In this document: positions 1 to 64,000 of the stretch, one piece after another
Layout: each line of letters opens with the position of its first letter
How positions within the stretch are numbered: the first letter of the stretch is position 1
DNA from: an uncultured virus (IMG/VR IMGVR_UViG_2061766007_000872)
Taxonomy: Duplodnaviria > Heunggongvirae > Uroviricota > Caudoviricetes
Virus record (IMG/VR): IMGVR_UViG_2061766007_000872
Strand: one strand, 5' to 3'
DNA length: 64,000 bases
The notes under the pieces: model-generated
The model's input: the letters and a program-made list of their open reading frames with translations, nothing else
What the model was told of the DNA's origin: nothing
The model's database searches: none
Position numbers and translations under genes: made by a program

Positions 1-2
1 TA

Positions 3-299
3 GTTAGAAATATCAATGCATCAAATGTTAGTGATGCAGAAAAAGAATTCCTTAGATATGCTGCAGCAAGACATATTGTATTTACATATTCAAAGATTGC
101 AGATTACTATGCTCATGCAACTCCAGAGATGCAAAAACTCATGGAACAAAGTGCATTAGTTATCATTGATATGGATGATGCTATTGCCAATGGCTATGTC
201 AAGTTATCTAAGAATATTGAAAAGATTATGAAAGATACTGGTAGACCAGTCAAAGAAGAGTTTTATAATCAAACAACCGGTAAAAAAGGTGAACAATAA
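3..299 (+). CDS. 5'-truncated conserved phage protein of the kind found next to GREB1/TAGT-like glycosyltransferases
   Basis: Open frame 3 from the window edge (…KEFLRYAAARHIVFTYSKIADYYAHATPEMQKLMEQSALVIIDMDDAIANGYVKL…); TAA at 297-299 overlaps the next ATG. Not in the ORF track. Confidence 0.7.
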   Translation, partial: VRNINASNVSDAEKEFLRYAAARHIVFTYSKIADYYAHATPEMQKLMEQSALVIIDMDDAIANGYVKLSKNIEKIMKDTGRPVKEEFYNQTTGKKGEQ

Positions 300-1153
300 T
301 GGTAAGAGATAGTTTTGCTATATTTATCTTAACACATGGTAGACCAGATAAAGTCTTAACTTTAACTCTTCTTGAAAAGTGTAATTATACAGGTAAATGG
401 TATCTTGTTATTGATAATGAAGACAAGACAGCAGATAGATACTATGAACTTTATGGTAAAGAACATGTTGTCATGTTTGATAAGTTAAAGAAAGCACAAG
501 AATTTGATACCTGTGATATTTTATCAAGAGATAGAAGAGCAATTGTTTATGCGAGAAACGCAGCATTTGATATTGCAGAAAATCTCGGCTTAACTTATTT
601 CTTAGAACTTGATGATGACTACACAGAATTTAGAATGAGATATGACCTCAATGGTGTCTTCTCATCTTTATATGTCACACAATTAGACCCACTTATTGAA
701 GAAACACTTGACTTCTTAGATACAAGTGGTGCACTTACAGTAGCATGGGCTCAAACTGGTGACTTCATTGGTGGCATGGGCTCAAGAGTTTATAAAGAGA
801 GATTGACAAGAAAAGCCATGAACTCATTCTTCTGCAGAGTTGATAGAAGATTTGACTTTGTTGGTAGAATTAATGAAGATGTTAATACATATACTTGGAG
901 AGGTACAAGAGGTGAATTGTTTTTTACAATTGCAGATATGTCGTTGAATCAACAAGACTCACAACAAAATAGTGGTGGTATGACAGAGTTGTATTTAAAT
1001 GCAGGTACATATGTCAAGTCATTCTATTCAGTTATTGTTGCTCCTTCTTGTGTTAAGATTGCAGAAATGGGTTGTGGCCATAGAAGAATTCACCACTTAG
1101 TTGATTGGGAAACATGTACTCCAAAGATTATAAGTAGTAGATTTAAAAAATAA
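299..1153 (+). CDS. GREB1-like / TET-associated glycosyltransferase (TAGT), GT-A fold, copy 1
   Basis: IFILTHGRPD start, RN motif, LDDD (DxD), GRINEDVNTY, QQNSGGMT, HRRIHH. Confidence 0.75.
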   Translation: MVRDSFAIFILTHGRPDKVLTLTLLEKCNYTGKWYLVIDNEDKTADRYYELYGKEHVVMFDKLKKAQEFDTCDILSRDRRAIVYARNAAFDIAENLGLTYFLELDDDYTEFRMRYDLNGVFSSLYVTQLDPLIEETLDFLDTSGALTVAWAQTGDFIGGMGSRVYKERLTRKAMNSFFCRVDRRFDFVGRINEDVNTYTWRGTRGELFFTIADMSLNQQDSQQNSGGMTELYLNAGTYVKSFYSVIVAPSCVKIAEMGCGHRRIHHLVDWETCTPKIISSRFKK

Positions 1154-1154
1154 T

Positions 1155-2006
1155 ATGAGAAATGATTTTGCAGTATTCATTCTTTCTCATGGTAGACCAG
1201 ATAAGGTTGTTACATTAAAAACACTTAAAAGAATTGGCTATACTGGAAAGTATTATATTGTACTTGATGATGAAGATAAAACTTTACAAGAGTATAAAAA
1301 TACTTTTGGTGAAGACCATATTCTTTTATTTAATAAAGACAAAGTTGAACAATCATTTGATACCATGGATAATCTAAGCAACAAGAAAGTTGTTGTATAT
1401 GCCAGAAACGTTTGTTTTGATTTTGCAAGACAATTAGGTCTAAAATACTTTCTTGAATTAGATGATGATTATGTTAGATTAGAGTTAAGAACTGAAGAAT
1501 GTGGGAAATTGCTTACAACAGAACTGAGGAACGCTGATTCAATATTTGAATGTATGTTAGACTTTTTAGAAGATTCCAAAGCCCTATCAGTTGCTTTTGC
1601 ACAAGGTGGAGATTTGATTGGTGGTCTTGGAGGAACAATGTGGAAAGTTAAACTCAAAAGAAAAGCAATGAATTCCTTTTTCTGCAAGACGGATAGACCA
1701 TTCTCATTTATAGGAAGAATCAATGAGGATGTTAATACATATACAACTTTAGGTTCTAGAGGTAATTTATTCTTCACAATAGCAAATATAGATTTAATTC
1801 AAGCACCAACACAAGCACATGATGGTGGCATGAGTGATGTCTATCTTGACTCTGGAACTTATCTAAAATCATTTTATACAATTATGTCAATGCCATCATG
1901 TGTATCAATTGATATGATGGGAGAACAACATAGAAGAATACATCATAAAGTAGATTGGGAAACTTGTGTTCCTAAGATTATTAGTGGGAGATTTAAAAAT
2001 GGCTAG
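1155..2006 (+). CDS. GREB1-like / TAGT glycosyltransferase, copy 2 (tandem paralog)
   Basis: Colinear with copy 1 over its whole length; same LDDD, GRINEDVNTY and HRRIHH motifs. Confidence 0.75.
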   Translation: MRNDFAVFILSHGRPDKVVTLKTLKRIGYTGKYYIVLDDEDKTLQEYKNTFGEDHILLFNKDKVEQSFDTMDNLSNKKVVVYARNVCFDFARQLGLKYFLELDDDYVRLELRTEECGKLLTTELRNADSIFECMLDFLEDSKALSVAFAQGGDLIGGLGGTMWKVKLKRKAMNSFFCKTDRPFSFIGRINEDVNTYTTLGSRGNLFFTIANIDLIQAPTQAHDGGMSDVYLDSGTYLKSFYTIMSMPSCVSIDMMGEQHRRIHHKVDWETCVPKIISGRFKNG

Positions 2007-2463
2007 ACCGAATAGAGGAAAACAATTTGAAGAACAATTTGCTACAGATTGGAAGAGAACATTTCCTGGAACATTCTTCTTAAGACTTAGAGATAATGTT
2101 TCTAGATATAAAGGTAACTCAAACAATCCTTGTGACTTTCTTTGTATGCCTAGAGATAAGTTATTCATGATAGAGACAAAAGCACACTATGAGAATAGAT
2201 TTCCATTTAGTGATTTACCTCAATATGATTCACTTGTTTCATTTAGACATTGCAAGAACGTTCAACCTGCAGCAGTTATTTGGTTTATTGACTATGATAA
2301 GGTACTATACTTTCCGATTGAAACATTAATGAAGATGAGAGAAAATGGTTTAAAAAGTATAAATTTAAGACACTTGACTCATGATGAGTATGACTATATT
2401 GAAATACCTTCAGAGAAGTTGAGAGTGAAGATGAGAAGTGATTATTCAATTTTAATTGTATAA
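1999..2463 (+). CDS. RecU-like Holliday junction resolvase (PD-(D/E)XK)
   Basis: NRGKQFE, PCDF, IETK motifs; ATG at 1999. Confidence 0.7.
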   Translation: MARPNRGKQFEEQFATDWKRTFPGTFFLRLRDNVSRYKGNSNNPCDFLCMPRDKLFMIETKAHYENRFPFSDLPQYDSLVSFRHCKNVQPAAVIWFIDYDKVLYFPIETLMKMRENGLKSINLRHLTHDEYDYIEIPSEKLRVKMRSDYSILIV

Positions 2464-2482
2464 TAATTTAAGGAGAAACATT

Positions 2483-3052
2483 ATGGCAGAAACATATTTA
2501 AACAATGTTGATATTGAAAAAGTTGATAAGTTAATGAGAGAAACAGGAATTAATGTTAGATACTTTAACAATACTTGTGCAGATGTAGTTAAGCAATACT
2601 CAGAAGGTTTAGATAATCTTATGAAAGACCTTTATGTTGAGTGCATTAAGAATAATGATGTCACATTAGATACAATTGAAAGATACTATTTAGAATTATC
2701 TAATATGGTGTATTTCATGCAAGAAAAGGTTGAACAACTTGGTGTCTATGCGGATATGAGTGAAAGTGCTTCTAAAGAAGTATACTCAAAGAGTGTTATC
2801 AATCAAAGTATATCTAAAGATGAAAACGGTAAAAGTAAAGTTACATCTACAGTTATGCAAGCACAAGCAAATGTAGATGCTCAATATGAGACAGTTGTTT
2901 CAAGCATCTATGATAGAGCATATAAGATTGTCAAGAGTAAAGTTGCTAGTGCTCAAGATATGATGAATACACTTAGAAAGTTAATCACAAGTAGACAAAA
3001 TGAAATGCAAATGTCTATGTTTGGCAATAGGGAGAAATTAAGTGAGAATTAA
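2483..3052 (+). CDS. Helical/coiled-coil protein, possibly a UvsY-like recombination mediator
   Basis: AGGAG SD and ATG at 2483; helical pattern; lies upstream of recA. Function is a guess. Confidence 0.35.
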   Translation: MAETYLNNVDIEKVDKLMRETGINVRYFNNTCADVVKQYSEGLDNLMKDLYVECIKNNDVTLDTIERYYLELSNMVYFMQEKVEQLGVYADMSESASKEVYSKSVINQSISKDENGKSKVTSTVMQAQANVDAQYETVVSSIYDRAYKIVKSKVASAQDMMNTLRKLITSRQNEMQMSMFGNREKLSEN

Positions 3053-3464
3053 TTTACCATTTGATGTCACAGTGAGTTGTGATGAATATCCTTTTAATGA
3101 TGACCACTTTACATATGACTACTGTGTTGATGTAGAGTGTCAAGACATTGTTGAGTTTATATATAAAGATGCATATGGAAAAGAGTGGAATCCTTTAAGT
3201 TGGCATCTTGAAAAAGGTGCTAGAGAATTAGTTAAAGACATTGAAGATTCATGGCTAAGAGATGATATTGATATCTATGCAATGTTACAAGATTTGCCTT
3301 TAAGAGATTTCCTTAAAAATAAATATAGTGATGAAGTTGAAAGAATTTGTATTAAACAACATAGAGAATATTTGCAGGACACCTATGAGTCACAAATTCA
3401 AGATGACTTAGCACTTAATCAAAATTATTGGGACAGGTTATATATAGAATGTGAGGTAAGATAA
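3042..3464 (+). CDS. hypothetical protein
   Basis: 140-aa ORF, GGGAG SD, tiles between neighbours. Confidence 0.6.
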   Translation: MRINLPFDVTVSCDEYPFNDDHFTYDYCVDVECQDIVEFIYKDAYGKEWNPLSWHLEKGARELVKDIEDSWLRDDIDIYAMLQDLPLRDFLKNKYSDEVERICIKQHREYLQDTYESQIQDDLALNQNYWDRLYIECEVR

Positions 3465-4636
3465 TGGCAGATGTATTAAGTTTACAAGAAATTTTAAAGA
3501 AGATTAATAAAGAACAAGGAAGTACAGTTATTTCAACTGGTGTCAAAGAGTTAACTGAATCAAGTTATATCTCTTTAGGTTCTCCTTGGTTAGACTTCAT
3601 GATTTACAATCGTTTTCCTGAAAAGAGAATCATAGAGATTTGTGGTCCAGAAGCAGCAGGTAAAACTACACTTGCTTATTTGGCTTGTGCTGGTTATCAA
3701 AAGAAAGAACTTAAAAGACATCCAGATAATCCTAGAAAGATTCTTTGGGTTGACTTAGAGTTCACTGCTGATGCAGAATGGGCAATGAAGATGAACTATG
3801 ACATGAATGATAGTCCAGTTCAAACTTTATACTTTAAGCCAGAAGATTTATCAGCAGAAGAAATCTTTGACTACATTGTAAGCATTGTTAGAACTGGTGA
3901 AGTTGGTTGGGTTGTTATTGACTCACTCTCAATGTTAGTTTCACAACAAGTTTATAATGAATCATTTGAAAAGAAACAAATGGGTGGCATTGCCAGTGCA
4001 TTAGGTGACTTTGTTAAGAGAATCACATCACTCCTTATTAAATATGATTGTACATTAATTGGCTTAAATCAATTAAGAGAAAACATTGGTGGTTATGGTA
4101 ATCCATTAGTCACAAGTGGTGGTAGAGGATGGAAGCATGGTTGCTCAGTTAGAATCATGGTTAGAAAAGGTAAGTTCATTGATGCAGACAATAATGAATT
4201 ATCAAACCAAGCAGAATCTCCAGCAGGATATATTATGGAAGCGGCTTTATTAAAGACTAAAGTATGTCCTTGGGATAGAAAACTTGGTTGTACATACATT
4301 TCTTATACAAGAGGTGTTGACATCTTACAAGATACAATTGAAGTTGCTACACACTTTGGCTTCATTGATAACTCAGTTACAGGTACCTTTGCAATGTTAA
4401 ATCCAGATACTGGTGAAGCATTACTTGATGCAGAGGGTAAACCAATCAAGATTAGAGGCAAGAAGAATGTCAAACCTTACTTAGAAGAACACTTAGATGT
4501 TTGGCATAAACTCTATGATAAAGTTTATGAAAAGTTATCAGTAACTAATGACCCTAATGTTGTCTCATTTGAAAAGATGTTAGGTATCAATATTGGTGAA
4601 ACATTTGGTGTTGATTTCACTAAAGAGGATGAATAA
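3464..4636 (+). CDS. recA: RecA/UvsX-family recombinase
   Basis: Walker A GPEAAGKT, VIDS Walker B, NQLR, TSGGRGWKH. Confidence 0.92.
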   Translation: MADVLSLQEILKKINKEQGSTVISTGVKELTESSYISLGSPWLDFMIYNRFPEKRIIEICGPEAAGKTTLAYLACAGYQKKELKRHPDNPRKILWVDLEFTADAEWAMKMNYDMNDSPVQTLYFKPEDLSAEEIFDYIVSIVRTGEVGWVVIDSLSMLVSQQVYNESFEKKQMGGIASALGDFVKRITSLLIKYDCTLIGLNQLRENIGGYGNPLVTSGGRGWKHGCSVRIMVRKGKFIDADNNELSNQAESPAGYIMEAALLKTKVCPWDRKLGCTYISYTRGVDILQDTIEVATHFGFIDNSVTGTFAMLNPDTGEALLDAEGKPIKIRGKKNVKPYLEEHLDVWHKLYDKVYEKLSVTNDPNVVSFEKMLGINIGETFGVDFTKEDE

Positions 4637-4637
4637 T

Positions 4638-4955
4638 ATGAAAAAATTTGCATTGATATTATTATTACCTATTATGTTATTAACATCATGTGGAGAAGGT
4701 TATACATATGTTTCTTCCAATATTACAGATAAGTGGGACAGAACTTGGACTCAAACTATCAATACTGGTAAAACAATTATACATGTTCCTCATCATGACT
4801 ATTACTTCCAATTTAATGAGTGGAAACCATATACAAAGAAAGTCAACCAAAGTGATTGGAATAAATTTGAAATTGGTGATACATATACTTTTGCCATTAG
4901 CGAGAAAGAAAGAGAATATTTCTTTGATGAAAGTATAGTTAGTGTAGAGGACTAA
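4638..4955 (+). CDS. putative lipoprotein
   Basis: MKKFALILLLPIMLLTSC signal peptide with LTSC lipobox. Confidence 0.65.
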   Translation: MKKFALILLLPIMLLTSCGEGYTYVSSNITDKWDRTWTQTINTGKTIIHVPHHDYYFQFNEWKPYTKKVNQSDWNKFEIGDTYTFAISEKEREYFFDESIVSVED

Positions 4956-4956
4956 T

Positions 4957-5304
4957 ATGAATAAAGCAGACAAGATAATTTACAATGTTGCAGATTATGA
5001 CTCAAAAGAGGAAATGATTGATGCAGTATTGAAACAAATGAAAGTATTTATAGAAACTGAAAAAGTCTTTTCATTCAATGCAATGACAAATGTAAAGGGA
5101 AAGTATGTATTACAATTTGGCCCACTTGACTTTGTAGAAGATGGATATTGGCCAGTTTGGCTAGATATAGATGAAATTTATCACATATCTGCATATGCCA
5201 ATCAAATTGAATATGCTAATGCAAAAAAATTAGTTGAAAAGTTTGATGATGAAGAAGATAATTTTGAAGTTGTTGTAAACGGAGATAAGAAGACAGATGC
5301 CTAA
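4957..5304 (+). CDS. hypothetical protein
   Basis: 115-aa ORF with GAGG SD. Confidence 0.6.
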   Translation: MNKADKIIYNVADYDSKEEMIDAVLKQMKVFIETEKVFSFNAMTNVKGKYVLQFGPLDFVEDGYWPVWLDIDEIYHISAYANQIEYANAKKLVEKFDDEEDNFEVVVNGDKKTDA

Positions 5305-5650
5305 GAATAAAGAATCAACAAGATACTTTAGTGACATGCATGAGAAGTCAGTTTGTAGGGTGTGTAATGCAATACAACAACCAAATAGTGGCGCATCACT
5401 TTTTAGAAAAGGTGATGTCATCAATAGAGATGCTTCACTATTAATAGAATGCAAAACATGTGTGACAGAAAAAGATTCATTCTCAATTAAAAAAGAATGG
5501 ATTAAAAAGAACAAAGAAGAAGCCTTTACACAAAGAGTGTTTAATAGTTGTATAGCATTCAACTATGGTCCAGAGCAAGAAAACTACTTTGTTATTGGTG
5601 AGAAGTTAATGAGATTCTTAGTTGAAAAACTTGAAGAAGAAAATAATTGA
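5297..5650 (+). CDS. Hjc-like PD-(D/E)XK nuclease / resolvase
   Basis: E…NSGA…KGDV…LIECK pattern. Confidence 0.7.
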   Translation: MPKNKESTRYFSDMHEKSVCRVCNAIQQPNSGASLFRKGDVINRDASLLIECKTCVTEKDSFSIKKEWIKKNKEEAFTQRVFNSCIAFNYGPEQENYFVIGEKLMRFLVEKLEEENN

Positions 5651-5675
5651 CATTTACTAGATATGTATATATAAT
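5647..5675 (+). promoter_or_regulatory. sigmaA/sigma70-type (early) promoter
   Basis: TTGACA-17 nt-TATAAT upstream of 5696. Confidence 0.85.
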
Positions 5676-5695
5676 GTATATGCAGAGGTAAAGTT

Positions 5696-6004
5696 ATGAA
5701 ATACGAAATTCTTCAAATTAAAAAAGCATTGATTAGTACAGGAACATGGTTATTCATGGATTATGAATATGCTAAGAAGCATGATTTTGATATTAGGGAC
5801 TATGAAGTAGTCTATAGTGGAAAGATTACAGTAGATAAAAATATCTACTCTGTGTTAGATGATTTATATATCAAGTTTAATGCTAATAGACCAGAAGATT
5901 TCAAAGGTCATTCATTATCAGTTAGTGACATAATCAGATTAGAAGATGGTAGAGTTTTCTATATTAACCCTATCGGTTATGTTCCACTCGGTGATGCACA
6001 ATGA
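5696..6004 (+). CDS. YodL-domain protein
   Basis: DYEVVYSG…FNANRPEDFKGHSLSVSDII. Confidence 0.75.
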   Translation: MKYEILQIKKALISTGTWLFMDYEYAKKHDFDIRDYEVVYSGKITVDKNIYSVLDDLYIKFNANRPEDFKGHSLSVSDIIRLEDGRVFYINPIGYVPLGDAQ

Positions 6005-6237
6005 TTTGTTACAATAATTTAAAATTAGGTAAATGTTTAGACGTAGAGACACACTATAATTATCATAATGATAGTGTGTTTACTATTAAGCGAGAATTAA
6101 AGAAACTCCATAGAGGTTGGGGTAAACATAGAATTGAAGATGAGTTGCATACAACATTTTGTGAAAGATTAGGAAAAGTTGTATACTATCAGAAAGGTAA
6201 ACCAAGGTGGAAAAAGAAAAGATTGATTTTGCAATAA
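6001..6237 (+). CDS. hypothetical protein
   Basis: 78-aa ORF, ATGA overlap with the previous gene. Confidence 0.5.
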   Translation: MICYNNLKLGKCLDVETHYNYHNDSVFTIKRELKKLHRGWGKHRIEDELHTTFCERLGKVVYYQKGKPRWKKKRLILQ

Positions 6238-6725
6238 GTAAAGGCATTCCTGCATATGATGCAGAAGGATTAGTTAAATTTATTTTTGAATTTGAAAATT
6301 TAATTGAAAAGAAAGAACAATCAATAAAAGATATTCAAGTAGAAATTGATGATTTAAAGAGCGATGTTTCTCTTGCTAAAGAAGTTCTTCTTGATGTGAT
6401 GAAGCAAGACAAGAAAGAAGTCATTGATACTAAGTTCAAACTTGTCGCTCAATTTTTTGCTAAGAATGAATTTAGTTATGGTGATGAAAAAGCACTCTTA
6501 AGTAAACTTCAAGAGATGAAATTAAATCAATACATTAAAACTACAACTAAGACTACAACATCAATTGATAAGAACAACTTGAAGAAAGATTTAAAAGTAA
6601 ATACACAATTAAAAGAATCTCTCAAAGATTTTGTTGGGGATAAAGTCACTGAATATGTTGTTGTCACAACAAAAGAAAATCATCAAAAGATGTTAGAACA
6701 TATTGAAGAAGGTAAGAAAAAATAG
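6207..6725 (+). CDS. coiled-coil protein, possibly Gam/gp157-like host-nuclease inhibitor
   Basis: N-terminal coiled coil and YIKT…SIDKNNLKK C-terminal pattern. Confidence 0.45.
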   Translation: MEKEKIDFAISKGIPAYDAEGLVKFIFEFENLIEKKEQSIKDIQVEIDDLKSDVSLAKEVLLDVMKQDKKEVIDTKFKLVAQFFAKNEFSYGDEKALLSKLQEMKLNQYIKTTTKTTTSIDKNNLKKDLKVNTQLKESLKDFVGDKVTEYVVVTTKENHQKMLEHIEEGKKK

Positions 6726-6795
6726 TTAGAGTTGCTATTAAAAACTCAGGGTGTGCTACATTTGACCAAAGTAAAAACATGTAGCATCTCAATCT

Positions 6796-6872
6796 GGACC
6801 ATTAACTCAATTGGTTAGAGTGGACGGCCCATAACCGTTAAGTTCCGGGTTCAAGTCCTGGATGGTCCACCA
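6796..6872 (+). tRNA. tRNA with CAT anticodon, most likely tRNA-Ile2 (lysidine type), encoded CCA
   Basis: Acceptor GGACCAT/ATGGTCC, D stem ACTC/GAGT, anticodon stem GACGG/CCGTT with loop CCCATAA, T arm CCGGG-TTCAAGT-CCTGG, ACCA end. The GGACC acceptor and GACGG stem resemble Firmicute Ile2 as recalled. Confidence 0.9.
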
Positions 6873-6903
6873 ATTAAATTGTATAATATGTTGAGGTACT
6901 ATT

Positions 6904-7059
6904 ATGAAAAAGTATGTATATGCATGTTTTGAATTAAGAATTGATGTGAAAGATTATGACATCAATGTTAAGATTCCATTTGATAGCGATGTAGATGCAA
7001 TTAAATACATCTATGAGCATGTAGATGGAAATTTTCATAAGAGAATTTGGTTAGAATAG
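6904..7059 (+). CDS. small hypothetical protein (51 aa)
   Basis: GAGG SD, downstream of AATTGTATAAT motif; below ORF-track cutoff. Confidence 0.55.
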   Translation: MKKYVYACFELRIDVKDYDINVKIPFDSDVDAIKYIYEHVDGNFHKRIWLE

Positions 7060-7068
7060 GAGATACTT

Positions 7069-7350
7069 ATGGGCAAAACAAGATTAAAACACTTATTGCA
7101 AATTGAGTGCAACCAAGACATAAGTTTAGGTAAATGCACAAAAATTATGATTTGGTCTCCTGTTGACCATTGTTGGTATCACGAATGTGATTTTAGTAGA
7201 ATAAATGAGAAGTATTTTAAGAAGTTCTTACTTAAACAAGAAGTAGTACGTTTTGGTTTAAGAGAAGACAGTATTGATACTATTGCCATTTTCTTAAAAG
7301 ACTATGGTAAAGAAAAGAACCGCAAATTGCACTTAAAATGGAGGAGATAG
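7069..7350 (+). CDS. hypothetical protein
   Basis: AGGAG SD, 93 aa. Confidence 0.6.
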   Translation: MGKTRLKHLLQIECNQDISLGKCTKIMIWSPVDHCWYHECDFSRINEKYFKKFLLKQEVVRFGLREDSIDTIAIFLKDYGKEKNRKLHLKWRR

Positions 7351-7352
7351 TT

Positions 7353-7988
7353 ATGGCATTAGATGAACATGAAATTAAACAAAATGAAGATGAGTTTTGT
7401 GAAATCTTGTGGGAAATTAGTAGAGAAGGTTGTGATATTGAAGGTTTAATTGCTTGGCTTGATGATAGTGGTTTCTTTAAAGCACCAGCATCAACTAAAT
7501 ATCATTGTAGTTTTCCAGGTGGCTTATGCCTACACTCTTTAAATGTATATCATGCTTTATGTAATCTTGCTGAAAGATTTACTGAGGATGGAAAATATAA
7601 TAAAGATTCGTTAATCATTGTTGGTCTTCTTCATGATTTAAATAAAGCAAATCTATATGAAGAAGCAATCAAGAATGAAAAAGTCTATTCTAAGTATGGA
7701 AAGAAGTATGATGAATTAGGCAACTTTGATTGGATTTCTACAAAATCATACAAAGTCAAAGAAGCAAAAGATAGGACACTTTTAGGTACAAAGGGCAACA
7801 TTACACATACAATTGTGAGTCAGTTCTTGCCTTTGACTACAGAAGAAATGATGACATTAATCTATCAATATTCTGCAGTTGAAAGAGAGCCATTAAATGA
7901 CTTATCAGAAATACTTGCTAAGTACAATTTAAGTGTATTATTACATAGTGCAGATATCATTGCAACATATTGTATTGAACATGATTAA
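7353..7988 (+). CDS. HD-domain phosphohydrolase
   Basis: APASTKYH…GGLCLHSLNV, LLHDLNK, LLHSAD. Confidence 0.85.
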   Translation: MALDEHEIKQNEDEFCEILWEISREGCDIEGLIAWLDDSGFFKAPASTKYHCSFPGGLCLHSLNVYHALCNLAERFTEDGKYNKDSLIIVGLLHDLNKANLYEEAIKNEKVYSKYGKKYDELGNFDWISTKSYKVKEAKDRTLLGTKGNITHTIVSQFLPLTTEEMMTLIYQYSAVEREPLNDLSEILAKYNLSVLLHSADIIATYCIEHD

Positions 7989-8355
7989 TAAATTAATTGA
8001 GGCACAATTAGCAAAGTTACAAGAAGCAAAAGTAGGAGAGTATGATAGTTTACATCATACTTTTCATATTAAAAAGTACAAGGAGCAAGAGTTTAACTAC
8101 AATGTGCAATATTTAGTTGAGTTGAATGAAACATTGCTCAAACCGTCTGTTAATGATGTTCTTGTCAGTAATTGGAATAATGGTAAAAGACCTACACATA
8201 AATATTTAAAATTTGCAATCAGTAAAAAAGTTGGCAATATGTTGTATGTATATGGTATTTATCATGATGTTGAACAGAATGTAGATTTAGATGAAGACTT
8301 TGAAGGTTGGTTACCTACAGATAGAATCAAAGTCATTAGTGAGGAAGCAATATGA
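7981..8355 (+). CDS. hypothetical protein
   Basis: ATG at 7981 overlapping the HD gene end. Confidence 0.55.
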   Translation: MINKLIEAQLAKLQEAKVGEYDSLHHTFHIKKYKEQEFNYNVQYLVELNETLLKPSVNDVLVSNWNNGKRPTHKYLKFAISKKVGNMLYVYGIYHDVEQNVDLDEDFEGWLPTDRIKVISEEAI

Positions 8356-8745
8356 AATACATCAGAACAAAAGATGGAATATATGGCATAGACCAACCTA
8401 TACAACCAGAAAGAGAATTACAAATAAAATGGATAGATGACCATTTTCTTGAAACATCTTGGAAAACAAAGCCTTGTGAATNNNNNNNNNNNNNNNNNNN
8501 NNNNNNNNNNNNNNNNAATTAGTAGAATTTGTTGCAGTAAAGTTTAAATGGGAAGACTTACCAAGCGTCCACAGTTTAAAGGAACTCTACAAAAAAGCAG
8601 AAGAGAAAGGCTGGAATAAAAATACAGTTTTTGATAATCATAAATTTTTAATTGAAAGAAGTGGAGAANNNNNNNNNNNGCTACAGACAAAGGTTTAATC
8701 TACGTTGCCAAGATGAATGATAAGGGAAAGTTGGAATTAATATGA
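8352..8745 (+). CDS. paralog family B protein (MKYIRTKDGIY…VAKMNDKGKLELI), interrupted by N gaps
   Basis: Termini match ORFs 36770 and 37207; missed by the ORF track because of gaps. Confidence 0.7.
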
Positions 8746-8960
8746 GATATAAAGTTATGGAATTAATTACACTTGAAGATGAAGACATTTCTAATGAATG
8801 TATTTATACTTGCAATAGTAAAAAAGAAGCAATTGAAATTGCAGATAGAAAGCAAGAACAATTTTTTAGACATCTTCAAGAAAGAGAAGATGGCTTATGT
8901 GAAACTCACGAATGGAAAGTCATTGATGAAAAAGGAAATATCATATATTCAGTTTGGTAG
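8742..8960 (+). CDS. hypothetical protein
   Basis: ATGA overlap, 72 aa. Confidence 0.55.
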   Translation: MRYKVMELITLEDEDISNECIYTCNSKKEAIEIADRKQEQFFRHLQEREDGLCETHEWKVIDEKGNIIYSVW

Positions 8961-8969
8961 GATGTAATT

Positions 8970-9251
8970 ATGAGTAAAAGTTTAGAGACATATAAAGCAG
9001 TAGCAACATTAGAAATGAGTGCTATGAGTGATGACAAAATGACTGTTGAAAAAGCAGAAGAATTAAGACAAGTCATTGAAAAAGAACTCAACGTATTGGA
9101 AATCATTAAAGAGAGAAAAGTTGATATTTATTTACTTGAAATAACTAAAAATGTAGACCAATACAATAGACCATTTGGAGACCATCTAGTAAGTTTATGT
9201 CGCTTATTAAATGAAGAAGAATATGACTTGTTAAAGGAATTTTTGTTATGA
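8970..9251 (+). CDS. paralog family A protein
   Basis: MSKSLE…IEKELNVLEIIKE…LNEEEYDLLKEFL. Confidence 0.7.
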   Translation: MSKSLETYKAVATLEMSAMSDDKMTVEKAEELRQVIEKELNVLEIIKERKVDIYLLEITKNVDQYNRPFGDHLVSLCRLLNEEEYDLLKEFLL

Positions 9252-9652
9252 GTAAGGGTTTAGAGGCATACGAAATTGTAAAAGAAGAATGTGGTTTTGC
9301 TTTCGGTCAAACTGCTAACGGAGATAGAGTTAGAAAAAATCTACCTATCATTGAAAAAGAACTCAAAGATTATCAAGAAATTAGAGAAATAGCGAAACGT
9401 TATAAGTGGGATGACATTACTAGCAAAATCTTTAATGTTGAAACAGATGAAAAATATCGTGACTTATTCAATAGTGCTATTGTTGATATTCAAAAAGATT
9501 ATCGCAAAGCAAGAGCATTTGAGATTATTAAAAATAAGGAAGTTGATATAAAAGCATTCAATGATTTATCTAATTTAGAAGAATACAATTACTATTGTGA
9601 ACCAGAACTAACACAAGAAGAATATGACTTGCTGAGGGAGGTATTAATGTGA
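9248..9652 (+). CDS. paralog family A protein
   Basis: MSKGLEA…IIEKELK…AFEIIKNK…LTQEEYDLLREVL. Confidence 0.7.
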   Translation: MSKGLEAYEIVKEECGFAFGQTANGDRVRKNLPIIEKELKDYQEIREIAKRYKWDDITSKIFNVETDEKYRDLFNSAIVDIQKDYRKARAFEIIKNKEVDIKAFNDLSNLEEYNYYCEPELTQEEYDLLREVLM

Positions 9653-9846
9653 ATTTAGCAGAAGCAATTAATACTACTGATATTGGTCATAAACATATTA
9701 TATTAGTTGACAAAAATGATGTACACTATTATTATAGTACTATGGATGAATTTAAAGAGTTCAATGCGTATGAACAATTGGCACAATTAGAAGTATTAAA
9801 TATTGATTGTTCTAATGATACTGTAGCAGTATTTTATTTGTGGTAG
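9649..9846 (+). CDS. hypothetical protein
   Basis: GTGA overlap, GGAGG SD. Confidence 0.55.
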   Translation: MNLAEAINTTDIGHKHIILVDKNDVHYYYSTMDEFKEFNAYEQLAQLEVLNIDCSNDTVAVFYLW

Positions 9847-9857
9847 GAGGTAAAATC

Positions 9858-10884
9858 ATGAATGATTCATTAGCAGTGAAGTATAGACCTAAGACATTTG
9901 AAGAAGTTGTTTCTCAAGAAGTTGTTGTTAAGATTCTTAAGAGACAATTAGAAACAAATGAATTTAGTCATGCATACTTATTTTGTGGCCCCTCCGGTGA
10001 TGGCAAGACAACATTAGCAAGAATTTTTGCCAATGAGTTAAATCATGGCAGCGGTACTCCTATAGAGTTAGATGCAGCATCAAACAATGGTGTAGATAAT
10101 GTTAGAGCAATTGTTGAGAGTTCAAAGCAAAGGTCAATTGATAGTGAATATAAAGTCATTATCATTGATGAATGTCACGCTATCACATCTCAGGGTTGGC
10201 AAGCATTCTTAAAAGGTATTGAAGAACCATCTGCTTATACAGTATTTATTTTCTGTACAACAGACCCACAAAAGATTCCTGCTACTATTCTAAATAGAGT
10301 TATGAGATTTAACTTATCTAGAATTGCTTCTAACTTAATTAAAGATAGATTAATGTATATCAGTAAACAAGAAGGCTTCACTAATTATGAAGAGTCTTGT
10401 GACTATATTGCAAAGTTATCTGCAGGTGGTATGAGAGATGCTATTGCTATGCTTGAGAAATGTGCAGGTTATAGTAAAGACTTAAGTATTACAAATGTGA
10501 TACAAAGTTTAGGTAATTTCTCTTATGAAACATTCCTAAGTCTAACAAATTCATTGGTTGACGGAGATGAAAGAGGAGCAATAAAGATTATTGAAGATTG
10601 CTACAATAGTGGCAAAGATTTAAAATTATTTATTGAACAATATCTTGATTTTGTGCTAGACTTAAATAAATATTNNNNNNNNNNNNNNNNNNNNNNNNNN
10701 NNNNNNNNNNNNNGACAATAACACTCAACTTTGTGTGAAATATACAGTAGGTATTGATAACAATGTTCAGTACTTCAATGCTTTAATGTCTAAAATATTT
10801 GACATTAAAAACTCTTTGAAGTATGACACAATGCCAAAAGTCACAATTAGTGTTGGTATAATTAATATTTGTAGAGGTGCATAA
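9858..10884 (+). CDS. dnaX: DNA polymerase III clamp loader gamma/tau subunit (spans an N gap)
   Basis: LAVKYRPKTFEEVVSQ, GPSGDGKTT, ELDAASNNGVD, IIDECH, GGMRDA; reading frame resumes after the gap to TAA at 10882-10884. Confidence 0.9.
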
Positions 10885-11663
10885 TGATTGGTCAAGATGA
10901 ACTTGTCTCAAAATTAAAATCCTATTCTATCCAAACTCTTCCACACTCAATTCTTCTATTGGGTGAGCAGGGTTGTGGTAAACATACATTGACAAAAGAA
11001 CTTGCCAACTATTTTGGCATTGATTTAGTTGATATTAGCAATAATATTACACTAGATACATTAATTGAGATATCAGATAAGCCAATTCCTACAATGTATT
11101 TGATAGATTGTAGTGTTTTAACTGATAAACATCAGAATATATTGCTTAAATGTCTTGAAGAACCTTCAATGTATGCTTATTTTGTGCTTTTAAGTGTAAA
11201 TAAAGCAATGCTTCTTCAAACTGTAACAAATAGATGTGTTAGTTTTGAGTTTGAGCCCTATACAAAAGAAGTTTTAGCACAATTTGTACAAGATGATGCA
11301 AATGTGTTGAATGTTTGTACAACTCCAGGACAAGTTTTATCAATGCACTCTGGTGATTTAACAAATCTAGAGACATTATGCTATACAATAGTTACAAAAG
11401 TTGGTAAAGCAAATTATCCAAATACATTAAGCATTGTTAAGAAAGTAAATCTTAAAGATGAATATGATAAATATGATATTAATGTGTTCTTTAACACTTT
11501 GCTTAATGTAATTTATGAAACAATGACTACTAATTACTCAAATAAGTTGTTTGAGATGTATAATCTAGTGTCAAACTATAGAAAGAGATTAAGAGATTCC
11601 AGACTCAATAAAGAGTACTTCATGGAGAATTTCTTAACAACTCTTTGGGAGTTTGCAAGATGA
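10884..11663 (+). CDS. holB: clamp loader delta' subunit-like
   Basis: MIGQ…HSILLLGEQGCGKH, NILLKCLEEP, LQTVTNRC. Confidence 0.75.
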   Translation: MIGQDELVSKLKSYSIQTLPHSILLLGEQGCGKHTLTKELANYFGIDLVDISNNITLDTLIEISDKPIPTMYLIDCSVLTDKHQNILLKCLEEPSMYAYFVLLSVNKAMLLQTVTNRCVSFEFEPYTKEVLAQFVQDDANVLNVCTTPGQVLSMHSGDLTNLETLCYTIVTKVGKANYPNTLSIVKKVNLKDEYDKYDINVFFNTLLNVIYETMTTNYSNKLFEMYNLVSNYRKRLRDSRLNKEYFMENFLTTLWEFAR

Positions 11664-12601
11664 GTGCAGTGAGTTATGAAAGTTTAAAGACATTAAAAGC
11701 AACTCTTAATCAAGGTGTTGTTGGTGATAATTTGTTTATCTTTGTTTGGGAAGATAATCCATTTTTAGCACTTCAGTATGTAAATAGAATAGCAAAGTTA
11801 AGAAATTTATCTCTTGACTATGTTGATTCATTCTCTAGTTTATATAGCGAAGAAGAAGACTTGTTTGGCTTAAGTTCAAGTGTTGAATCAATAAAAGTAT
11901 TTAGATGCGATAAGTTTGAATGTCCTCAAGGCTTTGATTTAAATAAATTAAAGAATACAATCATCATATGCAAAGACATTAACTTAGAGAATGAATTTGT
12001 ATATAGATTTCCTAAGTTAGAAGATTGGGAAATTATTGCATATATGAAATCACAATGTAAAGGTTTAACCGATGATGAAGTCAAGTGGTTACATAGCATC
12101 TCATCATCTCTTGGTAAGAACAATGAAAATATCTATAGGCTTGACAATGAGATGAAGAAACTAAAATGTTTTGATGTTAGTGAACAAGAACAGGTATTTA
12201 AAGAATTATCAAATGCAAATGGTTATTGTGATTTAAGTCCTTTAACAATCTTTAATTTTACAAATGCAATCTTAAAGAAAGACAAAGTAACAATCATGAA
12301 TGTACTAGATGATTTAGATAGCATTGATGTTGAAGGTGTTGGTCTCATTACAATTCTTCATAAGAACTTTAAACAACTTATTGATGTTCAAATGGGAAAG
12401 AATGTTACAGCAGAATCACTAGAAATGTCTCCTAAACAATTCAATGCAGTAAAGTATAATTGTAATAGATTTGGTTCAGAGACATTGATTAAGATATTTA
12501 AATTCTTAACAGAATTAGATTATAAATTAAAGTCTGGACAATTAGAGTTAAGCAATCAAAGAATGATTGATTATATAGTTTGTTCTGTACTATCAATGTA
12601 G
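11660..12601 (+). CDS. holA: clamp loader delta subunit-like
   Basis: RLDNEMKKL, TIFNFTNAILKKD, ELDYKLKSGQ C-terminal pattern; follows dnaX/holB. Confidence 0.65.
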   Translation: MSAVSYESLKTLKATLNQGVVGDNLFIFVWEDNPFLALQYVNRIAKLRNLSLDYVDSFSSLYSEEEDLFGLSSSVESIKVFRCDKFECPQGFDLNKLKNTIIICKDINLENEFVYRFPKLEDWEIIAYMKSQCKGLTDDEVKWLHSISSSLGKNNENIYRLDNEMKKLKCFDVSEQEQVFKELSNANGYCDLSPLTIFNFTNAILKKDKVTIMNVLDDLDSIDVEGVGLITILHKNFKQLIDVQMGKNVTAESLEMSPKQFNAVKYNCNRFGSETLIKIFKFLTELDYKLKSGQLELSNQRMIDYIVCSVLSM

Positions 12602-12613
12602 GAGGGAATTCAA

Positions 12614-13326
12614 ATGAGAGAATTTCAATTTAACAGGGAAGCCATTTTAAAGAGATTTAAAGATTGTGCAATTGCATATTGGAAAGAATATGGTATAAGA
12701 GATGATGAAGACACAGTTAGAGTAAAAGATGGTGATAGATATACATACATTGCAGAATATGATTATGCATTACTTAAGTATCTAGAAGATTATCTCAAAA
12801 AAGCAGAAAAGGTGGTGAAGTAACGTGAATTTAGGGCCAGTTAAATGTCCGAGTTGTGGTGAGAGACAAAATCTTGTTTATAGTCCTTTGATGAAAGCAA
12901 GTTGTCCTCCAGTTGTCATGTTTACTTGTGCAGTTTGTTTTGCAGAGTTTAGTCAAAGAACAAATGAGTTAAGTGATTATGACATGGAGATTGAAAGTTT
13001 GTTACAAGTTAAGAATGCAACAAAGAATCAATTAAAGATTTACATTCGTAATCATCCAAATACTTACTCAAGAATAGCACTTTTAAGACCCGATATAGAG
13101 GAATTATAGTATGAAGAAGATAATATTAAAATTAACTAAGTTACAACAAAAAGCATTACTTGAACACTTAAGTGAAAATATATGTAGAGTTGAATGCTTT
13201 ATGTGGAGAGAAACTGGACATTTTCCTAAATATGCATATGACTGTCACAATTGTCCTATGAGGGAAGCAGTTGGTAAGATAGAGCAACAATTATATGAAC
13301 AAGTTGAAGAGGGGGTAATAAAATGA
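12614..13326 (+). CDS. three small hypothetical ORFs (12614-12823, 12825-13109 with CxxC…CxxC zinc ribbon, 13111-13326)
   Basis: Tiled ORFs with SD sequences. Confidence 0.55.
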
Positions 13327-13790
13327 GAAACTTAGTTTGTGGAATTTTATTTTGGTTAGTTAGTTTAACATGGGGTCTAATATCTACATTATTGGGCTTC
13401 ATTGTTTTTTGTGTTGTTATATTATTTGCAAAAGGTAAAGTGCATAGAAATGGCTATACTGTAATTGTAGAATTTGGAGGCAATTGGGGTGGTTTAAGTC
13501 TCGGTGCTTTCAACTTTTGTGGAAGATATTCTCAAGAAGATAGTCAGTGTTATGACATTGATTGGTATGAACATACTAGAAGACATGAATTTGGACATTC
13601 ATTACAAAATCTTATTTGGGGTCCACTAATGGCTTTTGTGATTGGTATTCCTAGCATGATTAGATATTTGTATTTTAATATTAGACTTAAAAAAGGACTA
13701 GACATTAAGTCCTATGATAGCATTTGGTTTGAAGGACAAGCCACATGTTGGGGCTCANNNNNNNNNNNNNNNNNNNNNNTAATAAATTGT
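13323..13790 (+). CDS. membrane protein with HExxH motif (3' end in N gap)
   Basis: Hydrophobic N-terminus, RRHEFGHSLQ; the ORF track fuses it to sbcD across the gap. Confidence 0.6.
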
Positions 13791-14834
13791 ATGAAAGTAT
13801 TAATTGTAGGTGACACACATGTGTCAAGATATTCTTCTATTATAAGAAGTAGAGGTGAAGATTTCTCATTTAGACTTCAACAACTCATCAAGTCACTTAA
13901 TTGGGCAGAAGAAGTAGGTGCTCAACACGGATGTTCTAGAGAAATATTTTTAGGTGATTTCTTTGATAAACCAGATTTGAATTCTGAAGAGATAACTGCA
14001 CTTAGTAAAGTTAAGTGGAATGATAATGTTGTTAGATATTTTATTGTTGGTAATCATGAAAGTGGTGAAGCATCCTTAAGATATAGTTCAACATATGCTC
14101 TTTATCATGAAGGCATGATTGTAGATAAACCATTTATGTGTAATTTTGGACAAACAAATGCAAGATGTTTGCTTATTCCATATATTGGTGAAGATTCAAG
14201 AAAACCTTTAATTGATTATATTAATGATGTAGATGATTGTGGAGATGGACCTCTATACATTTTCTCACATAATGATGTTAAAGGTTTTCAACTCGGCAGA
14301 TTCGCATTGACTACAGGTTTTACAAAAGAAGAAATTCTAGCAAATAGTAAACTCTATTTTAATGGACATCTACACAATTGTGGCTGGATTGAGAAAGATA
14401 GAATCTTAAATGTGGGCGTTCTTTGTGGTCAAAACTTCAATGAAGATGCCACTAAGTATGAACACCACATTGCAATTTTAGATACAGAAACGGGTGCTGT
14501 AGAGTTCTTTGAGAATCCATATGCATTTAATTTCTATAAGATTGAAGTCAATGATGAAAAAGATTTTGCTCAATTAGATAATCTTAAAGATAATGCAGTT
14601 GTTACTATTAAATGTTTAGAGGCTCTTGAAGACAAAGTTAAAGAGAGGTTAGAATCTAATACTAAGATTTGTGAGTATAGATTACTCATTTATAGAAATG
14701 GCGTTGAAGTTGAGGTTGAGAGTACAACAGTACTTAGTGATGTCAATCACTTAGAACAATTCTCATCATTTATCCTAGAGAATATGGGTGATTCAGAAAT
14801 CATTAGAGAAGAATTAAGTGAGGTGTGTAAATAA
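13791..14834 (+). CDS. sbcD: SbcD/Mre11 (gp47-like) nuclease subunit
   Basis: VLIVGDTH, LGDFFD, VGNHE, NGHLH; upstream of an SMC-type ATPase. Confidence 0.85.
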   Translation: MKVLIVGDTHVSRYSSIIRSRGEDFSFRLQQLIKSLNWAEEVGAQHGCSREIFLGDFFDKPDLNSEEITALSKVKWNDNVVRYFIVGNHESGEASLRYSSTYALYHEGMIVDKPFMCNFGQTNARCLLIPYIGEDSRKPLIDYINDVDDCGDGPLYIFSHNDVKGFQLGRFALTTGFTKEEILANSKLYFNGHLHNCGWIEKDRILNVGVLCGQNFNEDATKYEHHIAILDTETGAVEFFENPYAFNFYKIEVNDEKDFAQLDNLKDNAVVTIKCLEALEDKVKERLESNTKICEYRLLIYRNGVEVEVESTTVLSDVNHLEQFSSFILENMGDSEIIREELSEVCK

Positions 14835-16696
14835 TGACAATTAAATTTAAGAGTATACATATTCATCATTTCTTATCCTTTAATGATGCTTATATTGATT
14901 TAACAGATAGAGGTTATTGTTTAATTTCTGGTATTAACAAGAGACCAGAAGATGCTGCGAAGAGCAATGGTGCAGGTAAATCTACAATCTCAAATGCTAT
15001 TGCTTATGCACTTTTAGGTGAAACAATTAGCCAAATCAAAGATGTTGTGAATGACCACTTTAAAGATGGTTGCTATGTTGAACTAACTTTCAGTATTGAT
15101 AATAATGAATATGTCTTAACTAGAAGTAAGGGAGACAAAGACTTAGGTACAAATCTTAAAATCACAATCAATGGTGAAGATAAGAGTGGTAAAGGTATTA
15201 GAGAATCTCAAGCAATCTTGAATGATTTATTACCAGATATTAATAGGGAACTTGTCGGTAGTGTTATTTTATTAGGACAAGGTTTACCTGATAAGTTTAC
15301 ATCAAATACTCCTAGTGGAAGAAAAGAATGTTTAGAGAATTTAACTAAATCAAACTTCATGATTCTTGATTTAAAAGATAAGATTGATAATAGACAATCT
15401 ACTTTAAACTCACAACTCAGAGAAGTTGAAGATAAGTTAATTACAATAGATACACAGAAACGAGTCTATTCAGAGCAATTAAGCGACGAAAAGCAAAAAC
15501 TTGAAGAATTACTCAAAGAAACAAATTTGAATGAGATATTAGCAGAAAAGACAAAGATGAGAGATGAGTTGCAAGCACAGTATGATTCTAATGCCAAGCA
15601 ACTAGATACAATTGCACAAGAAAAAGAAAATCTTAATGGAAAGATTCTTGCTGAATCTAATCTTAAGAATGAGAGATTACAAAGTCTTTCTACTCAATAC
15701 AATGAATATAATGGTTCCTTATCTTCAGATAGAACAAAATTTGAAATGCAAATCAATCAGTTAGAAAGAGAAATCACTGACATGAAGAACATTAAAGATG
15801 TTTGTCCTACTTGTGGTAGACCATTTGAAGGTGTTGTCAAGCCAGATACATCTGCAAAAGAAGCAGAGTTATTACAAGTAAAAGAATCATTAAATCAAGT
15901 AAGAGAAGAGATTAGATTAAATGATGAAGACTATGCTTCTGCTAAAGATAAAGTAAATACAATGTATCAAGAAGCAACACAACAAGTTAATGCAAGACTC
16001 GGTGAATTAAGAGCAGATGAGATGAAGTATTCAAATGTTGAAGTTGCTCCACTACTTGAAATGGCAAAGAGGTTAGTAATTAAAGTTGAAGGTGACATTG
16101 CATCACATGATGAAAAAGTTACAACTACTCAAAGTAAAATAGATGATTATACTACTAAGTTAAGTACTCTTAACACACAAGAAGAAGAGAGTAGAGAATC
16201 TAAACTTAATTTAAGTAAGCACATTGAAGTTGTTAATAAGTTTAATACTTATGTTAAGAGAGACTTTAGAGGTATCTTATTAGGAAATAGTATTGACTAC
16301 ATCAATGCTAAAGCAAAAGAATATGCTTTAAAGATTTTCAATACAGATGATGTTGCATTTAAATTAGATGGAAATGATATTGACATCCTCTTCTGTGGTA
16401 GAGATTATAATAACTTGAGTGGTGGTGAAAAGCAAAGAGTTGACTTAATTACACAATTTGCTATTAGAGACTTACTAGCAAAGAGATTTAAGTTCTCAAG
16501 TAATATTATCTTCTTAGATGAAATTACAGACAACTTAGATGCTGATAGTTGTGCTAGAGTTATGAACTTCATTACACAAGAGTTAAAAGATATTGAAAGT
16601 ACATTTATTATTTCGCATCATACAGACTTAGAGATTCCTGTTGATAGCGAGATTGTAATTGTGAAGAGCAGAGAAGGCATAAGTGAGGTGATGTAA
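14834..16696 (+). CDS. sbcC: SbcC/Rad50 (gp46-like) ATPase
   Basis: SNGAGKST, coiled coil with CPTC zinc hook, LSGGE, FLDE, ISH. Confidence 0.9.
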   Translation: MTIKFKSIHIHHFLSFNDAYIDLTDRGYCLISGINKRPEDAAKSNGAGKSTISNAIAYALLGETISQIKDVVNDHFKDGCYVELTFSIDNNEYVLTRSKGDKDLGTNLKITINGEDKSGKGIRESQAILNDLLPDINRELVGSVILLGQGLPDKFTSNTPSGRKECLENLTKSNFMILDLKDKIDNRQSTLNSQLREVEDKLITIDTQKRVYSEQLSDEKQKLEELLKETNLNEILAEKTKMRDELQAQYDSNAKQLDTIAQEKENLNGKILAESNLKNERLQSLSTQYNEYNGSLSSDRTKFEMQINQLEREITDMKNIKDVCPTCGRPFEGVVKPDTSAKEAELLQVKESLNQVREEIRLNDEDYASAKDKVNTMYQEATQQVNARLGELRADEMKYSNVEVAPLLEMAKRLVIKVEGDIASHDEKVTTTQSKIDDYTTKLSTLNTQEEESRESKLNLSKHIEVVNKFNTYVKRDFRGILLGNSIDYINAKAKEYALKIFNTDDVAFKLDGNDIDILFCGRDYNNLSGGEKQRVDLITQFAIRDLLAKRFKFSSNIIFLDEITDNLDADSCARVMNFITQELKDIESTFIISHHTDLEIPVDSEIVIVKSREGISEVM

Positions 16697-17538
16697 TGTT
16701 ATTTTCAAAAGAAGAGAACAAGAAGTACACTGACATGGCTAAAGATTTTGATAAGGAATTCTATACGCCAAATAGAGATGACAATAAGTTATTCAAATAT
16801 ATGTATTTAATCTTCTACATGTTAGCATGTAAGGGTAATTTCTTTAAGAAATTTGAAGACTTTGATGGTTATGCTCAATACGCAGCAACAAAGATTTACA
16901 TTAGATATCTTAAGAAAGAGAAAAAAGGTGTAAAACTCAAATCAGTATTGAATTATTGTAAGTCATGTAAGAAGCATTTAAAGGTTGACTATCAAAATGA
17001 GACCTTTGAACAAGTCACCAAGAAAGATGATAGTGATGTTATGACATACAGACATGTTTATAGAGACAATCTAGGAACAAGTTATAGCAGAATGGATATG
17101 CTTGAAGACATGAATGAGATACTAAATGCATTTCCAGTAATTGCTAAGCAAGTCATTGATGAATCTCCATACAGAAGTGATAAGATTCTAAGCAAACATA
17201 TTTATCAATCTTGCTTACTAACATTCTTATCAAGTATTACATTAACAAATAATGCAATAGATAAATTGACATCTAAGCAAGAATCAAAAGTCATCTCAGA
17301 TAACTATATTATTAAACAATATCAAAAGAATTTAGAAGAATCATTGATTTTATGGAATCTATCACAAGACTTCTCAGATATTGTAATTCTTCTTGTCAAT
17401 AAGATTAGAAGTAAAATGAGTGAAGAAATCAATGGAGTTATAGCAGCAAATAATATTCCAGATGATGTTATTGATGCCATTGTTGCCAGTGCTTATGATG
17501 AAAAAGCATATACAAATTATGATGAATCTCATGGATAG
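16696..17538 (+). CDS. hypothetical protein, possibly a divergent phage sigma factor
   Basis: EDFDGYAQYAATKIY…KSVLNYCKSCKKHLKVDY loosely resembles sigma region 2; function speculative. Confidence 0.3.
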   Translation: MLFSKEENKKYTDMAKDFDKEFYTPNRDDNKLFKYMYLIFYMLACKGNFFKKFEDFDGYAQYAATKIYIRYLKKEKKGVKLKSVLNYCKSCKKHLKVDYQNETFEQVTKKDDSDVMTYRHVYRDNLGTSYSRMDMLEDMNEILNAFPVIAKQVIDESPYRSDKILSKHIYQSCLLTFLSSITLTNNAIDKLTSKQESKVISDNYIIKQYQKNLEESLILWNLSQDFSDIVILLVNKIRSKMSEEINGVIAANNIPDDVIDAIVASAYDEKAYTNYDESHG

Positions 17539-17541
17539 GTT

Positions 17542-17928
17542 ATGAAGAAAAGTTATTTAATTAAAACATTAGAGGAAATGGATGTCAAAGATGTCTATTC
17601 TCTTCTGTTGTTTGTACTTTATAAATTAAAAGATGACAAGAAGTTTTCAACTCTAAGTGAACTTGTCTACATCTTAGATAAAGATAGTTTATTTAATTTG
17701 TTAAGTGTATATGGTGGTTTGACAATCACAATACCAACAACTAAAGAATTGAAGTTGATAGTTAGTGGCTTATTGATTTATCAACTTGTCAATTTAGAGG
17801 GAAGAGATTTGATGACATCTATTAAAGAGGTCAATAAGGGTGAATATACTGAAGCAGAGTTGAAAGAAGTTTATCTTAAGATATGTGAGGTTGTTCGGAA
17901 TTATGAGTTCAAGAGAAAGCAAGTTTAA
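17542..17928 (+). CDS. possible Mor/C-like transcription activator
   Basis: LLSVYGGLTITIPT resembles the Mor-family FGGxxxYIP motif. Confidence 0.4.
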   Translation: MKKSYLIKTLEEMDVKDVYSLLLFVLYKLKDDKKFSTLSELVYILDKDSLFNLLSVYGGLTITIPTTKELKLIVSGLLIYQLVNLEGRDLMTSIKEVNKGEYTEAELKEVYLKICEVVRNYEFKRKQV

Positions 17929-18457
17929 AACAATATTGTATAATATTATTGATGACTTGAATTGTATTCAGAGTTCTGATGATGTTCTGCTCAAGTGCAT
18001 ACAAAGTAGACTTGATGCATCATATGAGCAATATCAATGGACAATCAAAAATATTTATAACTATGTTCTAACTAGAAGTAATATCAAAGTGCTCAAAGCA
18101 CTTTCAAAAGTTAAGAAGTCCAAGGAGAAATTAAANNNNNNNNNNNNNNNNNNNNNNNNNNNNNNNNNNNNNNNNNNNNNNNNNNNNNNNNNNNNNNNNN
18201 NNNNNNNNNNNNNNGCCTATGTGATTTGTGATGCCGTTGAAGATGCACTTCTATCGGACACATATGTTTCAAATATTGAATTAGGATTTGGTACTTTGGG
18301 TATTAAATTTGAAAATAATGAGTTAAGATTCAGATTCCAGCCAAGTGCTAAATTTGAANNNNNNNNNNNNNNNNNNNNNNNNNNNNNNNNNNNNNNNNNT
18401 GAGGTTGAAAAATCTCTTGTATCTAAGATTGTTCAAACATATAAGGATTTGATGTAA
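17903..18457 (+). CDS. one or two hypothetical proteins (N gaps obscure the boundary)
   Basis: Coding-like sequence on both sides of the gaps. Confidence 0.45.
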   Translation: MSSRESKFKTILYNIIDDLNCIQSSDDVLLKCIQSRLDASYEQYQWTIKNIYNYVLTRSNIKVLKALSKVKKSKEKLXXXXXXXXXXXXXXXXXXXXXXXXXXXAYVICDAVEDALLSDTYVSNIELGFGTLGIKFENNELRFRFQPSAKFEXXXXXXXXXXXXXXEVEKSLVSKIVQTYKDLM

Positions 18458-19032
18458 TGTCTGAAACTAAAAAAGATAGGATAAACGAATATAAAAAGAA
18501 ACATAAAAGTAAAAACAATCTACCGCAAAAAGTTGAGCAACAAGAACTTACTCAATTAAATTCAGTAGATATTTTAAGTAAGATTCAAAATATAAAGAGT
18601 TCAGAAGATTTAAAAGAAGTTGCAATGTTATTTAATTTGAACATTGCAAAGAAAGAAATGTCTAGAGCACTCCAACAAGATGAACTCTTAGACATAATTC
18701 TCAACCAAGCAAGGGAAAGATTAAGTAAGAGACCGGATGAGCACTCAACAAAAGACTTGCTTGACTATTATAATGCATTTCAATCTAATCTTGATAAGTC
18801 AAGAAACTATATTGACAAGGTAGAGGAATCACCTGCAATTCAGATTAATGATAATAAGAACATTACCGTTAATGTTCAAACAATCGGATTAGGTAGAGAT
18901 GCAAATGAAGATGTCATTGATGCTGTACAAAAGGTTGTATCAGGGTTTAAAGACACACAATCACTTCAAGAGTTTGTAGATGCACTTGAAGAGACTAAAG
19001 TTATTAAGGAGACAAATGAAGATGATGACTAA
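18457..19032 (+). CDS. hypothetical helical protein
   Basis: 191-aa ORF, TAATG overlap. Confidence 0.6.
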   Translation: MSETKKDRINEYKKKHKSKNNLPQKVEQQELTQLNSVDILSKIQNIKSSEDLKEVAMLFNLNIAKKEMSRALQQDELLDIILNQARERLSKRPDEHSTKDLLDYYNAFQSNLDKSRNYIDKVEESPAIQINDNKNITVNVQTIGLGRDANEDVIDAVQKVVSGFKDTQSLQEFVDALEETKVIKETNEDDD

Positions 19033-20218
19033 AGAAGCCTTTAAAGAGTTAGTTAGAAAGTATTCAGATGGAACAGTTGCACTTCCAGATGACAAAGTTG
19101 TTGAGTTAGGAATTGCACATAGAGATTTGCCAAAAGCGGATAGAAACTGGTCTGAATTTGCTAGTATGATTGGCTGGAAAAGTGGTGGTGAATCATTAAG
19201 AAATTTTGTACTTAGAAAATTAAAAGATAAAGGTATGATTTCACATCCTGTTGATTTAAACAATGAAGATTCACTTGTTAAGAAGAGAGCAGAACTTTAT
19301 AAAGAAAGACAACAAGTAAGAGATGAGTGGTCTACTTACAATAGAATGATGAGAGAAGATGCTCGCATTGAAACTTTCAAAGAAGCAATTAGAGATGCAG
19401 CAAAGAATCTTACTCCATTTAAGAAAGTTAGTTACAAATATAAAGGTGATGAATGCACAGAAGCAATTGCAATGCTAAGTGATTTACATATCGGTGTTGA
19501 GTTTGATGATTTCTGCAACAAGTATAATTATGACATTGCACAAGCAAGAGTAAGTAAGTATGTTGATGATGTCAAGAGATATTGTAAGTTGCACAAAGTC
19601 AAGAGATTAAATATTGTTAATTTAGGTGACTTGATTAGTGGCATCATTCACACAACAATTAGACTTGAACAAGAATTTGATGTTGTTCAACAAATCATGA
19701 AAGCAGGTGAACTTTTAGGTGGTGTCTTATGTGAATTACAAGATGCAGCACCAGAAGTTATTTATAGAAGTTGTACTGACAACCATTCAAGAGCAATTGC
19801 AAATAAAAATGAAGCGATTGAAAAAGAAAACTTCTTCAGACTTATTGACTGGTATGCAGAGTTGAGAACTAAAGACACAAATGTTAAGTTTGTCAATGAT
19901 GGTTTGAATCATGAAATTGGTAAGTTTAATTTGATGAATGGTAAGAAGGTTATGTTTGCTCATGGTCACAACGATAATCCAAATAGAGTCTTCCAAAGTT
20001 TCATTGGTGCTACAGAAGAGTATGTGCACTATGTCCTCTTAGGCCACTATCATTGTGAAAAGGTGAAGAACTTTCAAAATATGAGAGTCTTTATCAACGG
20101 CAGTGTTGNNNNNNNNNNNNNNNNNNNATCAAAGAGATTATATACAAAGCCAAGTCAAATGCTTCTTGTGTTTGATAAAGACAATGTTATACACTATAGC
20201 ATCAATTTAAGCATTTAA
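19016..20218 (+). CDS. calcineurin-like metallophosphoesterase / exonuclease with N-terminal extension
   Basis: LSDLHIG, LGDLISG, TDNH, AHGH, LGHYH. Confidence 0.8.
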   Translation: MKMMTKEAFKELVRKYSDGTVALPDDKVVELGIAHRDLPKADRNWSEFASMIGWKSGGESLRNFVLRKLKDKGMISHPVDLNNEDSLVKKRAELYKERQQVRDEWSTYNRMMREDARIETFKEAIRDAAKNLTPFKKVSYKYKGDECTEAIAMLSDLHIGVEFDDFCNKYNYDIAQARVSKYVDDVKRYCKLHKVKRLNIVNLGDLISGIIHTTIRLEQEFDVVQQIMKAGELLGGVLCELQDAAPEVIYRSCTDNHSRAIANKNEAIEKENFFRLIDWYAELRTKDTNVKFVNDGLNHEIGKFNLMNGKKVMFAHGHNDNPNRVFQSFIGATEEYVHYVLLGHYHCEKVKNFQNMRVFINGSVXXXXXXXSKRLYTKPSQMLLVFDKDNVIHYSINLSI

Positions 20219-20244
20219 ATTGTATAATATAGAAAGGAAGTAGT

Positions 20245-20613
20245 ATGGCAAAAAGACATGTAATTAGATATTTTTTAGAAGTAGAACATAATTATGTTGA
20301 AACAATGGAAGTTCTTAAAGAACTCCAAGAATTAGCAAATCAAGGTAAAGTTGAAGAATCTACTTATTTAAATGTAGAAAAAGATTTAGAAGTAATTAAG
20401 ACAAATTATGAAAGAATTGCTTATATCATCTTCTTACTTAATAAACCAAATAGAAGTAAGAAAGAGGCATATGAAGAGAAAATAAATAAATCTTGGTATG
20501 ATGGTCTAAAGTTTGCCTCTAAAGAAGCAATCATGGATGAATCAAGAGATGCTTTAGCACATTTTAAAGAGGTGGTCAAGGGAGTTAAGGATGGACAAAG
20601 AGAAACTAAATAA
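20245..20613 (+). CDS. hypothetical protein
   Basis: GAAAGGAAG SD downstream of AATTGTATAAT. Confidence 0.6.
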   Translation: MAKRHVIRYFLEVEHNYVETMEVLKELQELANQGKVEESTYLNVEKDLEVIKTNYERIAYIIFLLNKPNRSKKEAYEEKINKSWYDGLKFASKEAIMDESRDALAHFKEVVKGVKDGQRETK

Positions 20614-20872
20614 GTTACTTAGTGATTTAAATCTTACAAATAAAGGTAAAGAGGTAGGTGACAAATATGTCATTACAATTAATAGTAGTGATGACTTGTC
20701 CAAATTCTACACATTACTTGACAAATATGACGGTGCTGACTTAGACCCTGAAGGGCAAGTTATGTCAGACAATTCAATTGTTATGAAGTTTTTAACTGAT
20801 GATTTTGACATCACTTTAAAGGGTGACTTAGAGCAAGATATTTACAATATGGTTATTGAAGATGCGAGGTAG
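20591..20872 (+). CDS. hypothetical protein
   Basis: GGGAG SD, 93 aa. Confidence 0.6.
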   Translation: MDKEKLNKLLSDLNLTNKGKEVGDKYVITINSSDDLSKFYTLLDKYDGADLDPEGQVMSDNSIVMKFLTDDFDITLKGDLEQDIYNMVIEDAR

Positions 20873-20875
20873 TAT

Positions 20876-21607
20876 ATGGCTGATTATGTTTTAGCAATCA
20901 ATAGAGATAAAAAATTCTTAAGAGATAGAAGTGATGAAATAGTTTTGAATCCATTAGATAGACCAAGAATTGTTGGTTTAATCAATGATTTAAAAGATAC
21001 ACTTAAAGCAAATAAAGATTTAGTTGCTCTTTCCGCTCCTCAATTAGGTAAGAAAGAAAGAGTATTTGCAATTAAGTTTTCTGATGGCGACATTAGAGCA
21101 TTCATCAATCCAGCAATAATCAGAACTACTGGTATGCATCTAAGTAGAGAAAAGGCGATTGGTTTTAATGATAAAGAAGAATATCTTATTCCAAGAGCAG
21201 ATGAAGTGTTTGCAACATATCAAACACCTGACATGCTTGCTTACAAATGTGATATGAATAAATTCACTGGTGCAGTTGCTGAAGTCTTTTTACAAATGAA
21301 TGATTTACTCAATGGTATCTTATTAGAAGATGTTGGTCTTGTCATCTTGCCTGGATTTGACAAAGCATCAGAAGAAGAAAGACAAGAAATTATCTCTATG
21401 TATCTTGACTCTTTAGGTGAAAGAAAAGATGTCATTGAGAAAGTTATCAATGATAATCCAGAAGCAAAGAATATGAATAAAGCAATTGAGTTCATGACAA
21501 AGTTACAATTAGGTGAAATTGAAACAATGCCTTTAACAGAAGAAGAGATGAANNNNNNNNNNNNNNNNNNNNNAGCAAAGAGTACTTCAGATGGGCAAAA
21601 CATTTAA
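20876..21607 (+). CDS. peptide deformylase-fold protein lacking the catalytic metal ligands
   Basis: FLRDRSDEI, LINDLKDTL, VALSAPQLG, FINPAI, IPRA; EGCLS replaced by EKAIG and QHExDHLxG by LQMNDLLNG. Confidence 0.8.
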   Translation: MADYVLAINRDKKFLRDRSDEIVLNPLDRPRIVGLINDLKDTLKANKDLVALSAPQLGKKERVFAIKFSDGDIRAFINPAIIRTTGMHLSREKAIGFNDKEEYLIPRADEVFATYQTPDMLAYKCDMNKFTGAVAEVFLQMNDLLNGILLEDVGLVILPGFDKASEEERQEIISMYLDSLGERKDVIEKVINDNPEAKNMNKAIEFMTKLQLGEIETMPLTEEEMXXXXXXXXAKSTSDGQNI

Positions 21608-21989
21608 TTACAATGCTGAAATAACATATAATGATTCTATTCATATTGAGCATCAAGGGAATGTTTCTATAGAAGCAACTGATGAAGTGGGTAGAACATT
21701 CTATCTAGTTACTAGAACTGCTTTAGGTGAGACATCATGTTTAGAGTTTGGTCCTCTATATAAAGATGAGGAATTGTTACCAGAAGAAACAATGATTCAT
21801 TTTAAAAGAATTGAGTATTCAGAAAAAGAACTAAATAAGATGATTATGAAATTCTTAAGCCCTAGAACTTATGCTAAAAGGCAATTAAAGTGGAATAAAA
21901 TTGAAGTCATAGATGTAGATTTAGCATTGAGTTATGGAATTAGTCCATTTAAATATTTAAGTGAATTCAGTGCTGATTCTAACTATTAG
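21591..21989 (+). CDS. hypothetical protein
   Basis: 132-aa ORF. Confidence 0.6.
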   Translation: MGKTFNYNAEITYNDSIHIEHQGNVSIEATDEVGRTFYLVTRTALGETSCLEFGPLYKDEELLPEETMIHFKRIEYSEKELNKMIMKFLSPRTYAKRQLKWNKIEVIDVDLALSYGISPFKYLSEFSADSNY

Positions 21990-21998
21990 GAGAATAAT

Positions 21999-22238
21999 AT
22001 GGCAAAAAGAGAAAGTGTTAAAGATTTTTATGGAAGAATTATAGGAAGTATTGAAGAACTTCCAGATGGTTCAAAAGTTGCTAAAGACTTCTATGGAAAG
22101 ATTGTCGGCAGATATGATAAGTGGCAAGGTGTCACTAAAGACTTTTTCGGAAAGATTATAGGAACTGGTGATGCTACATCAAAACTGGTGTGGGATGCTT
22201 GGAGAGAAAGAGAAGATAGGATAAAGAATGGTCAATAA
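21999..22238 (+). CDS. small repeat protein (3x KDF[YF]G[RK]I[IV]G)
   Basis: AGGAG SD; three internal repeats. Confidence 0.65.
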   Translation: MAKRESVKDFYGRIIGSIEELPDGSKVAKDFYGKIVGRYDKWQGVTKDFFGKIIGTGDATSKLVWDAWREREDRIKNGQ

Positions 22239-22260
22239 ACATTGACCATTTATTTTTGTA

Positions 22261-22289
22261 TTGACTTTATTTTGTGTAAACTTTATAAT
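22261..22289 (+). promoter_or_regulatory. sigmaA-type promoter
   Basis: TTGACT-17-TATAAT. Confidence 0.8.
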
Positions 22290-22310
22290 ATAACCGAAGA
22301 GGTGAAAAGT

Positions 22311-23141
22311 ATGACACAAGAACAATTACAAGATAGAATTCAAAAAACTAATTCAAAAATTGAAAAGATTGAGAAGAGAATCAAGAAGTGGCAAAATGCT
22401 CAAACAAAAGAAGCCTTCTTAAAAGCAGATGGTTGGCTTTTAAATATGGGTAGAGATGAAGAATATCTTTGGAATGATTACATCAAGAATTGTAATAGAG
22501 AATTAGATTATGCAGTTCAAGATTTACATGATGCTCAACTTCTTCTTGATAAGTATCAAAACATGTTAGCATTAGAAGAAGCAAAAGATAATGAATTTGA
22601 AAACAATAGAATCAAAGTCATTTGGGATTTCTTACTTAACTATAAAGAACAAGTTGCTCAATTTGTTAGAGAAAATCTTTCAGTGTTAGATGAATACTAT
22701 AAAGTCAATACACAAGCATGTGATTGGCACAATAACAATAAACATAAAGTTTATCATGGTGAAATGACAAAAGAAGAATACAATAGAGTTTATAATGAAC
22801 TCTTAAGAAGAGAAGAAGAACTTAAGTCAAATATTCATCCATACACACAAGCATGTGCTAAGAAAGACTATACAAAAGAAAATAGTAAAAGATATATTGA
22901 TGAAGAGAAACTTGAAGAAATCTTATTAAAAGATTGTAAAGCAAGATACTTCCAATTAGTTGATGAAGTCACAGAGATTACAGGTGTCATTACAGATGCT
23001 CAAAATTTACACATCAGAGCATGTGAACTCAATGGCATCATTGTCGGTGAAAAAGGTAAAGCAAAAGTGCAAACTTTTAGTGCAGGTGGTTGGAACATTC
23101 AATGCTTCCATTACAGAACAAGAGTTGATAAAGTAATCTAA
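22311..23141 (+). CDS. conserved phage hypothetical protein (coiled coil plus NGIIVGEKG…AGGWNIQCFHYR C-terminus)
   Basis: GAGGTG SD, ATG at 22311 after the promoter. Confidence 0.65.
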   Translation: MTQEQLQDRIQKTNSKIEKIEKRIKKWQNAQTKEAFLKADGWLLNMGRDEEYLWNDYIKNCNRELDYAVQDLHDAQLLLDKYQNMLALEEAKDNEFENNRIKVIWDFLLNYKEQVAQFVRENLSVLDEYYKVNTQACDWHNNNKHKVYHGEMTKEEYNRVYNELLRREEELKSNIHPYTQACAKKDYTKENSKRYIDEEKLEEILLKDCKARYFQLVDEVTEITGVITDAQNLHIRACELNGIIVGEKGKAKVQTFSAGGWNIQCFHYRTRVDKVI

Positions 23142-23177
23142 TTAATTGTATAATATATAGTGAGGTATAGTATCAAT

Positions 23178-23270
23178 ATGTTAGCATTTGTAATTATGTG
23201 TACCCTTATGAGCGGTACAAGTATGTTCATCTCTTTAATCTTATTAGGTGGAGCAATTAAGTCTAAATAA
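23178..23270 (+). CDS. 30-aa hydrophobic peptide
   Basis: GAGG SD after AATTGTATAAT; MLAFVIMCTLMSGTSMFISLILLGGAIKSK; stop overlaps topA ATG. Confidence 0.45.
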   Translation: MLAFVIMCTLMSGTSMFISLILLGGAIKSK

Positions 23271-25120
23271 TGAGCGAAAGAATATTATTAATAGTTGAAT
23301 CTCCAAATAAAGTAAAAACAATTAAACAATACTTGCCATCTAACTACATTGTTATGGCAAGTTTTGGTCATATTTCACAGATTAAAGATGGAGGTTCATA
23401 TTGGAATACTGGTATTGACCCTAAAGATAATTTTAAGATTAACTTTGCAATTGATAATGACAAAGACAATAAAGATAGAGTTGCAAAACTTAAAGAGCAA
23501 GTCAAGATTGCAGACAAAGTTATCTTAGCAACAGACCCCGATAGAGAAGGTGAGGCAATCTCCTGGTCTTTGAGAAAGTTTTTAAATGTTCCTGAAAAGA
23601 AACTTGAAAGAGTTACCTTTCATGAAATTACAAAGAATGCAGTTTTAAAAGCACTTGAACATCCAAGAAAGATTGATGAGAATCTTGTTGCTTCAGCACA
23701 TACAAGAAGTGCAGAAGATAAGATTATTGGATATGTCTTTACTCCACAAGCAAGAAAAGATTGTGGTGCAAAGAGTGTTGGTAGATGTCAGAGTGCTGGT
23801 CTCATGCTTATTGTTGATAGAGATGAGGAGTTTAGAAACTTTGAATCTAAGAAGTACTATGAGTTGTGGCTCTATTTCAATAAGAGATGTGAAGAGTTTA
23901 AAGCAAAGTATATTGGTACAAAAGACACTCGTACAGACAAATTTGATGATGTCCAAGTACTTCAATCAATTGTTGATGCTTGCGAGCCTCCTTTTGTCAT
24001 TTTGAACTCTTCTACAAAAGAGAGAAAAGAATATCCAAAACCTCCATTTATTACTAGTACACTTCAACAAGAAGTATTTAATAAGTTCAAAATTAAGGTT
24101 AAAGATTGTAATGCTATTGCTCAAAGATTATTTGAAGGCATTGATGTTGGTAATAAACATGTTGCATTGATTACATATATTAGAACTGATAGTCCAGAGT
24201 TTGCTCCTGAATTTATTCCTATTCTTGAAGATTTTGTTAAGCAACATTATGGTGATGATTGGTATGCTCCAATTAGAAAGGCAAAAAAACAAGAGAATGC
24301 TCAAGATGGACACGAAGCGATTAGATGTGTTGATTTAGATATGACACCTGAAAAGTTGAGCCAATATATAAGTGATAAAACACTCCTTAAAGTATATGAT
24401 ATCATATACAGAAGAACTATTGCTACAATGATGAAGCCGTGCATTACAAATGAAACAACATACACAATAGAGTGCAATGGACATTTATTTGAATTTACTT
24501 CTAGAGAGGAGAAGTTTGATGGTTTTAAAAGAGTTTACAAATATAGTGATGCTCCTGAAAATGAAGATGAAGATAGTAAAGAATCTCGCACATCATTTAG
24601 TAGAGGTGAACAATTAAATGTCACATCATTAGATTCAGTTGAAAGGGAAACAAAACCTAGACCAAGATTTAATGAAGCAACATATGTTAAGGCACTTGAA
24701 GATTCGGGAATTGGTAGACCATCAACCTATGAAAAGACACTTGAAACTAATATAAGTCCTTCTAGAGGTTATTGTACAGTTGAGGATGGTTATCTTGTGC
24801 CTACAGAAAAAGGTATTCAAGTAGTTAAATATCTAAGAAAAACATTCCCCACAATCTTTAATATTAATTACACTCGTGAGATGGAAAAGAAACTTGATGA
24901 CATTGAGAATGGTAAAGTTGATAAGTTAACTGTCTTAAATGATTTCTATAATGAAGTTGAAAGTGAAATTAAGAAGGTTAATGCATCATCTAAAGAGAAA
25001 GAAATATCAGATGAAGTTTGTCCTCTATGCGGTGCACAAATGATAGTTAGAACAGGTCAATATGGTAAGTTCTTAGGATGTAGTAAATATCCTAAATGCA
25101 AAGGTATTAAAAAATTATAA
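23270..25120 (+). CDS. topA: DNA topoisomerase IA with a single C-terminal zinc ribbon
   Basis: IVESPNK, ATDPDREGE, SVGRCQS, ITYIRTD (catalytic Tyr), QDGHEAIR, GIGRPST, CPLC…FLGCSKYPKC. Confidence 0.95.
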   Translation: MSERILLIVESPNKVKTIKQYLPSNYIVMASFGHISQIKDGGSYWNTGIDPKDNFKINFAIDNDKDNKDRVAKLKEQVKIADKVILATDPDREGEAISWSLRKFLNVPEKKLERVTFHEITKNAVLKALEHPRKIDENLVASAHTRSAEDKIIGYVFTPQARKDCGAKSVGRCQSAGLMLIVDRDEEFRNFESKKYYELWLYFNKRCEEFKAKYIGTKDTRTDKFDDVQVLQSIVDACEPPFVILNSSTKERKEYPKPPFITSTLQQEVFNKFKIKVKDCNAIAQRLFEGIDVGNKHVALITYIRTDSPEFAPEFIPILEDFVKQHYGDDWYAPIRKAKKQENAQDGHEAIRCVDLDMTPEKLSQYISDKTLLKVYDIIYRRTIATMMKPCITNETTYTIECNGHLFEFTSREEKFDGFKRVYKYSDAPENEDEDSKESRTSFSRGEQLNVTSLDSVERETKPRPRFNEATYVKALEDSGIGRPSTYEKTLETNISPSRGYCTVEDGYLVPTEKGIQVVKYLRKTFPTIFNINYTREMEKKLDDIENGKVDKLTVLNDFYNEVESEIKKVNASSKEKEISDEVCPLCGAQMIVRTGQYGKFLGCSKYPKCKGIKKL

Positions 25121-25140
25121 TTGTATAATAAAGTGAGGTA

Positions 25141-25728
25141 ATGAAAATGATTGCAAGAAAAATTAAACCAGGTATCTTAGAGATTATTGATGTTAAAAGT
25201 CAAGATGAAATTGAATCTTATACACTTTTAGAGATTAGTGATAAAGATGCATATCTTCTTGCCACATCTGCTAATACACTTAGTAAAGATGGAAACACAG
25301 TGACTATTTGCTATACAAATGGTGATGAAGTTGATAAGATGTTTAAAGCAATTGCAAATAAGCATCAAGAAGAAAATTCAGACAACTTCATTGATGTGTC
25401 TAAGAAGTATACACTTGACAAAGATGTTAAGATTCCAGGTACAAGTTTACTCTTAAGAGATGCAAAGAATCACATCATTAAAGTTGCTTATAGAAAAACA
25501 ACAAACTCAAAAGAAGGTAATATCAATAGATTATTTGTTACAAATGATATTAGGGATAAGTTCTTCAATGATGTAAGAGTCAGTAAAAGACATTTAGAAA
25601 CAAATAAGTGGGAACTTGATACAAGAAGTAAAGCATATGCATATTGGTCAAGTTATATGAATAGAGAATATTTAAGAATAATTGACAACATAAAGGCAGA
25701 AAAGGATGAACAACATGAAAGTAAGTAA
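25141..25728 (+). CDS. hypothetical protein
   Basis: GAGG SD after AATTGTATAAT. Confidence 0.6.
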   Translation: MKMIARKIKPGILEIIDVKSQDEIESYTLLEISDKDAYLLATSANTLSKDGNTVTICYTNGDEVDKMFKAIANKHQEENSDNFIDVSKKYTLDKDVKIPGTSLLLRDAKNHIIKVAYRKTTNSKEGNINRLFVTNDIRDKFFNDVRVSKRHLETNKWELDTRSKAYAYWSSYMNREYLRIIDNIKAEKDEQHESK

Positions 25729-25882
25729 GATTTTAGATGATTTAAGTCTATGTAAAGATGTAGTTAGAGTCTTAGAAATTAGATTTGAAAACGGTGAACT
25801 TGAAGAAGATGACCTCAAAGAAGGTTTATCAAAAGTAAATAGATATTTAGACATCATTGAAAAAGATGTTGAAAATATGTAG
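25715..25882 (+). CDS. small hypothetical protein (55 aa)
   Basis: AAGGA SD; MKVSKILDDL…DIIEKDVENM fills the gap before rpsU. Confidence 0.5.
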   Translation: MKVSKILDDLSLCKDVVRVLEIRFENGELEEDDLKEGLSKVNRYLDIIEKDVENM

Positions 25883-25904
25883 CCAAGAAAGGAAGTGATG
25901 TTGT

Positions 25905-26156
25905 TTGGCTAGAGTATCATTAAATGCTCATGACTTAGAAGAAATTCGTAGGTCTGACAATCCAGCAGGTAACATCAACATGTTCCTTGATTCTATGCTT
26001 AGAAGATTCAAGAAACAAGTTGAAAGTGAAGACATTCTTTATGAATGTAAGAAAAGAGAATTCTTCTTGAAGAAATCTTTAAGACGTAAAGAGAAATCTA
26101 AACGTGCAAAGATTAGAGAAATCAAGAGAAAAAAGAAATCTGCTAGAAGATACTAA
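25905..26156 (+). CDS. rpsU: ribosomal protein bS21 homolog
   Basis: LDSMLRRFKKQV…ILYECKKREFF…RRKEKSKRA; TTG start with GAAAGGAAG SD. Confidence 0.88.
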   Translation: MARVSLNAHDLEEIRRSDNPAGNINMFLDSMLRRFKKQVESEDILYECKKREFFLKKSLRRKEKSKRAKIREIKRKKKSARRY

Positions 26157-26233
26157 ACAAAAAAGTGTTCTCACTATGCAGGGCTGAAAGGAAAAGTACC
26201 CTAACAAATAGTGAGAACACTTTAAATTTAGCA
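26157..26233 (-). ncRNA. candidate small hairpin RNA (may also act as the rpsU terminator)
   Basis: Perfect 16-bp inverted repeat at 26162-26177 / 26208-26223; TGCTAAATTTAA on the minus strand at 26222-26233; minus-strand U tract after the stem. Confidence 0.5.
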
Positions 26234-26438
26234 ATAAAGATGTGGTCACATTAATAAGACTGGTATGCTTACATCTTCAGTTGAGAACTTATTCTACGGT
26301 TTTTGTAGAGAACTCTATAACAAAGATTACAATAGAGATACAAAATCTTATCCATACAAGACAGACATTATCTCATTAAGAGACATGTTCTTAAATAGAT
26401 AATTGTATAATATATAGAGATACAGAAAGGAGATTATT

Positions 26439-26675
26439 ATGGTTCCTACATTAAGAGAGTATATTGCCAATGCACTAAACATGTTGCAACAACGCAGACA
26501 AAGACTTCAAGAAATGTCTGATAGAACAACAAATCCTCTTGATAGATTAGCATACATTGATATGATTAATGAAATTAATATGTGCTTAAGTTTATTTGAA
26601 GATTGGCAACGAGTTGCAGACGCTAATGATGAAGCATTAAAACAAAAACAAAATGCACATAAAGAAGACAAGTAG
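26439..26675 (+). CDS. hypothetical protein
   Basis: AAAGGAG SD after AATTGTATAAT at 26401. Confidence 0.6.
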   Translation: MVPTLREYIANALNMLQQRRQRLQEMSDRTTNPLDRLAYIDMINEINMCLSLFEDWQRVADANDEALKQKQNAHKEDK

Positions 26676-26704
26676 TTGACAATTTCACTTTAAAAGTGTA
26701 TAAT
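26676..26704 (+). promoter_or_regulatory. sigmaA-type promoter
   Basis: TTGACA-17-TATAAT. Confidence 0.85.
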
Positions 26705-26734
26705 GATTCCAGATATACTAGTGAGGTAGTCAAT

Positions 26735-27430
26735 ATGGAATTTGTCTTCAATGATGGTGGTAGAAGTAAATACTTCAAAGCAAGTAGTGTTGGTGATTGT
26801 GTTACAAGAGCAATTGTCAATGCTACAGGTTTAGACTACAAAGAAGTCTATGATAAACTTAATGCTGAAGCAAAGAGAGAACATAAATCAAAGAGAAGAA
26901 GAGTGAGAAGTTCCTCTAGAAATGGTGTTTTCACAGCAACAGCAAAGAGATACATTGAAAGAGATTTAGGATGGATTTGGGTTCCTTGCATGGGTATCGG
27001 TACAGGTTGCCAAGTGCATGTCAAAGCAGGTGAACTTCCTAGCAAAGGTAGTTACATTTTAAATCTTAGTAAACACTTCTCTTGTTGGAAAGATAACAAA
27101 CTTTATGATACATATGATTGTTCAAAACATGGTACAAGATGTGTCTATGGTTATTGGCGTGAACCAACAGAAGAAGAGAGACAAATGCATGAAGAAACTA
27201 AAAAGCAAGTTCAAGAGTACAAAGATTTTGTAGCAAGTGAAAAAGAAGAACTTGCTAGAAAGAAAGCAGAAGTTAAGAAATACAATGATAAGATTACTAA
27301 GAAGTATGCTAAGAGAATTAATAAACTCAGAGCACAACTTAGAAAATTAGAAAGAGAAAGAGATTCTCAATTATTAGAAATGCCTAAGCAAGAAAAAGAT
27401 TCTTGGGCTAAAAGAGGTTTCACTTTATAG
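26735..27430 (+). CDS. conserved phage protein with GDCVTRAI motif (possible papain-like fold) and coiled-coil tail
   Basis: GDCVTRAI…KHFSCW…YDTYD pattern; GAGG SD. Confidence 0.55.
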   Translation: MEFVFNDGGRSKYFKASSVGDCVTRAIVNATGLDYKEVYDKLNAEAKREHKSKRRRVRSSSRNGVFTATAKRYIERDLGWIWVPCMGIGTGCQVHVKAGELPSKGSYILNLSKHFSCWKDNKLYDTYDCSKHGTRCVYGYWREPTEEERQMHEETKKQVQEYKDFVASEKEELARKKAEVKKYNDKITKKYAKRINKLRAQLRKLERERDSQLLEMPKQEKDSWAKRGFTL

Positions 27431-27440
27431 CGGAGAAGAT

Positions 27441-27734
27441 ATGTTAGAAGATTTACCAGTACAAGCAGAGATAAAAGAGATTGATGTTGTTACTCAACAA
27501 ATTATTGTGAACAATATGATTCAAGATATTACACAAAAAGTACAGAGTCTTTGTTGCTCTGCTTGTGGTAAAGATATCTATGTATTTGGAACTGATATTT
27601 CATATGCAGAGGCTTACATGCAAGCAGTTGCATCAAGAGACAATCTACAACTAAAACTTCAAATTTGTCCTGGTTGTGGTAAAAGATTAAGATATGATTT
27701 TGACATCATAGATGGAGAGGTAGTCAATGAATAA
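27441..27734 (+). CDS. zinc-ribbon protein
   Basis: CSACG…CPGCG. Confidence 0.6.
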   Translation: MLEDLPVQAEIKEIDVVTQQIIVNNMIQDITQKVQSLCCSACGKDIYVFGTDISYAEAYMQAVASRDNLQLKLQICPGCGKRLRYDFDIIDGEVVNE

Positions 27735-28302
27735 ACTAGTTTATAGATTTAGTGATTCATTCTCACGTAGAAATTGGTTAGAAGAACAAGATATAATTAA
27801 CTATCTATATAAAGATGGTTATGTACATGTTAGACTTGATACATTTGGTAATGAAAAAGAACGTATAGTAGGATTTGAACGAAAGTTGGCATTCTACTTA
27901 ACATATGTGATGCAAAGAGAAGTGCAATCTATTTTAGACTTGCCAAGCATTAAAGAAGCACGAGATAAGAATAATTATCAAGAAATATGGAAAAAGTGCC
28001 TGGCATGTCTAAAAAATAGTAGTATATATAAAGCACTTGATAGTTACTTTGAGGAATATCTTGGACAATTTGGTTATAAAGGTATTAAGATACTTCCTGC
28101 ATATTCACTAAAGAATAAACCTAAAGATGCATTTGACTTATTAGGTGAAGTTAAAGATGTTCCCTGTCTTGCAGGTATCTCATTTAGTGAATTGTTTATA
28201 GATTCATTTGAAATCTCAATTGAAGAAGAAAGAATAGTAGACCACAGTAAGTTTGCTAGAAAACATAAAGAAAAATCAGTAAATACATATCAGTTATGGT
28301 AG
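27727..28302 (+). CDS. hypothetical protein
   Basis: GAGG SD, 191 aa. Confidence 0.6.
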   Translation: MNKLVYRFSDSFSRRNWLEEQDIINYLYKDGYVHVRLDTFGNEKERIVGFERKLAFYLTYVMQREVQSILDLPSIKEARDKNNYQEIWKKCLACLKNSSIYKALDSYFEEYLGQFGYKGIKILPAYSLKNKPKDAFDLLGEVKDVPCLAGISFSELFIDSFEISIEEERIVDHSKFARKHKEKSVNTYQLW

Positions 28303-28311
28303 AGGTGACTT

Positions 28312-28530
28312 ATGGAAAAGTTAAGAAGAATTAGAGATTTAAATATCACAACAAGTTATGTCATGATTTCTTATGCTAGAAATGGACATTTATTATATGA
28401 AGGTGTTGTTGAAGAGGTTCCTACACATCTTCTTGATTACTATGTTGATTACTTAAGTGTTAATAAGTATGCTGATAAAACATATATTGAATGTGTTGAA
28501 GATACAAAGTGGTTTGATGTTGAGGAATAA
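28312..28530 (+). CDS. hypothetical protein
   Basis: GAGGTG SD. Confidence 0.55.
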   Translation: MEKLRRIRDLNITTSYVMISYARNGHLLYEGVVEEVPTHLLDYYVDYLSVNKYADKTYIECVEDTKWFDVEE

Positions 28531-28731
28531 ANNNNNNNNNNACTATTTTTGAGGACTTATCAAAAATCTCTGGATTTTCAAATCATGAAGAACAATACTT
28601 TCATGTAAGAAGAGTTCATACATACATTTCTCCAACAACAAGAGATAGTCTTTGTGCTCATTTGACTTTTGAAGATGGCACAGAAATTACAATTCCGAAT
28701 TGCTTAAGTGTTATAACAGGAGACTATTAAT

Positions 28732-29184
28732 ATGGCAAAGGTTATTTTGAATAAAGGTTATGGAGGTTTTAGTATCTCTGCTCAAGCACATAAATTATAT
28801 GCTGAGAAATTAGGAAAAGATTTATTTTACTATGTAGGTCATTATGAAAAGCCACGGGTTGTTTATACAAAAGTTTCATTTGAAGAGTTTAGTAAGCAAT
28901 TTAATTTGTTCTACTTCTACTCTACAAAAGATTTAGGTGATTCTTTAACTAAAGGTGAATTTGCAAGAGAAGAGTATGATGAATATGAGTTGAATCTAGA
29001 TGAATCACATAGAGAAGACCCTATCTTAATTGAAGTTGTTGAAGAACTTGGTGAAGAAGAAGCAAGTGGTAGATTCGGCACATTGAAAATTGTTGAGATT
29101 CCAGATGAGTTAGCAAATGGTAACTATATGATTGATAACTATGAAGGCATTGAAGTTCTTCATGCAATAATTCAAGAGTATTAA
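28732..29184 (+). CDS. conserved phage hypothetical protein
   Basis: KVILNKGYGGFSIS…REDPILIEVVEELG…IVEIPD…YEGIE, a recurrent phage family pattern. Confidence 0.65.
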   Translation: MAKVILNKGYGGFSISAQAHKLYAEKLGKDLFYYVGHYEKPRVVYTKVSFEEFSKQFNLFYFYSTKDLGDSLTKGEFAREEYDEYELNLDESHREDPILIEVVEELGEEEASGRFGTLKIVEIPDELANGNYMIDNYEGIEVLHAIIQEY

Positions 29185-29185
29185 A

Positions 29186-30024
29186 ATGAAAAAATATTTT
29201 TTTGTTTCAGACATACATAGTTTCTATACACCGCTTAAGAAAGCATTGAAGAGAAAATGTTTTGATATAAATAATCAAGACCATATCTTAGTTGTCTTAG
29301 GCGATGTTTTTGACCGTGGAAATGAGACATTAGAGTTGTACAAATTCTTAAAATCAATTCCAGATGATAGATTAGTTCTTATTAAAGGTAATCATGAATT
29401 ACTTTACGAAGAAGTTCTTGGATTAAAGTCTCCAGACAAGGGAGACTTTAAAAATGGAACAGTATCAACATTCTGTTCAATTGCTGGTATTGAGCAATAT
29501 CTATTAGATACAAAATATTGGCAAATTAATAATATTTTTTCAAATCTTGACGGTGGTAAAGTAGTTGACATCAACAATCAAGTAAAAAAGTACTGGTATA
29601 TAGTTGTAGATAAAGTGAGAAGGAGTGAAATCACTCAATGGATAAGGTCAAAGAAGTGGATTAACTACTTAGAGACAGATAAATATATCTTTGTCCACTC
29701 TTGGATTCCATGTGCTAGAAAACTATGTCTTTCAGAAGAAAGAACTTATTATTTTAAAGACATAGGTCCTATAGAAGATTGGAGAGATTGTACACAAACT
29801 GAGTGGAATGATGCTACTTGGGGTTGTCCTTGGGAAAAAGCAAAGTCTGGTTGGAATATAANNNNNNNNNNNNNNNNNNNNNNNNNNNNNNNNNNNNNNN
29901 NNNNNNNNNNNNNNNNNNNNNNNNNNNNNNNAAGTCAAAGAAGTATAAGTTAATTGGATTAGATGCTTGCACAGTAATGAGTGATAAGGTCAATGTTCTT
30001 GTACTAAATGAAGATGAATTGTAA
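29186..30024 (+). CDS. metallophosphoesterase (Ser/Thr phosphatase-like), spans an N gap
   Basis: VSDIH, LGDVFDRG, KGNHE, FVH; after the gap IGLDAC…VNVLVL. Confidence 0.8.
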
Positions 30025-30444
30025 TAAAATTGTATAATACTTTGAGGAGAAAAATTATGGCTGNNNNNNNNNNNNNNNNNNNNNNNNNNNNNNNNNNNNN
30101 NNNNNNNNNNNNNNNNNNNNNNNNNNNNNNNNNNNNNAAAAGACCAAGTGGAGATGATAAAGACTGGAAAATACAATTCGCCAGAATATGAAAGTATAAC
30201 TAACTCAATTAAATTTGTAAGTAAATTAGTTGAAAAGATAAACAAAAGAAATGAAGTTTTGCTTTAGTTGAGGTTAACAATGGAAATTAATTTAAAAGAC
30301 TTATATTTTGTAACAGGAACTAAAGATACTTTAAAGTACTGTGACCCATATGATAAACGCTTGTCTGATAAAGAAAGACAACAATGTGTTAAGATGCAAA
30401 GAAAAGAACCACATTACTATCCAAATGATAGGTAGAATTTAATT

Positions 30445-33400
30445 ATGAGTAAAGAATTAGAAAAATTAGCCCTTGATGGCATAGCATTTCAAACAGTGAA
30501 ATCCGTATTAGACCACCACAACATTAAATCAACACTAGAGTTAATGGATGCTTTAAGAGTTCTTGATATCATTGCTGACCACTTAAGTATCTGCAAACCA
30601 ATGGATGCTGCAGAAGGAAGAGAAGTTGACTTTGAGGTCTNNNNNNNNNNNNNNNNNNNTGGGAAAACAACAAGGTGAGTTTGAGATTGTCAAAGAGTGG
30701 TTTGAAAATAGAAAAAAATAATAGTGTATAATATATCATGAAGAAAAGTTTTTATAATACAGATAAACGAAAATATAATTATATTTATAAATACTTGAGT
30801 AAAGATGCTCTGTTAACACTTATGGATGACTATCTTGCAGATATTAATTGTAAAGATGAGGACTTCAAGATTTATTTAGATATGACTCAAAATCTTAAAA
30901 CAAAGAAAGCAATTCTTAATAAGTATCTCAATTTAGTTTGGGATATTGTTATGGAAGAAAATGATAATATGTATTAGAAGAGGTGGTTAAAATGATTACA
31001 GTAATTAAACATGGTAATAAAACTTTTAAAGCAGTGTGTCCAATTTGTGGTTGTGAATTTACTTATCAAGATGAAGATTTAAATGAAGATATTTTTCACA
31101 ATCATAATGTAATTTGTCCAGATTGTGGAAGACATATCCCACATGATGAGCAAAAGAATAGAGCACTGAATAAAGATATTCTTTGGGATTATGCCGAGGA
31201 ACAATCAGATAAAATGGATATTCCTGTTGTTACATTAGAGACAAAGAATACATCACAAAGTAAATAAGATGAGTATTGCGGATAAAGAAGTGTTAAATCC
31301 AGAAAAGAAAAAAGAATATAATGAGATGATGAAGCATTTCAGAAAACTTCTTTTTGATGATGTAAAGAATGCTTGTCCATCTGATTGGGAATTTGGTCTC
31401 AATTTGTTTATTGACTTCTTAAAGTGGATGCAGGCGTATTATAAATTAGATTATAATGTTTGGGCACTTGAAAGAAAAGATGAAGACCCTGAATCTTATA
31501 AGGATGTTCCTACAAGAGAGCAGTCAATAACAGAAACTCTTATGTACTACAATAGATGGCAATCTTGTGAAGGAGATTACTATAAGGTTGCATATAATGA
31601 TGATGAAGTGAAGCATTATCAAGAATTAGGATTTCACTTATCAACTAGTGATAGTACAATGAATGAAGCAGTGAATAAAGTAAACGGTAGAGTTTTAACA
31701 TTATACGAAGATGAGAAAAAGAATCTTGATGAATGTATTAAGGCTAAAGAAGACTACAAACACAAATTCTTTGAATGTTTAGAAAAATACATAGAAGAGT
31801 GGTGGGATTAGTATCATAAAGAATCATAGTTAAATATGAGAAAGGAAATGAGTTATCAATGAAATTTTTGGGAAGAGTTGTTGAACCAAAACAATTATTA
31901 CAAGAAATTGAACATCTAATTATAAGTAGTACACAGACAAAGAGTACAACTACTGATGGAAAAGTTATCTACTCAGATTTTGGTTATGTTTCAGACTTCT
32001 TTAATCAAGTGTTGAATAGTATTGGTGCAGAGAGTGTTAACAATGACTAGTGACGTAAAAGAAATCATTGATTATTCTGATATCACAGCAGAAGATAAAG
32101 AAAAAATTCTCAAGATTCTTTTAAGATATGTTTATGAAGTGTCTGAATATCCTGGTAATGAGTCATCTCCTTATTGGATTATCTTTCATGGCTTTGAAGG
32201 TGAGAATGGAGACCTGTCCAAAGAAGAATATGAATTGTTAATGAAATATAAAGGTAAACTTTGGAATAATTAAGTAGAGAATTATGAGTAGAAGTTATAG
32301 AAAGACACCAGTTCTTAAAGAGAGTGGCAAGAAAAAGAAAAGAACATTTGCAAATAGAATAGTCAGAAGAAAATTAAATAATCCAGACTACGAACTTGCT
32401 GATGGTAGAGCATACAAGAAAGTATTTGAATCTTGGGATATTACAGACTATGTTTTTAGACTAACAAAAGAAGAAGCAATAGAAGATTGGTATGCTTCAG
32501 TTGAAAAGTATCCTTGGTTTAAAGAAATGTATCCAACTTTAGACTCTTATATTAAATGGTGGAAAGTAACTTATAAAAGTAAATAGAGGAACAATTATGC
32601 TTACATTAAAAGAAGTACCTGGTAACATTACTCTTGATGATTACTGCATACATTTTCAAGAATTTGATGCAGTAGATTTTGAAACTATATCAAATCTACA
32701 AAGACAATTAGTAATGAGATTAACAGAGAAAGAGAAGAAAGACTTCTTCAATTATCTTTACAATGTTAATCATAATTATGCACATAAGACCATTAGACGT
32801 CCAAAGGTGTGGATGAAGATATGCAATTGTTTGCCACTTATTTCATTGTTTACATTTGCAGATAATCCATTGATTACAAAATTAGAAAAGAGATACTCAA
32901 AAGGTGATACATCTGTTTTAGATATTCCATTTGGTAAAGAAATAATTTATGATGAAATTAATTCAAAAAATAATTGGAATCTTGGAGACTATAACTTTTA
33001 TTATCATTATTAGAAATAGGAGAATACAATAATGTTTCATATAGAAATAGATAGAGTACTCTTAGAAATAGGAGCAGGCAAAAGTGAACTACATAATCTA
33101 GAGTTATATGGTCCAGATAAATATGATATAGTAATAATCTCCAATTCTAATAATGAAAAAGATGCTAACACAGTAAAAGAAGAATTATCAAATAGAGATA
33201 GTTCATATCATCCATATATATTCAAAGTATTTACTACAGAGAATATGCCTAGAGATAAAGTAAGAGTAACATTAGTGGAAAAGAATCCACATGTATCAAT
33301 TTATATACCATATATCAAAGTTACAAATNNNNNNNNNNNNNNNNNNAGTAAGAATGAGAGATATAATAATAGGTGCCAAAAACTAATGCTAAATTTAACA

Positions 33401-34011
33401 CCAAAAGCAAATAGTATCGTCTACCACTAGTAGATGCAAAATAAATATAGAAAATGTTTTAGATTTTGCAAAATAGATATTTAATGGGATGTTAGCATTA
33501 TATATAGTTTGTTTTATATTAGGAATAGCATTACTTGTTTTGACATTATATCTTAGTAAAGGAGATAATCATGAGAAATAAATATAGAGTTAAAGTTTCA
33601 GTATATTCTGGATGTATGGGTGTTAAAGACACTGTACATTATATTGGTTGTAACACAAAGAGAGAAGCCTTTAAGTTAGCACGAGAATTAGAGGAAGAAG
33701 ACAACTCCAATTGGACTACATGCCAAGTACAATGTAGAAAAGATATTTTAGTTTCAAGACCAGTTTGGATAAAGATGGATGTGTAGGAGATAAACATGGG
33801 AAATAAAACCCTAACTAAATGGATTAGTCTTGAAGTACCTGATAAGTACAAAAAGAAAGTTCATACAATTAGAAGATATGATTCAGAAAGTAATTATCCA
33901 AGTAAATATATTTATGTTGCATATCTAACTCATGAATATTGGACGGAACATAGAAGTGAGTTGTTTGCAGTGAGTAAACAAATCTTATTCAAAGAGATTG
34001 AAAAATTATAG
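30445..34011 (+). CDS. cluster of small hypothetical ORFs (30445, 30738, 30992 double CxxC, 31269, 31859, 32043, 32284, 32597, 33032, 33571, 33796)
   Basis: Tiled + strand ORFs with SDs; no recognisable enzymatic motifs; 30445 and 32043 carry degenerate family-A features. Confidence 0.55.
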
Positions 34012-34037
34012 ATTCTTCTTCTTGAGGAATCTTTTTT
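34011..34037 (+). terminator. Rho-independent terminator
   Basis: GATTCTTC-ttctt-GAGGAATC followed by TTTTTT. Confidence 0.8.
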
Positions 34038-34097
34038 GTTTATTTGCTCTTGTTAATATTATGTTTTTGTTTTTAATGGAGAAAATAAACATTTTTA

Positions 34098-34126
34098 TTT
34101 ACATCTATTTGATATGATGATATACT
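34098..34126 (+). promoter_or_regulatory. sigmaA-type promoter
   Basis: TTTACA-17-TATACT. Confidence 0.7.
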
Positions 34127-34150
34127 TTATGATGAAAGAAGGTATTTATA

Positions 34151-34666
34151 ATGCTTACAGAAGAAAGAAAACAAGAAATCTTAGAATGGACAAGAAAGGA
34201 TGAAATTAAATTCCAATTGTGGCTTGAAGAACATGAACCAAGTGACACTATGCTTTGGAAAGATGCCTGGTGGGATAATAACTGCTTCATTAGAGATAGA
34301 CTTATTCACAAACTTTTTAATGATGGCAGTGATAACTACGAAATTGTTGGTGCACACATGTCAAAGTCTATTCTTTGTCCAGTTGTTTTAATTAAATACA
34401 AGAATGTTGACATCATTGTTCAATACAATTTCTATGATTGGCAAATTATGGTCAATAGTGATAAGCCACTTACATTAAAGGATTTATCATTCTATGCTTG
34501 TGATGGTGATTACTTCTACTATCAAGGTATTCCAAATGAATATCACTTTGAGAAGTACTCAGAAACTAATAATGTCAAATTTGCAGTAGACAATCATAGC
34601 AATGATGTTTTAGATGTCTATGCATTTATGATTATGCTTAAAGAAGCCATTGACAATGTTGCATAA
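34151..34666 (+). CDS. hypothetical protein
   Basis: GAAGG SD, 171 aa. Confidence 0.65.
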   Translation: MLTEERKQEILEWTRKDEIKFQLWLEEHEPSDTMLWKDAWWDNNCFIRDRLIHKLFNDGSDNYEIVGAHMSKSILCPVVLIKYKNVDIIVQYNFYDWQIMVNSDKPLTLKDLSFYACDGDYFYYQGIPNEYHFEKYSETNNVKFAVDNHSNDVLDVYAFMIMLKEAIDNVA

Positions 34667-35009
34667 TATGAGTTTAGCAGAAGTTAGAAAGCAAGTTGTA
34701 AGAGAGATGAGGAAATATATTAGCGACATTATAAAAAACGCTAAGAAAGTCCGATACAGAGGATACACTTGTATTGTTTATGGTCCTAATACAGCATTTG
34801 TTGTTTGTAAGTACTATAAGAGACACTACATCTTGTGGGGTAACTTAGATGATTGCAAGGACTATGTTGACCATAGACTACATCTTCGTGAGGTAGTGGG
34901 CTTTACTGATGAAGAAGAGAAGCAAAGTGAAAGAAGTTATAGTGACCACTATGACCGTATTGGTGTAATCTATGAACTTGATAGACGAAAACATTTAAAT
35001 AAGTTATAA
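34656..35009 (+). CDS. hypothetical protein
   Basis: ORF tiling. Confidence 0.55.
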   Translation: MLHNMSLAEVRKQVVREMRKYISDIIKNAKKVRYRGYTCIVYGPNTAFVVCKYYKRHYILWGNLDDCKDYVDHRLHLREVVGFTDEEEKQSERSYSDHYDRIGVIYELDRRKHLNKL

Positions 35010-35016
35010 ATAAAAG

Positions 35017-35045
35017 TTGATTTGTGCTTGACATCATGATATAAT
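35017..35045 (+). promoter_or_regulatory. sigmaA-type promoter
   Basis: TTGATT-17-TATAAT. Confidence 0.75.
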
Positions 35046-35065
35046 ATATACAGAGGTAGAAGATT

Positions 35066-36340
35066 ATGATGTATTCAATCCCATTAACCAAACTTGAAAA
35101 ACTTGAAAAGATTATTGCTAGATATCAAAAGAAAGGTGCTAATCTTACTTTCAACATTGGCGAAGATGTTGTTGAAGATGGCACTCTTTATGTTGAAGAT
35201 AAGATTAATCATTGCATTAAGTCTTTTCCTATTAAGGTCTCTTGCAAGAGAGTTGAAGTTGATGGTGTCTACATCATTAATGGTTGGCAATTTGTTGGTA
35301 CAATTGAATTCACAGAATTAGGCAACATTATTAGAGTTGCAGATTCTTCCTTTGAAGGTAAGATTCCTGCCAGATATTTACATACTCCAAAGATTTGTGA
35401 ACATTGTGGCAAGATTAGAAATCGTAAAGATACTTATCTCATTTACAATGTTGATTCTGGTGAGTTCAAACAAGTTGGTTCTACTTGCTTATTAGATTAC
35501 ACACATGGTCTTGATGCCAATGAATGTGCAAGCATCATGTCTTGCTTAGATAAAGTCTCTACCCTTAGTGATTTTGATTGTAGTGAAGATTCATTCTTCG
35601 GAAATGGTTTTGACTCTACATCCTTCGGTTTAGATAGAAAAGATGTTTTACCATTAGTCTATGCCTATGTTTCTCAATATGGCTATGAAAGAATGTTTGA
35701 AGGTAAAGGCACAGCACAAGATGTTAGAATTTGTGTCCTTGGTGATTGGAATTACTTAGGTGAAGAAATGGCAAAGTTATACCAAGATAGATTTAATTCT
35801 TTAAAGATGCCTAGTGAAGAAGAAATGAATGCTATCAATGAATTTGCTAAAGCACATTTAGAAGATGAATTTGGCTACATGAGAAATGCCTCAGTTGCTT
35901 GGTTAAAGAAGAGCATTGAATATAGAGATTTTGGTCTTGTTGCATCTTTTGTTGCTACTTACAACAAAGAAATGAAGAAGCAAGAACTTCAAAAAGCCAA
36001 AGTTGCAGAATCCAATAATGAATATGTTGGTAATGTTGGTGATAGAATCACAATCAAAGTTGCTTCTCTTAGATGCTTATGGTCTAATAGTATTGAAGTT
36101 GCTTGGCATACTTATGTAGAAACATACTTCTATGAAATCAAAGATGAAAAAGGTCATACATTTATTTGGAAATCTAGCAAGTGCTTAGAAAGATATTATG
36201 ATGAAGATTCCTATAAGTGGGTTGAACTTGCAAAGCCAACAGAGATTGTTGCTACAGTCAAAGAACATTCCGAGTATAGAGGAATTAAACAAACTGTCTT
36301 GACAAGAGGCAAAGTCACAAAGTTTGAGGAGGTCAAATAA
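35066..36340 (+). CDS. conserved phage protein with CEHC zinc site and C-terminal OB-fold-like domain
   Basis: CEHCGKIRNRK…QVGSTC; YVGNVGDRI…ATVKEHSEYRGIKQTVLTR. Confidence 0.65.
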   Translation: MMYSIPLTKLEKLEKIIARYQKKGANLTFNIGEDVVEDGTLYVEDKINHCIKSFPIKVSCKRVEVDGVYIINGWQFVGTIEFTELGNIIRVADSSFEGKIPARYLHTPKICEHCGKIRNRKDTYLIYNVDSGEFKQVGSTCLLDYTHGLDANECASIMSCLDKVSTLSDFDCSEDSFFGNGFDSTSFGLDRKDVLPLVYAYVSQYGYERMFEGKGTAQDVRICVLGDWNYLGEEMAKLYQDRFNSLKMPSEEEMNAINEFAKAHLEDEFGYMRNASVAWLKKSIEYRDFGLVASFVATYNKEMKKQELQKAKVAESNNEYVGNVGDRITIKVASLRCLWSNSIEVAWHTYVETYFYEIKDEKGHTFIWKSSKCLERYYDEDSYKWVELAKPTEIVATVKEHSEYRGIKQTVLTRGKVTKFEEVK

Positions 36341-36708
36341 TGACAAATAGATACAGAGTTTCAAAATACGGACAAGTATATCATGAATGTCATCCTAGCG
36401 GCCAAGGCTGTGATGATTGTAATGACTATTGGTATGGTTGTGGAAGACATAAGATTTATAGAAGATATAAATTTACATTTAGTAAACTTATCAATATGAT
36501 TCTTAATGTTAAAGGTGTAAGTGGTTCTTGGATTAAAGAAAGAAAACATTCCTTTCTAGTTACTCTTGATGAAGAAGGATATGCCTTTATAGATTACTTA
36601 ATTGCACACAAGTGGAAAGATGTTCCTATGAAAGTGTGGAAGAAAGAAGTAGCAAGAGAAAGAGAAGAATGCCAAGAAGAAGGCATCTATAGATACTTTG
36701 GTGATTAA
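36340..36708 (+). CDS. hypothetical protein
   Basis: GAGG SD, TAATG overlap. Confidence 0.6.
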   Translation: MTNRYRVSKYGQVYHECHPSGQGCDDCNDYWYGCGRHKIYRRYKFTFSKLINMILNVKGVSGSWIKERKHSFLVTLDEEGYAFIDYLIAHKWKDVPMKVWKKEVAREREECQEEGIYRYFGD

Positions 36709-36769
36709 ATTGTATAATTATTTAGATTAGATGTATAAATATAGCGATTAATAGAGTAGAGGAATTATT

Positions 36770-37210
36770 GTGAAATATGTTAAAACAAAAGACGGAATAA
36801 AAACTAGCAATAAAGTAACTCATGAACTTATTAAAGATATTAGTGATGCTGGTTATTTTACAACGTTGAAAAAAGGTTCTTATGTTACAATTGGCAAAGA
36901 GTGGTTTAATTTCTATGGCAGATGGATTGACATAATAGACGAAAGTGGTCGTCATTATTCAATAAGACCAGATGAAGTTAAAAGAGTTACAAAAGAATTA
37001 CCACAAGCAGATACAATTAAAGAATTAATTGATGAGTATGTTGCTATTTATCCTGAATATCCTCATTTAAATAACATAATAGATTCCGAATACTTCTTCT
37101 CTCATGAATCTTCAGAGGGAGAATATGAATATTATGGCTCTATTTGGATTAATGGTAATTTAATTAAAGTGGCTAAAAAGAATGAGAAAGGAGAATTAGA
37201 ACTCTTATGA
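36770..37210 (+). CDS. paralog family B protein
   Basis: MKYVKTKDGI…QADTIKELIDE…YGSIW…KVAKKNEKGELELL. Confidence 0.7.
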   Translation: MKYVKTKDGIKTSNKVTHELIKDISDAGYFTTLKKGSYVTIGKEWFNFYGRWIDIIDESGRHYSIRPDEVKRVTKELPQADTIKELIDEYVAIYPEYPHLNNIIDSEYFFSHESSEGEYEYYGSIWINGNLIKVAKKNEKGELELL

Positions 37211-37572
37211 AGTACATTAGAACAAAAGATGGAATCTATAAATGGGGAACTTTTAACTTTGTTGGCAAAAACATTGAAAAAGAGTTTTTTTCCAAACCAA
37301 GCAATACCATTTTTCAAAGTGAAGTTCTTAGTGAATCTGATACCCTTGAAGAATTGGTTGACGAATTAGTGGTTGTTGAACCAAATAACGAAGATTGCCC
37401 AAGACCTTATATATTAGATTGTTTCTATTTATGCACTTATAATTCTTGGTTTGAACGAGAAAAAGAACATATTAAAACAGGGACAATTGTTGTCTATGGC
37501 TCAATTTGGGTTGATGATGAATTACACAAAGTTGCAAAAATGAACAAGGAAGGAAAGTTGGAATTGTTATGA
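37207..37572 (+). CDS. paralog family B protein
   Basis: MKYIRTKDGIY…ESDTLEELVDE…YGSIW…KVAKMNKEGKLELL. Confidence 0.7.
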   Translation: MKYIRTKDGIYKWGTFNFVGKNIEKEFFSKPSNTIFQSEVLSESDTLEELVDELVVVEPNNEDCPRPYILDCFYLCTYNSWFEREKEHIKTGTIVVYGSIWVDDELHKVAKMNKEGKLELL

Positions 37573-39338
37573 GTGAACAAGAAAATAAAAAACAACGACT
37601 ATCAAATAGAATGAAAAGAACTCATAAATATGCAAGTATCATGAGCAAATTGATTCTCACTCAAATCAATGGTGAGTGGATATTCAAATTAGATAGCCTA
37701 TCGCAAGAAGAAAAAGACTACATTTCTAAAGAATGGTGTAATGCTTTTTAGAAGGAAAGAGTATGAATAAAGTAAATAAAGATTTAAGTAAAAGTGTATT
37801 TCTAAATACTGATAATTCTATAAAAGCAACTTCAGGTTCTGCTGGATATAAGATTATTGTTGATAAAGGTGATGTTAAGGTTGTCACTCTCAATCATCCA
37901 AGTAAACAGGCTACCTATAGTGAAATTAAAGAGGCTCAATTAAGAAATAGATAAGGAGAACTATAATGGCTTATAGAACTTATATTAATGGACATGAGTG
38001 GCTAGGTGATAATATGATGTTTCCACACATAGAAGAAGAGTTGAGAAGACAAGGTTGTCCTTTCAATGAAGACCTATGTGTTCATGAACCTTTTCAAGTT
38101 AAAGATTTAGATGCTTTAGTTAAGGCTTGTGAAAAGGATATTGCTGAGTATAGACTTAAGTGGCTATCAGATAAATATAATCCTACTGATATTGCAAATG
38201 CTGATTATATCTTTGAAGGTCATGGATTATATGGAAGTGACTTAACACTTAGCCTATCGGATTGGCAAAAACATGCCTACATTTTTATTTCATCCAATCT
38301 TCTTGAATATGTTGGCTGGGATAATATCAATCTTGGTGGTGATGTTATTGATGGAAAGTTCATCAATTGCTTTACATTAAAAGAAGGAGCCAAGTGTGAA
38401 TTTAAGGCATACTAATGTATAATTAATTATAGAGGTAAGTGTAATGGAAAAGAAAATTCACATCTACTACATTAATAGAATTAAGAATAACCTTGGTAGA
38501 ATCTTTGAAGCAGAAGATACTGATTGCTTTACAGAAGAAGACTACAATGTTGTAGTGGCGAACCAGAGAGCAATAGAACATTGGTTAAAGAAAGCAGGCA
38601 TTACAGACTCAAATCTTAAACAAGAAATATTATCTAATGTGGATTGGTGTTGGGATGGTTGTGCAGAAAACCTTGGAAAACTTGGTTGGACTATTTTAAG
38701 AGGCAAGGAGAATTTGTAATGAAAACACCTGAAGTTCAAAACATGATTAATAAATCAATTTGTAATCCTTATGATTTAAGATGCTTTATTAACAATATAG
38801 ATGAGTTAATTGTTTCACCTAAACTTAATGCATACTTTAGACTTGAAGATGTTGAAACAGAGTTAGAGTTTAAATGTAAATGTTTAGAGTGGCTTTCTTT
38901 TTATGTTGCTGATAATCATTGGTTTGGTTATGACAAAGAGAGAAAGAAAATTGAAAAGTTTATTAATTATATTTTAAATACTAAGTTCACACATAAAGAC
39001 TATCAAGATATTTATGGTAGATTAGGTAATAGAGTCAACCATACTCTTACTGAATCTTTTATTAATAACAATTATGACATGAATCTATTGAGGAGGGATA
39101 GTTAATGAATTATCAATTTTTTGGAACAGCAGGTATTTTCTCTGGTGTATTGTTGTTAGCAGCGGTAGTGTTTATCATACTCTGTGCCATAGGAGAAGAG
39201 GTTCCTTGGTATTACAAAACAACAAATTTAATGGGAATACTTTGTTTGATTTGTTTCTTGCTTCCTATCCTATTTTGGTTAGTCATCGGTGTCATTTGTG
39301 GACTAAATGAACTGTGGAACTGGGGGTTAGTGCAATGA
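37569..39338 (+). CDS. cluster of small hypothetical ORFs (37569, 37763, 37966, 38444, 38719, 39105 membrane protein)
   Basis: Tiled ORFs with SDs. Confidence 0.55.
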
Positions 39339-40799
39339 GTAAAGGTTTAGAAGCATTAAAAAGAATTAAATGGAAACTAGAAGATGAAGGTATTTTAGGC
39401 GAAGAATATGAACTCTGTGATGTCGTTAAAAAAGAACTCAAAGCATTTGAAATCATTAGAGATAGAAACGTTGCTATAGGATTATTGAAGATTACAGTGA
39501 CTCTCAAAACATATAATGAAGAAATTAGAAAAATGCTCCACGGTTATGATGATGGTGAATTGACTCAAGAACAATATGATTTATTGAAAGAAGTGATTTT
39601 ATGAAAGACAAGAATAATTTAGAGCCTAGTGATTATAAAACAAGTGTTTCAGGGTCATTGAATGGTTTGGAAGCATTAGAAGAAATTGTTGATTATGCAA
39701 TTAATGAGTTCACTGACAACGAAAAGAAATATCAAAAAGATTTAGAAACCATTGAAAAAGAACTAAGAGCATTAGATATTATTAAGAATAAAATTGTTTT
39801 AGTTGATGTTTTTATTGAAAGTGAAGATGTTAATGACTATAATGAATTTGTTAGTAAAAGCAAAGATAGACATTTAACTCAAGAGGAATATGACCTATTG
39901 AAAGAGGTATTGAAAGATGGCAAGTAAGAGTCTAGATGTATTAGAAAGCATTAAAAAATCTTTAACAATAGATGGAAGATTAAGTTTGATTGATAGCGTA
40001 AGATGTGAAATTATTGAAAAAGAACTTAAAGCGTTAGAACTCATTAAAGGAATTAACTTTGATATTGTATATAGAGAACAACTTGATGAGTGGACTTTAT
40101 TTATTGTTACTGAATCTCAAGATGGTGAACCTTTAGAACCTGTCACCTTTGGTTCAGGTAAAGAACAGTATGAATTACTAAAAGAGGTGTTGTTATGAAA
40201 ACATTAGAAGAAGATTTATTAAATAGTAATCAAAGACATTACATTAACTATAAAGACCCTAGTGGTGAAACTGATAGGGAAATATCATTCTGCGTTGAAG
40301 ATTATTTTAAGTACAAGAAAGCGTTAGAGATTATCAAAGAGAAACAAATAGATATGCATAATTTACTAAATAGCAAAACCTGTGAAGAATATAATGGTTT
40401 TGTTCATTGGCTAGGTTGCAAAGGTAATTTAACTCAAGAAGAATTTAATCTATTGGAAGAGGTTTTATCATGAGATTAACTTATAAAGATAAAAATTTTA
40501 AAGAATATTGTTCTATCACAACAGTTCCACAACTCACTCAAAAACTTGGTGAATATGAAGATATTGATGAAAGTCCAGAACATTTAGCCAAAGTCAAGCG
40601 AGTATTTGACATTATTAAAAAGAAAGGTGTTAATGTTGGCAATTTCAAAGATATGTTAGAAGATTGGAAAGACATAACCTTTAAAGATTATCTTAATTAT
40701 CGTGTTGAAAATGGCTATGAATTACAAAATGATTATGACACAATTTTGCATCCATTAACCGAAGAAGAGTTTAACTTATTAAAGGAGAACTTTAAATAA
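39335..40799 (+). CDS. tandem array of five paralog family A genes (39335, 39601, 39917, 40195, 40470)
   Basis: Members share (most or all of) an (EKEL)KALEIIK-type core and an (LT)QEEY/FxLLKEVL-type end, with overlapping stop/start codons. Confidence 0.75.
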
Positions 40800-40938
40800 T
40801 GGAATTAGAGAGAAAAGTATATGATTCATGGGCATTCACTGAAAATGAACATGAAANNNNNNNNNNNNNNNNNNNNTATATCAAGAACTTTGCAGTAAGT
40901 ATAAAGTATTAAAAGTTGGTGGAGATGCTTTTGGTAGA

Positions 40939-42456
40939 ATGAATGAACCATTTAGTGTTCCAACATCTGAAGAACTAGCAAATAATGATTTTGTTTATGC
41001 CAGAAGAGCCCGTTATGGTAGAGGTGAATATAAAATCTATAAATGCCCTGATGAATTAACTTTAGATGAAATTGCTTTAATTTGTGATGGCGGTAACTTA
41101 TGCTTTGGATATGCTAAGTATAAAGCATCAAGAACAGATATTGAAATATCAGAAGATTAGGAGGACTTTGAATAGTGAAGAATTTATTATTAGAAGAAGA
41201 TTTAGAAATTAGGCATTTACCAAATAATGCTAGATATACTGAAGCAATCTACTCTAAAAGTGGAGCAGTTGTCTTCAAATCAACAAATGATAAAAGTAAA
41301 CAAGTTTCAGAAGATGAACTTAGAATTCTATTAGGATAGTATGAGGAGGATTTAGACTTATGTTATTACCACTTTGTATAGTAGGTTTCATCATTGGAGG
41401 ATTAGCATTGATTATATTTATCATTACTCTTATCGGTGCTCTTGCCGAAGATTGTATTGGTGATACTCCATACTTAATTGTTTTATGTGTTTTTGCCGGT
41501 ATTGCAGTTGTAGGACTTGTTGTAGGCAGTTATAATTGTGCAGTTGGAAATAAAGAATATGATAAGATAACTAGAATTTATTCCTTACAACCTTCTGAAA
41601 GATTTGTTTTAGGTGCAAGTAGGGGTTATTACTATTATGACTTAAACGATACTAATGACACGTCTCGTATTGATAAGTTATCTTCTGATGAGACTACATT
41701 GATTCAAACTAATGATATTGAATATCCTTATATCTTAGAGCATAAAGTTAAATGGGAAGAAAAGGAATACTTCATCTATGTGCCAGAAGATGTTAAAATT
41801 ATCCAATATTCTATTGTTAAATAATGGAGGAAGATTATGACAATTAAGACAATTTTTATTTCTATTTTTGATGGAAAACGTATTGAAGAATGCTATAAAG
41901 ATGTAGATACAATTATAGATGGATATGGATTAGGTGAAAGTAGTCTTGTACAACTTACATTAAAATATAAAGATGGTACAATTCAAACTGTAGCATGTCA
42001 TTCTTTTGAAATAGAACCAGATGAAGTCATCAATAAAAATCATGGTTGTGGAACAACTTTTGATGACCTAATTGATATTGCTGGTAAGATTGATAAGAGT
42101 AGACAAGAAGAGGCTAAGAAGTATTTAGAGTCTCTCTTAGATAAAAGAAAAGATGATTCAGAAGTCAATACACAAGAAGATGAGAAGAAAGTAAATGATG
42201 ATGGATATGAGGAGTGGTGGGAATAATGAATAAATATAAAGTTGTTTGGCACTACGAGTCAGATTTATTTATATTAAATGGACCTAAATTTAAATCAGTA
42301 TGTGTATGCCCTGCTGAAAGTAAGGACAAAGCAATTAAGTTTGTAATGGGATTTGATGATGCAAGAGTAATTGAAGGCAAACAGTATAGTAATATAATCA
42401 TTGACAGTATAGAAGAGGTAAAAAATAATGAAAGAATCAGTAACAGTAAACACTAA
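40939..42456 (+). CDS. small hypothetical ORFs (40939, 41360 two-TM membrane protein, 41837, 42226)
   Basis: Tiled ORFs with SDs. Confidence 0.55.
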
Positions 42457-43171
42457 AAGAATGAGAATCATGATTGGTATTCTCGGCATGTTATTACCTT
42501 GGTTAGTGGCACTAATCACATTATCTTGGCCACAATCAATCTCAATTACTTACTATTCATTATTTGCAGTAGGTACATTTATGGTTGTCTTAGGTAGTGC
42601 AGGTATTTTATTAATCAACTATAAAGGATATGAAAAGATAGATGACATTACTGCAACTATTGCAGGTATCTTTGGTATTCTTATTTGTTTATTCCCTATG
42701 ACTTACTTACCAGACCCATCTGTTCAAACTGGTGTTTTACATTTAAGGTCAGACATAAGTAATATCTTCCATTGTATTTCTGCATTTGGTTTCTTTGCCA
42801 CATTAGCATTTATGTCATTCTTTCTATTCACAAAGACTGCAGGCGAGATGACAAAGCAAAAGAAGATAAAGAATATTATCTATAGAGTTTGTGGTGTTGG
42901 AATGCTCGGTTCCTTTGTATTGATGCTTTTACAATTTATTCCAGGATTCAATTGTTACAACTTAACTTGGATTGTTGAAGCAATTGCACTCTTCTTCTTT
43001 GGCTTTAGTTGGATTGTCAAATCAGATGCTTTTCCGTTCTTACAAGATAAAGAGAAGACTACAAGAAGTAAATCACATATAAAAGAACTCATGACAGAGC
43101 CTTTAAAAATTGATGACAAAGAATCTATAGACAAGTTCCTTGATGCATTGGGGGGAAACAAAGATGAATAA
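42428..43171 (+). CDS. multi-pass membrane protein (DUF998-like)
   Basis: About six hydrophobic segments; SISITYY, FH..SA..FF, WIVEAIAL. Confidence 0.65.
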   Translation: MKESVTVNTKRMRIMIGILGMLLPWLVALITLSWPQSISITYYSLFAVGTFMVVLGSAGILLINYKGYEKIDDITATIAGIFGILICLFPMTYLPDPSVQTGVLHLRSDISNIFHCISAFGFFATLAFMSFFLFTKTAGEMTKQKKIKNIIYRVCGVGMLGSFVLMLLQFIPGFNCYNLTWIVEAIALFFFGFSWIVKSDAFPFLQDKEKTTRSKSHIKELMTEPLKIDDKESIDKFLDALGGNKDE

Positions 43172-44965
43172 TAAGATAGAATTCAATAAGAAAGTAGGAT
43201 TCTTTTTTACATTTAAATATTCAGATATTATCATTGCGGATAGTAAAGAAGATGCTATGGATAAGATACAATACTATATACAAAATGGTATGAGATATGG
43301 TGAATTTGTTGAGTGTCTTGATTTAATTGAACTTGATAGCAATGGTGACCCTATAAATAAAAATGAAAATCTTATTAGATAATAAGTTGTATAATAAGAT
43401 ACAGAGTAAAGAATGAGGATTTTAAATAATGTTATATTGGTATGCTAGTCATTTAGGGGGTGTAATTTATTCCTCTAAATATAAAATTAGTGATGATGAT
43501 TTATATTGTGAGTCATGTGGAGATTCAGATACTTATCTTGGAAGATTTGAAACTGAAGAAGAAGCACATAAAGAATATATGCGTCGTATGGGCCTTGAAG
43601 ATGATGATGAAGTATTAAATGATTTAAATGGTGACTATGAACCAGATGTTGAAAGTCCTTTTGGAGTAGAATAATGGTTAATCCAATTAATTTACCGCTT
43701 TTAGATAAGTTAAGAAATAAAGAATCTTTAACTGATGAAGATTTAGAATTAATTTTAGAAAATGAAGAGTTTTTAAATACGCTTCTTACCTGGCTTCATT
43801 GGAATTTTGAGAAAAAAGGTTTTGAAATAGGCTATTATGGAGATGGCTTTATTGATTATAAAGAAACCAATGAATATATTGAGGATTATATGGATAAGAG
43901 GGGGATTCAATAATGACACCAGAACAAGTTTGGAAGTATGTAGAAGAAAAAGCAAAAAGTCCATTAGTTGGCGGATTTATGCAAAGATGTCTTAATTCTA
44001 TGAATTACTGTAGAGACAAAGGATATACTTTTACCTGTAAAGATGGAACAATGATTGCATCTAAAGAAGGTGAAGAAGAATACTCTTTTGAATTTGGCTC
44101 TTTGCGAGAAGATATTGAAAGAAGAGGGATTTAAAATGAATGTTAGTATTGAAAAGATTTACAAACAACGAATTGAAGAATTAGCAAAATTACTTAATTT
44201 AAGTTATGAAGATGCAGAAAGATTCTTTGTAGCAGGCATGCGAGAATTGCTTAAATAAATGAGTGTGACACAATTTAATAGTATTGCAGAGTGCTTTAGT
44301 GTATTAGTCAGTAAAGCAAGTAAAGGTGATGAACAATCTAGAAAAGAATTATTAAAAGTATTTTCAGAAGAAGAGGTTGAAAAACTTATTTCTATTGCTC
44401 TTGAGGAGAATAAATAATGGAAGATAAAACATTCTTAAAGTGGACCTATGTAGGTGATAATAAAGATGCAGTAGTTATGGTAATGGATTCTAAAACATTT
44501 GAATGCCTTAGACAAACTTTAGATGAACATAAAAGANNNNNNNNNNNNNNNNNNNNNNNNNGTGATATGGCGAATGGCTTTCCATGTCCAAATTGGAGAA
44601 CAACTAATGAATAATGTTGAAGTTTTACTTAGAGCATTGAAAGTTGGATATATCTATTATCCAATAGATGACCCTGATGATTGCTATAGATATAGAGTCA
44701 CTGGCATGCATTATAATCCTAATTATGGAAGATATTACATTACTTGTGCTGATGGCGTTGGTGAATTATTTCCTGAAGATTGTGGCAAGACTTGGAGAAT
44801 TTAAATATGGTAGAGAGATTTAAAAATTTAGAAGAAACATTTAAAGAAGGTCAAGAATGGGCAGAAGAAATTTGTAACTACTTTGATGAGACAAATAAAG
44901 CACAAATGCAAAGCCTATTAAACTTAATCAACTTAGCATATAATTTAGGTAAAGAAGAAGCATAA
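43164..44965 (+). CDS. cluster of small hypothetical ORFs (43164, 43429, 43674, 43913, 44136, 44417, 44607, 44807)
   Basis: Tiled + strand ORFs. Confidence 0.5.
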
Positions 44966-44974
44966 TTTTTCTAA

Positions 44975-45003
44975 TTGACAAAGACTATTTAATGCTTTAT
45001 AAT
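44975..45003 (+). promoter_or_regulatory. sigmaA-type promoter
   Basis: TTGACA-17-TATAAT. Confidence 0.85.
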
Positions 45004-45024
45004 ACATTATGAAGAGGTATATTT

Positions 45025-46139
45025 ATGTTAGCGAGTAAAATTATTGCAACAGTTATTCTAGCCATCATGGCTATCTTTTCATTCTTTAAGAATATCAAAG
45101 TATATGAGGAAGATGCAGCAGTATTGATATTTACTGTAGTAGACTTAGCATTATTTGTTTTTGTTGGTGTAGTTGTGTGGGGTGTTATTTAAATGGTTAA
45201 AAAATTAAGTAATGAAATTAAAAAACAAATTGAATGTAGAATTCACATTAGATTTGGACAAGATGTTAAACATCATAAGGATGTTACTTTAGCAAAGTTA
45301 GTTTGTGATACATGGGATGTTGAAAGTAAACTAGAACATAAAGATAAATATTGTTGTGAAGATTATCTTGTTCTTGTTGTAGATACAACTTTAAATTTAC
45401 TTGATGTAGAGGGCTTTGTTAAAGCATTGAATTTTGATGTTGATATCTATTATGAGAATGGTTCATTCCAGGCATTATATGATAACACTTATTGCTAATG
45501 TTTTCTAGACTACATCAAGAAAAAGTGATACATTCTAGAAAAAATATGAGAAAAAATTGAAAAGTTAAGAGGTAGTCAAATAAAATTATGGAACAAAGCG
45601 AGAAGAATAAAGTAATTACATTATCAGAAGATAATCTTCAAATAATCAAACAAGCATTATTTCATTATGCATCATTTTTACATAAAGAACATGATAATCC
45701 AGGATATAAAGGGAATTTAGATTATGTTGAAAGAATTGAAAGAATCTACAAAAAATGTATTGAATGTAATTCAACTATCAAGAAACAAGAATCTACTATA
45801 AAATAATCAAAGAGTAAAATTATGGATGAAGAAAAAAGATATTATTTAGTTAAAAAGATGTTCACATCATCTGAAGATGTTGATGCTTATGATATTCTAG
45901 ACTCATGGTATCTTCAATCTAAAAGAGGTTGTGTATATGATAGACTCATTGTTGAATATGAAAATCTATTGCCTATTCTTTATGGTGAAGAGTATTATGA
46001 TAATCCATATGGCTCCAACTATTCTTATGATGAATTAGGATATTTCATTGCTTGTTCAGATGATAAGAATGAACTTGAGATTTTAATGCGAGAAACAGTT
46101 GAAAGAGAGAAACAAAGATTACATCAAAGTGCATGCTAA
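45025..46139 (+). CDS. small ORFs (45025-45192 two-TM peptide, 45193, 45588, 45822)
   Basis: SD-bearing ORFs after the sigmaA promoter. Confidence 0.55.
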
Positions 46140-46144
46140 ATTAA
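46134..46144 (+). promoter_or_regulatory. putative late promoter TGCTAAATT
   Basis: Same motif at 33387, 52029, 56071, 59503, 59610 and (minus strand) 26222-26233; marks the start of the structural region. Confidence 0.65.
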
Positions 46145-46281
46145 GTAGACATAGGTGTTATGATTTCTACTGAAAGAAATTATTGGTTATGCTTTACTTA
46201 AAAGTATCTATATAATAATATATTGAAAACATAACACTTCTCTATTGTCGTTTAGAAGTGTTTTATTTATAAGGAGTACTT

Positions 46282-48396
46282 ATGGAATTTAAGAACAAGC
46301 AAAAGAAAGGTTGGATTCTTGAGGAGATTGAGAAGAAAACTGAATGCTTAGAATCTAAGAATTTTGGTGGTGAAGAACCAGAAGATGTTGAAAAGCATCA
46401 AGAAGAAGTTAACAAAGAAATCAACAAGAGATTTGATGGTGTTAAAAAAGTTGCACAGAAAGTTGTTGGTCAAGACTTTGAAGAACATGCAAAGCCTCAT
46501 AAAGTTGAAGTCTACTATGTTGGTAGAAAAGACTTAGGCGAAGCAATTGGTAAACTCAAAGAACAAAACATCAACTATACAATAAAAAGAAGTCCTAAAG
46601 ATGGTTTCCGTTATGTTGTTGAGTATTTTAGCAATGAACATAAGAAAGATGAACCATTATTAGAAAAGATTGACTTAGAGGAAGAAGATGCTAGAGAAGG
46701 TTTCATTAGTGGTGCTGAAGAATTATCCCATGATGAACTTGCTAATCTTGAAAAGAGTTTATGGGATAAGTTAGGAGAAAATGAAATTCATCCAGAGGAC
46801 GGCACATTTAGTAACTCTTCAAATAGACTTGCTGATTTAGATTTATACATGGTTATTGATGGTGACTGGAAGCATGACCATTTACTTGCTGAACATCTTG
46901 TTGAAGAATGGTGTAAAGAAAATGGCTATGTCATCATCAAACATACATCAGAAGAAATTGGTGATAGTGATAGTGATGATTATAAAGCAGAACATAAGTG
47001 GTTCTTAATTAAAGATACTGATGGTAAAATGGGTGATACAGTTGCTGGTTTTAAAAAGATGTTCTCAAAACCTGAAGATGATGAAATTAGTGAACTTGAA
47101 GGTGAAGAAGTTGACATCAAATTTGCTGACGAATCTTTAAAAGAAGATGTTGAAACAAGAATGTATGCCGTCTATTCAGATAAAGATGACGGTCCAACAA
47201 TGGATGAAATCAAAGGTGCTATAGATGAAATTGATTCAAAGATTGAAGATGTTAAAGAACAAGGTGATGGTTGCTATTCAGTTTACTTTAAAGCATCAAA
47301 AGATAACTTATTTAAAGTTTTAGATTCATTAGGAATTCCACATGAAGATGATTCTGAATATATTGTCAATGAAGTCTTAGATGATGAAGAATTACCAGAT
47401 GCAATTCCAGAAGAACCAATTGTTGTTTCTACTGAACCAGAAGGTGAAGCAAAAGTTGTAGAAGAACCAACTGAAGAAGTTAAGAAAGCAGGTTTATATA
47501 ATGCCTTATCTTCAGAATTAAGGGATACATTACAAGATATTGAAAACTTAAAGTCTTTAACTGTTACTTTTATAGAAGAAGGTAGAGAAGATTTAATTGA
47601 TGACTTAAATGCTATTATAGATGAAAGAACTATTCACAGTGGTATGCTTCAACAATTAATGACAAGAGTTGAAGGTAAAGTTGAAGCAGAAGAAACTAAT
47701 ACTGAACCAGTCAAAGAAGAATCTTTGAATGAAAATTTAGGTGATGATATTGAAAAAGAATTAAAGAAGTATGCAGATGATTTTGAATATGTAGCAGATG
47801 CATATGATGATGACAATAAAGATATTATGGTCTTTGCTACTAGAAATGAAGAAGCAAAAGATAAAGCACTAAAAGAATTAGGAGATAAATTGGGCCTCAA
47901 AGATGCTGGCTATGATGACAGAGAAAAAGCATGGTGCATTAGTAAAAGAGCAAATAGAGAGGCTAAAGAATCTTTAGAAGAAGCAAAAGAAGAAACTATC
48001 CATTTAGACAAATATGAAATAGATGACAAAGATAGTGAAGAACAAAAAGAAGATGCCAAGATTATGCCTTATGGTGAAGTCACTAAGAAACAATGGGAAG
48101 ACTTCTTAAGTAAAGCAAAATGGCCATATTGGCTTGCTTGGGAAAACTTAAAGAACGAAGTTGAACNNNNNNNNNNNNNNNNNTCATTTTCACTCCACAC
48201 ATTTGGTGAAGATGGAAGCAAAAGAGGCAATTTAGTGTATGATAATTATAGTGAGGCAAAGCAACATCTGGAAGAAATCTCAGAAGATGGACCATATGAA
48301 GGTGTTTTTTCAGCAGAATTGTATGATGATACAAAAGATAAACTGATTGCATCTTGGGAAGAAGGTGAGGATATTTGGTACTCATCAAAAAAGTAA
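46282..48396 (+). CDS. large acidic protein, probably virion-internal or scaffold-like
   Basis: Very D/E-rich; repeated ESL(K/N/E)E motifs; follows the late motif. Confidence 0.55.
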   Translation: MEFKNKQKKGWILEEIEKKTECLESKNFGGEEPEDVEKHQEEVNKEINKRFDGVKKVAQKVVGQDFEEHAKPHKVEVYYVGRKDLGEAIGKLKEQNINYTIKRSPKDGFRYVVEYFSNEHKKDEPLLEKIDLEEEDAREGFISGAEELSHDELANLEKSLWDKLGENEIHPEDGTFSNSSNRLADLDLYMVIDGDWKHDHLLAEHLVEEWCKENGYVIIKHTSEEIGDSDSDDYKAEHKWFLIKDTDGKMGDTVAGFKKMFSKPEDDEISELEGEEVDIKFADESLKEDVETRMYAVYSDKDDGPTMDEIKGAIDEIDSKIEDVKEQGDGCYSVYFKASKDNLFKVLDSLGIPHEDDSEYIVNEVLDDEELPDAIPEEPIVVSTEPEGEAKVVEEPTEEVKKAGLYNALSSELRDTLQDIENLKSLTVTFIEEGREDLIDDLNAIIDERTIHSGMLQQLMTRVEGKVEAEETNTEPVKEESLNENLGDDIEKELKKYADDFEYVADAYDDDNKDIMVFATRNEEAKDKALKELGDKLGLKDAGYDDREKAWCISKRANREAKESLEEAKEETIHLDKYEIDDKDSEEQKEDAKIMPYGEVTKKQWEDFLSKAKWPYWLAWENLKNEVEXXXXXXSFSLHTFGEDGSKRGNLVYDNYSEAKQHLEEISEDGPYEGVFSAELYDDTKDKLIASWEEGEDIWYSSKK

Positions 48397-48419
48397 ATAA
48401 ATAAAGGGGGCATATTATA

Positions 48420-51400
48420 ATGATTGTCTCTAAAACAATTCATGAGTCTAGAGAAGACTTATACAATACATTATATACAACTAAAGAACCAGAATACGGT
48501 AGTTGTTATCTTTTAGATGATGGAACATTTGTCTTTCCATTTACAAAAGATGAGAAGACATCTTTAGCATTTCACGGAGATGAAGAAGACATTATTTATA
48601 ATAAACATGGACAATTCAAGGGTTATGATTTGAATCATGAATTGCAACATGAGTATAATGCAATACTATTAAATAGTAGAAACCCTGAATGTAGAATGAA
48701 CTTTAGAGGAAAGCCAACATCTGCTCAGTACAATGCTTTATTAAACTGGTTAGATTTTGTAGTAGCAGAAGGAAATGATAAAGTAGATTTTGAAGACTTC
48801 GGAACAGAACAAACTTCTGGTAAGTTTGCAACAATGAGTCTAAAAAATAAGACATCTGAAGAAATTATAGATAGCATTAAAAGATATTTCATCTCTGGTG
48901 TTTTAACTGAGTCTGCTCATTTAGTAGATGAAGAAAATAAAAATGTCTTCTATACTAAAGAAGTTTATGACTTGAAGAACTATATTGTAAATAATGTAAG
49001 CAAAGATGTAATTAAGATTTGTGATTATGTTTCTCAAGGTCTATATGTTTTCTGTAACGCTTACAATGGTATTCATGAGATGCTAGAAGAAATGGCACAA
49101 GAACAAGGTCTAGTTGATTCTTCTAATGATGTCAGATATGTTGCATATACTGGTACTACAGAAGATGATGATTACGAAACAATTGACTATTCTGATGGTA
49201 TTGTTTATGATTATGGAGACTTTAAGATATTTGAAGTTACACTTGCTATGGGAAAAAGTAAGTTCATTGGTTCTAGACTTCAAAGAGCATTAGGTCAATT
49301 TAAGAGTAAATATAGATTAGTTAATGGCTCATTTAGAAGAATTGAATCTTTAAACGAATTCTTTGATAGATTAGATACATATGCTGGTGCAGATGTCTAT
49401 GCAACGGATAGTGCATATCAATTAAAAAATACTATAGAGAAGAGTGAAATTCCACTTAGAATTTATTTTTGGAAAGACACTTATTATTTCTGTAGTGCTG
49501 TTGGAGATATGACCCATGATGGCATGATGCAATTTACAAGTGATTACGGTTATAGTGATTGGAATGACAATTCATTTAAATATAAAGACTATATGGTATT
49601 TTTACCAAATAACGAAGTAGACTTTTATGATACAACTTTGGGTGAAGATGACTACTTTGATTGTAGAGTCTATCCTTTTGGTGTTATGTATGTGAGAGAT
49701 AAGAATGCATACTCAAATAGTTTATTTAAAGCATTAGGTGAACCTCTAAGAGAAATACACTATAATGAATTTAGAGATAGAGTAAAGATTTCAACAAAAG
49801 ATAAAGTCTATGACTTTGATGCTGATAGCATAGGTGGTCCATGGTGTGCTTTAGATATGCAACTTGAAAATTTGAATGATGATGAGTCATTAAAAGAAGA
49901 TGTAAACAAATATTATAGATTAGAACTTGAAGATTGTTGGAGAAATAGATTAGGATTATTTACTGGTGCTTTTGAGACAATTCCTTCAAAAGAAACAATA
50001 GAAAATTATCCTGAAGATTTTGAAGATTTAACTCCAGAAGAAAGAGAAAGATATTATAGATTTGATGAATTACTTGATAAACTTAGTCAAATAAAATCAC
50101 CTGGTGTTGATGCTGAGTTTCAAAACTTTAAAGAGGATGATATCTTTGCTTTTACAAGTAGTAAATATAATGAAATTTTACCTATCATTAAAGAGATGAG
50201 ACAACTCTTGAAAGAAATGGGTTTTAAACTTATCATTAAAGAGTTAGATATTGATGATGCAAACATTTCATATAGAGATGATGACCAAGTAGCATTTTCA
50301 AAAAGTAACTCAAGCAAATATGTCAATGAATCTAAACAAGATATAGAAAAGTTTAGACAATGGGCTGGTGATGAACTTGCNNNNNNNNNNNNNNNNNNNN
50401 NNNNNNNAGATAGATTACCAGATAGAGCAAAAGATATTTATTATTGGATGGGAAATGAGAAACAACTTCTAAATCTCAAAGATAGATATAAAAATGCTCA
50501 AGAACACTCTAATACTTCAAACTATGAGAAGTGGGCACATGAGAATGCAATTGATAGTTTAAAGACTGCATTAGATAATGTAGAGCAAACTCCAACAAGA
50601 AGAGAGGTAAATAAACTTGGAAAAGCAGGTTCTGAAAAGATATATGAAGATGATAATTGGTTAGTTTTAAAAATCAATACATATGAAGCATCAGTTAAAT
50701 ATGGTAAAGGTACTGAATGGTGCATAACAGGTAATAATTCTGACCAAGGTAGAATGGACTTTAATCATCATACTTTAGATTCTGGTGCAACAATATATTT
50801 CTTTATTAATAAGAAAAACAAATTACATAAATATGCTTTAGAGTATGTTAATGATAAGAATTGGTGTTTATTTGATGAAACTGATTTCCCACATGTTGGT
50901 TATGGTACATCTTTTGAGAGAGGTGTAAATTCAATGGGTGGTGAACATTGGTATAAAGGAGATGCTAGAGATACTTTTCCTGTTATTAAAGGTTTACCAG
51001 ATATAAATAAAGCATATGATGACTTTGAGAGATTAAATGAATCACTCTTATTAGAAAAGAATAGACAAGATTTATTAAATAAGTCTAGAGCATCTGATAA
51101 CTATTCTTCCAAAGATAGACAAGGTGAGAATAGATATACAAGAAGATTGAAATCTCAAATAGCAAATAGTGTTAGAGATTACAATAGAATTGATATGGAT
51201 GCTTTCTGGAAAGGTGATATCTTAGACTTTGATGTTAGAGTTCATGGTGAGACAGATGACTATGTTGTTAGTCTTGACTTCTCTAATATCTTAAGAAGAT
51301 TACAACAAGAAGTAAGTGCTAATAAGAATAGATTAGAATTTAAATGTGTTCTAAGAGCATTAGTTGGTGCTTTCAATAGTGATAGTGACTTGCTTGTTTC

Positions 51401-52022
51401 TTGTACTTGTCCAGACTGGAAATATAGACAAGCCTATTGGGCAACAAGAGGTGGCTACAATAGTGGTCAACCTCAACCAAGTAATGGCATGGCTATTGCT
51501 AATCCTAATGATACAAAAGGTGGTGGTTGTAAGCATGTCAACTTAGTTCTTTCTAACTTAGACTGGATGATGAAGATTGCTTCAGTTATTAACAACTACA
51601 TTAAATGGACAAGAGATAATATGGGAAGAAACTATGCAGACTATATTTTCCCTAAAGTCTATGGAATGCCTTATAAGAAAGCAGTGCAATTATCTTTATT
51701 AGATAAGGAAGATAAATTTGGTGATGCTATTCTTCCAAGTGATATTGATACAATTAATCAAGCAATTGAAAGAGGCATGATTGGAAAAGATGACCAAGGT
51801 AAGTTTGTTAAAGGTAATGAGTATAGATTCCAAAAGACAACTAAACCTCAACCAGAAGATAATCCAGACCAAATGAAACTTGATTTAGATAATGAGGAAG
51901 AAGATAAAGAAGTTAATAAATCAGTTGCTGATATTGAAAAAGAAAAGAATGTAAGATTTACAAAAGATGAACCTCAAGAATCTGAAGAAGATGAAGAGGC
52001 AAACATCAGATTTGAAAAGTAG
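48420..52022 (+). CDS. 1200-aa multidomain protein with a C-terminal SWIM-type zinc finger
   Basis: VSCTCPDW…GCKH; YEASVKYGKGTEWCIT domain; xxES/ESLxE linkers. Confidence 0.6.
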   Translation: MIVSKTIHESREDLYNTLYTTKEPEYGSCYLLDDGTFVFPFTKDEKTSLAFHGDEEDIIYNKHGQFKGYDLNHELQHEYNAILLNSRNPECRMNFRGKPTSAQYNALLNWLDFVVAEGNDKVDFEDFGTEQTSGKFATMSLKNKTSEEIIDSIKRYFISGVLTESAHLVDEENKNVFYTKEVYDLKNYIVNNVSKDVIKICDYVSQGLYVFCNAYNGIHEMLEEMAQEQGLVDSSNDVRYVAYTGTTEDDDYETIDYSDGIVYDYGDFKIFEVTLAMGKSKFIGSRLQRALGQFKSKYRLVNGSFRRIESLNEFFDRLDTYAGADVYATDSAYQLKNTIEKSEIPLRIYFWKDTYYFCSAVGDMTHDGMMQFTSDYGYSDWNDNSFKYKDYMVFLPNNEVDFYDTTLGEDDYFDCRVYPFGVMYVRDKNAYSNSLFKALGEPLREIHYNEFRDRVKISTKDKVYDFDADSIGGPWCALDMQLENLNDDESLKEDVNKYYRLELEDCWRNRLGLFTGAFETIPSKETIENYPEDFEDLTPEERERYYRFDELLDKLSQIKSPGVDAEFQNFKEDDIFAFTSSKYNEILPIIKEMRQLLKEMGFKLIIKELDIDDANISYRDDDQVAFSKSNSSKYVNESKQDIEKFRQWAGDELXXXXXXXXXXDRLPDRAKDIYYWMGNEKQLLNLKDRYKNAQEHSNTSNYEKWAHENAIDSLKTALDNVEQTPTRREVNKLGKAGSEKIYEDDNWLVLKINTYEASVKYGKGTEWCITGNNSDQGRMDFNHHTLDSGATIYFFINKKNKLHKYALEYVNDKNWCLFDETDFPHVGYGTSFERGVNSMGGEHWYKGDARDTFPVIKGLPDINKAYDDFERLNESLLLEKNRQDLLNKSRASDNYSSKDRQGENRYTRRLKSQIANSVRDYNRIDMDAFWKGDILDFDVRVHGETDDYVVSLDFSNILRRLQQEVSANKNRLEFKCVLRALVGAFNSDSDLLVSCTCPDWKYRQAYWATRGGYNSGQPQPSNGMAIANPNDTKGGGCKHVNLVLSNLDWMMKIASVINNYIKWTRDNMGRNYADYIFPKVYGMPYKKAVQLSLLDKEDKFGDAILPSDIDTINQAIERGMIGKDDQGKFVKGNEYRFQKTTKPQPEDNPDQMKLDLDNEEEDKEVNKSVADIEKEKNVRFTKDEPQESEEDEEANIRFEK

Positions 52023-52028
52023 CATTTA

Positions 52029-52040
52029 TGCTAAATTTAA
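52029..52040 (+). promoter_or_regulatory. putative late promoter
   Basis: TGCTAAATTTAA in the intergenic gap. Confidence 0.65.
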
Positions 52041-52062
52041 ATGAGATGAAGGAGACAATCCA

Positions 52063-52467
52063 ATGTTTGATATTACTAGAAATGGCATTATAACAATGAA
52101 TAGAGGTGATACTTGGAATACTGAGATTTTTGTTAATCTTGGTACAACATTAGACCCACAACCTGGTACACTTGGTCCTAATGACTTTATTTATTTTGGT
52201 GTTATGGAACCAAATCAACCTTTTGACTTTGCTCTTGTTAGAAAAAGATATGATGAGAGTGATGCTGCTAAAGATGAAGAAGGACATGTTAAACAAGGAT
52301 TCTATAAAATAAGATTTGATGTTGAAGACACAGAGAAACTTTTACCTGGCACTTACTACTATGAAGTTAAATTATTAAGGGAAGAACTTGATGACGAACA
52401 AGTGCCAACAGGTAAGTATTTAGTTGATACAATCATTCCAAGAACAAAATTTGTGATTTATGAGTAA
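52063..52467 (+). CDS. BppU-like baseplate/tail-associated protein
   Basis: ITMNRGDT…EDTEKLLPGTYYYEVKL…VDTIIP. Confidence 0.55.
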   Translation: MFDITRNGIITMNRGDTWNTEIFVNLGTTLDPQPGTLGPNDFIYFGVMEPNQPFDFALVRKRYDESDAAKDEEGHVKQGFYKIRFDVEDTEKLLPGTYYYEVKLLREELDDEQVPTGKYLVDTIIPRTKFVIYE

Positions 52468-52472
52468 TTAAT

Positions 52473-53216
52473 ATGGCAAAGAGTAAAATAATTCCTAGCA
52501 GAGCGGTTTCAAATAGAAATATAGGTGGTTCATCTATTAGCCCAGGTGAAACTATTTCTGGTAAAACAAATGACCAGAAAGTTATCGTTGAGGGCTCTAT
52601 TTATGATGGAGGCGAAACCTCTACAGCAATTGTTACAGTAGATAATGTTGAACATAAAATCTATGCTCAAGTAAAGAAGTTTCCTGCTCATTTAAGAATT
52701 AGACAAAGTGATGGAACATATATACTTTTTGATGGTAGTAAGATTGAAACAATTAGCATCAATGACTACACTATCAAAGAAGTTAATCATCAATCAAATG
52801 AAGTTAAGAGATATCAACTCTTACAAAATGGAAATACACCAGTAGGTGATGATATAATTATTCCTAAAGAAGAAGTATCTTATGAGGTTAGAGAAGATAA
52901 ATTTACTTCATTTATTTTTGAAGATAATACAGAAGTTTCTTATAAGTGTACAATTGATACTGATATAGAATTAGATGTTCCTAAAGATATTGCACAAGGA
53001 TTTATTTCTTTATTAACAATTGACAATATGGAAGATGATAAAGTAATTACAGTGAATAACTACTCATCTCTTCCTTTAAGAATAGTGAAGAATAATATTT
53101 ACTATTCAGGGAACACATTTACAACAAGAGTTTCAGGAAAGAAGATAATCTTTGCCAGATGTGATGGCATAAATGTAGAAATACTAATTATAGAAGAACA
53201 AGCAGATGATAGATAA
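52473..53216 (+). CDS. putative structural protein
   Basis: Beta-rich composition, late operon context. Confidence 0.5.
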   Translation: MAKSKIIPSRAVSNRNIGGSSISPGETISGKTNDQKVIVEGSIYDGGETSTAIVTVDNVEHKIYAQVKKFPAHLRIRQSDGTYILFDGSKIETISINDYTIKEVNHQSNEVKRYQLLQNGNTPVGDDIIIPKEEVSYEVREDKFTSFIFEDNTEVSYKCTIDTDIELDVPKDIAQGFISLLTIDNMEDDKVITVNNYSSLPLRIVKNNIYYSGNTFTTRVSGKKIIFARCDGINVEILIIEEQADDR

Positions 53217-53230
53217 GGTAGGTGTTATAT

Positions 53231-56170
53231 ATGAATAGACTATATAAGACTTACATAATGTTGAGAAGAATCTTTGAAGAAGCCGATGTCGGTGATTTTG
53301 GAGCACGCATTGGTATTGACCTTGAAGATTATTTTAACTCTACATTTAATTCTTATGAGTCTGAACATATAGCATTTACTGATAATGTTGGTCCAATTCT
53401 CAAAGAGATGTATTCTAGTTTGATTGTTGGAAGTCCTCTTGATTTAAAACATACTAGAATAATACTAGATAATGATACAAAAATCAACTATGAAATTACT
53501 AGCAATGAAGGTCTAATGATTGATAGTGAGATTGCTTTTGGAGAGATTGATAAGTTTACTTCAGGACTTATTCCAGGAGTGATTCTAGATACAAGTTATA
53601 AGATTACATTTGATGAAGAAGTACTTAAAATGACTGCTGGCTTAACATTAACATCTAGTGCAGATGTATTTAGTGCTTATGCTAACATTGATTTTAACTT
53701 AGAAACACCAACAGAAATAGATTTAAAAGATGCAGACTTATATGCATTTAATCTTGATGCTAACTTTGAACTTGATTCTAAAGTGCAGTTCTTAAGTGCA
53801 AGTGAGTTGAATCTTGTTCCTCACATCAATGCAGAGTGTGATTTAGATTACACTTCTTGTACAATTTCTTATGATGCAGACTTTATAAAAGCAGATGCAC
53901 AGATTGATGTAGAGATTACTCCTACAACTTCTATCATTATTAGTGAGTTAAACAATTTCAAGTTCTTAGCAATCTTTAGTGATGATATAGAAGTTAACAC
54001 AAAGATTAGAAGATATGTTGCTAATGTATTTACATCAGTAACACAAGTAGACGGTGGAATAACTCCAAATACTTTAGTTGATAATTATGAGCCAGATATA
54101 GTTGTCTCTAATGTTGCTTTAGATTTAGATATTACTTCTTATGCAACAATGGGCTTCATTATTGGTACAGTAATTAATTTCCATTTAGTGTTTACTGATG
54201 AATTAGACCAAGAAGCAGAAGTCTTAACATATACTGCTAATGAATTTGCTTATGATGTTGTTAATACAATTGATACAAATGATTCTTATGCTCTTAAGAC
54301 TTATGGTGTTCTTATTACAGACTTTGAAGTTCCAGTAGAGATTGACTTAGGTGCAAATACTAAAGTAACAAATTATGTTGCTACTATTTTTAAGTATAGA
54401 ATAGCACAAGGTTTAAATGCTAAAGCAACTGCATCTATTACATTCATGGATACAGATACATTTAACTTCCTTGCCCTATTTACTGATGAGTTAGATGCTA
54501 ATGCATCTCTTGATAGTCTTGATGCAGATATGCTTATCTATACTTTTGCTTTCAATGATGAATTAGTTGTAGGTGCAGAAACAACTTCAAGCGAAGCAGA
54601 AGAAGTTGATGTTGATATTCTTGTCAATGGAGAAATTATTGAGTCAGAGATAAGCATTGACGAGTGGCCAATGAGTGAATTTACTTATGAAGTAGAGGTT
54701 GATGGAGATATTATACCAACTACAAGTATGATGTTCCGTAATCCTACTATGTTTGAGACTGAATTTGATATCAGTGACTTCAAGATTGATGTTCATACAC
54801 CAATGACCATTGTTACTGCACCAATGACATACTTTGCATATCACGCCATATTTGATGATGAATTATATCTACAATCTAAATATGATTTATACACTGCAAG
54901 TATGATGCTTGTTGATGATGATGCATATGTCAATGTAGATTCTTATATGAATGTAGAAAGAGCAACTGGTGAACTTGCTAGAGTTGATACTGATGCTCAT
55001 GTTGAAGCAAGTCTTGATTCTTATGTAGATGCTCATAGTTCAGATAAGTTTAACTTTGACTTAGTACATGTTGGCTTAAGTGATATGTTTGCTAATATGT
55101 TCGTACAAAATCAATCAGTACTTCTTCCATTCTATATTAACAATGATGGTACAAGTGAATTAACTGCTCAAACAACTTTAAGCATAGCAGATGATATTTC
55201 ATTTAGTGATGCTTATCATACAGAGTTTGATTCTACTTTACTTTTAGGCAGTTATAATGACTTTAGATTTAATCTACAAGAAATAGAAAAGTTTGATAGT
55301 ACTCTAACTTCTTATGATTGTGATACATTTAAACCTAATTTGTTACACACTCTTATTGAAGATACACACTCAGAACTTAGTAGTAATACTTCTTTAGGAT
55401 ATAAAGCACAGATTATAAATAGAATCGTAAAAGATATCTTTACTGCAGGTGTTTATACAACTGACCCAGCAGTTACATTCAATGTTCTAATTAATAACAC
55501 AATTGTAAAAGATACATTTGATTCAGTGTTTAATGTTGGTACCTCTTCTCTTGTTGATTTAGATACTGATGCAAATCTAGATACTGAATATACATCTAAA
55601 GTTAATGCAAATACTGCTGACTTTGCTAAGTATCATTTAAGTATTGGAGACATCTTAGATAAATTTACAACAAAGAACATTAATACTTACACATCAGTTA
55701 ATCTCAGTAAATCTAATTTAGATGTAGACTTTGATTTAGATATGTCTTCTGAATTAAGTATTGTCGCTACAGATTATCTAGACTTACAACATCCAAGAAT
55801 TGTTCTTGATATGCCATTTGGAACTACAGCAAAAGCAGTTTCATCTACAAGTAATGCTATTATTACAAACATGTTACTTGATTATCCAATTACACCAACA
55901 TTAAGACCTTTGAATTGGAATGCAGATTTATTAGATGCTTACATTAACATTGATTGTCCAATATTAGGTCCAAATTCAACCGTCAGTCTTGAAAATTATG
56001 CAGAAATTAATACTAGTATTACAATTGTCGGTAATGCACCAGTAGAATCTTATTTTGTTTATTCTACATATGCTAAATTAAATGAGTATGATGGTAGTGC
56101 GAATACATTAAACTCTATGGGAAGTTCTACTTTGACAGAGTTATCTTACCATAAACATAGTTATAATTAA
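53231..56170 (+). CDS. large acidic beta-repeat structural protein
   Basis: Very low K/R content; recurring F.F…F.DEL-like units. Confidence 0.5.
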   Translation: MNRLYKTYIMLRRIFEEADVGDFGARIGIDLEDYFNSTFNSYESEHIAFTDNVGPILKEMYSSLIVGSPLDLKHTRIILDNDTKINYEITSNEGLMIDSEIAFGEIDKFTSGLIPGVILDTSYKITFDEEVLKMTAGLTLTSSADVFSAYANIDFNLETPTEIDLKDADLYAFNLDANFELDSKVQFLSASELNLVPHINAECDLDYTSCTISYDADFIKADAQIDVEITPTTSIIISELNNFKFLAIFSDDIEVNTKIRRYVANVFTSVTQVDGGITPNTLVDNYEPDIVVSNVALDLDITSYATMGFIIGTVINFHLVFTDELDQEAEVLTYTANEFAYDVVNTIDTNDSYALKTYGVLITDFEVPVEIDLGANTKVTNYVATIFKYRIAQGLNAKATASITFMDTDTFNFLALFTDELDANASLDSLDADMLIYTFAFNDELVVGAETTSSEAEEVDVDILVNGEIIESEISIDEWPMSEFTYEVEVDGDIIPTTSMMFRNPTMFETEFDISDFKIDVHTPMTIVTAPMTYFAYHAIFDDELYLQSKYDLYTASMMLVDDDAYVNVDSYMNVERATGELARVDTDAHVEASLDSYVDAHSSDKFNFDLVHVGLSDMFANMFVQNQSVLLPFYINNDGTSELTAQTTLSIADDISFSDAYHTEFDSTLLLGSYNDFRFNLQEIEKFDSTLTSYDCDTFKPNLLHTLIEDTHSELSSNTSLGYKAQIINRIVKDIFTAGVYTTDPAVTFNVLINNTIVKDTFDSVFNVGTSSLVDLDTDANLDTEYTSKVNANTADFAKYHLSIGDILDKFTTKNINTYTSVNLSKSNLDVDFDLDMSSELSIVATDYLDLQHPRIVLDMPFGTTAKAVSSTSNAIITNMLLDYPITPTLRPLNWNADLLDAYINIDCPILGPNSTVSLENYAEINTSITIVGNAPVESYFVYSTYAKLNEYDGSANTLNSMGSSTLTELSYHKHSYN

Positions 56171-56182
56171 AGGAGATTATAT

Positions 56183-56650
56183 ATGTTAACAACACCTGTT
56201 AAAAAATATGTCTTAGCAACTTTGGCTGGTTTATCCTCTCAAGGTTACATGGGTACTGGCTTAACTTTAGGTTTATCCTCAACACAACCAACTGTTGAAG
56301 GTGGTACAGCATCTCAATGTAACTTTACAGAACCTGCTGCAGCGGCTGGTTATGCCAGAATCGCTATCTCTGGTAGTGGTAGTGTTGTCTATCCATTTGA
56401 ATGGACATCTACAACTGGTCCAGATGCTTACACACAAGTTCAAAATAAGTACGAGATTCACTTCAATGTTGCTACTGCTAACTGGGGTGACCCTGTTGCT
56501 TATGTTGGTATCTTTGATTCTAATAGTAGACTTTTGGCCTTTGGTCCAATTGTTGACAATCAAGGTGACCCAACCACAATCACAGTTAATCAAGGCCACA
56601 TTCCAACAATTGCAGTTGGTCAAGCAAAGATTAGTTTAGACGTTCAATAA
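56183..56650 (+). CDS. phage tail-associated protein
   Basis: LGLSSTQPT…EPAAAAGYARIA…FNVATANWG…YVGIFDS…LLAFG pattern. Confidence 0.6.
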   Translation: MLTTPVKKYVLATLAGLSSQGYMGTGLTLGLSSTQPTVEGGTASQCNFTEPAAAAGYARIAISGSGSVVYPFEWTSTTGPDAYTQVQNKYEIHFNVATANWGDPVAYVGIFDSNSRLLAFGPIVDNQGDPTTITVNQGHIPTIAVGQAKISLDVQ

Positions 56651-56669
56651 TCAATAGGAGGTGTTTGTT

Positions 56670-56912
56670 ATGCCTTCTAACAATCCAAAAACAACTTATT
56701 TAAACTTACCTTTATATAGTCTTTTAGATGCAGACACAACAGCATTTGCAGACTATTGGAAGTCAATAAACCTTGAAGCAGATGGTAGCCAAGTTGACTA
56801 CTCTGCTTTTCAAATACTTGATAGTGCCTACCATGATTTAGATACAAGAATCAATAATCTACCAGGTCAAATAGCAGACTTATTTGACGCAGCAATGGAG
56901 CATGAATATTAA
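56670..56912 (+). CDS. small tail-associated protein
   Basis: TTYLNLPLY…FQILD pattern typical of fibre N-termini. Confidence 0.45.
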   Translation: MPSNNPKTTYLNLPLYSLLDADTTAFADYWKSINLEADGSQVDYSAFQILDSAYHDLDTRINNLPGQIADLFDAAMEHEY

Positions 56913-59494
56913 TGGGCAATATTTCTAGTACAATACAAAATCTAGTGAATATTTTTAGAGACACTGCTAGTGCTATTAGAGTAAAAGATGGCACAGGTGC
57001 CTCTATTTCGCCATTTGATTTTGCTTCTAGAATATTAGCCATTCCTTCTGGTTCTGGTAGTGGTGATGAGTATGCAAAAGCAATTATAGAAAGAAGTGTT
57101 TCTACTATAGAAATGCAAGATGTTGCTAGTATAGGCCCCTATGCTTTTTGTAATTGTGTTGATTTAACTTCAGCAAGTTTTCCTGGAGTTAGTTTAATTT
57201 CATCTTTTGCATTTTCAAATTGTTCAAATCTTACATCAGTATATGCACCAAATTGTAAGTTGATTGGTCAGGGTGCTTTTGCACATTGTAGCAATATTAC
57301 AAATGTTGAATTTCAAAATTGTGAAGTTGTTGGAACGTCAGCATACTTTCATTGCTATTCAGTATCAACTATTAGTTTGCCAAACTGTAGAATTTTGAGC
57401 AATGATGCATTTAATAACTGTAGGGGAATTTCAGAAATATATTTACCTAACTGCTTATCAATAGGAAATACAGCGTTCAATTATTGTAGTGATTTAACAT
57501 CAGTAAATCTTCCTAAATGCGAATATATATCAGCGTATGCTTTCGCTTATTGTTCAAGTTTAGTTTCAGTGAATATTCCCAACTGTTCAACATTATCTAC
57601 TGGAGCATTTGAATATTGCCCATCGCTAACAAACATAGATTTACCAAATGTTAGGGGTTCTATTTCATATACATTTTTTGCATGTACTTCATTACAAAGT
57701 ATTACTATTCCAAATGTATTATATCTACAATCAGCATTTTATAGTTGTATTAAACTTCCATCAATTAGTTTACCGAATGCTACAACTATAGGAGCAAGTA
57801 CTTTTTACAGTTGTTATTCTTTAAGTACAGTAGATATTCCAAATTGTAAGTTAATTAGTGATAATGCTTTTAGATATTGTTCAAGTTTAGAGCAGGTTAG
57901 TTTTCCTATACTCATGAGTATTTCAACTAATGCATTTGCAAATTGTTCCGTATTGTCAAAAGTTTTTTGTACATGTGGAGGCTATATTGGACAATATGCA
58001 TTCAATAGTTGTTCAAATTTAACAGAGTTTTATTTGCTTAATTGCAGTACTACACTAGCAAATTTACAAAATGCGAATGCATTTTATAGCACTCCAATCT
58101 CAACTTCAACACAACTAGGATATTTTGGCTCAATTTTTGTAATACCAAGTTTAGTTAATACATATAAAACAGCAAATAACTGGTCATTATATAGTGATAG
58201 AATCACTTCAGCACCACAAAGTATTATTAATGAAGGTATTTGGCCATATGAGTTCTTATCAGATGCAACTATTACTGCTACTCCACAAGGAAAAGAAGAT
58301 GCACAAGTTGTTGGTAGGAATGCATTCAATAATTGTGTTGCTTTATCAACAATTTCATTAAGTAGATGTGTAACCATTGATGACTATGCCTTTTATAGAT
58401 GTTCAGCACTTGAAACAATAAATATTCCTAATTGTACATACATAGGAAGTTGTGCATTTAGTGGATGTTCAAATTTAACAAGCATTGATTTTCCTAATTG
58501 CAAACATCTTTGTAGTAATGCATTTTATGATTGCAAAAATTTAATCTCAGTTAATCTACCAAATGTTATATCAGCAGATATGAGTGTGTTTTGCAATGCA
58601 TCAAAATTAAAATCAGTAGATTTACCTAGTTGTGTCACATTGGGCAATTATGCTTTCTACAACTGTTATACATTAAGCACTGCATCACTTCCTAATTGTG
58701 AAGAAGTTGGACAACTTGCTTTTAGATTTTGTTCAAATTTGAGTGAAATTCAACTCCCAAAGTGTAATTTATTAAGTGGAAGTTCATTTGAATATTGTTC
58801 AAATTTAACATATGTGAGTATTCCTAATGTTTTATCTATCTACAATAATGCATTTGCATATTGCAATAAATTAGAATCTGTTTATGCTCCAAATGTTGTA
58901 ATGATACAAGTAAATGCATTTAGAGGTTGTTATTCACTTACAACTGCTAATTTTCCTTTATGCACAAGTGTGGGTGCATATGCTCTGTATCAGTGCGTAA
59001 ATTTATCTTCAGTAAATTTACCAAAATGCTTATCTGTAGGAAGTAATGCATTCTGTGGATGTTCAAATTTGCAATCAGTTAATCTACAAAATACACGTAC
59101 AATAGGAAGTTCAGCATTTACATTTTGTTCAAATCTTACAACTATTGATATTAGCAATTGTGAGAGTATTGAACGCTCTGCATTTTATGGATGTTCTTCT
59201 CTATCAACAATATTACTGATGAAGTGTAGAGAAATTAATGTAGAAGCATTTAATGAATGTCATAATCTTGTAAGTGTATACAATTTAAATCCTAGTGTCA
59301 CGTCACTATATGAAAATGTATTTAGTAGAAATGCTTTCTATAACACTCCTATTGCAAATATGTCATATCTTGGATATTATGGAAGTATATATGTTCCTAT
59401 GTCATTAGTAAATACATATAAATCAGCATCATCGTGGTCAACTTATTCAGATAGATTTGTAGGCTTAACAGATGAGGAAATAGCAAATCTCTAA
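56912..59494 (+). CDS. BspA/TpLRR-type leucine-rich repeat protein, two LRR blocks
   Basis: Many ~22-aa repeats of type IGxxAFxxCxxLxxVxLPNC; two C-caps (SIxVxxSLVNTYKxAxxWSxYSDR). Confidence 0.9.
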   Translation: MGNISSTIQNLVNIFRDTASAIRVKDGTGASISPFDFASRILAIPSGSGSGDEYAKAIIERSVSTIEMQDVASIGPYAFCNCVDLTSASFPGVSLISSFAFSNCSNLTSVYAPNCKLIGQGAFAHCSNITNVEFQNCEVVGTSAYFHCYSVSTISLPNCRILSNDAFNNCRGISEIYLPNCLSIGNTAFNYCSDLTSVNLPKCEYISAYAFAYCSSLVSVNIPNCSTLSTGAFEYCPSLTNIDLPNVRGSISYTFFACTSLQSITIPNVLYLQSAFYSCIKLPSISLPNATTIGASTFYSCYSLSTVDIPNCKLISDNAFRYCSSLEQVSFPILMSISTNAFANCSVLSKVFCTCGGYIGQYAFNSCSNLTEFYLLNCSTTLANLQNANAFYSTPISTSTQLGYFGSIFVIPSLVNTYKTANNWSLYSDRITSAPQSIINEGIWPYEFLSDATITATPQGKEDAQVVGRNAFNNCVALSTISLSRCVTIDDYAFYRCSALETINIPNCTYIGSCAFSGCSNLTSIDFPNCKHLCSNAFYDCKNLISVNLPNVISADMSVFCNASKLKSVDLPSCVTLGNYAFYNCYTLSTASLPNCEEVGQLAFRFCSNLSEIQLPKCNLLSGSSFEYCSNLTYVSIPNVLSIYNNAFAYCNKLESVYAPNVVMIQVNAFRGCYSLTTANFPLCTSVGAYALYQCVNLSSVNLPKCLSVGSNAFCGCSNLQSVNLQNTRTIGSSAFTFCSNLTTIDISNCESIERSAFYGCSSLSTILLMKCREINVEAFNECHNLVSVYNLNPSVTSLYENVFSRNAFYNTPIANMSYLGYYGSIYVPMSLVNTYKSASSWSTYSDRFVGLTDEEIANL

Positions 59495-59502
59495 AATATA
59501 GA

Positions 59503-59589
59503 TGCTAAATTTAATGTCTAGAAAAGCAAAAGTCTATCTTATCTAAGGTAGATAGCAATTAAAATCACTTTTTATAAGTGATTTTTTTT
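59503..59589 (+). ncRNA. candidate late small RNA
   Basis: TGCTAAATTTAA, then a hairpin at 59532-59553, then a terminator; no ORF. Confidence 0.4.
59561..59589 (+). terminator. Rho-independent terminator
   Basis: AAAATCACTT-tttat-AAGTGATTTT followed by further Ts. Confidence 0.8.
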
Positions 59590-59609
59590 GTACTTTCATT
59601 GCTATTCAT

Positions 59610-59620
59610 TGCTAAATTTA
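59610..59620 (+). promoter_or_regulatory. putative late promoter
   Basis: TGCTAAATTTA upstream of AAGGAG SD and ATG 59654. Confidence 0.65.
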
Positions 59621-59653
59621 TTGATATTGATAAGTATTAAGGAGTTTATATAG

Positions 59654-60079
59654 ATGGCTGATATAGATATGTTTAAATTATATGATGATACAACAGGTTA
59701 CACTCCATGTAATAGACCAAGATTCTATAAAAAAGAAATGCTTACAATAATGACAGGAGAAACAACTGTTCATTCTTTTGATGTTCCTTTTAATGTTAAT
59801 GATGCAGAAGAGGGTTGCATTACTTTTAGAGCAATATATAAACTTGGCATTGAAGTTGTGTTAGTTAAAGATAAAGAAGATTGTGACATTCTTTATGATG
59901 AAGAGCATGATATATCTACTTTAACTTGGACATTATCTCCAGCAGAAACCTTACTCTTTAAAGATTCTTATTTAAATACACAAGTACAAATAGAGTTTGT
60001 AATGATTGACCACTCTATTGCTTATACTGATAAGTTAAAAGTTAAAGTTACTGATTCATTAAATAAAGGAGAGGTGTAA
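59654..60079 (+). CDS. BppU-like tail/baseplate protein
   Basis: IMTGETTVHSFDVPF…TLSPAETLLF…QVQIEF…KVTDSL. Confidence 0.55.
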   Translation: MADIDMFKLYDDTTGYTPCNRPRFYKKEMLTIMTGETTVHSFDVPFNVNDAEEGCITFRAIYKLGIEVVLVKDKEDCDILYDEEHDISTLTWTLSPAETLLFKDSYLNTQVQIEFVMIDHSIAYTDKLKVKVTDSLNKGEV

Positions 60080-60081
60080 TT

Positions 60082-63000
60082 ATGCCAATAAAAGTTGATT
60101 TACATGATAGTACATCTCAAGTTAAAGTTGGTGTCAAGAGTACATCAGAAGTTCCTGCAATGCCAGGTGGTGAATCAATTTCAGATAAAAGATTAGAAGC
60201 ACTCCTTAAGAAAGAAATTAAAGATAGAATAGCAGGTGATGAACATCTACAAGAAGAAATAGATGAACTAGTCAGTAAAGGTGCTAGATATATCTTAATT
60301 GAAGAAAAAGAAGATGGCTCAATTGATGTTTCACTTTTAAATGAAAAAGAAGAAGTACTAAGTACTCAAACAATTCATCTTACTGAGAAGATTATTAAAG
60401 AAAGTGTCTTAGATTATGAACATTCTAAGATTATTTATACATGCAATGATAATTCTACTATAGAATTAGATATTAGTGATATAGTAAGTGCTATTAACAC
60501 TGTTGCTAACGATTTAAACAGCGAGATAGAGAGAGCAACTACTGCAGAAGAAGCAATCAGTCAAGACTTAGCAGATGAAGTCTCTAGAGCAACAAATGAA
60601 GAAGCAAGAATTGATGGTAAAGTTGATGCAGAAACTTCTAGAGCAGAACATGCTGAACAAGAATTAACTAGTGCCTTAGAAGCAGAAACAGATGCAAGAA
60701 TGTCTGGTGATTCTACTCTTCAAGATAACATAGATGCTGAAGCAACTGCTAGAGGAGATGCAGATACTCTTCTTCAAAGAAATATTGATGCAGAAGCCAC
60801 AACAAGGTCACAAGAAATCACAAGAGTTGAAGGTCTTGTTTCCTTAGAAGAAGGTAGAGCAAAGGGTGCAGAGAGAACTCTACAAACAAATATTGAATCA
60901 GAAGCAACTGCAAGAGCGGCAGGTGATGCAGACCTTGCTGCCAGACTTTCTGAAGAAACAAATAGAGCATTTGCTGCAGAGAATGCAATACAAATTGAGT
61001 TAGATGGTGAAGAAGAAGCAAGAGCACATGCTGATGATGTTCTTCAAGGCAATATAGATGCAGAAGAAACAAGAGCAAAAGGTGTTGAATCTTCTCTTAA
61101 TACTGCTATTGGTAATGAAACAACAAGAGCCACTGGTGCAGAACAAGCACTTGGTACTAGAATTGATAACTTAGATTTAAGTGCAGTTGGTAGTGATGGT
61201 GGCTATATTAAGACTGTTTCTCAAACTGATGGCCAAGTAGGTGCTACAAGACAAGCATTTGATACAACCATTGATTCTAATAGTGATAATAAGAATGCTC
61301 CTACAAGTAAAGCAGTTAAAGATTATGTTGACACTTATGGTGGTAAGATTGATTCTATTTCTATTGACGGTGTTGAACAACAAATTGTCAATAAGAATGT
61401 TGACTTACCTGCATATCCAACAAGAGAAAGTTTAAGTATTGACAATGTAGACAATACAAGTGACTTAAATAAACCTATATCTACTGCCACTCAAAATGCT
61501 TTAAATTTAAAACAAGATGAAATTACATCTTCAAATAAATTAAGCAGTGATTTAGTGGATGATACAAATGATACAAACAAGTTTGCTACACAGTCTCAAT
61601 TAGACCAAATTGCTACAAACCAAAGTGATATTGGTGATTTGAATACTGCTTTAACAAATCATAAAAATGATACAACAAATCCTCATAGTGTTACTGCTTC
61701 TCAAGTTGGTTTAGGTAGTGTTGTCAATACTGGTGATAGTGCAACACCAACTCAAGATGGTACAACAAAGTTCACTACTGGTGGTGCTTATACATTAAAG
61801 ACAGACTTAGAAACTGCTATCGGCAATGTTGATAATAAGTTAAATCAAAATGTTCACACAGAAGGTAGTAGTGATGAAATTACATATAGTGGAGATACAG
61901 TTACTAAAACTTCTCCTTACATCAATTTAAAGACTGGTACAACCGGTAGTAGAAGTGAAGTTATTCACTTAGCAAATAGCACTACTGCTGGTTTAATGTC
62001 ATATACAGATTATAATCAAATTAGAGATAATACAGATAGAATTGCTGCCCTTGAAGGTACTCCAGTTAGATTAATCTACACTGCAAGTCAAAATCCAACT
62101 GCAAGTGATATTAAAACATTTGTTGATAATTATCTTGCTGGTAAAGGCATTACAAATCCTACAGATAGTGATTACAATAGTGTCTCAGTTAAAATTAATG
62201 GAACAAATCATATCTGGAACTACTACGCTAATGATGGTGCTTATAAAGATGATGGTCTTGATACAGTCACAGCATTTACAAACAGTATTGCAGGTATTAT
62301 TTTAGGTAGTTCTAATGATGGTCAAGTCTATGCAGAAAATGATGGCACTGGTAGTGTCTATGGTTGGAGTGCATTAAAGACAAGAGTCGGTAATAATGAA
62401 ACAAACATTACTTCTTTACAAAATAGTAAAGTAGATAAAGTTAATGGAAAAGGTCTTTCCACTAATGACTTTACTGATGCTTTAAAGACTAAGTTAGATG
62501 GTATCGCAACTGGTGCAGAAGTCAATACAATTGTTGGTATTCAAAAGAATGGAACAGACTTAACTCCAGATTCAAATAGAAAAGTCAACATTAGTGTTCC
62601 TACAAAGACAAGTGACATTAATAATGATAGTGACTTTACTACTAATACTTATGTTAATACAGAATTAGCGAAGAAACAAAATACTTTAGATACACAAACA
62701 GCATATACAAGTAAAGGTAGTGCAACAAAAGTTCCTCAAATCACTACTAATACTCTTGGTCAAGTTACAAGTATTACTGAAGTAACAATTACTGATAACA
62801 ACGATAATCAAAAAGTCAAAGCAGGTAATGTTACTTTTGGTGATAATGATGTAATTAATTTTGTTGGTAGTGGAAATACTACAGTTACTGGAGATGCATC
62901 TGGTAAAACAATTACTATTTCTTCTAGCGATTCTCATGTTGGTGATGTTGTTAGTGTTGGCGCTACAAGTGGCTCTAACATTGCTATTGGTGGAACAAGT

Positions 63001-64000
63001 GCTAATCCAACAGTTGGTGTTGCTAGTGGTTATTCAATTCCAAGTGATACAAAACAAGGTCAATGGGATGCAAAATATGATAAGCCAAGTGGAGGTATTC
63101 CAGATGCAGATATTGCAAGTGCTTCTACATGGAATGCTAAACAAGATGCATTATCTACACAAACTGCTTATACAGCAAAAGGAAGTGCTACTAAGGTTCC
63201 ACAAATTACAACCAATAGTTTAGGTCAAGTAACTGGTATCACAGAAATTACTATTACTCAACCAGTTGTTAACAATGGTACCCTAACTATTCAAAAGAAC
63301 GGTACCACACTTGATACATTTACTGCCAACCAAAGTGGTAACAGCACAGCTAATATTACAGTTCCAACTACTTATAGCGATGTTGGAGCTGCAGCTGCTC
63401 ATCACTTATATCATACTTGGGATAATGATACAAATTATTTTGATGGCTTTGAAGGTGGCAATATGTTTAGAATTGTCACTGAAAATATGTATGCTGATTG
63501 TTTTAGATTCCAAGCATCAACTGTTTCTAATTTAGAATATTATAATGGTAGTTCTTGGGTCTCATGGAATCTTGATATATCAAATCTATTTGATGGTAAT
63601 GCCAGAACAGGTATCTCAATCCCGTATGCCAATAGAAAATTTAGATTTCAATTAACTGCTAATGGAGGATGGCCTACAACAGCATTATTCATGCTTCAAG
63701 GAACTTGGTTCAATGATGGTGGGTGGCCAAATGGACATAAGTCAAGCATAATAATAGAAACCCGAGCTAGTACTTCTGATGCTTGGTCTCAAAAAGCGAG
63801 CTTTGATTTAAGTGGTGTTGAAGGTATGGCAGGACATACTTTAGGTTCACTCCATACTGGAAACACTTTGTATAGAATTACAATTGAAATTGCCCCTTGG
63901 ACTAATACTTCAAACAGTTGTCCATTACAAAGATTATGTTTATTCTCAAACTATAACGGTGGTGCTTTAGAAAAAATAACCCATGATGGAAATGGTAATG
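60082..64000 (+). CDS. long tail fibre / receptor-binding protein, 3'-truncated by the window edge
   Basis: Frame 1 open from ATG 60082 to the window end (absent from the ORF track); E..RA..AE coiled-coil repeats, IDNVDNTSDLNKPIST, NPHSVTASQVGLG, KGLSTNDFT…KLDGI. Confidence 0.85.
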   Translation, partial: MPIKVDLHDSTSQVKVGVKSTSEVPAMPGGESISDKRLEALLKKEIKDRIAGDEHLQEEIDELVSKGARYILIEEKEDGSIDVSLLNEKEEVLSTQTIHLTEKIIKESVLDYEHSKIIYTCNDNSTIELDISDIVSAINTVANDLNSEIERATTAEEAISQDLADEVSRATNEEARIDGKVDAETSRAEHAEQELTSALEAETDARMSGDSTLQDNIDAEATARGDADTLLQRNIDAEATTRSQEITRVEGLVSLEEGRAKGAERTLQTNIESEATARAAGDADLAARLSEETNRAFAAENAIQIELDGEEEARAHADDVLQGNIDAEETRAKGVESSLNTAIGNETTRATGAEQALGTRIDNLDLSAVGSDGGYIKTVSQTDGQVGATRQAFDTTIDSNSDNKNAPTSKAVKDYVDTYGGKIDSISIDGVEQQIVNKNVDLPAYPTRESLSIDNVDNTSDLNKPISTATQNALNLKQDEITSSNKLSSDLVDDTNDTNKFATQSQLDQIATNQSDIGDLNTALTNHKNDTTNPHSVTASQVGLGSVVNTGDSATPTQDGTTKFTTGGAYTLKTDLETAIGNVDNKLNQNVHTEGSSDEITYSGDTVTKTSPYINLKTGTTGSRSEVIHLANSTTAGLMSYTDYNQIRDNTDRIAALEGTPVRLIYTASQNPTASDIKTFVDNYLAGKGITNPTDSDYNSVSVKINGTNHIWNYYANDGAYKDDGLDTVTAFTNSIAGIILGSSNDGQVYAENDGTGSVYGWSALKTRVGNNETNITSLQNSKVDKVNGKGLSTNDFTDALKTKLDGIATGAEVNTIVGIQKNGTDLTPDSNRKVNISVPTKTSDINNDSDFTTNTYVNTELAKKQNTLDTQTAYTSKGSATKVPQITTNTLGQVTSITEVTITDNNDNQKVKAGNVTFGDNDVINFVGSGNTTVTGDASGKTITISSSDSHVGDVVSVGATSGSNIAIGGTSANPTVGVASGYSIPSDTKQGQWDAKYDKPSGGIPDADIASASTWNAKQDALSTQTAYTAKGSATKVPQITTNSLGQVTGITEITITQPVVNNGTLTIQKNGTTLDTFTANQSGNSTANITVPTTYSDVGAAAAHHLYHTWDNDTNYFDGFEGGNMFRIVTENMYADCFRFQASTVSNLEYYNGSSWVSWNLDISNLFDGNARTGISIPYANRKFRFQLTANGGWPTTALFMLQGTWFNDGGWPNGHKSSIIIETRASTSDAWSQKASFDLSGVEGMAGHTLGSLHTGNTLYRITIEIAPWTNTSNSCPLQRLCLFSNYNGGALEKITHDGNGN
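62674..63258 (+). repeat. internal ~40-codon duplication in the tail fibre
   Basis: KQNTLDTQTAYTSKGSATKVPQITTNTLGQVTSITEVTIT (~62674-62793) vs KQDALSTQTAYTAKGSATKVPQITTNSLGQVTGITEITIT (~63139-63258). Confidence 0.85.

Follow-up and report, generated by a model that had tools for sequence, protein, structure and literature searches.

A phage-borne peptide deformylase homologue with a C-terminal tail and a predicted inactive catalytic site in an uncultured virus

Few auxiliary genes are as abundant in viral metagenomes as those of phage-encoded peptide deformylases (PDFs). The phage PDF is treated as a processing enzyme in PMC7162821. The viral PDFs described in PMC5591237, i.e. the type 1B protein of Vibrio phage Vp16 and the S-SSM7/marine type 4 proteins, keep the conserved motifs and are active in vivo; their C-termini are shortened and lack the ribosome-binding region. 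PDFs act at the ribosomal exit tunnel, where the helix at the C-terminus of Escherichia coli PDF binds between uL22 and bL32 (PMC12690207, PMC5591237), and the contacts of this helix are given as basic residues, K150, R153, K157, K160 and R163 (PMC12690207). According to the same two sources, type 3 and some accessory bacterial PDFs carry motif substitutions and are weakly active or inactive, with examples in S. aureus, S. pneumoniae and trypanosomatid mitochondria. None of the papers covered by our full-text search describes a pseudo-deformylase from a phage or a phage PDF with a comparable tail. Here, we analysed a stretch of 64,000 nucleotides from an uncultured virus of the Caudoviricetes (IMG/VR record IMGVR_UViG_2061766007_000872), the whole of which we call the window. 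One of its genes encodes a protein, hereafter the window protein, that appears from its sequence to be a phage-borne, tail-bearing pseudo-PDF distinct from the characterised viral PDFs.

The features of the gene and its surroundings are given in table 1. The TAG stop codon of the upstream ORF (20870-20872) lies between the GAGG and the ATG of the PDF-like gene, leaving a gap of 3 nt between stop and start, and the last 17 nt of the PDF-like ORF overlap the next gene (132 aa). The preliminary description had called the ORF intact. It does run from ATG to TAA, with one reservation: 21 bases are masked as N (21553-21573), which turns tail residues 226-233 into eight X, and the continuity of this stretch is deduced from the protein P0001 (91% identical, 243 aa), which is unbroken there. 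We considered a genetic code with TGA read as Trp for the window and retained code 11: the cover by + strand ORFs rose merely from 0.80 to 0.84, and no convincing TGA-to-Trp alignment was found in the part of the window from 13 to 30 kb. The PDF-like ORF is identical under both codes.

The G+C content of the window is 30%, and almost every long ORF is on the + strand. It encodes two glucosyltransferase paralogues and a set of replication and recombination genes that includes a UvsX-like recombinase, clamp-loader subunits, SbcD- and SbcC-like nucleases, a metallophosphatase-type exonuclease and a topoisomerase IA. Near-identical DNA was searched for among GenBank phages, with no match for positions 13323-25120. 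The SbcC-like protein shares around 30% identity with its counterparts in Listeria phage LIS04, Bacillus phage SP-15 and a Streptococcus phage, which suggests a Bacillota-type host. Parts of the region are present in sequencing runs labelled as bovine gut or rumen from several studies. A phage tRNA-Met was considered as a link to formylation and set aside; judged by eye, it is not initiator-like.

Table 1. Position of the PDF-like gene, its parts and its small neighbours in the window.
Feature	Position	Strand	Basis or remark
GAGG ribosome-binding site	20866..20869	+	6 nt 5' of the PDF-like ATG; read from the sequence
PDF-like ORF	20876..21607	+	ATG start, TAA stop, 243 aa; Pfam PF01327, E 8.1e-16
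PDF-fold core, residues 1-159	20876..21352	+	VIA-align to 1ws0, Foldseek (predicted model)
Motif I remnant LVALSAPQLG, residues 49-58	21020..21049	+	alignment with E. coli Def
Motif II remnant EKAIG, residues 92-96	21149..21163	+	Ala in place of the ligand Cys; Glu retained
Motif III remnant LQMNDLLNG, residues 139-147	21290..21316	+	His/Glu/His replaced by Gln/Met/Leu, final Gly kept
Family-specific two-helix hairpin (166-193, 195-212), acidic	21371..21511	+	AlphaFold2 models, charge, conserved residues
Low-confidence, fast-evolving C-terminal end, residues 213-243	21512..21604	+	pLDDT 41-73, strain differences, masked 21553-21573
Upstream gene, 122 aa	20245-20613	+	syntenic homologues in 19/20 loci
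Upstream gene, 93 aa	20591-20872	+	syntenic homologues in 12/20 loci
Downstream gene, 132 aa	21591-21989	+	homologues in 17/20 loci
Downstream gene, 79 aa	21999-22238	+	homologues in 16/20 loci

The PDF homology of the window protein is far beyond chance. Its PF01327 match reaches 58.4 bits against a gathering cut-off of 22.8 and covers profile positions 9-147 of 156, and the protein also matches PHROG 2890 'peptide deformylase' (1.1e-11). The segments from which the scaffold had been recognised, LRDRS, LINDLKDTL, ALSAPQLG, FINP and PR, are all present. Solved PDFs were matched weakly by direct sequence comparison (best 3.5e-5). With 98 family sequences as input, AlphaFold2 gave a model (pLDDT 85.6, pTM 0.76) that was used for the structural search that had been proposed as a check, and the search found a PDF fold. 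VIA-align superposed the predicted model on the Bacillus cereus PDF 1ws0 with a Z of 21.8 and an rmsd of 1.8 Å over 149 residues, spanning model residues 3-159 and none past 159. Foldseek returned 161 matches at E<=1e-3, and all among the matches listed were PDFs. The predicted fold is alike that of the canonical E. coli-type Def (type 1B; PF01327, TIGR00079; Z around 21, rmsd around 2 Å, around 148 residues) and that of the cyanophage S-SSM7 structure 3uwa (Z 20.9, rmsd 1.7 Å, 142 residues). Score and predicted fold place the window protein in the PF01327 fold family, where it consists of a type 1-like PDF core and a family-specific C-terminal hairpin. The NCBIfam equivalogs were missed, with 33.0 bits against 162 (NF006670) and 29.1 against 103.95 (TIGR00079), i.e. 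a shortfall of at least 70 bits.

We mapped the active-site residues by alignment with E. coli Def (NC_000913.3) and the PDF of cyanophage S-CAM7, using mature E. coli numbering. The window protein keeps Glu88, Arg102, Gly139, Gln50 and the INP and PR segments of canonical Def, but Cys90, His132, Glu133, His136, Gly43 and Gly45 are all replaced. The ligand Cys90 corresponds to Ala94, His132 to Gln140, the catalytic Glu133 to Met141 and His136 to Leu144; in motif I, Gly43 is replaced by Leu and Gly45 by Ala. The earlier reading of motif II as EKAIG and motif III as LQMNDL was correct, since both stand in the translation and the four catalytic residues are absent. The updated consensus of motif I is PhiGPhiAAxQ (PMC12690207), from which VALSAPQ departs by Ala for Gly and Ser for the first Ala, while the Gln is kept. 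A regular-expression search for HE..H had no hit anywhere in the window protein. Because the defining residues were examined and are missing, we did not file the protein as a functional deformylase (EC 3.5.1.88), and we predict it to be inactive. It differs in this from the characterised viral PDFs, and its C-terminus is around 85 aa longer than theirs.

The window protein belongs to a sizeable family. A word-indexed search retrieved proteins of 148-256 aa in 99 clusters (90% identity), which share 37-91% identity with the query and all match PF01327; they lie on contigs of up to 198 kb, and the ORF is intact down to 37% identity. Searching 1.84 billion representatives with a profile gave 175 clusters (50% identity) at E<=1e-30, and 21,871 at E<=1e-3, where the search reaches PDFs in general. 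Within the databases searched here, the tail-bearing family was found solely in uncultured phage and metagenome contigs. GenBank phages gave no match covering at least 80% of either the window protein (0/6) or a canonical relative described below (0/167). Several family proteins are named 'peptide deformylase' in their source databases. We aligned 250 sequences: the window protein, 233 of 247 stored proteins, 14 IMG/VR loci, E. coli Def and the S-CAM7 PDF. The 14 stored proteins shorter than 195 aa were left out, as was one locus (L005) that duplicates another (L004), and a 173-aa PDF without tail (L015) served as outgroup and does not enter the family counts.

Among the 247 family sequences of at least 195 aa, 29 have all of the catalytic Cys, His, Glu and His, 85 have some and 133 have none. 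A regular expression for HE..H at the motif III position agreed with this classification in 247/247 sequences, and a chance HE..H occurs near residue 84 in three. Sequences of the 'none' class carry mostly Gln at position 132 (84%), Met at 133 (66%) and Leu at 136 (57%), where the commonest residues are Leu, Met and Ile. The structural positions are kept in this class: E88 in 94%, R102 in 96% and G139 in 97%. Most of the 'complete' members deviate in motif I, with Gln50 replaced by Ala in 62% and Gly43 by Leu in 75%, so that these, too, are only putatively active. The two His and the Glu are absent from all homologues at least 50% identical to the window protein. Hence, the loss is old in the window lineage and is shared by its relatives, as the preliminary description had proposed to check, and we found no close homologue keeping EGCLS/HExxH that would indicate recent decay.

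These data bear on whether the protein could still be an enzyme, either a deformylase or another hydrolase that uses non-canonical residues. The fold is intact in the predicted model, 57% of the dead members have His88, and both His88 and Cys125 are invariant in the close clade. However, neither His88 nor Cys125 is conserved across the dead class, none of the three ligand positions of the window protein is His, Cys, Asp or Glu, a Met replaces the catalytic Glu, and every NCBIfam equivalog cut-off is missed by the wide margin given above. Residual catalysis is therefore a very improbable account of this gene.

At the other end of the family stands an IMG/VR protein of 239 aa (L002) in which GVGLAAPQ, EGCLS and HELDH are all canonical and the tail is also present. 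It passes TIGR00079 (105.3 against 103.95). It resembles the window protein in its tail (FDNATDEERQQIVEMYLESL...AIDFMTKV), in overall sequence (42% identity) and in having downstream homologues of the 132-aa and 79-aa genes, but the window protein has neither the canonical motifs nor the TIGR00079 pass. To place such members relative to the dead ones, we used trees of 168 rows, made of the profile-search representatives of at least 195 aa, 15 word-search proteins, the loci and three outgroups. With FastTree and the motif columns kept, complete members lie near the outgroup and root. With IQ-TREE in quick mode and without the motif columns they do not lie near the root, and deep supports range from 16 to 87. 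The deep topology of the family tree is thus unstable. On the IQ-TREE tree, members must have switched between the complete and the incomplete state at least 11 times, and between 'none' and 'some' 33 times. The window protein falls in a clade of 16 tips (support 96), comprising 13 'none', two 'Cys only' and one 'Cys plus second His', with no complete member. We infer that the ancestor was probably a working tail-bearing deformylase and that catalysis would have been lost repeatedly. We take the direction to be loss and not gain because four catalytic residues would hardly be regained and because a member such as L002 exists.

Loss of the catalytic residues might also mean that the gene is a decaying relic, i.e. 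a nascent pseudogene or a functionless artefact of annotation. We analysed selection in the window and six metagenome loci with 63-78% amino acid identity; the orthologue at a further locus (L088) was left out for its in-frame TGA, which could by itself be seen as a sign of decay. Over residues 1-224, the NG86 dN/dS had a median of 0.26 (0.18-0.34, 21 pairs), with 0.23 for the core and 0.36 for the tail, and a second run with the identical gene set gave 0.27, all these values being approximate because dS is around 0.8-0.9 and thus near saturation. On the same approximate scale, the medians were 0.22 for the exonuclease, 0.20 for the topoisomerase IA, 0.32 for orf122, 0.30 for orf93 and 0.49 for orf132. 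The PDF-like gene is under purifying selection, near the level of the exonuclease and the topoisomerase, and the check suggested at the outset came out in favour of constraint. Differences from contigs around 92% identical in other runs show where change accumulates. Among the 40 of 178 differences listed, 29 fall in the PDF-like gene: 15 synonymous and one non-synonymous in residues 1-215, five synonymous and eight non-synonymous in residues 216-243. Decay is at odds with this constraint, which is comparable to that of the phages' replication enzymes, with an ORF that is unbroken throughout the 99 clusters, even at 37% identity, and with a syntenic genome position. As to the orthologue with the in-frame TGA, the codon falls on a conserved Trp, given as W in P0027 from the database, which points to TGA read as Trp and not to a break. 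A functionless relic is thus extremely improbable.

The genomic position of the gene, in a conserved block of replication and recombination genes, is shared across catalytic states. In 20 related loci the recurrent order is SbcC-like, 280-aa, 128-aa, 190-aa, 191-aa, exonuclease, 122-aa, 93-aa and PDF-like, and this order is seen whether the PDF-like gene is complete (L006, L011), partial (L004, L009) or dead (L001, L003, L082-L087). The small neighbour genes had no family match in PHROGs, Pfam or NCBIfam, and PADLOC had no match for the window protein, for L002 or for five genes nearby. No second PF01327 copy was found within the window, and each of four related virus contigs (128-159 kb) has exactly one PF01327 match, the tail-bearing gene (4/4). 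Single copy and shared synteny imply that the dead form is the orthologue of the active-looking form and not a spare paralogue. This separates the window protein from the type 3 and accessory PDFs, which it resembles in having substituted motifs. The latter are cellular paralogues beside an active copy, whereas the window protein is phage-borne and the sole PDF homologue found; it also has a family-specific tail and has lost motif III wholly.

The extra tail covers approximately residues 160-243. The helical extension of around 80 aa that had been described at first is borne out by the AlphaFold2 model, in which helices 166-193 and 195-212 have a pLDDT of around 88-92 and confidence drops from around residue 216 onwards. 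The window protein shows the pattern of the tail-bearing family, a PDF core followed by a hairpin of the form FD.A..EE..EI..MYL.SL ... AI.FMTK...GE, and the tail extends at least 50 aa past the core in 245 of the 250 aligned rows. The hairpin is the constant feature of the family. Residues D162, Y176, L180, F206 and G213 are conserved family-wide. As most of these are hydrophobic (Y176, L180, F206), a family-wide conserved surface patch is not evident. Folded alone, the tail gives a confident hairpin (pLDDT 85.1, pTM 0.53), which had a best Z of 4.2 and none of at least 5 against 48,161 chains; a plain helical hairpin is uninformative in such a comparison. The tail of P0001 (residues 156-243) had a best score of 0.77 in the ESM Atlas, below lead level. 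A search for shorter tail-bearing proteins yielded one of 101 aa, probably a fragment, and the word-based single-sequence search found no standalone or fused tail (0/141 longer candidates scored). A Pfam HTH_DNAJC9 match to residues 163-195 was dismissed (E 0.0042; its 17.7 bits fall short of the cut-off, 27). A few members (L010, L012-L014) have a basic extension after the hairpin.

The place of the tail raises the question of ribosome binding. It starts at the topological point where the C-terminal helix of E. coli Def begins, after motif III. Together with the action of PDFs at the exit tunnel (PMC12690207, PMC5591237) and the constraint on the gene, this would fit a protein whose dead core and tail dock in the place of the host PDF and block or redirect co-translational N-terminal processing, the first of the roles put forward in the preliminary description. 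Yet E. coli Def has a short basic C-terminal helix and the window protein has an acidic hairpin of around 85 aa instead. Across the family (n=247), the net charge of the two-helix part varies from -16 to 0, its median being -8; that of the whole window tail (residues 156-243) is -9, against +6 for the E. coli segment aligned to the tail. The window tail does not form a basic helix after motif III like that of K150, R153, K157, K160 and R163. The charge speaks, if weakly, against docking in the manner of E. coli, and the model would require many independent switches from aiding to blocking deformylation. We consider such an occupant of the exit site unlikely.

Another option is that the inert cleft binds formylated N-termini, and that the protein protects or sequesters formyl-Met peptides. 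The motif I strand is conserved in dead members (L46 in 83%, A48 in 93%, Q50 in 84%), which favours this option. Weak evidence against it is that dead members vary along the motif II wall of their substrate cleft, around 18% of them having gaps there, and position 128, which we take to line the substrate pocket, is Glu in the window protein and in 49% of the dead members. The residues of the P1' pocket include I86 and L125 (PMC12690207), and these correspond in the window protein to S90 and A133 when the register is fixed on E92 as E88; the former correspondence is our own reading, as MAFFT set S90 against T84. A reader or shield of formyl-Met peptides therefore seems distinctly improbable.

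The preliminary description had proposed a repurposed pseudoenzyme that might occupy the exit site, compete with the host PDF, bind fMet-peptides or act as a decoy for a defence sensor. Fold, residue loss, the old and shared nature of this loss and the constraint all agree with a pseudoenzyme, and its repurposing for any of these putative roles is the part that goes further than these observations. We are confident that the window protein is a pseudoenzyme kept by selection. That it acts by binding and not by hydrolysis is quite likely, and the basis for this is the loss of catalysis together with the constraint that was kept. As a whole, we think it likely that the ORF encodes a non-catalytic PDF descendant, from a family in which catalysis is dispensable, and that it is kept for binding. 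As the partner, one from the host's ribosome or N-terminal processing machinery and some other host or phage protein come out nearly level, the latter very slightly ahead, and neither is more likely than not. Under this reading of a non-catalytic descendant, the ancestor would have been a working tail-bearing deformylase, and the metal site would have been lost in many lineages, including that of the window. The fold and the Glu88-Arg102 structural positions would have outlasted this loss, as would the tail, the location in the genome and the purifying selection. The protein may then have a stoichiometric binding or adaptor role in early or middle infection, with the inert core and the tail as its putative interaction surface. 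One can push the argument further and suppose that the job for which the family was selected never needed catalysis, the core serving as a handle for the host's nascent-chain processing site and the hairpin recruiting or blocking a partner there. We regard this extension as doubtful.

The tail-bearing family reverses the picture of viral PDFs as stated in PMC5591237, since in its around 175 clusters (50% identity) a domain was added and the active site was widely lost, and it is constrained like replication enzymes despite this loss. A phage gene annotated as 'peptide deformylase' cannot be taken to encode an active enzyme. The series from canonical to partial to dead versions within one syntenic gene makes the family a clean system to study roles of the PDF scaffold other than deformylation, and it may also be useful to find the partner of the tail. 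If the core is indeed a handle for the processing site, the dead versions would be enzyme-free regulators of host or phage protein maturation, and the family would provide the first case of a pseudo-deformylase with which a virus acts on the machinery of translation.

In some members of the tail-bearing PDF-like family (L010:5971-6696, L012, L013 and L014), the acidic hairpin is followed C-terminally by a Lys/Arg-rich extension of 30-45 aa, which the window protein lacks. This extension could be a contact for nucleic acid or the ribosome. Three orthologues devoid of the four catalytic residues (the database proteins P0022 and P0026, and the metagenomic L085:2078-2803; identity ~66-68%) have an HExxH-type string, HEGMH, a short way upstream of the former motif II. 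The string is not conserved across the clade, and we regard it as a chance string.

In some relatives of the window phage, TGA probably codes for Trp. The PDF-like orthologue of a metagenome locus (L088:985-1710) has an in-frame TGA precisely at the conserved Trp of 'DGWDEAS', a position where the database protein P0027 has W. When TGA is read as Trp, the ORF cover of the + strand rises from 0.59 to 0.66 in this locus and from 0.71 to 0.89 in the related locus L008; the window gains little (0.80 to 0.84), and its own code looks like code 11. The window also contains short runs of N (17885-18457, the 20100-20130 region, 21553-21573 and others), which turn up as X in ORF translations; 8 such X lie in the tail of the PDF-like protein.

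Other genes of the window (all on the + strand)
Feature	Position	Strand	Basis
Glucosyltransferase-like gene, first of a tandem pair	299-1153	+	PHROG 842, E ~1e-68
Glucosyltransferase-like gene, second of the pair	1155-2006	+	PHROG 842, E ~1e-68
tRNA-Met, anticodon CAT	6796-6872	+	phage-encoded
79-aa ORF, composed of three KDF[YF]GKI[IV]G repeats	21999-22238	+	translation
Topoisomerase IA, full-length	23270-25120	+	Toprim, Topoisom_bac 3.8e-97, C4 zinc ribbon

Downstream of the PDF-like gene, the repeat ORF had no match in PHROGs, Pfam, NCBIfam or PADLOC; it has homologues in 16 of the 20 related loci. The phage-encoded topoisomerase IA is also conserved across related loci. Judged by eye, positions 1 and 72 of the tRNA-Met form a G:C pair, and the three G:C pairs that mark the anticodon stem of an initiator tRNA are missing. 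The molecule resembles an elongator Met or Ile2-type tRNA rather than an initiator. Finally, the presence of two tandem glucosyltransferase-like paralogues suggests that the DNA of this phage is hypermodified and glucosylated.

Follow-up and report, generated by a model that had tools for sequence, protein, structure and literature searches.

The 3' tail of 16S rRNA carries the anti-Shine-Dalgarno sequence, in which a CCUCC core pairs with GGAGG. RsaE/RoxS and the hairpins of RNAIII are Firmicute small RNAs that mask Shine-Dalgarno (SD) sites through C-rich or U-rich loops. The OOP RNA of phage lambda is a short cis-antisense RNA that is convergent with the cII gene. To our knowledge, few small RNAs of lytic phages have been reported, and almost none from the large uncultured phages of the gut and rumen.

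The c4 antisense RNA of phages P1 and P7 has loops that are complementary to a ribosome-binding region, as set out in the relevant passages of a review on phage small RNAs (PMC12197685); those passages mention no anti-SD-like RNA. The ribosomal protein bS21 binds the non-ribosomal OLE RNA at an SD/anti-SD-like duplex, P6, according to the parts of PMC12054373 that deal with this contact, and late expression of phage bS21 is reported for Bacteroidetes phages (PMC9723584). Literature searches brought up no description of a small RNA with a CCUUUC-type loop next to a phage bS21 gene. Here, we describe an element of this kind, which would be a small-RNA gene of a large, AT-rich phage from the bovine gut or rumen.

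The window, that is, the whole 64,000-nt stretch of DNA that was analysed (IMG/VR record IMGVR_UViG_2061766007_000872), has a G+C content of 31% and is phage-like, with nearly every long open reading frame (ORF) on the plus strand. Its gene content includes two glucosyltransferase-like proteins, a UvsX-like recombinase, clamp-loader subunits, SbcCD-like nucleases, a peptide deformylase-like protein, and a type IA topoisomerase. Very large proteins are encoded at 46-64 kb, among them one with a fibre-like Gp80 domain and a BspA-type leucine-rich-repeat protein. The cultured-phage collection contains no DNA match to the window, and the topoisomerase shares at most 37% identity with cultured-phage genes. 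The ORF at 25905..26156 on the plus strand, which has a TTG start, encodes bS21 (rpsU); its product matches Pfam PF01165 (Ribosomal_S21) with an E-value of 8.2e-9 and 35.5 bits (cut-off 27), and PHROG 21469 with an E-value of 9e-7. Flanking it are genes for a 195-aa protein (25141), for which a protein scan of IMG/VR gave no relatives, and a 244-aa protein (26696), which was found at two loci there, neither of them syntenic.

Behind the rpsU stop codon lies a perfect inverted repeat (26162-26177 / 26208-26223) with 16-nt arms, 100% complementary and 30 nt apart. By the repeat and by the predicted fold, these arms form the outer stem of a minus-strand RNA that is convergent with rpsU, with the 5' arm at 26208..26223 and the 3' arm at 26162..26177. 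An inner stem, AGGG/CCCU (26199-26202 with 26180-26183, minus strand), closes a 13-nt loop, ACUUUUCCUUUCA (26185..26197, minus strand), which is conserved in relatives. The U6 tract of a terminator follows on the same strand at 26159..26164 and continues as GUUU; on the plus strand it appears as an A tract ahead of the stem. The minus-strand fold of 26145-26245 reaches -35.8 kcal/mol against -13.1 +/- 2.5 kcal/mol for shuffled sequences (z -8.9; 0 of 200 as good), and the plus-strand fold of the same segment reaches -28.0 kcal/mol (z -5.3). On the minus strand, a stable hairpin is thus directly followed by a U tract, as in an intrinsic terminator, while the plus-strand tail after the stem reads UUUAAAUUU in the window. 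A simple terminator scanner did not list this hairpin, since it accepts loops of 3-8 nt only. The predicted small RNA would be about 65 nt long (26157..26221, minus strand). Its 5' end is placed at approximately 26221-26218 from the position of an upstream promoter motif and from a conserved (A/G)TGA behind that motif in a related genome, and its 3' end probably falls within or just past the U tract, judging from the hairpin and the U6. An earlier sequence-only reading of this DNA had pointed to the 16-bp repeat, to a minus-strand TGCTAAATTTAA, to the U tract and to matches of the loop with GAAAGGAA; each of these was found in its place.

The motif TGCTAAATTTAA stands immediately before the stem, at 26222..26233 on the minus strand, as an exact match. 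Three further exact copies occur in the window, all on the plus strand (33387, 52029, 59503), which gives four in total. A degenerate form, TGCTAAAWTWA, was counted in the window and, with the reversed pattern as a control, in three phage records, G001, G002, and G003, that carry the same element. It was found 26 times forward and once in reverse in G002 (control 0 and 0), 23 times forward and never in reverse in G003 (control 0 and 0), five times forward and three times in reverse in G001 (control 1 and 2), and six times forward and once in reverse in the window. The pooled strand bias in G002 and G003 is 49 to 1, and in the window the sole copy on the minus strand belongs to the small-RNA element. 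Twenty copies in G003 align as TGCTAAATTAA(A/G)TGA, with an upstream region that is AT-rich and unconserved and shows no -35 element. Seventeen of these lie 13-78 nt ahead of an SD-like site and a start codon (for the other three, none was found or it was at +107), and several are located directly behind terminator-like sequences. From this distribution, the motif is, as far as sequence comparison can tell, a genuine strand-specific phage promoter signal. It would resemble an extended -10 element (TGn plus TAAATT) without a conserved -35. The sequencing runs listed for this stretch include no RNA run; in the DNA contigs of related strains, breaks at 26237-26246 were seen in three runs, a short way upstream of the motif, while a further strain contig joins 26240 to 26399, a recombination at the same place. 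The breaks indicate that the unit ends just upstream of the motif, without a conserved -35.

The promoters of this class, also written as TGCTAAATT promoters, can be set beside host-type consensus promoters, nine of which are near-consensus in the window (at least 11 of 12 positions, at 5647-44975); one of the nine, at 26676, is a perfect TTGACA-17-TATAAT. The plus-strand copies of the degenerate motif are at 33387, 46134, 52029, 56071, 59503, and 59610, and four of the six lie in or just before the block of large, fibre-like genes. The motif had been called a late promoter, and its distribution in the window fits a later class, but the copies in G003 are spread genome-wide, so the label may not hold generally. 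Late timing is plausible for the phage of the window.

Relatives of the element were sought by two routes. Metagenome contigs with a related bS21 protein include L050 (72% identity), L051 (62%), L052 (69%, partial), L053 (55%, cut at the gene), L054 and L055 (50%, the same sequence), and L056 (48%); these were found through the protein, and the five loops that they and the window supply were not chosen by loop sequence. L050 and L051 are syntenic with the window across the topoisomerase, the 195-aa gene and rpsU, and L050 also has the 244-aa gene. Both have a hairpin behind rpsU with a stem unrelated to that of the window, and its minus-strand loop is CUUAUCCUUUCA, compared with CUUUUCCUUUCA in the window; TGCTAAAATTAA or TGCTAAATTAAT stands ahead of the unit and U6 follows the stem. 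In L054/55 the motif and the loop are on the rpsU strand, so that the unit is flipped, and a separate canonical terminator lies behind the loop hairpin. In L056 the loop hairpin is 2.9 kb downstream of rpsU, behind a motif variant, GGCTAAATATAG, with two mismatches. The second route, a pattern scan of IMG/VR for motif, gap and loop core, returned six stretches, three of which are hairpins of the same build. They belong to G001 (217.6 kb, complete), G002 (161.4 kb, 91% complete), and G003 (148.2 kb, 100% complete), each with the unit present. The other matches, L069 and the identical L070 and L073, form no hairpin.

Eight distinct loci could thus be compared: the window, L050, L051, L054/55, L056, G001, G002, and G003. 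Their stems are unrelated in sequence, and pairing is kept in all. The loop follows the consensus (A/C/U)CUU(A/U)UCCUUUCA, with 11 of 13 positions invariant in an ungapped alignment of the eight sequences. The promoter motif lies upstream on the loop strand, also where the unit is flipped, and is exact in seven of the eight units (L056 has the variant), and a terminator lies downstream on the loop strand in all seven units whose 3' end is present. In the 7-bp helix that closes the loop, 78.6% of cells pair against 49.4 +/- 5.4% in shuffled alignments (0 of 500 as high), all seven pairs change on both sides, and the covariation score reaches 0.827, while controls with the partners displaced by 1-3 columns do not exceed 0.342; with eight sequences, these helix and loop statistics are indicative only. 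Two architectures occur, either a single hairpin that ends in a U tract or a loop hairpin with a separate terminator. The RNA-sense strand of the window, L050, L051, and L071 has six to seven U residues after the stem, and L054/55 and L072 carry an extra 5' hairpin. A conserved unpaired seed on a covarying scaffold, in a short unit delimited by its own promoter and terminator, is the form expected of a stand-alone small RNA.

Comparison of the loci shows a putative unit of promoter, covarying stem, invariant loop and terminator that is conserved, present once per genome, and moved or flipped as a block. We consider it very probable that the element is a real RNA gene, and on the available alignments it is a member of a previously undescribed family of phage small-RNA genes. 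The sequence-only reading had proposed an independent minus-strand small RNA, more than a terminator of rpsU, and had named homologous loci that keep the stem and lose the loop or the promoter as the outcome that would speak against it. The eight loci display the opposite, with stems that change while loop and motif stay, and the predicted independent unit is borne out by the relatives.

The same comparison bears on two explanations in which the loop would be no part of a trans-acting RNA. The hairpin could be a bidirectional stop after rpsU, with a functionless motif and loop; it is strong, it follows the stop codon directly, and A6 and U-rich sequence stand on its sides. A conserved loop is not a feature of terminators, however, and here 11 positions are invariant across unrelated stems. 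In addition, the window offers no minus-strand gene that would need a stop, the plus-strand stem of L050 and L051 is not followed by a U run, a separate canonical terminator stands behind the hairpin in L054/55, L072, and L074, and the unit has its own promoter copy. We regard the terminator-only explanation as highly unlikely. The hairpin could also be a cis signal in nascent RNA, for example a nut-like site at which a phage antiterminator allows readthrough from this promoter, and in the window the resulting transcript would be long and antisense to both rpsU and the topoisomerase gene. The element suits such a site in that it occurs once per genome, between promoter and terminator, and has a conserved hairpin loop. 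No candidate binding protein or boxA-like partner was identified, the downstream gene in G002 has its own host-type promoter-like sequence, and the orientation to downstream genes is not conserved, so the chance that this is the function is very slight.

Which strand works was judged from orientation, stability and pairing. In G001, G002, G003, L054/55, and L056 the genes next to the unit are encoded on the CCUUUC strand, and the hairpin of this sense strand is the more stable one in five of the eight loci. G-U pairs, which fit one strand only, are found on the sense strand alone in the window, L071, L072, and L074. In L050 and L051 the reverse applies, as the rpsU-sense hairpin is more stable (-25.1 vs -19.1 and -22.4 vs -18.2) and carries the G-U pairs. 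A strain variant seen in runs X3, X4, and X5, A26208G, is the only stem substitution among the differences listed, and with it the position still pairs, as G-U, in plus-strand RNA but becomes a C-A mismatch in minus-strand RNA. The working strand might therefore be the plus strand, with a hairpin in the 3' untranslated or intergenic part of the rpsU mRNA that displays an SD-like or GGA motif in the loop UGAAAGGAAAAG and that might act as a decoy for ribosomes or for the anti-SD sequence, as a CsrA-type site, or to stabilise the mRNA. L050, L051, and A26208G speak for it, and since all genes of the window are on the plus strand, that strand is certainly transcribed when rpsU is read through. 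Weighing against it are the gene orientation at the five loci named above, the upstream motif and downstream terminator on the CCUUUC strand, and the sense-only G-U pairs; moreover, only 7 nt (GAAAGGA) match the 16S tail, whereas the invariant UAAG does not. We rate the plus-strand explanation as very unlikely. In our reading, the RNA gene would be the CCUUUC strand everywhere, and in the lineage of the window its complement may have been selected as well, as a 3' hairpin of the rpsU message.

The extent of the family was surveyed with a covariance model, R1, built from the conserved core. R1 has one strong match in the window (36 bits, the next being 22.9 bits) and one strong match in each of G001-G003 (31-38 bits, the next at most 18). 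The second match in the window (14859-14893, 22.9 bits) is inside an SbcC-like ORF, has the loop CUUAUCCUUUA, and was judged to be due to chance, as was L038 (23 bits), whose loop differs. Over 64 other loci, distant bS21 phage loci included, nothing exceeded 23 bits. With Rfam 15, the tRNA at 6796-6869 is the only feature of the window to reach a gathering threshold, and the small RNA is unmatched; permissive settings over 26050-26450 gave chance matches to miRNA hairpins (23.5 and 14.1 bits against thresholds of 88 and 72), and the related loci gave tRNAs only. A search of IMG/VR with the exact-stem pattern gave no match. A relaxed loop pattern gave 101 stretches in IMG/VR, and among the 80 that were scored only two known members exceeded 30 bits. 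Seven of 79 relaxed-pattern matches passed a crude hairpin filter: the two known members, one that is similar to a tRNA T-arm, and L114, L130, L139, and L157, whose standing is uncertain. In bacterial genomes, 80 of 89 pattern-matching stretches were scored with R1; the best reached 22.9 bits and no member was found. Inspected by eye, the bacterial pattern matches are mostly reverse complements of ordinary ribosome-binding sites. Two UvsX relatives, G004 (70% complete) and G005 (84% complete), contain neither a strong RNA match nor bS21; they also lack both flanking genes, which indicates that the RNA region is missing from these records and makes this negative uninformative.

The position beside rpsU had led to the proposal of a pair of bS21 and small RNA. 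Six distinct loci combine a bS21 that is at least 48% identical with downstream sequence (the window, L050, L051, L052, L054/55, and L056). The RNA is at most 150 nt from rpsU in four of them, 2.9 kb away in one, and absent in L052; bS21 was the criterion by which these loci were assembled, and their adjacency in part reflects inherited gene order. Among the genomes found through the RNA, bS21 occurs only in G001, where the RNA maps to 1.3 kb and rpsU to 155 kb in a genome of 217.6 kb. An S21 match was sought in G002 (91% complete) and G003 (100%) and none was found, although the RNA is present, so that two of the three complete or near-complete genomes with the RNA have no bS21. Conversely, distant phage loci with bS21 did not yield the RNA. 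The two genes that flank the RNA in the window have homologues on either side of it in G002, where the interval measures 9 kb and contains 16 tRNA genes in place of rpsU. The absence of bS21 from G002 and G003 and the tRNA genes of the G002 island place the RNA in a variable island of translation-related cargo without an obligate bS21 partner, and the linkage to bS21 is facultative. The association with bS21 and tRNA genes still points to a possible role in translation. The unit is convergent to rpsU only in the window, L050, and L051, and is co-directional in L054/55, L056, G001, G002, and G003.

The loop was described as a mimic of the anti-SD sequence. It shares the 7-nt UCCUUUC with the 16S 3' tail, but the CCUCC core is replaced by (A/U)UCC. 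The predicted ribosome-binding sites of the window are mostly of the AGGAGA or GAGGUA type, and the loop pairs with 113 of them at a mean of -6.35 kcal/mol, compared with -5.92 +/- 0.56 kcal/mol for permuted loops (70 of 300 as good). The 12-nt 16S tail motif pairs far better with the same 113 phage sites (mean -8.07 kcal/mol). A loop that does no better than its own permutations and falls below the 16S tail lends no support to global masking of SD sites, and, with the CCUCC core missing, none to an anti-SD mimic that pairs broadly. The raw mean loop duplex energy is -7.86 kcal/mol at early ribosome-binding sites (n=100) and -6.61 kcal/mol at late ones (n=13).

Individual sites are more favourable. 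The sequence GAAAGGAA at 25887..25894 on the plus strand is inside the extended SD site of rpsU and is complementary to UUCCUUUC of the loop, and it also precedes the starts at 20245 and 31859. The predicted duplexes with the loop reach -15.6 kcal/mol at 20245, -12.1 kcal/mol at 31859, and -11.2 kcal/mol at rpsU, against a background of -5.1 +/- 2.6 kcal/mol. The complementarity proposed at these three starts is therefore present, but it is not conserved at rpsU and does not extend to SD sites in general: the rpsU SD is a canonical GAGGUGAU-type sequence without GAAAGGA in L051 and G001, and L056 has only GAAAGG. The 12-nt complement of the loop shows no enrichment, with 27 matches in the window where 29 are expected; G001-G003 and five arbitrarily chosen bacterial genomes, not known to be hosts, gave no enrichment either, and no conserved homologous target of the loop was found across genomes. 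A perfect 12-nt site in G002 (139907), which may be a chance match, falls in the loop of a hairpin where a 17-codon ORF by the tRNA cluster has its ribosome-binding site.

The invariant CUUW and the final A of the loop are not accounted for by SD pairing and may reflect a protein-binding role. The loop might bind, titrate or deliver a protein such as bS21; candidates are phage or host bS21, another factor at the 16S 3' tail, a phage protein, or a host nuclease or toxin. The 11 invariant loop positions, CUUW and the final A among them, exceed what SD pairing would need, no conserved RNA target was found, the RNA lies within 3 kb of bS21 in five of the six distinct loci (bS21 at least 48% identical), and the contact of bS21 with OLE RNA at an SD/anti-SD-like duplex, as presented in the passages of PMC12054373 noted above, offers a precedent. 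G002 and G003, however, have the RNA but no phage bS21, in G001 a long distance separates the two genes, some of the adjacency is inherited gene order, and the OLE site in those passages is a duplex with CCUCCU, whereas the loop here is unpaired and has no CCUCC. We consider a protein-binding or decoy RNA unlikely. A special form of it would be a ribosome-directed decoy, in which the loop copies part of the 16S 3' tail and captures a factor that holds the tail, for example bS21, so that initiation is reprogrammed. The phage would then strip or exchange bS21 of the host ribosome, supply its own bS21 where rpsU is present, and shift the choice of start sites. We hold this version to be decidedly unlikely. 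The proposed combination of bS21 with an anti-SD mimic, in which the linkage is facultative and broad SD binding is not seen, survives as a minority reading.

The best explanation as a whole, to which we give slightly less than an even chance, is a self-contained small RNA that acts in trans through its loop, likely on a few GAAAGGA-type sites. The phage promoter TGCTAAATTTAA would start an RNA of about 65 nt on the minus strand. This RNA would form one long hairpin, which together with U6 would also terminate transcription, and would present the unpaired, pyrimidine-rich 13-nt loop ACUUWUCCUUUCA, invariant among relatives, as its working part. Acting in trans, the loop may pair with a few purine-rich sequences similar to GAAAGGA(A/U)AAG at ribosome-binding sites, and initiation would thereby be blocked; this is the likeliest mechanism, although as a specific claim it stays tentative, with the balance leaning against it. 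The best candidate targets in the window are the starts at 20245, 31859, and rpsU, and no global anti-SD mimicry is apparent. In the window, L050, and L051, where the RNA is convergent, its complement would be the 3' untranslated hairpin of rpsU, and the two RNAs could meet through their loops. Several results count against the small RNA acting in trans: the better fold of the opposite strand in L050 and L051, the C-A mismatch of A26208G on the minus strand, the 70 of 300 loop permutations that equal the loop at the 113 sites together with the unenriched 12-nt complement, and the lack of a conserved homologous target, with CUUW and the final A unexplained.

The predicted gene is compact and occurs once per genome, at home among bS21 and tRNA genes; its promoter class is defined and its 13-nt loop is invariant. 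It would provide a handle on how large gut and rumen phages adjust host translation, and with the motif a group of uncultured phages gains a promoter consensus. If the loop addresses the ribosome or bS21, the RNA would join an emerging theme of bS21 acting on non-ribosomal RNAs; if the decoy reading were true, an RNA-plus-protein pair, or the RNA alone, would be a new phage route to reprogram translation initiation.

Among the described systems, RsaE/RoxS and RNAIII are similar in presenting an unpaired pyrimidine-rich loop to GGA-containing ribosome-binding sites and in having their own promoter and an intrinsic terminator. The RNA described here differs from them in being phage-encoded and in having another loop, without CCC/UCCC and without an Rfam match, for which targeting is only predicted. 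The c4 RNA, as far as the relevant passages of PMC12197685 describe it, is likewise a phage RNA with loops complementary to a ribosome-binding region, but it matures from a longer transcript and its target, ant, is defined, whereas here there is neither an Rfam match nor a conserved target. With P6 of OLE RNA, in the portions of PMC12054373 concerned, the element has in common a non-ribosomal RNA, an anti-SD theme and a link to bS21; P6 is a duplex with CCUCCU in a 600-nt RNA, and the present element is a 13-nt unpaired loop without CCUCC that is known from sequence. The likeness to the lambda OOP RNA, which is clearest in the window, L050, and L051, is that of a short phage RNA with its own promoter, convergent to a protein gene and with a hairpin terminator at the 3' end of that gene. 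Unlike OOP, the RNA covers only the 3' untranslated hairpin of rpsU and not the coding sequence. An OOP-like cis-antisense RNA of rpsU was rejected because the opposite-strand overlap is not found in all members. The antisense relation is absent in five of the eight loci while the loop is conserved, which suggests a role in trans.

In the phage record G002 (IMG/VR, 161.4 kb), which carries the small RNA without bS21, the place of rpsU in the window is taken by a cluster of 16 tRNA genes (stretch L316, 2303-5571), flanked by homologues of the 195-aa and 244-aa genes of the window (25141-25728 and 26696-27430, respectively). The loop of the small RNA has a perfect 12-nt complement in the same genome, at G002:C1:139907-139918 (stretch L083, 1513-1524); this complement occupies the loop of a hairpin, CGCCAT...ATGGCG, located where a 17-codon ORF adjoining the tRNA cluster has its ribosome-binding site. 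Just upstream of this complement, L083 1200-1290 resembles a tRNA-like 3' half that terminates in CCA.

Upstream of the small RNA, G002 also contains an ORF-poor, G+C-richer stretch of ~1.4 kb (L316 7317-8765, corresponding to G002:C1 ~144.6-146.1 kb), which directly follows one occurrence of the phage promoter motif and is closed by a terminator hairpin that lies a short way before the small RNA. One possibility is that this stretch specifies a large structured non-coding RNA; an Rfam search of it returned no family matches at E ≤ 0.01. Close to its end, the minus strand carries a perfect ribosome-binding site and ATG followed by a hydrophobic ORF of ~30 codons.

Among strains related to the window, contigs from three sequencing runs (X3, X5, and X7) break at window 26237-26246, and a single contig from a fourth run (X4) joins 26240 to 26399; this contig passes over window 26241-26398 and, therefore, the 45-codon ORF at 26265-26402 is probably not a conserved gene. 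A second match to the covariance model of the small-RNA core, at 14859-14893 (+) with loop CUUAUCCUUUA, is weak (22.9 bits), lies within an SbcC-like ORF, and was judged to be probably a chance occurrence.

A perfect host-type promoter consensus, TTGACA-17-TATAAT, precedes the 244-aa gene at 26676-26704 (+). Near-consensus copies on the plus strand of the window number nine, this one included, all of which fall within 5.6-45 kb; the block of large genes at 46-64 kb has none. In L056, a metagenome locus encoding a bS21 48% identical to that of the window, the phage promoter motif occurs directly upstream of rpsU itself (at 3001), in the form TGCTAAATTAAT at 2956-2967, and a tRNA gene is located at 2308-2379.

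Among the large fibre-like genes of the window, 56912-59494 (+) encodes a likely host-recognition protein of 860 aa, in which six BspA-type leucine-rich repeats are recognised (E 2e-118). Two tandem paralogous genes at 299-2006 (+) each match a glucosyl-HMC glucosyltransferase PHROG (E about 1e-68), a hint that the DNA of this phage may be modified.
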